A stretch of 25,366 nucleotides of DNA from positions 297,126 through 322,491 of the forward strand of contig RHPI01003261.1 in NCBI GenBank assembly GCA_009103225.1, written 5' to 3'. Made by a program: the position numbers and the translations under genes. This DNA is from Chlorokybus atmophyticus. Its lineage: Eukaryota; Plantae; Mesostigma and Chlorokybus algae. Shown here one piece after another: positions 1 through 25,366 of this stretch. Position 1 is the first letter of the stretch. Each line of letters begins with the position of its first letter. The notes under the pieces are model-generated. The model had not been told where the DNA came from, did no database searches, and worked only from the letters and a program-made list of their open reading frames with translations.

Positions 1-425
1 TGTTGAGAGTATTCCTACATACGATCAGCATCGACCCTCCACACAGGAGTAGAAGGTCGTAAGGACGAGCACTAGGTCCGGACTTAGCAAGATGGCATCG
101 TCGGACCAGACTCCGGACTCCAGACTGGAGCCTTACTAACTGCTTCGTATCTCCGCGTATACTTACTCATATTAGGCGTGTGAGAGCTTGTTGGAAAGCT
201 CTGGTTGTAAGGAAGACAACACAGCTTAGAGCGCGTCAAACGGCTGAGTATAGCTTACGCAGTGCTTGCAAACGTAGACGTGTGTGTAACTGGCTGGTAT
301 AAGAACCAGCGGACAACTTGTAATAGATGAATGTGATGTGACTTGTGTATGCTCTGGTGGCGGTAGCTCTGTCTCTGTGCATCTATGCTTGCCTCAACTA
401 CATGTGCATGCTAGTCCTTCAACAC
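1..425. repeat. Copy A of a >=425-bp direct repeat (Plavaka 3' end plus downstream flank); truncated by the window start
   Basis: Position 1 (TGTTGAGAGTATTCC) aligns to 8649. I see 2 mismatches in the first ~370 bp and several substitutions plus a 2-bp indel in the last ~50 bp. Identity stops after CTAGTCCTTCAACAC (425/9075). Confidence 0.97.
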
Positions 426-1278
426 TCCTTCTCAAGGACATGCTTGATCTTGGTGACGTTCTCAGACCGGACCTGCGTAGCTTTTTCCAGGGCGACACTC
501 CAGTGGAAGGGGCACTCCTTGGGAGTCTAGTACACCTTATAAAACTTGGCCGCATCAGCCTCGTCGTCATGGTCGAAGCCAACTACCTGTCACGGGCAGG
601 TTGGTCAGTGTCACGGTGCAGTGCGGTCATGAAGCATTCACAGCACCTGACACATGACGTTACGAATAGTGTCCTCCTTGGGATAAACGTGGCTCTCTAC
701 CCAGTGGCCGTTTATGATTTTAACGACGGCATCTCGCAGATGCTGTCCACAGAAGAACAATTCGTTACACACATACACACAGTGTCACAGTGTCACACAA
801 TGCTAACCTCATTGCCAATCTTCCACTTGCTTGGGGAAGGGTTGATGACGGCCAAGGTTGCCACGTCACGGCCAAATGCGTTTGGGTTGGGGGTTCTAAT
901 CGACCCTCTGCAAGCACAACCACATGAGTCATGCTGCCAGCCATGAAAGATGCAACCCTCACAGTTGCAAAAGAAGAACAACGTGCACAGTGTATCCAGA
1001 ACGCATGCAGTGAGTCACTGTGCTAGTCATGAAAGAAGCAAGCATCCAAGTTAAAAGTTGAGCAAGAAGCAACGTGCACAGTGCATCAAGAACGCATGCA
1101 GTCTAGCTTGCCCTTGCGACTGCGGTGTCAGGTGGAGTTGTTGCGATGTGCTGGGCGTTAGTGCGGGGTCTTGCTGCGATTGGTTGGCAACGGTTGCCTG
1201 GTTGAACACTGGGGGCAATGTGCACAACTGGCGCCGACCTCCACGACGAGGTGCACTTACGGATGGACCACGAGGCAT
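426..1278 (-). pseudogene. Spliced gene of unknown function, 3'-truncated and fused to the Plavaka 3' end
   Basis: Exons 907-808, 742-647 and 586-426 join through GT-AG introns 807-743 (65 nt) and 646-587 (60 nt) in phase. The spliced product is ...NPSPSKWKIGNE|HLRDAVVKIINGHWVESHVYPKEDTIRNVMCQ|VVGFDHDDEADAAKFYKVY*TPKECPFHW..., with an in-frame TAG at 529-527. The start at 1278 is tentative. Confidence 0.6.
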
Positions 1279-1408
1279 CTCTCCAACTGATAGTCGGGTG
1301 CCGCCTGTTTAGCTGTAAGTGGCGCTGCCGCCTCCAACGCTGCCGCCGCCGGTTGGCCCGCCCGAATGTATGAGGCGCGAAAACGAAAATGAGGCGGTTT
1401 TGAACGTC

Positions 1409-1440
1409 TAGAGTCCCGCACTAGAGTCGCACTTGTAGTG
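1409..1440 (-). mobile_element. Candidate CACTA/EnSpm-type terminus (element body to the left)
   Basis: 1431-1440 ACTTGTAGTG reverse-complements to CACTACAAGT, matching the En/Spm TIR start CACTACAAG. It is preceded by CTAGAGTC twice (1409, 1421). I found no partner end in the window. Confidence 0.4.
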
Positions 1441-1460
1441 CGTCCTTGCTCCTATGGTTG

Positions 1461-1620
1461 ATGGTACGACTTATGCATTCGTGCCATGCATGCTTCGTAC
1501 AACCATTGTTACCAATGGTTGTGTCGTAACATTTATGGTACGACAGAGGCATCTCTCGTCCAACCCCAGCGATTGCCGTACAATGGCTCTGTCGTACCAT
1601 CCATGGTGCGACAGAGGCAT
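1461..1620. promoter_or_regulatory. GTACCAT/ATGGTAC motif cluster 1
   Basis: ATGGTACGA at 1461 and 1535, TCGTACCAT at 1592, direct repeat ATGGT(A/G)CGACAGAGGCAT at 1535/1603, and inverted pair CAACCATT..AATGGTTG around 1500-1521. Function is inferred from position between divergent genes. Confidence 0.45.
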
Positions 1621-1676
1621 TGCTCGATCAGCCCACATGGGAGTTAGCGTGCACTCACTTGTACACGCTTCATTAA

Positions 1677-2090
1677 TGGCCGGATGATGGCAAGCAGGGG
1701 CACCAGGTCGATGACGGGTCGAATGTCAGGCTTGATGGGCCTGGGTTCGACTAGGAGGCGGAGGACCAGGAGTCGTCGGCGACGGCGGCGGCGGCGTGGC
1801 ACATCTTGCGAGAAGTTGTGGTCGTAAGAGTTCAAGCAGCGAAGCCAGCTACTGCCGGTCGCCACATCATGGATCATGGCAGGCGTCAGCAATGGGGCTG
1901 TCCAACATGCATCACCAACATTGGACAAACCAGCAGGCAAGCCATTAAAGACCATCTTCACACAGAGAGCTGCTTGGTGGCTCGCTTTCTGCAACAGGGA
2001 GTGGATCAGGAGCTGCAGTCCTTGGAGCCCCTTGTCAGAACCATGCGGGACCAGTTGCGGCTGTGGGAACAAGCACAAAGGAATGCAGAG
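1677..2090 (+). pseudogene. Exon encoding a C2HC-like zinc finger and a helical segment; possibly the 5' part of the OTU-RING gene
   Basis: WGCPTCITNIGQTSRQAIKDHLHTESC at 1893-1973, GAG|GTACGC donor at 2090/2091, in-frame TAG at 1752-1754. I could not build a phase-consistent splice path to 2627. Confidence 0.45.
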
Positions 2091-2626
2091 GTACGCTCAA
2101 CAGTCACATGCATTTCCTTGCAAGAGCAATTTGTTTTTTAGCGCAGTCCATGTGATATATGTAGCGTGGCTGCAGGCCTTCACGATTCACCCATACCGAC
2201 CCTACAGTCAAGCCGACATTGCGGAAGCTATAGTAGATAGACAGAGCTGGGCGGCGGTATGTTGTTGCCAATCTCGCTGTGCATGTTGACTGCAATGTCG
2301 GCTCCAATGCATGCCTACCTTTGCATGCTAGGATGCGTGAGCGTGCGAAGTCGCGCGCGCGTGTCGAACGAAGTAGGCTAAGTTTGAGCACAGGAGCGCG
2401 TGGCCATTCGTCCGGCATTCAACCAATAGTGCATCAACCAGCAATGATGCAGTCCATGCAATCATTCGTGCATCAACCAGCAATGCCGCAAGTGACTGTT
2501 CGAAGCAACCTCCTAATGACGGTGTGACGCAGTTGACTATTGCAATTGCAGTGTCGCAAGCATGCAGCTAACCCACATGTGATTGGTTGACAGCACCACA
2601 GTGCACTAGGTCCTGTTGGAGCTCCT

Positions 2627-5600
2627 ATGCAAGCCTGGATTCAATCCCATCAACTGGTCCTTCAATCCCACTTGCTGATGGGCGCGGCGGCAATGCGGCA
2701 TCAGTTTAACATGCATGTTGGCCTGTTGAATCCCGACATGTCCATTGGGGCAGTGGCGCATGATGTGCCCATGGCTCACGAGCTCCGTGACGAGTCTGCC
2801 ATCGAGGGTGGCGGGGAGAGTGCAGCCAATACCACCTTGTCAGCCCCCATGGCTTCCCCTGCTCCATGCAGCCCACGGGCCATTGAGGTAAGTCGCTGTC
2901 TTTTATGCTCGTGCCTTGGTAACAATGCGTCAGGCACTGCATAAGCTTATATTCGTCCTTTGCAACATTGTGAGCCATCTTATCCTGGATTCTGTATACA
3001 ACCCCCCTTGCTGCATGCACAAGTGGTCTCACCTGCATCTCCTGCTCCCCTCCCAGCCAGAGCGCAACCACCTTCCGCGGCACCAGTCCTTCATGCACTG
3101 CCATCTCCTCCACAAGCAGCACCGGTGATTGCGGGGCAACAATCCTTCTTGCTGCCATCGGCGAGACCACAGCACAATGCAACAACCGATGTGGCTTTTG
3201 CACCTATCTTACCCCACCCGCTGCAAGTTGAAGCCGGCAGTCTGCCCCAAACTCAGGTACTTTATCAGTCACTGTGACTCTTGCCGTCCACAGTTGGACA
3301 CACCATGTGAGTGCTGTGTGCGCATGCAGCAGGGGTCACCACCTGCCAGCGAGTCATTAGAGGAGCTGGCCGCAACCCGCATATGGCCATCAGTCATGCT
3401 AGGTGGCCAGCTCGCCTTATGGGACCACTTCAATGCGCCAACGGATGGTAATTGCTTCTACCATTGTGTATTTCGCGCCAGGCCATCAATAGCGCAAAGT
3501 GTCCTGGATGATCACAAGTGCCCCAGCTCGAGCAGATTTTGGGCCATGCTGGACACCATGGACGACGACGGCAGGGGGCACACTCTCCGCAAAATCACCG
3601 CCAAGGCTGTCGATGCAGGCGTGGCGAGCAGAATCCTAGACTTCTGCAGAGCCACTGGTGCCGCGGGAGAGATGGCGCAGTATTACGACAAACTGCCTGC
3701 GACCATGTTGGCTGATGTCAACTTCAACATTGACCTAGCCATGGCCAAGGTGCGACAGATCGTGCGGAGAAAAGATGTGTACGTCGAGCACCTGCAGATG
3801 ACCATGTTTGCCAACAAGCTGGGCTTGTTGATTGGCTGCGTGACCGTTCAGCGCGAGCATGGGGAGTGGGTGCCACGGCCCGGCAGCGCAGTTTGGGTTG
3901 GAAATAAAGAAGCCCCCAACTCAGTCCTGGTGGTGGGCAACACTGCTCCTAATGAGCCAGAAGCACACTTTTGGCTCCTCAAGCCTGCACGCACCGAACA
4001 GTGGTCGTGGCCTATGCATAAAGTGCCACTGGAGGTAACACACGTGATTGAAGAGTGGCGGAATGGCGTTGCCAATTCCCCGCTATCACCGGCTGTGACC
4101 CAGAGTGCTGCGCCAACGCCTCAGGCCTCGCCTTCGTGTGCTAGGCAAGAAGTAGCCGAGTGTTCTGCACATCCTGCCTCCCCTCAACCACAGCCACATG
4201 CTCGCAATCTTAATTCAGCTCCCTCCCTTCCTGCCGCGGAGACTCACTTGCCACCGCACTCTGACCATCCGGAGGCATCTCCATCAAGAAGCAGCTGTAG
4301 CTCGCCCTCTCCCTCAAAGCTTGCCACATTGATCCCAGCCTGTCTTGTTGATAAAGAGATTAATCGAGGTGTCCTGAAAGCTGCGCTGAAAGACCAAGGC
4401 TTCATGCTCGACCTTATGAAGCAACATGAGGTCATGGAGGAACGGGAGGCAACCAACAAGCGCAAGGCTGTGGAGCAAGAAGATAACGCCTTACCTCCTC
4501 TGAGTGACAGTGCCACGGAGAGCGCTTGCCAGGATGTGCAGGGTGACAAAAAAAAAAGATGAAGGTTGTTGGAACAAAAGACGCTGACAGGATCAAAAAA
4601 GGAAAGGTGAGGCATCGTTACAACAGTAGAAGAAGCACAGCGCCTTGAAGCCTCACTGGGGCTGACTGTGTGTCCTGAGTAGGCACAGGCGGGTTTACAG
4701 CGTCAGGTGGCTGCTCAGCATCGTCCAGAGAGACAGCCGGTGCGGCACGAGCTGCCTAAGCTCAAAGCACTGACGCGCAGACGCTTTGAGGGGCTGACTC
4801 GTAGTGCAAAGGAGTTGATCACCCTACAGTACGCCCAAAACGTGCTGCATCACCGCATGCGGTATGCCTCGAAGTGGGTGACGAAAGTTTGCAATAAGTG
4901 GGAGCAAACGCGGAGAGTGCGGTCTAAACAGACCTCTGGGGATTGGCCGTGGTTGGAACCCATACACGATATGGCCATCCGTAGTACGTTGTTGCCCCTC
5001 GCCGTCCTCGATATGATGGTGTTGTTGCTGCCGCAGCACCCCGGCAATGTGCAAGAGCTATCTGCGGAGCAGAACTTCGACCTGCTGCAGCAGATGTACC
5101 TGTCGATGTCGACTAATGCGGGTCGAGATGTGTGCCACTACCTGAGCAAACATACTGGGTGGCAAGTAAAACCATTTGAGCTGTACTTGGCATGCTTTGG
5201 CTGGCAATGGCTGTATGTCATACGGCACGTGGAAATGACAATGCGGGGGAGTACACGAGTGATGACAGCCATGTCGAGGGCCTGGATGAACGCATGCTGG
5301 ACGAGACCACCAAGACCAGCAGGTGGTGTATGGCGGCAGATGGGCAACAGGTGATCGAGCAGGNAGTGGAGCGTTATGCTGCGCCATTCAGATGGGAGTC
5401 GCTACGCCTGCAACGCGATAACAGAGTTTGGTGGCAGAGGCAGCTTGCACACCCGCGTGCACCATGTGCCCCTTTTTTCAATAGGAATTGGAGAATACTG
5501 ATCTTGTTTGAGGACTTCAGTTAAGCGAGCACCTCTGTTTAGCAAGTATTGAGTAGCTGCATCAAGATCTGATCCAAATTGAGCAAAAGCAGCAACTTCA

Positions 5601-6065
5601 CGATATTGAGCTAATTCTAATTTTAAAGATCCAGATACCTGTTTCATAGCTTTTAATTGAGCTGCAGAACCTACACAACTAACAGACAATCCAACGTTGA
5701 TAGCGGGTCGAATTCCACGATAAAAAAGTTTAGTTTCTAAGAATATCTGTCCATCGGTAATTGAGATAACGTTGGTTTGTATATAGGCGGAAACATCTCC
5801 AGCTTGAGTTTCAATGACAGGTAAAGCGGTTAAAGAACCAGCCCCTTTTTGTCGCATTGAAGAGCCCCCCCCCCCAGCGGATGGGGAGACGCCCTGTTGC
5901 AAGAAAGCGATGTGCCATGTCTGCATCATAGCACATCAGAAGACTGTGGCAAATAAATNGAAGAATTCACAAGCGTGTCCATTCTGCAAGCAACCTCACC
6001 CGTTTTGGTCGCCACGCCTGATGCAAGACGCCAACGTGTCGGCGTTGATTTGGCCCCCGCCTTGA
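2627..6065 (+). pseudogene. Multi-exon OTU-like cysteine protease/deubiquitinase + C-terminal RING finger, disrupted
   Basis: OTU Cys box DGNCFY (3444-3461), VEHLQMTMFANKLGLLIGCV middle block and His box EAHFW (His at 3966). Phase-0 introns 3257-3329 and 4607-4688, with a frameshift in the 10-A run 4548-4557 and another frame change near 5160-5220. RING-like CAPFC...[13 protein letters not shown]...ACPFCK is restored after removing the NUMT. The true start is uncertain. Confidence 0.7.
5468..5850 (-). other. atp1: NUMT: internal fragment of mitochondrial ATP synthase alpha subunit gene
   Basis: [106 protein letters not shown]. The [16 protein letters not shown] and [10 protein letters not shown] blocks are the mitochondrial type, not plastid. 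AT-rich, no introns, flanked by GCCCCTTTTT at 5468-5477 and 5841-5850. Confidence 0.95.
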
Positions 6066-6354
6066 TGCCAATTGTGCATGTATTGTAGTTTTGTGTTGGC
6101 TTCCTGTGAACCATGTAGGTACATGTATAGTTGCAGCATGGTGCATGGTGCATCAGAGATCTGCTGTTGTTAGAAGTATTGGCTGTACATGTGTATGATG
6201 ACTGCCCGGCGCATGAGTCAGTGCATAGCTTGCATACCTCGCTGGTTTAGAGCGTGTTTGACAGCAACAAACTCGGACAGCGCTCTGGGTTCCATGGCAT
6301 GACAGCACAGTATTACTCTACGATCGTGGTAGTATGCGAGTATCCTTGTTTTGT

Positions 6355-6400
6355 AGTACCATTAACAGATGGAGTACCATTCATGTTGATGTAGTACCAT
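6355..6400. promoter_or_regulatory. GTACCAT motif cluster 2 upstream of the methyltransferase gene
   Basis: AGTACCAT at 6355, 6373 and 6393, about 150 bp before the ATG at 6549. Confidence 0.4.
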
Positions 6401-6548
6401 GCATGGGTTGGCAATAGCGTCCTTGGTACAGTCGTGCTTCACTTGAAGTTTGACCCATTTAGGGTTCGTAAGCTGGCAACCCTAAATTGATGCCGATACC
6501 CTAAAGTCTCGCTCAGTTTGTGGGCAGCCGTGCCGATTCCTATTTTAC

Positions 6549-8277
6549 ATGATGTCGGCGGCAGCAGTTGAATCCCCCTCACCTAGGAGACCATGCTTGG
6601 TGTGCCCACAATGCAATGCGTACGTATGTGCCAATGGCCGTAGGCAGCAAATGCGAGCACACTTGCCCGAATGCCAGCGAGTGCAGACAGTGTGCCACGG
6701 TTTTAGTGCTGCTTGCTGGCATCACACCACACACAATGTCGACGTGTTTGGCTGCCGCCTTGGCCAAGTGCTGTGCAAGGAACCCGAGTTTTTCCATTGC
6801 GTGCAGTGCGTGTGCGAATCGTGCTCGCGCTCATGCTTCGAGTGGCGAGGGGAACCCATGCGTTTCTTCACATGGACAACACCGGGACATGTGGTTAGTG
6901 GACAGGTGGTGGATGCTGTGGAGGTAATCCACAAGAGTGGACCGCGACGTATCACTGCATGTTATGTTGGGCGTATGCTTATTTCATGCATGTTGAAGCT
7001 GTTGTCGCATTCAGAGTAGTCTTGCACGGTGTGGGCGTGGGCAGTTCCATCCCCTGGCCGCTGTAGAGGAGGCAGACCATCGACCGTTGGATAGCGCACT
7101 GCATCGGCTGCGGAACGCAGTTAAGTTGGGATGCGAACAGCTGATCGGTGTGAGTGTCATGGTGCATTGGCCGCTGAATGGGGAATGGTATGCGGGCGTT
7201 GTGGAATCATTCAAGCAAGCGTCAGGTCAGCATCGCTTCGTAGCGTGCGAGATTGAGGACGCATCATATATGCATGGTGCAATGGAAAATGTCTTTGCAG
7301 GGCAGCACCATATAGTATTTGATGACGGTGATCGACCACAAACCATCAACTTCAAAGGGCACAACGTATTCGCGTACACATCAATTGACGGGGCACGCCA
7401 TGTTCTGCGCGCCGGAGGGGAGAACGTCAGTCGCAAAGTAAGCCCGGACGGCATCATTGTTAGTCCCTGGCCAGCACCACGGCCAGCCTTGACCACATAC
7501 ACGCCATTTGACAACAAGCTGGGACGCACACGCAGACCAAGGGCACTCGACCTATTCTGCGGCGGTGGCGGTGCCAGTGTCGGTCTATACCACGCAGGCT
7601 TTGACGTGACCGGGATGGACATAAGTCCCTCCTCTGAGTACCCGCTGCCCTTCATACATCGCGATGTATGCACCCTAAGTGCAGGAGAGCTCAGCGAGTA
7701 CGAGCTCATCTGAGCCAGTCCACCATGCCAGGCATATTCAGGTGCTATCCCGGCGCCTCAACGGGCGGCACATGGCACATCTTGGAAACACCAGAATATG
7801 ATACCGCTCGTCCGACGTCTGCTGCTTGCAGGCCAGGTCAAGTTTGTGATTGAGAATGTGCCAGGAGCAGCTTCCTCATTCAGACCCAATCTATCCCTTT
7901 GTGGCACGATGTTTGGCCTATCAACTTTCCGACACCGTCTGTTTGAGACACAGCCAGTGGTAGCTACCCCACCAGCACGCTGCTCGCACGCGGGCAAGGC
8001 AGTTGGACTGCTATCGCCGCACCTGTCCGCTAGCGCGAAGAAGACAATCGTGACATCAAACGCGCCACATCAGATGTACCCGGTCTATGGCCTTCCAAGC
8101 ACCAGGGGCGGCATTGCTGTGTGGCAAACAGTGTTGGGAGTGCCATGGATGCCCTCGGCCGTTTCCATAGCGAATGCAGTTCTTCCCGCAATGGCGGAGT
8201 GCATAGGGCGTCTCATGCTTGAAACAATGGATATGCGCTGTGACTACCCTCTTGTGTCATGGAACTATCAGGCTTGA
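6549..8277 (+). pseudogene. Zinc finger + Tudor (Agenet/PDS5-MSH6-like) + C5 cytosine DNA methyltransferase fusion with one premature TGA
   Basis: MTase motifs: I RALDLFCGGGG (7540-), IV I*ASPPCQ (TGA 7711-7713, Cys 7726), VI ENV (7852), VIII RHRLFE, X ANAVLP. ORFs 7087-7713 and 7798-8277 share one frame. Removing the 75-nt intron 7226-7300 gives the Tudor motif VHWPLNGEWYAGVVESFKQASGQHHIVFDDGD. The 5' exon 6549-6923 (Cys-rich) joins in phase via intron 6924-7014, which is less certain. Confidence 0.88.
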
Positions 8278-8648
8278 GTGTGGTGCACTGTATTGATGCT
8301 TAATGCCACACGGTGGACTGATTGTTAAATGTTGCATGGCACGTTCGATTGTGGTGACAGTTGTGCAGTGACAGCTGCCCGGTATTGTACACGTCCACAT
8401 GCAAAAGTCTTAGCATACGATTAGCAATGCTTAACTGACTGATATGCTCCAAACTCAGAGTAGTGAGACAAGTACATGTGTCACGTGGAAGTGCAGTGAA
8501 CGTTCACCCAATACTTGCCCTCTTGTACACGGGCGCTGTCCTTGTCAAACATGGGGAGCAGCTGGACAATGCCTTTTACTTGCTCCAGAGTCACGACATC
8601 GAGATGTGGACCGCCTCGACGCTTTTCCCATTCCAGAGCGATGCACTT

Positions 8649-9075
8649 TGTTGAGAGTATTCCTACATACGATCAGCATCGACCCTCCACACAGGAGTAG
8701 AAGGTCGTAAGGACGAGCACTAGGTCCGGACTTAGCAAGATGGCATCGTCGGACCAGACTCCGGACTCCAGACTGGAGCCTTACTAACTGCTTCGTATCT
8801 CCGCGTATACTTACTCATATCAGGCGTGTGAGAGCTTGTTGAAAAGCTCTGGTTGTAAGGAAGACAACACAGCTTAGAGCGCGTCAAACGGCTGAGTATA
8901 GCTTACGCAGTGCTTGCAAACGTAGACGTGTGTGTAACTGGCTGGTATAAGAACCAGCGGACAACTTGTAATAGATGAATGTGATGTGACTTGTGTATGC
9001 TCTGGTGGCGGTAGCTCTGTCCCTGTGTGTATCCATGCTTGCCTCCGCTACATGTGCATGCTAGTCCTTCAACAC
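8649..9075. repeat. Copy B of the direct repeat shared with 1-425
   Basis: Direct alignment; offset 8648, then 8650 after a 2-bp insertion near 9027. Confidence 0.97.
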
Positions 9076-12048
9076 ACTTTGTGTCGCTTGTCACATCCAG
9101 CTTCGTGTACCAGCGGACAAACACGACCTCCTTCCACACGCGCTCGCCGCTACCACCCCACACAACCACGCGCAGAAAAAGGAGTGCCTGAGCCCACCAC
9201 GTCACGTTCACACCGTCCTCATCACCTTCCAACTCAAGTGTAGAGAACCAAGGCCGCCCATGGAACATCCCAGTTTTGCGCGCCATGCTGACTCCTGATG
9301 TCATGTACACCGCTGCGCCTCCGTTCACCACGCGAACAGCACGCCACCCGTCGGCCAACTCCAGTTGTTCCCTCCTCAACCAGCTGTCCAGGGCGGTAGG
9401 CAGCTTGTCGACGAATGGATTCTTTAAGGCGACTTGGCGGCTACGCGCAGATCCGCTCCAGTACGGGCTGGACTCCCTCCTTGTCAGCACATCCATCCAT
9501 AGCAACTTGTCCGTCTTCTCCATGACATTACAGCACTGCTGCCGCGCCTGCGCCATGACCGAGCGCATCTCGGGATCCACGACCATGCCATCCTCTCTCA
9601 CATATTCCGCACAGCTCCATGCCTTCAGGATACGCGCCTGGTAGTCCCGGTTGTTGCCACCACGCGCCCACCGTTTGATATTTTGGGCGTGCGTCTGCTC
9701 CATGCGGTTGGCGCTGAACCAATCTGGGTGTCCACTGCTGACAATTGCCGGCCCAAATTGAGTCAGCTGATGCATCTTCTCGATCTTCCAACCTGACTTC
9801 TGTGCAGAATCTGACGACAATAGCGGATGCAACACTGCAGCTTTGAAGGCAGCAAGCTCGTTGTCGGCTGTGGTCAGGGTCTCTCTTGTGTGTTCATGCG
9901 CCTTGAGCAACTTCTTGTTCCACTGGGCAAGCGATGCGACAGCAATGGTGAAGAGATCGTTGCCCTCACTGTCGAGCAGCAAACCGTCTGCGACTGGCAG
10001 CAGCTGCAACACCGCCACTTTCTCCACCACCTGAAAGGAGTGGTTGGACAGGAAGAAATCTACTGTGCTTGTGGGTGCCTTGCAATGCGAAACCCGCAGA
10101 GTCGCCTTGCATGCATTCAGCCTGTGCACATCTGCTTGTGAGCACGTGTCGTTGGCTTTTGTGTTCAACACAAAAGCAACACCAAAGATGTGCCTGGCCT
10201 GCAAAATCTGTTTCGTGGATGGACGCATTTGTTCCTTCGCGGCGTCGTACACAGCAGCAAACAGGTGGTCAATGATGCCTCCCAGCACATGCATTGCGTC
10301 AGGGGCAAGACGAGAGTAGCAGTCAGCTCCCGGCACCCGCGACTGTTGCCAACCCCACAGTGCATTCTGTTACCAAACCACATGGCCTGGTTTCACGGAA
10401 AGCCATTCATCCTCATGAATGCCGATAATTTGACCATTACCTCCTCGACATGCATGGAGTGCTGCTCTTTGAAAGCCTTGGCTGTCTGGCGTGCATTCCA
10501 GACACCGCTATGCAGGTCCGCTCCTTCTGACGTATTGCTGGTGTGTAGAAGGCCTCGGTTCTCAATTCCCGGTCCTCATCCATCTCCAATAGATCTAATT
10601 TGGTGACAAGACAAACATCGCAAGGATGTCGTGTTTAGTTGCCCGACACAGTGCGTGCGAGTGTGGCAGTCTCCTACAACACGACAAACTTAGATGTTTT
10701 ATTGACAACATCCTCCATGCACTATTTGCTGGCAGGCTGCATCCGGTTACAACCATGCATGCCCACTACCTGCAAGTCGCTGATGAAGTTGGCAAGCGCG
10801 GGAAACACACGACGCTCGATGCCATTCGGGTCGATGAGCAGCAATCCTTCCCAACTCGCCCGCTTCACATCCCCTAACACTACATTCAAAGCGTTATGAA
10901 AAATCTCACGTTTTTAAATGGAGAACAATTCCTTGCCCTGCGCCCAGGTGGGATGCTCGGCCATCGCGTGAACCACCGGCAGAAGCGCCATCATAACAAC
11001 CCCCATGTTGCTAGCATACATGTCCCCTGTAGTTGGCAAGTGATGCCATCAGAGGGTAGCCAGAGCGCTTGCCCGCGCTGTCCAGCGTGGTCTTGTCACT
11101 GTACAGAATGGCAGGCGCCAAGTAGGACGCTTCCCCCACCTCTCTCCTCAAATCCACCTCCACATCCTTCCATCAATCGCCCGTGGAAGGATGGCCAAAG
11201 CTGTGCTCGTCATCAGTGTACTGGAGATGGAAGCCATTGGCGGCATGTGGATTGCCATACAACCGCGCGAGCCATACCTGCTCCGACCAAGAGCATTACT
11301 TACTATGCTGGCCTCAGAATAGATACTGCATCGATACTGCATTAGGTACTGCATTTCACAGACCTTGGCCGGCATATATGTGACGCAGATGTCCTGATCC
11401 TCAGGGTCTCCAGGCTTGCGCAGGTCAGCCGTCACGTAGTTCTGATACGGCAGCACACTCGCATGTGCATATGTGACATGGCTCTGATGGTTGAAGCACA
11501 TGCACCGCACACCGTGCACACACCTCAGACTGAGAGAAAGCAATCGCGGTCCGGAGGTAGCTGGTTACATGCACACCGGTCTCCCACTGGAGCTCTTCCG
11601 TCCGGCAGTGTGCATTTCGGATGCACTTGATGATCCGCCCCATGTCGGAGGCCGACAGGCCTTGGCTGTTGTTGCACTGCACGAATGCCACTGCAAGAGC
11701 ATGCTCCGAGCCATACCACCTAGATTCCGACGCGTGCGAAGGGACGCCTCCACTTCCATGTTGGCGTGCCACAGGTTTCTTATGCACACGCACACATCGA
11801 AAGCCCTCGTTCACTTCCTCCTCCTCCTGTTGCTGCTGTGCGTGTGTCTCCTGGAGGAATCCTTCAGCATCAAGCATGTTTGCATCCTGGATCGAACTCC
11901 CCGGTTCAACATGACCCGCATCGTACTGTAATGGACGCTGGCCGACATACAGCTTGATCTGCTTGCACACCCTGCTGCTAATAATGTGCATGTAGACCGA
12001 GCTGCGTGTGGCGAAGCGCATGTGGCAATACGGACAAAGGACTCCCAT
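8874..12048 (-). mobile_element. Plavaka-family (CACTA-related) transposase pseudogene with introns
   Basis: N-terminal CPYC..H..C finger; phase-0 introns 11523-11442 and 11363-11278. Diagnostic blocks: WLARLYGNP, TGD*WKDVE (TGA 11175-11173), PAILYSDKT..SGYPLMASLAN, REIFHNAL, RRVFPALANFISD, PDAMHVLGG, KMHQLTQFGPAIVSSGHPDWFSANRMEQTH..KRWARGGNNRDY. Several stops and frameshifts between 11200 and 10600. The ancestral stop is inferred at 8876-8874 from copy A. Confidence 0.87.
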
Positions 12049-12211
12049 ATCTCACTACTAACGTCGACACAGGTGTCGCCAATGTAACCTGCATCATATC
12101 CAGCAACACGCACACCCGCCGCCGCCGCCGCCACCGCCGCCGCCACCGCCACCGCTACCGCTACCCTTGCATGCCAGAGGCGGGAAACTTGGCCGCCAGT
12201 CACTGGCTCCG

Positions 12212-12382
12212 TCGTACCATTATAATGGTACGAACGAGCCATTGCACGTCCAGGGTGAGTCTCTGGATATTTTTATATACATATATATTCTGATTGAACC
12301 GTTTCAATGGTACGAAGATGCCTTTGCCAAAAGGTATAGGCATTGTACAAAGGTACCATTGAAATGGTACCTTTGTACAATG
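12212..12382. promoter_or_regulatory. GTACCAT motif cluster 3 with two perfect palindromes, between divergent genes
   Basis: Perfect 22-bp palindrome TCGTACCATTATAATGGTACGA (12212-12233), ATGGTACGA at 12307, and a perfect 20-bp inverted repeat CATTGTACAAAGGTACCATT-ga-AATGGTACCTTTGTACAATG (12341-12382). Confidence 0.55.
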
Positions 12383-12545
12383 GCAATGGCAGTTCGTACT
12401 ATTGACAACTCTGGCAATGTCAGTCCCCCTGCGCATGAAAACACCATTGATAGCTCCGCCAAGCTGTGCCCTTACAGGGGCGTGATGCCGAGGATATGTG
12501 GCGTTTGGAGGATCGTTGGCGGCACTGCCAGGGGCGTAGTGGGCA

Positions 12546-13413
12546 TTGTGGTCGAGGTCCGGGATGAATTCCATGTTTGCACAGTGCGGGCAGGGGGTCG
12601 GAGGGGTGTCCTCGATGTCAAACCCCACCAAGACTACCAAGGGCACATCCAAGGACAACAGTGACTCGGGCGATATCTTACAGGGCTCCCCCTCCGAGTG
12701 GGCAAAGGCACACCACAATACTGCCTTTAAGAAAATCCGACCCACCAGCAGCTGCGACCACGGCGACATGATTAAAGGGACCAAACAAGATTGGCATAAC
12801 CAAGGTGGGTTACGATGCACTGTCAATGCCACATGCTAGGGTTCTTTTATCTTGCACATGCACAGCCTCAAGTTTCTTGCACTTGACATACATTGTCAAT
12901 ACCACATGCACACCCTCATGCACAACCTCCAGTGTCATGCACATGAACAGCATGACCAATCTCGCAAATGCACAGCCTATTTCTATTTGCGGGAGCTCAC
13001 AAATCGCAAAATAGAAGCTGCGGAGTACCACGAACGGGTAATCCATGACCTAGTTTAATGTTTCCAGCGGTATTTAAGCAGTATGCTTGCAGATTGCCAT
13101 GTTGGTTAGAGTGAACCGAGAGCAGCGCGGCAGGCTGACTGTCTGCCTGGCGGAGTGCAACAAAGCGGAAGACGAGGTAAGCGTGTGTATGCTGATGGGC
13201 TAGTCCTCTGGCAGCACGCCACTCTTACAGCATTACCAAATGCAGGCGGTCACTCATAAAGCAACCATCAAGCGCATGCGCGTGCACGGCGAGGCGCTAA
13301 CATTCACGCTGAAGGACGAAGTAGCCGCTATACTGTCAGCGAGCGAGGCAGCGGATGAAGATGACTCCGGCGTTGAAGACTCGTCGGAGGAGGAACATGA
13401 GGAGGGGGTTTGA
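12546..13413 (+). pseudogene. Spliced gene of unknown function with acidic tail, divergent from Plavaka
   Basis: Phase-consistent introns 12805-12975 (phase 1) and 13177-13230 (phase 0) give ..DWHNQA|YFYLRELTNRKIEAAEYHERVIHDLV*.. and ..ECNKAEDE|HYQMQAV..DEDDSGVEDSSEEEHEEGV*. There is a TAA at 13056 and a frame change near 13075. The start is uncertain. Confidence 0.5.
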
Positions 13414-14081
13414 GGAGGAGTTCTGAGGCAGGCACCACGGGTTGACAAGCTGCGCATGAGTCCGACAGCTAGACTCAATGTTATAGGGTAGTTTCATGCG
13501 CAAGTCGGCTGCTCGGTTGCAAGTGGACATACTCTCCACCACTGCCGGTACATTGTATATATTGTGGGCTTTTAGGTGCAAGACCAAACAATCAGTCCAA
13601 GGTTTGTACCAGCTGCATGGCATGTTAGTGTTGGCTTACGGCAAGAAGTGCCAACTTTTGTCAAACGGCAAGGGTCACATATTAACAGCAGTGTAACGGC
13701 AAAGAAACTGCCGGCTATTGCTGTCAGCTGTCCGTAACTACCGGCTAACGGCCGTTCGTGCATATCGACCAAAGGGTAACTGGTTGACAACTCTCGGCCG
13801 GTTAGTACCACTGACAACCACTTTCGGCCCGCGGCCGTCTGCATCAGTCCACGTAAGCCAACGGCAAACCCAACAGTCCAAAAGTAATATTTCAGGCAGC
13901 GACAGGCAGGCTCAGGCAGGCTCAGACACAAGTCAGTCCCTCAGTCCTTAGTCGGTCACCGTGTAAAATTTGCGACGATGCCTTGCGGGCTGCATCATGC
14001 GATCAGTCGTATTACACATTATAAATGAGGTCTACTACAAAGTTTACTTTGCATACAGGTCGCACCTGTTGCCTCGCGGCA

Positions 14082-16142
14082 AAAAGTGCAACCTAACTGC
14101 CGCCAACTGACCGAGGCTATGTCTCGGTCAGTTGAAGCAAAAGGTGCGCGCCGTAAACTGCAGCTAACTGATCAAGACTATTTCGCGGTCAGTTGGAGGA
14201 AAAGGTGTGCGACTTCACTGCGGCCAACTCACCGAGGCTATTTTGCGGCTACTTGAAGCAAAAGGTGCGCGACATAATTGCGGCCAACTACGACCAAGGC
14301 TATTTCTGGGTCATTTGAAGCAAAACGTGCGCGATTTAACAGTTGCCAATTGATCGAGGCTAGGTTTCGGTCAGTTGGAGCAAAAGGTGCGCGACTTAAC
14401 TGCGGCCAATTGGCGACCGCTTTTACACCTCTCTATTCACCACACCGGCTGCATTTAGATACTATGTACAACACAGTTGTGAGACAAGTGTGGCAAGCTG
14501 ACTGTATTGAACAGCTTCATGCATACTCACACTTTTTGAGATTTGTTTTTCCGTCGCCGAGCAGCTGAGCTACCCTCTAGCTTGTCGCTGATGTGAGTAA
14601 CCGGAGAAGGAGTAGCAACAGGTGCTGGAGAAAGAGGAACAGCAACAACATATGAAGCAACATAAATAGGAGGAAGATGAGTTGCGCCGCCATTACCATC
14701 ATTCATTGCTAACCACACCGTTGGCGCCACCACCGCCGCAACTTAACTGCTAAATATATACTTACCTCAAAAGTGCAACCTAACTGCCGCCAACTGACCG
14801 AGGCTACGTCTCGGTCAGTTGAAGCAAAAGGTGCGCGCCGTAAACTGCAGCTAACTGATCAAGACTATTTCGCGGTCAGTTGGAGGAAAAGGTGTGCGAC
14901 TTCACTGCGGCCAACTCACCGAGGCTATTTTGCGGCTACTTGAAGCAAAAGGTGCGCGACATAATTGCGGCCAACTACGACCAAGGCTATTTCTGGGTCA
15001 TTTGAAGCAAAACGTGCGCGATTTAACAGTTGCCAATTGATCGAGGCTAGGTTTCGGTCAGTTGGAGCAAAAGGTGCGCGACTTAACTGCGGCCAATTGG
15101 CGACCGCTTTTACACCTCTCTATTCACCACACCGGCTGCATTTAGATACTATGTACAACACAGTTGTGAGACAAGTGTGGCAAGCTGACTGTATTGAACA
15201 GCTTCATGCATACTCACACTTTTTGAGATTTGTTTTTCCGTCGCCGAGCAGCTGAGCTACCCTCTAGCTTGTCGCTGATGTGAGTAACCGGAGAAGGAGT
15301 AGCAACAGGTGCTGGAGAAAGAGGAACAGCAACAACATATGAAGCAACATAAATAGGAGGAAGATGAGTTGCGCCGCCATTACCATCATTCATTGCTAAC
15401 CACACCGTTGGCGCCACCACCGCCGCAACTTAACTGCTAAATATATACTTACCTCAAAAGTGCAACCTAACTGCCGCCAACTGACCGAGGCTACGTCTCG
15501 GTCAGTTGAAGCAAAAGGTGCGCGCCGTAAACTGCAGCTAACTGATCAAGACTATTTCGCGGTCAGTTGGAGGAAAAGGTGTGCGACTTCACTGCGGCCA
15601 ACTCACCGAGGCTATTTTGCGGCTACTTGAAGCAAAAGGTGCGCGACATAATTGCGGCCAACTACGACCAAGGCTATTTCTGGGTCATTTGAAGCAAAAC
15701 GTGCGCGATTTAACAGTTGCCAATTGATCGAGGCTAGGTTTCGGTCAGTTGGAGCAAAAGGTGCGCGACTTAACTGCGGCCAATTGGCGACCGCTTTTAC
15801 ACCTCTCTATTCACCACACCGGCTGCATTTAGATACTATGTACAACACAGTTGTGAGACAAGTGTGGCAAGCTGACTGTATTGAACAGCTTCATGCATAC
15901 TCACACTTTTTGAGATTTGTTTTTCCGTCGCCGAGCAGCTGAGCTACCCTCTAGCTTGTCGCTGATGTGAGTAACCGGAGAAGGAGTAGCAACAGGTGCT
16001 GGAGAAAGAGGAACAGCAACAACATATGAAGCAACATAAATAGGAGGAAGATGAGTTGCGCCGCCATTACCATCATTCATTGCTAACCACACCGTTGGCG
16101 CCACCACCGCCGCAACTTAACTGCTAAATATATACTTACCTC
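14082..16142. repeat. Three near-identical tandem copies of a 687-bp unit containing ~60-bp hairpin subrepeats
   Basis: Units 14082-14768, 14769-15455 and 15456-16142; the only difference I saw is T/C at about 14119. The first ~340 bp of each unit is ~5.5 copies of a ~60-bp repeat (GCAAAAGGTGCGCGAC..CAACTGACCGAGGCTAT..CGGTCAGTTG). Confidence 0.97.
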
Positions 16143-19100
16143 AAGGCAGGAGCATTACAAGCCAGGTCAGCTTCATCCGAATCTAATTCTTATCCATAAC
16201 ACGTATGTCTAACAGCAAATAACGTATTTGAGTCTAAATTACGAATCCAGCAACATTAGACAACACTGGTTACTCTTGCATAACGCTAATGATTAAAATG
16301 TGCCAAAGGTAGCAGATTGAGTTATCGTCTGAGTCCAATATGGTATGAAATGAGATGTCTCCTAGTCAGACTAGGTAACCTATAACCTTAACTAGTATTG
16401 CGAGACTTTTTACCAGCATGTGCTAGGCACGACTAGACATGCTACATCAATAACAGATCATGACGCCAGACATAAAGTCTACTTTTATGTAATCTTGGTA
16501 GACTCTGCTAGGGTATCTACCAGACCCTTGTCCACCATAATATGTCCTCACTGGATGCCAGACAGAGGTTCCATTTTGCGAAGTGCATTTTGATTGGCTG
16601 AGCTAGGTGTTGCATTGTGACAAAATGCTTCTGCACAACCCAGGACATGCTTACTAGCAACTTTTCAGCTTGCTACCACAGTCAGAATGAGTGCTGTCAA
16701 TGGCTTTGGCTACCATAGCACGGTGACCACACAGTGGCATTGAAGGCTGATTTTGCACATGTGGTCTACTGCAGCGCAACAACATGTGTTTGGCTAAGCT
16801 GTCTACTTACAGCGCCTAAAAAACAACAAGACTGCATGCCTGTTCAGATTGCCATCTTGAATAAAGTTGATGACATGCATACCTTAAGCTTGCAACTGGG
16901 TGCCAGTGCCCCAAGTCAACTGGCAGCAGCTGCTTACACTGATTGGACCACGGACCCACCAGACCATCCTTCACTTCCCAAAATTTAGCCGTTCGTAGCT
17001 GGTCAGAAGTGCTAAAATTACTTTAACTGTAAGAAATAAACTGGATGAATCGGTAATTCGGTGCTCACCGCCAATGCTACCAACGTCGATGATTGCCCCA
17101 TGCATCTTGATTGCGCACTTGAAAGCACGCATTGCATACGCAGAGGCAACACACACCCATGCAGTGACATGTGAGTTCGTATACTATGTGAAGCATGGAC
17201 TACAACAACTTGCACCGTCACAATGCTGTGGTCGTTATTGTGAGCAAATGCAACCGATGAATTGCCGTTAAGCTTGCGCGATCACTGCCGTACACTACTC
17301 TGTGTTGTGTACAGCAGCTCACAATGCACTGTCTCATGTTGCACGAAGACGGATGCAGCCGAAACTGATTGAGGCACCTACACCACTCACCCACGACCAG
17401 CCACACACAAATGCAGAATGGCAATTGACACATGTAAATCGGACGATGACTAAATGTGCAAGGACAACCAATAACTGCTACGGCGTGCAGCACACAGAGA
17501 CGCTTAATTACAGTTCTGCTTATGCCCAACGGGGGCATAACAACAACGTTTAAGTTATCAGTCAATTGGTAATCCATTGTTATCCAGTTACGCCGTCGGC
17601 GTGACTTCATATATCGTCAAATATCGAGCCGCAAATTCCTCAAACAACAAGACATTACCAACAAGCAGCGGCGGTCCAAGGCATCATGTTTGCAATCAAT
17701 GTAAAGCTTAATGCGATGTATTAAGTGCGTCATAAAACGTCATCAACGCCAAGAAGAACAAAATAATTATGTGCATAAGCCTGTTAGCCTGCAATTGATC
17801 AACATACTGTAATCATCGAAACGCTTTCAAACTACAATACCTGTTTTCACCCTTAAAGGCAAACTTGATGAGAGATTATGTTTCGCGTTTACATGTATGT
17901 ATAAATACGCTGCACGATGCGCATACGTGGCATAAATTATGCATATTACAACACAAAAAGGAAATCATATAATAAACATATGAAACAAGATGAGCACAAT
18001 TAACATTGATAACATTGATTTCAATGCATTCTATAATCATTTTGTTGTATTTGTGTTCAATACATGCTGTTGCATAGTAAATGAATTAATGTGAGATCCT
18101 TCAAGACCTATTTACATTGTTATCATATGTGCATGTGCATATGGCAACACATAGATGACTCGCTGTAATATAGCTATGATTTATATATTTAAAGCGCATA
18201 CGCATATATACTATTATGTGTATTGCTACTTGAATATTGATTATATAAACAAGATAAACAAATTTATCGTTTATGAAACAATATTGCTTTTATTGATGCA
18301 ATCATAAATGCATTTGCATGATCTGAATGCAATATTCATTGATAAGCGCTTGTTTATGTTGTTATTATTATTATGTTGCAAGGCTTGCAATTACGTATGC
18401 TTTATTATAACATAAGCTTTCATGGTCCCCCGCCCTGCTTGCAGCTTTATCTTTACAAAAACGGCTTGGATTGGGGGTGGAGGTGGGGTAATGGAGTGCG
18501 TTATGTATACAATTATGCTGCTGCTTTGGGTGCTTGCATTGTGCAATGTTCAAACGCTTTGAAGTATGCAACATGTGATAATATAACACGTTTCACACTT
18601 GTGATGCTTACTATGCAGACAGTCGTGAGTGTGCATTGTTGTTGTAGTCATCATGCCCAATTGTATAGGCCCCCCCCCCCCTGCCCCCTTATAATAATTG
18701 CAGCCCCCCACCCCTGATTACTAAGAGGGCTTGAGTCGAGGGTGATGACGGGGTGGGTGGGTGTACTATACATAATAATTATATATGCCGCTACTTCGAG
18801 AGCATGCATTGTGCATTTTTCAGCTTGCATTATCATTTATCATTACATTGCATTACGCACGTAAACTGAGCATACAATTTGTTGCAAACTTTGCAAGAAA
18901 ACATATGCATCATCGTATTGCAAAATTTGTAGAAATCTATAACGCACAACTACAAAGCTTGTATAGATCGTATAATCATTCCAATATAGTATGCATGCTT
19001 GGTTAACACGTCGCACACTTTGTATGATATAACTATGCAAACATGTATGAGTAAGCATTATTTATGGTATGGTTGTATTCGCCATATTGTTATAACTGCA

Positions 19101-19429
19101 GCCTCATACCCCTTTTCATCAAAGGGGCTTGACTCCGAGAAAAAGTTGGGGGGGGGGGGGGGGGGNATAAGATGCCGCCAATTTAAATCACCCAAAGTTC
19201 ACAACGCAAGCCGCTTTTATTGTGCACTTTATCGGACACCTTGATGCAATACAAGCCCCTGTCATAAAAAAGGGGGAGGATTATGAAAAAGGGGGGCTTT
19301 TATACGGGTAAATACGGTATCAGTGCACACAATAATACACGCACTGAGGACTTTATGCTTTCAGACACTGGTGGGCGCATGCATTAGGGTTTCCATTCCT
19401 ACCAGCACGTTAACAGCAGCTTAGCGCCT

Positions 19430-19745
19430 AAACACCGTGACGGCGCCGCGCCATACCCGGAGTGTCGCGCGCACAGGAGCGCAGACAGTGTTTGGCGGTC
19501 GGGGCCGCGGTCTCGTACGGGGGGGCCTTTTCGTCATTTTTGTCGTCGTCACCTCTTGCTCCAATTGGCCGATCGACCCACGTGGGCCAATCGGCCGGAG
19601 AATGAGTTGTTTTTCGCTCTGTCGAGCGAGAGCGAGAAAGAGATGGGCGCCTATGGCTCCGTAAGGCCCCGGAGTGAAAAAAAATGCCGGCCCGTAATGG
19701 AGAGTTCACTGCAGAACTTTTACCGCTCATTGCCGACGGGCACTG
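19430..19745. promoter_or_regulatory. CpG-rich promoter-like island with a G-box-centred inverted repeat
   Basis: CpG-rich patch within TG/CA-rich DNA. GGCCGAT..CCCACGTGGG..ATCGGCC at about 19567-19597 with CCAAT on both sides. No downstream gene identified. Confidence 0.25.
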
Positions 19746-20289
19746 GCTAACGTAACACAGCATGACACGTAGATTGCCGGGAGTACTTTCAAGCTTATTA
19801 TTATCCGCAGCTGTCAGTGGTGCAAATTGTACACAATCCAGAGACATTGTCAGTCAGGCTGGCATCCAAACCTACGTCGATGCTTAACCGGTAGGCACCT
19901 GATCTTACAGTTATCATTGCAACCCAGAACCGGTGCGGCGCCGGCGACTGCAAATTCACCATACATAGCATGCAATAAGCAGACACTTTGAGCTACAGTC
20001 TACTCTCCTGATAAGTATACACTTGGTCTTTGGAAAACATATACTTATAGAGCATATATGTTTACCTCCATATAAGTATACAATATGTTTACATGTGTAT
20101 AAGTATATATTATGCATATAAGCAGAGCAATCGCATAATCAGCATCGTCTTTGCTATAAGTAGTATATGTATGCTTATAGTTAATGCACACTGCAATGGG
20201 AGGTTTCAAGCAAGTTCATGCACACCAACATGCTGCGTGTAAGTGCCCGACAACATGTGTGTCCTACTTTTGTGATGCGGATATCATCA

Positions 20290-23200
20290 TTAGCGCAAGC
20301 AAACACAATAATGTATATGTATTATGCGGCAACTACTATAGTCCTCCTCATTTACATCTTCTACGCGCGGATGAACAAATGAGTGAATAATGCTCTGTGT
20401 AACACTAGACACACCGAAAACGTGAAGATGCGTCAACTTGTTTTCCAACTTCCTAAGCGCCATCTGCTCCATTTGATTGAAGTCTTTAGAAGCTTCGATG
20501 ATAAAAGCGTCAAGTGCATCCACATGTTGCATCGCTTCTCTCAATGTCGGCGCATGAGGGGGCTGATTGTCAGGGTCATCTGTGCATGCTAGTCTTAGCG
20601 ACATGTACAACCGCTATCATGCAATTGCATATAGTGCAGGCACCACACCGTCACTTACCTTCCTCATCTTCTTCCTCATCGGACGATGGCCCGAGACCAA
20701 CAGATGCCAGTATTTCAGCATCCGTTGCTGTTGCCTCCGTGGGCAATGTCTCATCCGTGTCCACAAAGTCCTCGGCGCTGATTGTGTCTGATGCTGGAAG
20801 CTTCATCCGCGCCATGAGTTGCTGCAAATCATCTAACTCTGAGTTGTAGTCCTTCGCGCAGTAGCAATGCAAGTTACCAATGTTGGCACAAGCATTGTTC
20901 TAGCAATAACCACCAACTCAGCATACATACCTTGGCGTCAATGACGCGATGAACGGATGGGGCGTTGAGGTTGTCCTTGATTGCATCAGCACACCAATCG
21001 GCAGGAATAACCTTGCTCTTGCGCCAGCAATTGCGTATGGTAGAAGGAGTGAGCTCCATCCAAGCTTCACGGCTCCACATGACGGCGTCGCGCACATCCA
21101 CTTTGGTTTTGCTGAGGTCGGAAGTGGGGTTGGCGTCAAACTCTGCAAGCATGTGCGCAACCAACTTCTTCTTGTACCTGCGTAGCAATGCGTAAGACTT
21201 GAACATATCCTCACAAAGTAACGTGCTTTGCTCACATGATGTCAAACCTTACCTCATCTTGAATGCAGCAATTATGCCCGCATCCAAGGGTTGAATGACT
21301 GATGTTGTGTTTGGAGGCAAGAACACAACGGTCAGGTGAGACATAATGAGAGACTTGAAGCTGCCTTTTGTCCCCGACTTGGCTTGCGCAGATGTGCGTT
21401 GCTGCGTTGTCCATGAGCACCAGCACTTGTCGATTGGCACGGCGCATATCCTCATTGAACGCACATAACCACCGTGTAAACACCTGCATGCCATTGCTGA
21501 AAATCAGCACAGTTCAGACATGTGCGCGCGCATACGCGCACGCGCGTGCATACACGCACACGCGCGCATGCACGCAGATCAGATGCATGACCATAATTGA
21601 ATGCACATAACCACCACGCAAACACCTGCATGCCATTGAACTGGAACTCAGCACATCGCACGCGCCCGCGCACGCATGCGCGCGCGTGCGTGCGCGTGCG
21701 CGTGCGCGTGCACGCAGATCAGATTAGATAGATGACCATAATTGAATGCATACAACCACCTGCATGCCATTGAACTGGAATTCAGCACATCACACGTGCA
21801 CGCGCACGCGCACGCATGCGGGCGCGTGCACGCAGATCAGATACATGACCATAATTGAATGCACACAACCACCATGCAAACACCTGCATGCCTGATTGAA
21901 CTGGAATTCAGCACATCACACACATACGCGCACGCGTGCAGATTAGATGCATGTCCTTGAAGTGAATGCACACAACCACCATGTAAGTACCTGCTTGTTA
22001 TGATGATCAGCACAGCTCACACATACATACATGCGCACGTATGTGTAAGCTGATTTGCGTGCATGCGTACGTGCGCGCGCGTGCGTGCGTGCGTGCGTGC
22101 GCGTGCAGATTAGCACACCATGTACACAAGCACAGCATGCAGTGTCATGAAGATCAGCACAGCTCACACATACATACGCGCATGTATGTGTGAGCTGATC
22201 TGCGTGCGCGTGGGCGTGCGCATGCATGCGTGCGTGCGCGTGCGTGCAGACCAGCACACCATGTACGCACGCATGCAATCAATCAGTGAGTGCACGCCAA
22301 TCAGTTGCATGACAACGCACCTGGTGTGTCATCCACGCCGTTGAGTTGTACTCATAATTCACTCCAACTCGGTGAGGCTGCCAAGTTTACCAAAGCATCT
22401 TGGCTGCTTGGACTTGCCAATGAAAAGCAAAGGACGCTTCTCCGTGCCGCTTGCATTTGTGCACAAGACAACAGTGCATCGATCCTTGTGCTTTTTCATT
22501 CTGTAACAAACAACACAATTAAGCTATGCTCATTGGCTTGGCTGTGCAGCTGCAGTGCACTGAGCTTTCTTACCCACGAGCGTCCAAGGCTGCAACTGCA
22601 AGCGTGCGACTTGGGCGTGCGCGGTAGAACAAACCCGATTCGTCCATGTTGAAAGTATCGTCGTGGTCATACTCTTTCAGGAGGAGAGGCAGCTCCGTCA
22701 TTGCCAAGCGCACACCATCCATGTCAGCATCTCCTGCCTCTCCATGCAATGCATAAGCCTTGATGCCGTGACGCTTTTTGAAACCATCAAGCGAGCCCGA
22801 AGAATATGAGAAGCTTGATGCAATGTCTATACCAGCGGCATCCGTAAAGGCTCGTGCTTTGGCAATTAAGACCTCGTCAGTTAGTGTGGCCTTGCGCAAC
22901 CGAGCTTGCCCAAACCATGCATACAATGCTGCTTCTAATTCAAGATAATGTGTTTGCCTAACCTTCTTGAACACTACACCACGCTCACCAGCCTGAGCTA
23001 TAACCTCGACCATCTTATCCTTTGAACGCAAAATTCTAGAGAGTACTGGCTGGCTGAGTGTCAGCCGTAACTTGTCGTTGATCATGAGTAGCAGGTCGCT
23101 CTGCTTTTTGCCAGGGTGTGCGTCAACCAATGCAATAACTGCTTGCTTCTTATTGACAGTGTATGCTCGACGCTTGATGCCCTTGCTGCACGCATACACT

Positions 23201-23416
23201 GAAAATTATTACCTCACACCTGTAGAATGTCACACTTGTAATCATGTTGATGCACAACTTACTTCGGCCTCCTCCACCACGCCCGCCGCGCTTGGCTGCG
23301 GCACCTCGTGCAGGCGCAGCGCTACTAGCACCAGCACCATCGCCTGCATCAAACTGCGCCTCAGCCGAACCATGGCTGAAGTCACTGTCGTCCTCCATGT
23401 CCATGTTCATGTTCAT
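20290..23416 (-). pseudogene. pogo/Tigger transposase (CENP-B-type HTH + HTH_Tnp_Tc5 + DDE_1), spliced, frameshifted
   Basis: KRRAYTVNKKQ.., ELEAALYAWF..ARL..TLTDEVLIAKA, GFKKRHGI..LHGEAG, FNMDESGLFYR, KHKDRCTVVLCTNASGTEK..IGKSKQPRCF, NSTAWMT, VLMDNAATH, FLPPNTTSVIQPLDAGII, W..TIRNCW. Introns include 23262-23199, 22573-22501, 22320-21484 and 21252-21178. 1-nt frameshifts near 22388 and 21375. Confidence 0.92.
21460..22290. repeat. Minisatellite of ~100-145-bp units with (CA/CG)n tracts inside a transposase intron
   Basis: Recurring ATGCAC(A/T)(T/C)AACCACC..CACCTGCATGCCATTGAACTGGAATTCAGCACA..GCAGATCAGAT..GACCATAATTGA at about 21463, 21601, 21746, 21859 and 21966, plus two more diverged units to about 22290. 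Confidence 0.9.
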
Positions 23417-23806
23417 GGAGGGTAATGATGCACCATCGCCGCCGCCGCCCCCGCCTGCGCCTACGCCTGCGCCTCCCCCAAGGCGGCCGCCCAGCGGCGG
23501 CGCATTCCCGCCGCTTGACGCTGGCTGGCGTGCGCAGCGACGTCATGCAGCAGCGTCACGCAGCGGTCTTGTGACGCTGTCACAAAATCGCTGCGTGACG
23601 CTGCGACGTCGACAGTACACTTCCTTATAAGTATGTTCCCTGCTAAAACTTGTAAGATTTTCGCCAAATTTGAATATGTTTATGTGGATATAAGTATTAC
23701 TTATAACCAACAACATTTGCCAAGGAAACCATCGGTTCCCTAAGAATTTATGTTTATAGGGCATTTATACTTACAAAGACGATACTTATAGCCCGAGTAG
23801 ACTGTA

Positions 23807-25366
23807 CGTGACAATTTGGTCTAAACCGTTACTGGCTTGAACATTTTCGGTTGCTGTCAGGGCATGGCCTCAGTCGTTGGCGCCATTATTGCGGCCAATG
23901 AATGACCGGACCTGTATCGGTCTCGATGTCCACGAAGAATCCACAATGGTCCAACCTTGCCGCGGATTGCGCCCCAATTTTGCGCCTCGGTGTTGTACAG
24001 GACGTATATATAGTACACGTATATAAGTACAGCACGTCATATGTCACCTTTTAGCGCTGCACAGCATCAAGCGGGTCGTCCTAAAACGCGTCCGTCGTTT
24101 TAACTATTAAATCTTGGCACTAAATGTCGAGTTGATGCTGAGCTTGCAGTTCTTCCAGGGAAGGTGTGGCGTTAGTGGCGTTAATGGCGGCAAGTTCTTA
24201 TGTCGCGGGGTCAGGGGCGGCGTGGGTGGCATTGGCTTCTCTCTCTACTGCCGCCTCCAACTTAGCAGGGTGGGTCTGAGTGGCGGCGACCATATGGAGG
24301 GAGAACGTGCTATGGTGCTGAGCGGCTGCGACGGCATGCTGCTGGTTTGGTACTGGCGCTCAGCTAAGGGCATCAACATCTAGGTGCGTCTTGCTAGGCT
24401 TGTGTTTGATGGTGAACTAAGCCTGTAGCGCCATTACCCAACATGCATGCCTTTTCAATAGATCTTTTGCTTTCATGAAGCTTAGTAGCGGTTGATGATC
24501 TGCCTCCACTACCACCTCTGCTCCCCATAGATAGCAATGAAATCTCTTGAATGCTCATAATACTGCAAGCAGTTCCTTGTTTATGGACGAGTACCTCTGC
24601 TCTGTTGGTGTCAGTGCTCTGTTGAGGTAGTGCAATGGCTGCTGATGACCCTCATGTTCTTTGCATAGGACAGCTCCCAACCTCATGTCTGAAGCATTGA
24701 TGCGCAACACAACGGGTTTGGTAAAGTCTAAGTGTGTAAGCACAGGTGGGTCCATCAATGCCTGTTTCAGAGCTATAAATGCTGCTTCTTCAGCCGTTGC
24801 CCAAGTGTACTTGACATGATATGCATTGTTGCGAAGGTTGTGGCGGAGGGGTGCTGTTTTTATTGCTATATCAGGTATAAAACGCATGTAAAAGCCGCAC
24901 ATTGCCGGGAAGCGCATCAGAGCATTCAAACATTTTCGGCTTACTGTTGGATTGCAGTTGTATTCTCTTGATCTGCACTGACTGCGTTGGCTGACACAAT
25001 GTGACTCAGAAACTATAGAGTTGTCATCCTAACAAAGAATTGCTCTATCCGTGCTTTCAAGTTGTACTTCTTCAGTCTATCCACCACCTCCCTTACGTGC
25101 TGCATGTGCGTCTTCCAATTGGGTGAGTGGACGATGATGTCATCTATGTATGCCATTGCGTCAAAACGGCCCATGAGCACGTCATTCATGAACCACTAAA
25201 CCATTGTTGGTGCATTGCACGAGACGAAAGGCATCACAAGAAACTCATAGTGTCCTCTGTTCGTCCGGAATGCTGTTTTCTCAATGTCGTCCGGATGCAC
25301 TCTGATCTGCCTGAGGTAAGATAGTATTTTTGTGAAGTAGCGCGCTCCTTCTAGCTGGAGGGGGGG
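23807..25366 (-). mobile_element. Degenerate Ty3/gypsy LTR retrotransposon pol (RT, RNase H, probable integrase zinc-finger remnant); runs off the window
   Basis: [41 protein letters not shown] at 25150-25139, GFYMRFIP, NAS..LGAVL, E.RYS..KELLAV, EADHQPL, DVDALS. Many stops and frameshifts. The 23807-24360 part is assigned weakly. Confidence 0.9.

Follow-up and report, generated by a model that had tools for sequence, protein, structure and literature searches.

A Tudor domain joined to a compact methyltransferase-like domain of a giant-virus-associated clade in a probably inactive three-exon gene of Chlorokybus atmophyticus

A three-exon gene model

The window, i.e. the whole stretch of 25,366 nucleotides of Chlorokybus atmophyticus DNA that was analysed, contains at positions 6549-8277 of its forward strand a sequence that reads as a three-exon gene model with two GT..AG introns and one in-frame TGA. 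The features of this gene model are:

6549..6923, + strand: putative exon 1, beginning at an ATG and encoding a Cys-rich N-terminus of 125 aa with 14 Cys
6924..7014, + strand: predicted intron 1, 91 nt, GAG/GTAATC ... TTCAG/A, leading exactly from frame 0 into frame 1
7015..7225, + strand: exon 2, a linker followed by the first half of the Tudor domain
7226..7300, + strand: predicted intron 2, 75 nt, GT..AG, in frame and stop-free, splitting the Tudor domain within a Gly codon (phase 1)
7301..8277, + strand: exon 3, intronless, with the rest of the Tudor domain, a linker of ~45 aa, the entire methyltransferase domain and the terminal TGA (8275-8277)
7126..7392, + strand: Tudor domain of the kind found in RDM15/PDS5C and 53BP1, broken by intron 2, matching PDB 7DE9
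7528..8274, + strand: compact C5-methyltransferase-like domain of ~249 codons, colinear with whole phage enzymes of ~226 aa
7555-7572, + strand: motif FCGGGG
7711..7713, + strand: in-frame TGA, one codon before motif IV (ASPPCQ)
7717-7731, + strand: motif SPPCQ, with the catalytic Cys at 7726-7728
7852-7860, + strand: motif ENV
7930-7947, + strand: motif RHRLFE
8173-8193, + strand: C-terminal motif NAVLPAM, counterpart of A(I/V)PPAY in the relatives

Including its terminal TGA, the model comprises 521 codons without any frameshift, and the TGA at 7711-7713 is its sole internal stop, which agrees in coordinates and content with the spliced model of ~520 codons given in a preliminary description. 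In a single frame, the uninterrupted ORF at 7087-7710 encodes the two Tudor halves together with motif I of the methyltransferase, and the fusion is therefore physical. The proposed Tudor-methyltransferase fusion within a gene with predicted introns of the spliceosomal type is thereby supported. The same description had supposed that the methyltransferase itself gained introns, and this part cannot be upheld, as both introns are confined to the N-terminal reader part and none is present in the methyltransferase exon. The architecture looks like that of an intronless foreign exon that was joined to host-type exons.

Exon 1 is putatively coding, judged by its open frame, the fitting splice pair and phase, and a weak codon-usage score (+9.7, with -23.8 and -0.9 for the remaining frames). 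Searches of Pfam, the PDB and 271 related proteins gave no match for exon 1, and its AlphaFold model was uninformative with respect to the fold (pLDDT 39). Two further candidate features were rejected: a second Tudor-like barrel spanning the exon 1/2 junction had no Pfam match, and the idea that intron 2 arose as a tandem copy of the beginning of exon 3 was not borne out, as the alignment was not significant (score 5, with shuffles at -11.6 +/- 7.2 and a maximum of 15).

The Tudor domain

With intron 2 removed in silico, the Tudor region matched 7DE9_A at 38.1 bits (E 1e-8), as against 22.9 bits (E 6.5e-4) with the intron retained, and the spliced domain aligns with 7DE9, its best solved match, unbroken through the exon junction. 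It also matches 53BP1 Tudor chains in the PDB with E-values of 2.5e-4 and weaker. The second Tudor half alone had no PDB match, and the Pfam Tudor models stayed under their gathering cut-offs, with PTM_DIR17_Tudor scoring best (20.5 vs 27.2 bits) and 53-BP1_Tudor reaching 17.0 vs 22 bits.

The Tudor domain of RDM15, whose structure is 7DE9, is a reader of H3K4me1 with a cage made of W616, Y623 and Y641, in which D643 and D645 coordinate the monomethyl-lysine (PMC8184781). In the window Tudor, these positions align with W, Y and F and with two D residues. The match after splicing and the retained methyl-lysine cage residues bear out the earlier proposal of an intron-split Tudor fold. Of the residues that bind H3R2 in RDM15, Glu647 aligns with a Pro, and Gln654 lies outside of the aligned stretch. 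The aromatic residues of the cage (W, Y, Y/F) and the Asp pair are thus common to the window Tudor and to the plant RDM15/PDS5C and MSH6 Tudors, which read H3K4me1, but the latter two sit on a cohesin regulator and on a mismatch-repair protein, respectively, whereas the window Tudor sits on a methyltransferase. The window Tudor would be of the type that reads a low-methylation-state lysine on histone H3.

No second case of this fusion was encountered: no Tudor or exon-1 homolog within 4 kb at 171 related loci (tblastn), no Tudor fusion in 271 related proteins (blastp), no second Tudor fusion of this methyltransferase family in a profile search of 5.8 billion proteins, and no fusion in a single-sequence search with the Tudor and the N-terminal methyltransferase piece, for which the best coverage was 28%, all of these searches having length and word-match limits by which absence is not proof. 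The exact look-up of ten ORFs of the window among 15 billion proteins gave no hit, and no paralogs were obtained.

The methyltransferase domain

The motifs FCGGGG, SPPCQ, IENV and RHRLFE follow the motif order of the C5 superfamily and occupy columns that are at least 95% conserved in 88 relatives. Of the 60 conserved columns, the window methyltransferase keeps 52, among them those of motifs I, IV, VI and VIII. For these four, the preliminary statement that all motifs are intact is correct, but it does not hold for the C-terminal motif, where AVLPAM in place of A(I/V)PPAY means a substitution of P by L in a 99%-conserved column and of Y by M in a 93%-conserved column.

When compared with 1.84 billion proteins, the C-terminal piece of the domain reached an E-value of 1e-33, with 1661 relatives at E <= 1e-3, and 320 phage records, mostly from actinophages, matched at 1e-20 to 1e-23, so that the similarity is not due to chance. 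None of the best 150 of the 1661 relatives is longer than 503 aa. With BLASTP, gp84 of the Mycobacterium phage Zeeculate was matched with E-values of 8e-12 and 7e-32, covering its residues 2-47 and 65-220, and the phrog_363 profile matches the window pieces with E-values of 4.5e-11 and 8e-5. The ~220-aa “DNA methyltransferases” of actinophages, to which gp84 and phrog_363 belong, are compact and colinear with the window domain from end to end; they have in common with it the order FCGxGG, ASPPCQ, IENV, RHRxFE, YG..G..W, IPPAY, and neither possesses a large target-recognition domain. However, the identity is only 35-38%, and the phage proteins have no N-terminal reader.

Neither window piece matched PF00145 at its cut-off of 22 bits; the stop divides the domain into two pieces and thereby lowers the score. 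The cut-off is passed by relatives, namely Zeeculate gp84 with 24.4, P0005 with 37.5 and P0007 with 42.1 bits, in each case with motifs I-VI only. Other Pfam and NCBIfam matches of both pieces were dismissed as generic SAM-methyltransferase noise. The C-terminal piece alone had no PDB match, and the family profile aligned only weakly with the solved C5-methyltransferases DNMT1, DNMT2, M.HhaI and M.HaeIII (E 1e-6 to 1e-2), again in motifs I-VI only. These data support an assignment to a compact phage/bacterial-type family outside of DNMT1, DNMT2 and the other solved C5-methyltransferases, as had been proposed at the outset, and the closest relatives and the architecture fit none of the known families DNMT1, DNMT2, DNMT3, DNMT4/RID, DNMT5, DNMT6, CMT and DRM. 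The motifs suggest that the substrate would be DNA and that the target would be the C5 position of cytosine. A biochemical characterization of the compact methyltransferase family was not found in our literature search.

Relationship to enzymes on giant-virus-like contigs

In the maximum-likelihood analysis, the window sequence groups with 13 sequences carrying an MBD insert and 22 carrying a long insert to a clade of 36 rows (UFBoot 100 / SH-aLRT 97), in a tree that is unrooted, whose bootstrap is not fully settled (correlation 0.958), and in which the branch of the window is long. Four actinophage sequences fall outside of the clade that holds the window. The window sequence thus represents a third, insert-less lineage within a giant-virus-associated clade, and it has in common with the clade the N-linker “RRRP..LDLFCG” and a C-terminal “DYPP” tail. 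The contigs that bear the clade encode topoisomerase II, ribonucleotide reductase, RNA polymerase Rpb1, PolB, mRNA capping triphosphatase and D5 primase-helicase. With these contig genes and the tree position, the nearest relatives are found on giant-virus-like contigs, and a giant virus therefore is the likely immediate source of the methyltransferase. The phage/bacterial affinity that had first been noticed thus remains correct for the compact family as such, which is widespread in actinophages and bacteria, but the nearest relatives come from the clade on giant-virus contigs and not from actinophages.

In the C-terminal piece, the identity with the enzymes of the giant-virus contigs (P0001, P0002, P0010, P0163, P0005 and others) is up to 46-53% over the N-terminal 100 residues. 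These enzymes have an insert of 90-150 aa between the RHRLFE and the YG motif, whereas the window enzyme has none and carries the N-terminal Tudor domain instead. The spacer between motif VIII and the YG motif is ~47 aa long in the window, as in the phage forms. A scan of IMG/VR with the methyltransferase piece as single sequence gave no match; a scan with an alignment of closer relatives did return matches.

In one subgroup of the giant-virus-contig enzymes, the insert matches the Pfam MBD model, with P0002 and P0010 above and P0006 and P0001 just below the gathering cut-off. In these relatives, which have the MBD within the enzyme, a reader domain thus is fused to the same enzyme family. They suggest that giant viruses may couple the reading and the writing of 5mC. 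No description of an MBD that is inserted into a giant-virus methyltransferase was found in the literature searched.

Genomic surroundings

The neighborhood of the gene contains pogo/Tc5 remnants and the remnant of an LTR retroelement, and tandem repeats are found across the window. An adjoining ATP synthase alpha fragment has lost the arginine finger; it scores best against Polytomella (216 bits), with mammalian chains being nearly the same (213 bits). The two copies of a direct repeat (1-425 and 8649-9075) have an overall identity of 97.9% and hardly differ in their first 370 bp. They are spaced 8.65 kb from each other and enclose the gene as well as orphan ORFs and the ATP synthase fragment, which looks captured; the left copy extends past the edge of the window. 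The ORF at 8903-10336 had no homologs in the homolog search, and two neighboring ORFs of 477 aa had no relatives in IMG/VR. In the ORF at 3129-4562, the sequence GNCFYHC is suggestive of an OTU protease, for which Pfam gave no support.

Giant-virus hallmark domains were absent from the 16 other ORFs of the window that were searched with Pfam, and in a tblastx comparison of the window with six virus-like contigs, the methyltransferase was the sole match. The region is not gene-dense, and it thus lacks the hallmark neighbors and the intron-poor, gene-dense DNA that define a GEVE.

State of the gene and possible explanations

The TGA at 7711 lies in a column in which 11 aligned relatives have Trp (seven sequences) or His (four sequences), and the terminal branch of the window has a length of 1.44, as compared to a median of 0.64. 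Given the stop just before the catalytic motif, the two substitutions at its C-terminal end, the length of its branch and its location in DNA rich in transposons beside a dead gene fragment, the copy in the window is most likely nonfunctional rather than a working chromatin-targeted enzyme. On the other hand, the 520 codons contain just this one stop and no frameshift, and none of the four core catalytic motifs is damaged. If dead, the gene would have died recently. An assembly error or a polymorphism of the strain would account for the stop equally well.

The explanation that we consider reasonably probable is therefore a nuclear chimera of three exons, in which a single Tudor domain is joined to a compact methyltransferase of the giant-virus clade, and of which the window holds a copy that most likely does not function. 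Such a chimera would likely go back to a methyltransferase gene without introns that came into the host genome from a giant virus and then was joined to host exons that encoded the reader domain and already contained introns. In the intact protein, the Tudor cage would bind methyl-lysine and thereby tether the enzyme on marked chromatin, where the cysteine of the PPC motif and the glutamate of the ENV motif would transfer the methyl group from SAM to cytosine C5. It is rather unlikely that the window contains a recently inactivated paralog or allele, or owing to an artefactual TGA merely an apparently interrupted version, of a working lineage-specific 5mC writer composed of a viral methyltransferase and a host Tudor of the H3K4me1 type, with chromatin that bears a certain histone mark as its target. 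DNA methylation guided by histones would then have had an independent origin, seeded by a virus and built from an enzyme family without known role in eukaryotes.

What alternatives exist for a dead chimera of viral and host parts? The gene may be alive and encode a working chromatin-guided methyltransferase, if the TGA at 7711 results from an error in sequencing or assembly or is a polymorphism of the individual that was sequenced, or if it is decoded as an amino acid by read-through or in a variant nuclear code. One lesion in 520 codons, an intact Tudor cage and four intact motifs (I, IV, VI, VIII) would agree with this, as would the Trp in 7 of the 11 relatives at the stop column, which is what a code with TGA as Trp predicts. 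However, the gene's own end is a TGA (8275-8277), exactly where the “DYPP..Y” tails of the relatives end, two nearly invariant C-terminal residues are lost, the branch is long, the surroundings consist of decayed repeats and a dead gene fragment, and the window has no second conserved gene with which the genetic code could be checked. We give a living gene only a limited chance.

It is improbable that the entire Tudor-methyltransferase gene is viral, i.e. left behind by a giant virus that became endogenous and of which the remaining genes have degenerated beyond recognition or lie outside of the window. The nearest methyltransferases do come from giant-virus-like contigs, the clade has already fused a reader domain, the MBD, to the enzyme, and giant viruses carry chromatin genes, with endogenized copies that can retain a multi-exon structure (PMC11244446). 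But neither the 171 related loci (within 4 kb) nor the 271 related proteins offered a Tudor or exon-1 homolog, the six contigs share nothing but the methyltransferase with the window in tblastx, hallmark domains are missing in the 16 other ORFs, the two large neighboring ORFs have no IMG/VR relatives, and the region is not gene-dense and contains host-type transposons. Even less probable is a gene that is the cargo of a large mobile element, or part of a recently duplicated segment, with the repeat 1-425 / 8649-9075 as boundary. The 97.9% direct repeat with its 8.65-kb distance and the enclosed gene, orphan ORFs and ATP synthase fragment would fit such an element, and methyltransferases on transposons are known from brown, green and red algae (PMC12477816). 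As cargo, the enzyme might, just as improbably, have the DNA of the element itself as its target for methylation or marking, a role that has been suggested for the ParB-methyltransferase genes carried by algal transposons. Yet no transposase, integrase or reverse transcriptase turned up in the segment between the two repeat copies, the ORF at 8903-10336 is without homologs, and the left repeat leaves the window, so that the ends and a target-site duplication are out of view.

Comparison with known systems

DNA methylation systems of eukaryotes are thought to have been built repeatedly from foreign methyltransferases that later gained chromatin readers. Methyltransferases with fused readers include DNMT3 and ChloroDNMT with PWWP domains and CMT with a chromodomain. 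A Tudor domain is present in some DNMT5b enzymes (PMC9998398), and the bdelloid N4CMT combines a bacterial 4mC enzyme with a chromodomain and thus is a case of a reader fused to a foreign methyltransferase (PMC8885841). Foreign “orphan” DNMTs in eukaryotes, many of them from giant viruses, have also been described (PMC12344493, PMC11244446); they are reported generally without companion domains, and GEVE genes are mostly intronless (PMC12344493; PMC11244446). With the orphan DNMTs and the bdelloid N4CMT being known, the principle observed here is not the first of its kind. The preliminary idea of an origin of a chromatin-targeted methyltransferase thus is sustained in that a reader has been fused to the enzyme, but is weakened by the likely dead state of the copy and by these precedents (PMC12344493, PMC11244446, PMC8885841).

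The locus shows a seldom-seen intermediate, in which an intronless catalytic exon of giant-virus type is already joined to spliced reader exons of host type. If intact copies exist in the lineage, they would permit to test whether a viral methyltransferase can be domesticated into a histone-guided writer, and which mark it follows. If this is the sole copy, the locus would be the record of a failed or abandoned domestication.

Like the orphan DNMTs, including those of endogenized giant viruses in Amoebidium, the window gene resides in a eukaryotic genome, falls outside of DNMT1/2/3/4/5/6 and has its nearest relatives in giant viruses; going by the published descriptions, it differs from them by its Tudor domain, its two introns and its position outside of a recognizable viral region. 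From N4CMT, DNMT3, ChloroDNMT, CMT and DNMT5b, it differs in the catalytic family, in the Tudor subtype and in the fusion event, and its copy is interrupted, with a function that is predicted. With all of these enzymes, some of which are foreign as well, it nevertheless shares the same principle, namely the combination of a histone-mark reader of the Royal superfamily with a DNA methyltransferase.

Gene model and Tudor domain

The spliced gene model proposed in the preliminary description at 6549-8277 of the forward strand fits exactly, exon by exon, with its splice sites and reading frames, and the TGA at 7711-7713 is its only internal stop, with no frameshifts.

6549-6923 (+): exon 1, ATG start, 14 Cys in 125 residues
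6924-7014 (+): intron 1, 91 nt, GT..AG, shifting the frame by exactly the amount required
7015-7225 (+): exon 2
7226-7300 (+): intron 2, 75 nt, GT..AG, in frame and stop-free
7301-8277 (+): exon 3

As the two Tudor halves and motif I of the methyltransferase all lie in the single ORF 7087-7710, Tudor domain and methyltransferase share one reading frame under any gene model. Exon 2 has no ATG before the Tudor domain, so that the start codon must come from an exon further upstream. The Cys-rich exon 1 is a putative candidate for it: homologs, Pfam matches and PDB matches were all absent in searches that included 271 related proteins, the fold prediction reached a pLDDT of 39, a second reading frame is also open throughout, and codon usage, scored with exons 2-3 as the training set, weakly favours the proposed frame. 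Intron 2 is as coding-like as the exons (0.42 versus 0.41 bits per codon, measured on no more than 24 codons), and it begins with bases similar to those at which exon 3 starts (CAGGTCAGCA and CAGGGCAGCA); an origin of the intron by tandem duplication had no significant support when tested.

With intron 2 left in, the Tudor region matches the solved Tudor domain of the Arabidopsis H3K4me1 reader RDM15 (PDB 7DE9) at E 6.5e-4. Removal of the 75 nt improves this match to E 1e-8 (38.1 bits), with an alignment that is unbroken over the exon junction (VVESFKQASGQHHIVFDDGD versus VVESYDAAKKKHLVIYDDGD), and 53BP1 Tudor chains are then also matched, from E 2.5e-4. These improvements support both the domain and the intron, and thus the claim of an intron-split Tudor fold upstream of the methyltransferase, while no Pfam Tudor model scored above its cut-off on this region. 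H3K4me1 reading by RDM15 involves W616, Y623 and Y641 together with D643 and D645 (PMC8184781). Their counterparts here are W, Y, F, D and D, so that the methyl-lysine pocket is plausibly intact. The H3R2-binding E647 of RDM15 aligns with Pro; the histone mark that would be targeted can only be inferred.

Fusions of RDM15/MSH6-type Tudor domains to other enzymes have arisen on more than one occasion. Similarity to the Tudor domain or exon 1 was found neither in the 271 related proteins nor, up to a distance of 4 kb, around 171 related loci in IMG/VR and JGI metagenomes, and neither a profile search nor a query with the Tudor-containing piece returned a second Tudor-methyltransferase fusion. 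As these searches can miss cases because of their length windows, their reliance on word matching and the small number of eukaryotic genomes covered, the same fusion may exist in unsampled genomes.

The methyltransferase domain

The same phage genes are matched by the methyltransferase parts before and after the stop, 245 phage records for the N-terminal and 320 for the C-terminal piece (35-38% identity; mostly Mycobacterium, Streptomyces, Gordonia and Arthrobacter phages), and both match the phage protein family phrog_363. Together they are colinear with the entire 226-aa gp84 of the Mycobacterium phage Zeeculate, which scores above the PF00145 cut-off over motifs I-VI; neither piece itself matched PF00145. 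Among solved C5-methyltransferases, the family profile weakly matches M.HaeIII, a Dcm-like enzyme, DNMT2, M.HhaI and DNMT1, in the N-terminal motifs only, which bears out a position outside the solved eukaryotic DNMT families. Judged by its sequence, the domain represents a compact and divergent branch within the C5-methyltransferase fold. It keeps 52 of the 60 columns that are conserved to at least 80% in 88 relatives. The statement that all catalytic motifs are intact holds for motifs I, IV, VI and VIII, in which every position is kept, but not for the C-terminal motif, where A(I/V)PPAY has become AVLPAM with the loss of two nearly invariant residues.

Relatives on giant-virus-like contigs

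HMMER, run exhaustively over 1.84 billion representatives, yielded 1661 relatives. The best of these (43-46% identity, 280-490 aa) share with the Chlorokybus protein the linker RRRP..LDLFCG before motif I and the C-terminal DYPP..Y tail, but have, between RHRLFE and the YG motif, an insert that is missing from the Chlorokybus protein. Their contigs are dense and intronless, with giant-virus hallmarks as listed; two additional contigs are compatible with this picture, with hallmark genes absent.

L002: topoisomerase II, ribonucleotide reductase
L003: RNA polymerase Rpb1 with intein, PolB
L007 and L008: mRNA capping triphosphatase, kinases, topoisomerase IIA
L009: D5 primase-helicase

In one subgroup on such contigs, the insert between motif VIII and the YG motif is a methyl-CpG-binding domain (Pfam MBD; 27.5 bits in P0002 and 33.7 in P0010, cut-off 21; P0006 and P0001 just below it). 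The subgroup comprises P0001, P0002, P0006, P0010, P0161-P0163, P0165, P0167, P0168, P0170 and P0171, with loci at L002:10001-10843, L005:2028-3050, L009:2874-3716 and L007:9239-10534. No description of such a reader-within-writer design was found in the literature searched. An aquaporin (MIP) gene adjoins or lies near the MBD-type gene in L002 and L009. In the viral contig pair L007:9239-10534 and L008:1064-2359, the gene is called as two ORFs, P0018 (260 aa) and then a 144-aa ORF with the MBD, which points to a frameshift, intron or sequencing break in it. Five metagenomic proteins (P0003, P0004, P0164, P0166, P0169) of about 450 aa contain two complete compact methyltransferases in tandem.

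A maximum-likelihood tree built from 89 sequences over 226 columns, with the stop set to X, groups the Chlorokybus protein with 13 sequences of the MBD-insert type and 22 of the long-insert type in one clade (UFBoot 100, SH-aLRT 97; bootstrap convergence was incomplete), and the four actinophage sequences lie in the other part of the tree. The Chlorokybus protein falls outside both the MBD-insert group (98/92) and the long-insert group (100/95) and therefore constitutes a third lineage, which has no insert. The terminal branch leading to it is long (1.44 versus a median of 0.64), which weakens confidence in the placement. The assignment to a phage or bacterial type thus stands as far as both pieces match phage genes and align with gp84 throughout, but the nearest clade resides on giant-virus-like contigs and leaves the four actinophages outside.

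Genomic setting

The window, with a GC content of about 0.5, looks like eukaryotic nuclear DNA with transposon remnants and tandem repeats; tRNA genes and Rfam matches were not found in it.

1-425 and 8649-9075: direct repeat, 97.9% identity overall, two mismatches in the first 372 bp
3129-4562 (+): ORF of 477 codons, no Pfam match
5405-5929 (-): intronless mitochondrial F1 ATP synthase alpha fragment (E 2.4e-63), directly upstream of the methyltransferase gene
8903-10336 (-): ORF of 477 codons, no Pfam match, 3' end inside the direct repeat
14082-16144: tandem repeat, three copies of a 687-bp unit, 99.9% identical
20877-23199 (-): pogo/Tc5-type DNA transposon remnants (DDE_1 C-terminal part 20877-21245, HTH_Tnp_Tc5 22573-23199)
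24558-24929 (-): retroelement reverse-transcriptase RNase H fragment (RT_RNaseH_2, E 1e-23)

The ATP synthase fragment, bordered by single N bases at 5364 and 5959, corresponds to residues 370-497 of the Polytomella chain, has its arginine finger changed from SVSRVG to SVSCVG, and looks like a dead, processed or captured gene fragment. The direct-repeat copies, 8.65 kb apart with the methyltransferase gene between them and the left one reaching the window edge, may be an LTR, a segmental duplication or a dispersed repeat. Sub-repeats of 60/122 bp that have an inverted repeat inside them (GGCCAACTGACCGAGG...CGGTCAGTTG) occur in each 687-bp unit, and between the transposon remnants lie tandem and palindromic 140-bp repeats, rich in GC/GT, over about 800 bp (21454-22273). 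The GNCFYHC motif of ORF 3129-4562 presumably recalls OTU proteases.

As the window, compared by tblastx with six virus-like contigs, matched nothing in them except the methyltransferase, 16 other window ORFs contained no viral hallmark domains, and the two large neighbouring ORFs had no relatives in IMG/VR scans (for 8903-10336, also none in a search of 5.8 billion proteins), the locus is not recognizable as an endogenous giant virus.

State of the gene copy

Three features, taken together, make us favour a decaying copy: the stop is premature, the C-terminal motif has lost residues, and the branch is long. With a single lesion and intact core motifs, its death, if any, would be recent, or the stop could be an error or polymorphism. 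It is also conceivable that TGA is read as Trp, the residue found at this column in 7 of 11 aligned relatives (His in the other 4), but the gene itself terminates on TGA just where its relatives end, and this reading is therefore disfavoured.

Proposed origin and comparison with known systems

The methyltransferase part itself has gained no intron: both GT..AG introns lie in the reader part and the catalytic exon has none. Because of this distribution, we infer that an intronless giant-virus methyltransferase gene may have been acquired and then joined to host reader exons. The Tudor domain would tether the enzyme to methyl-lysine-marked chromatin, where it might methylate DNA at cytosine C5. 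The locus would be a snapshot of domestication, its interest being lowered by the broken copy and the putative function.

Reader-fused methyltransferases in general are already known, and the principle is not new here: PWWP domains occur in DNMT3 and ChloroDNMT, and Tudor domains in some DNMT5b (PMC8885841, PMC9998398). In bdelloid rotifers, a bacterial 4mC enzyme is fused to a chromodomain (PMC8885841), and in Amoebidium, 10 of 18 DNMTs lie inside endogenized giant viruses (PMC11244446).
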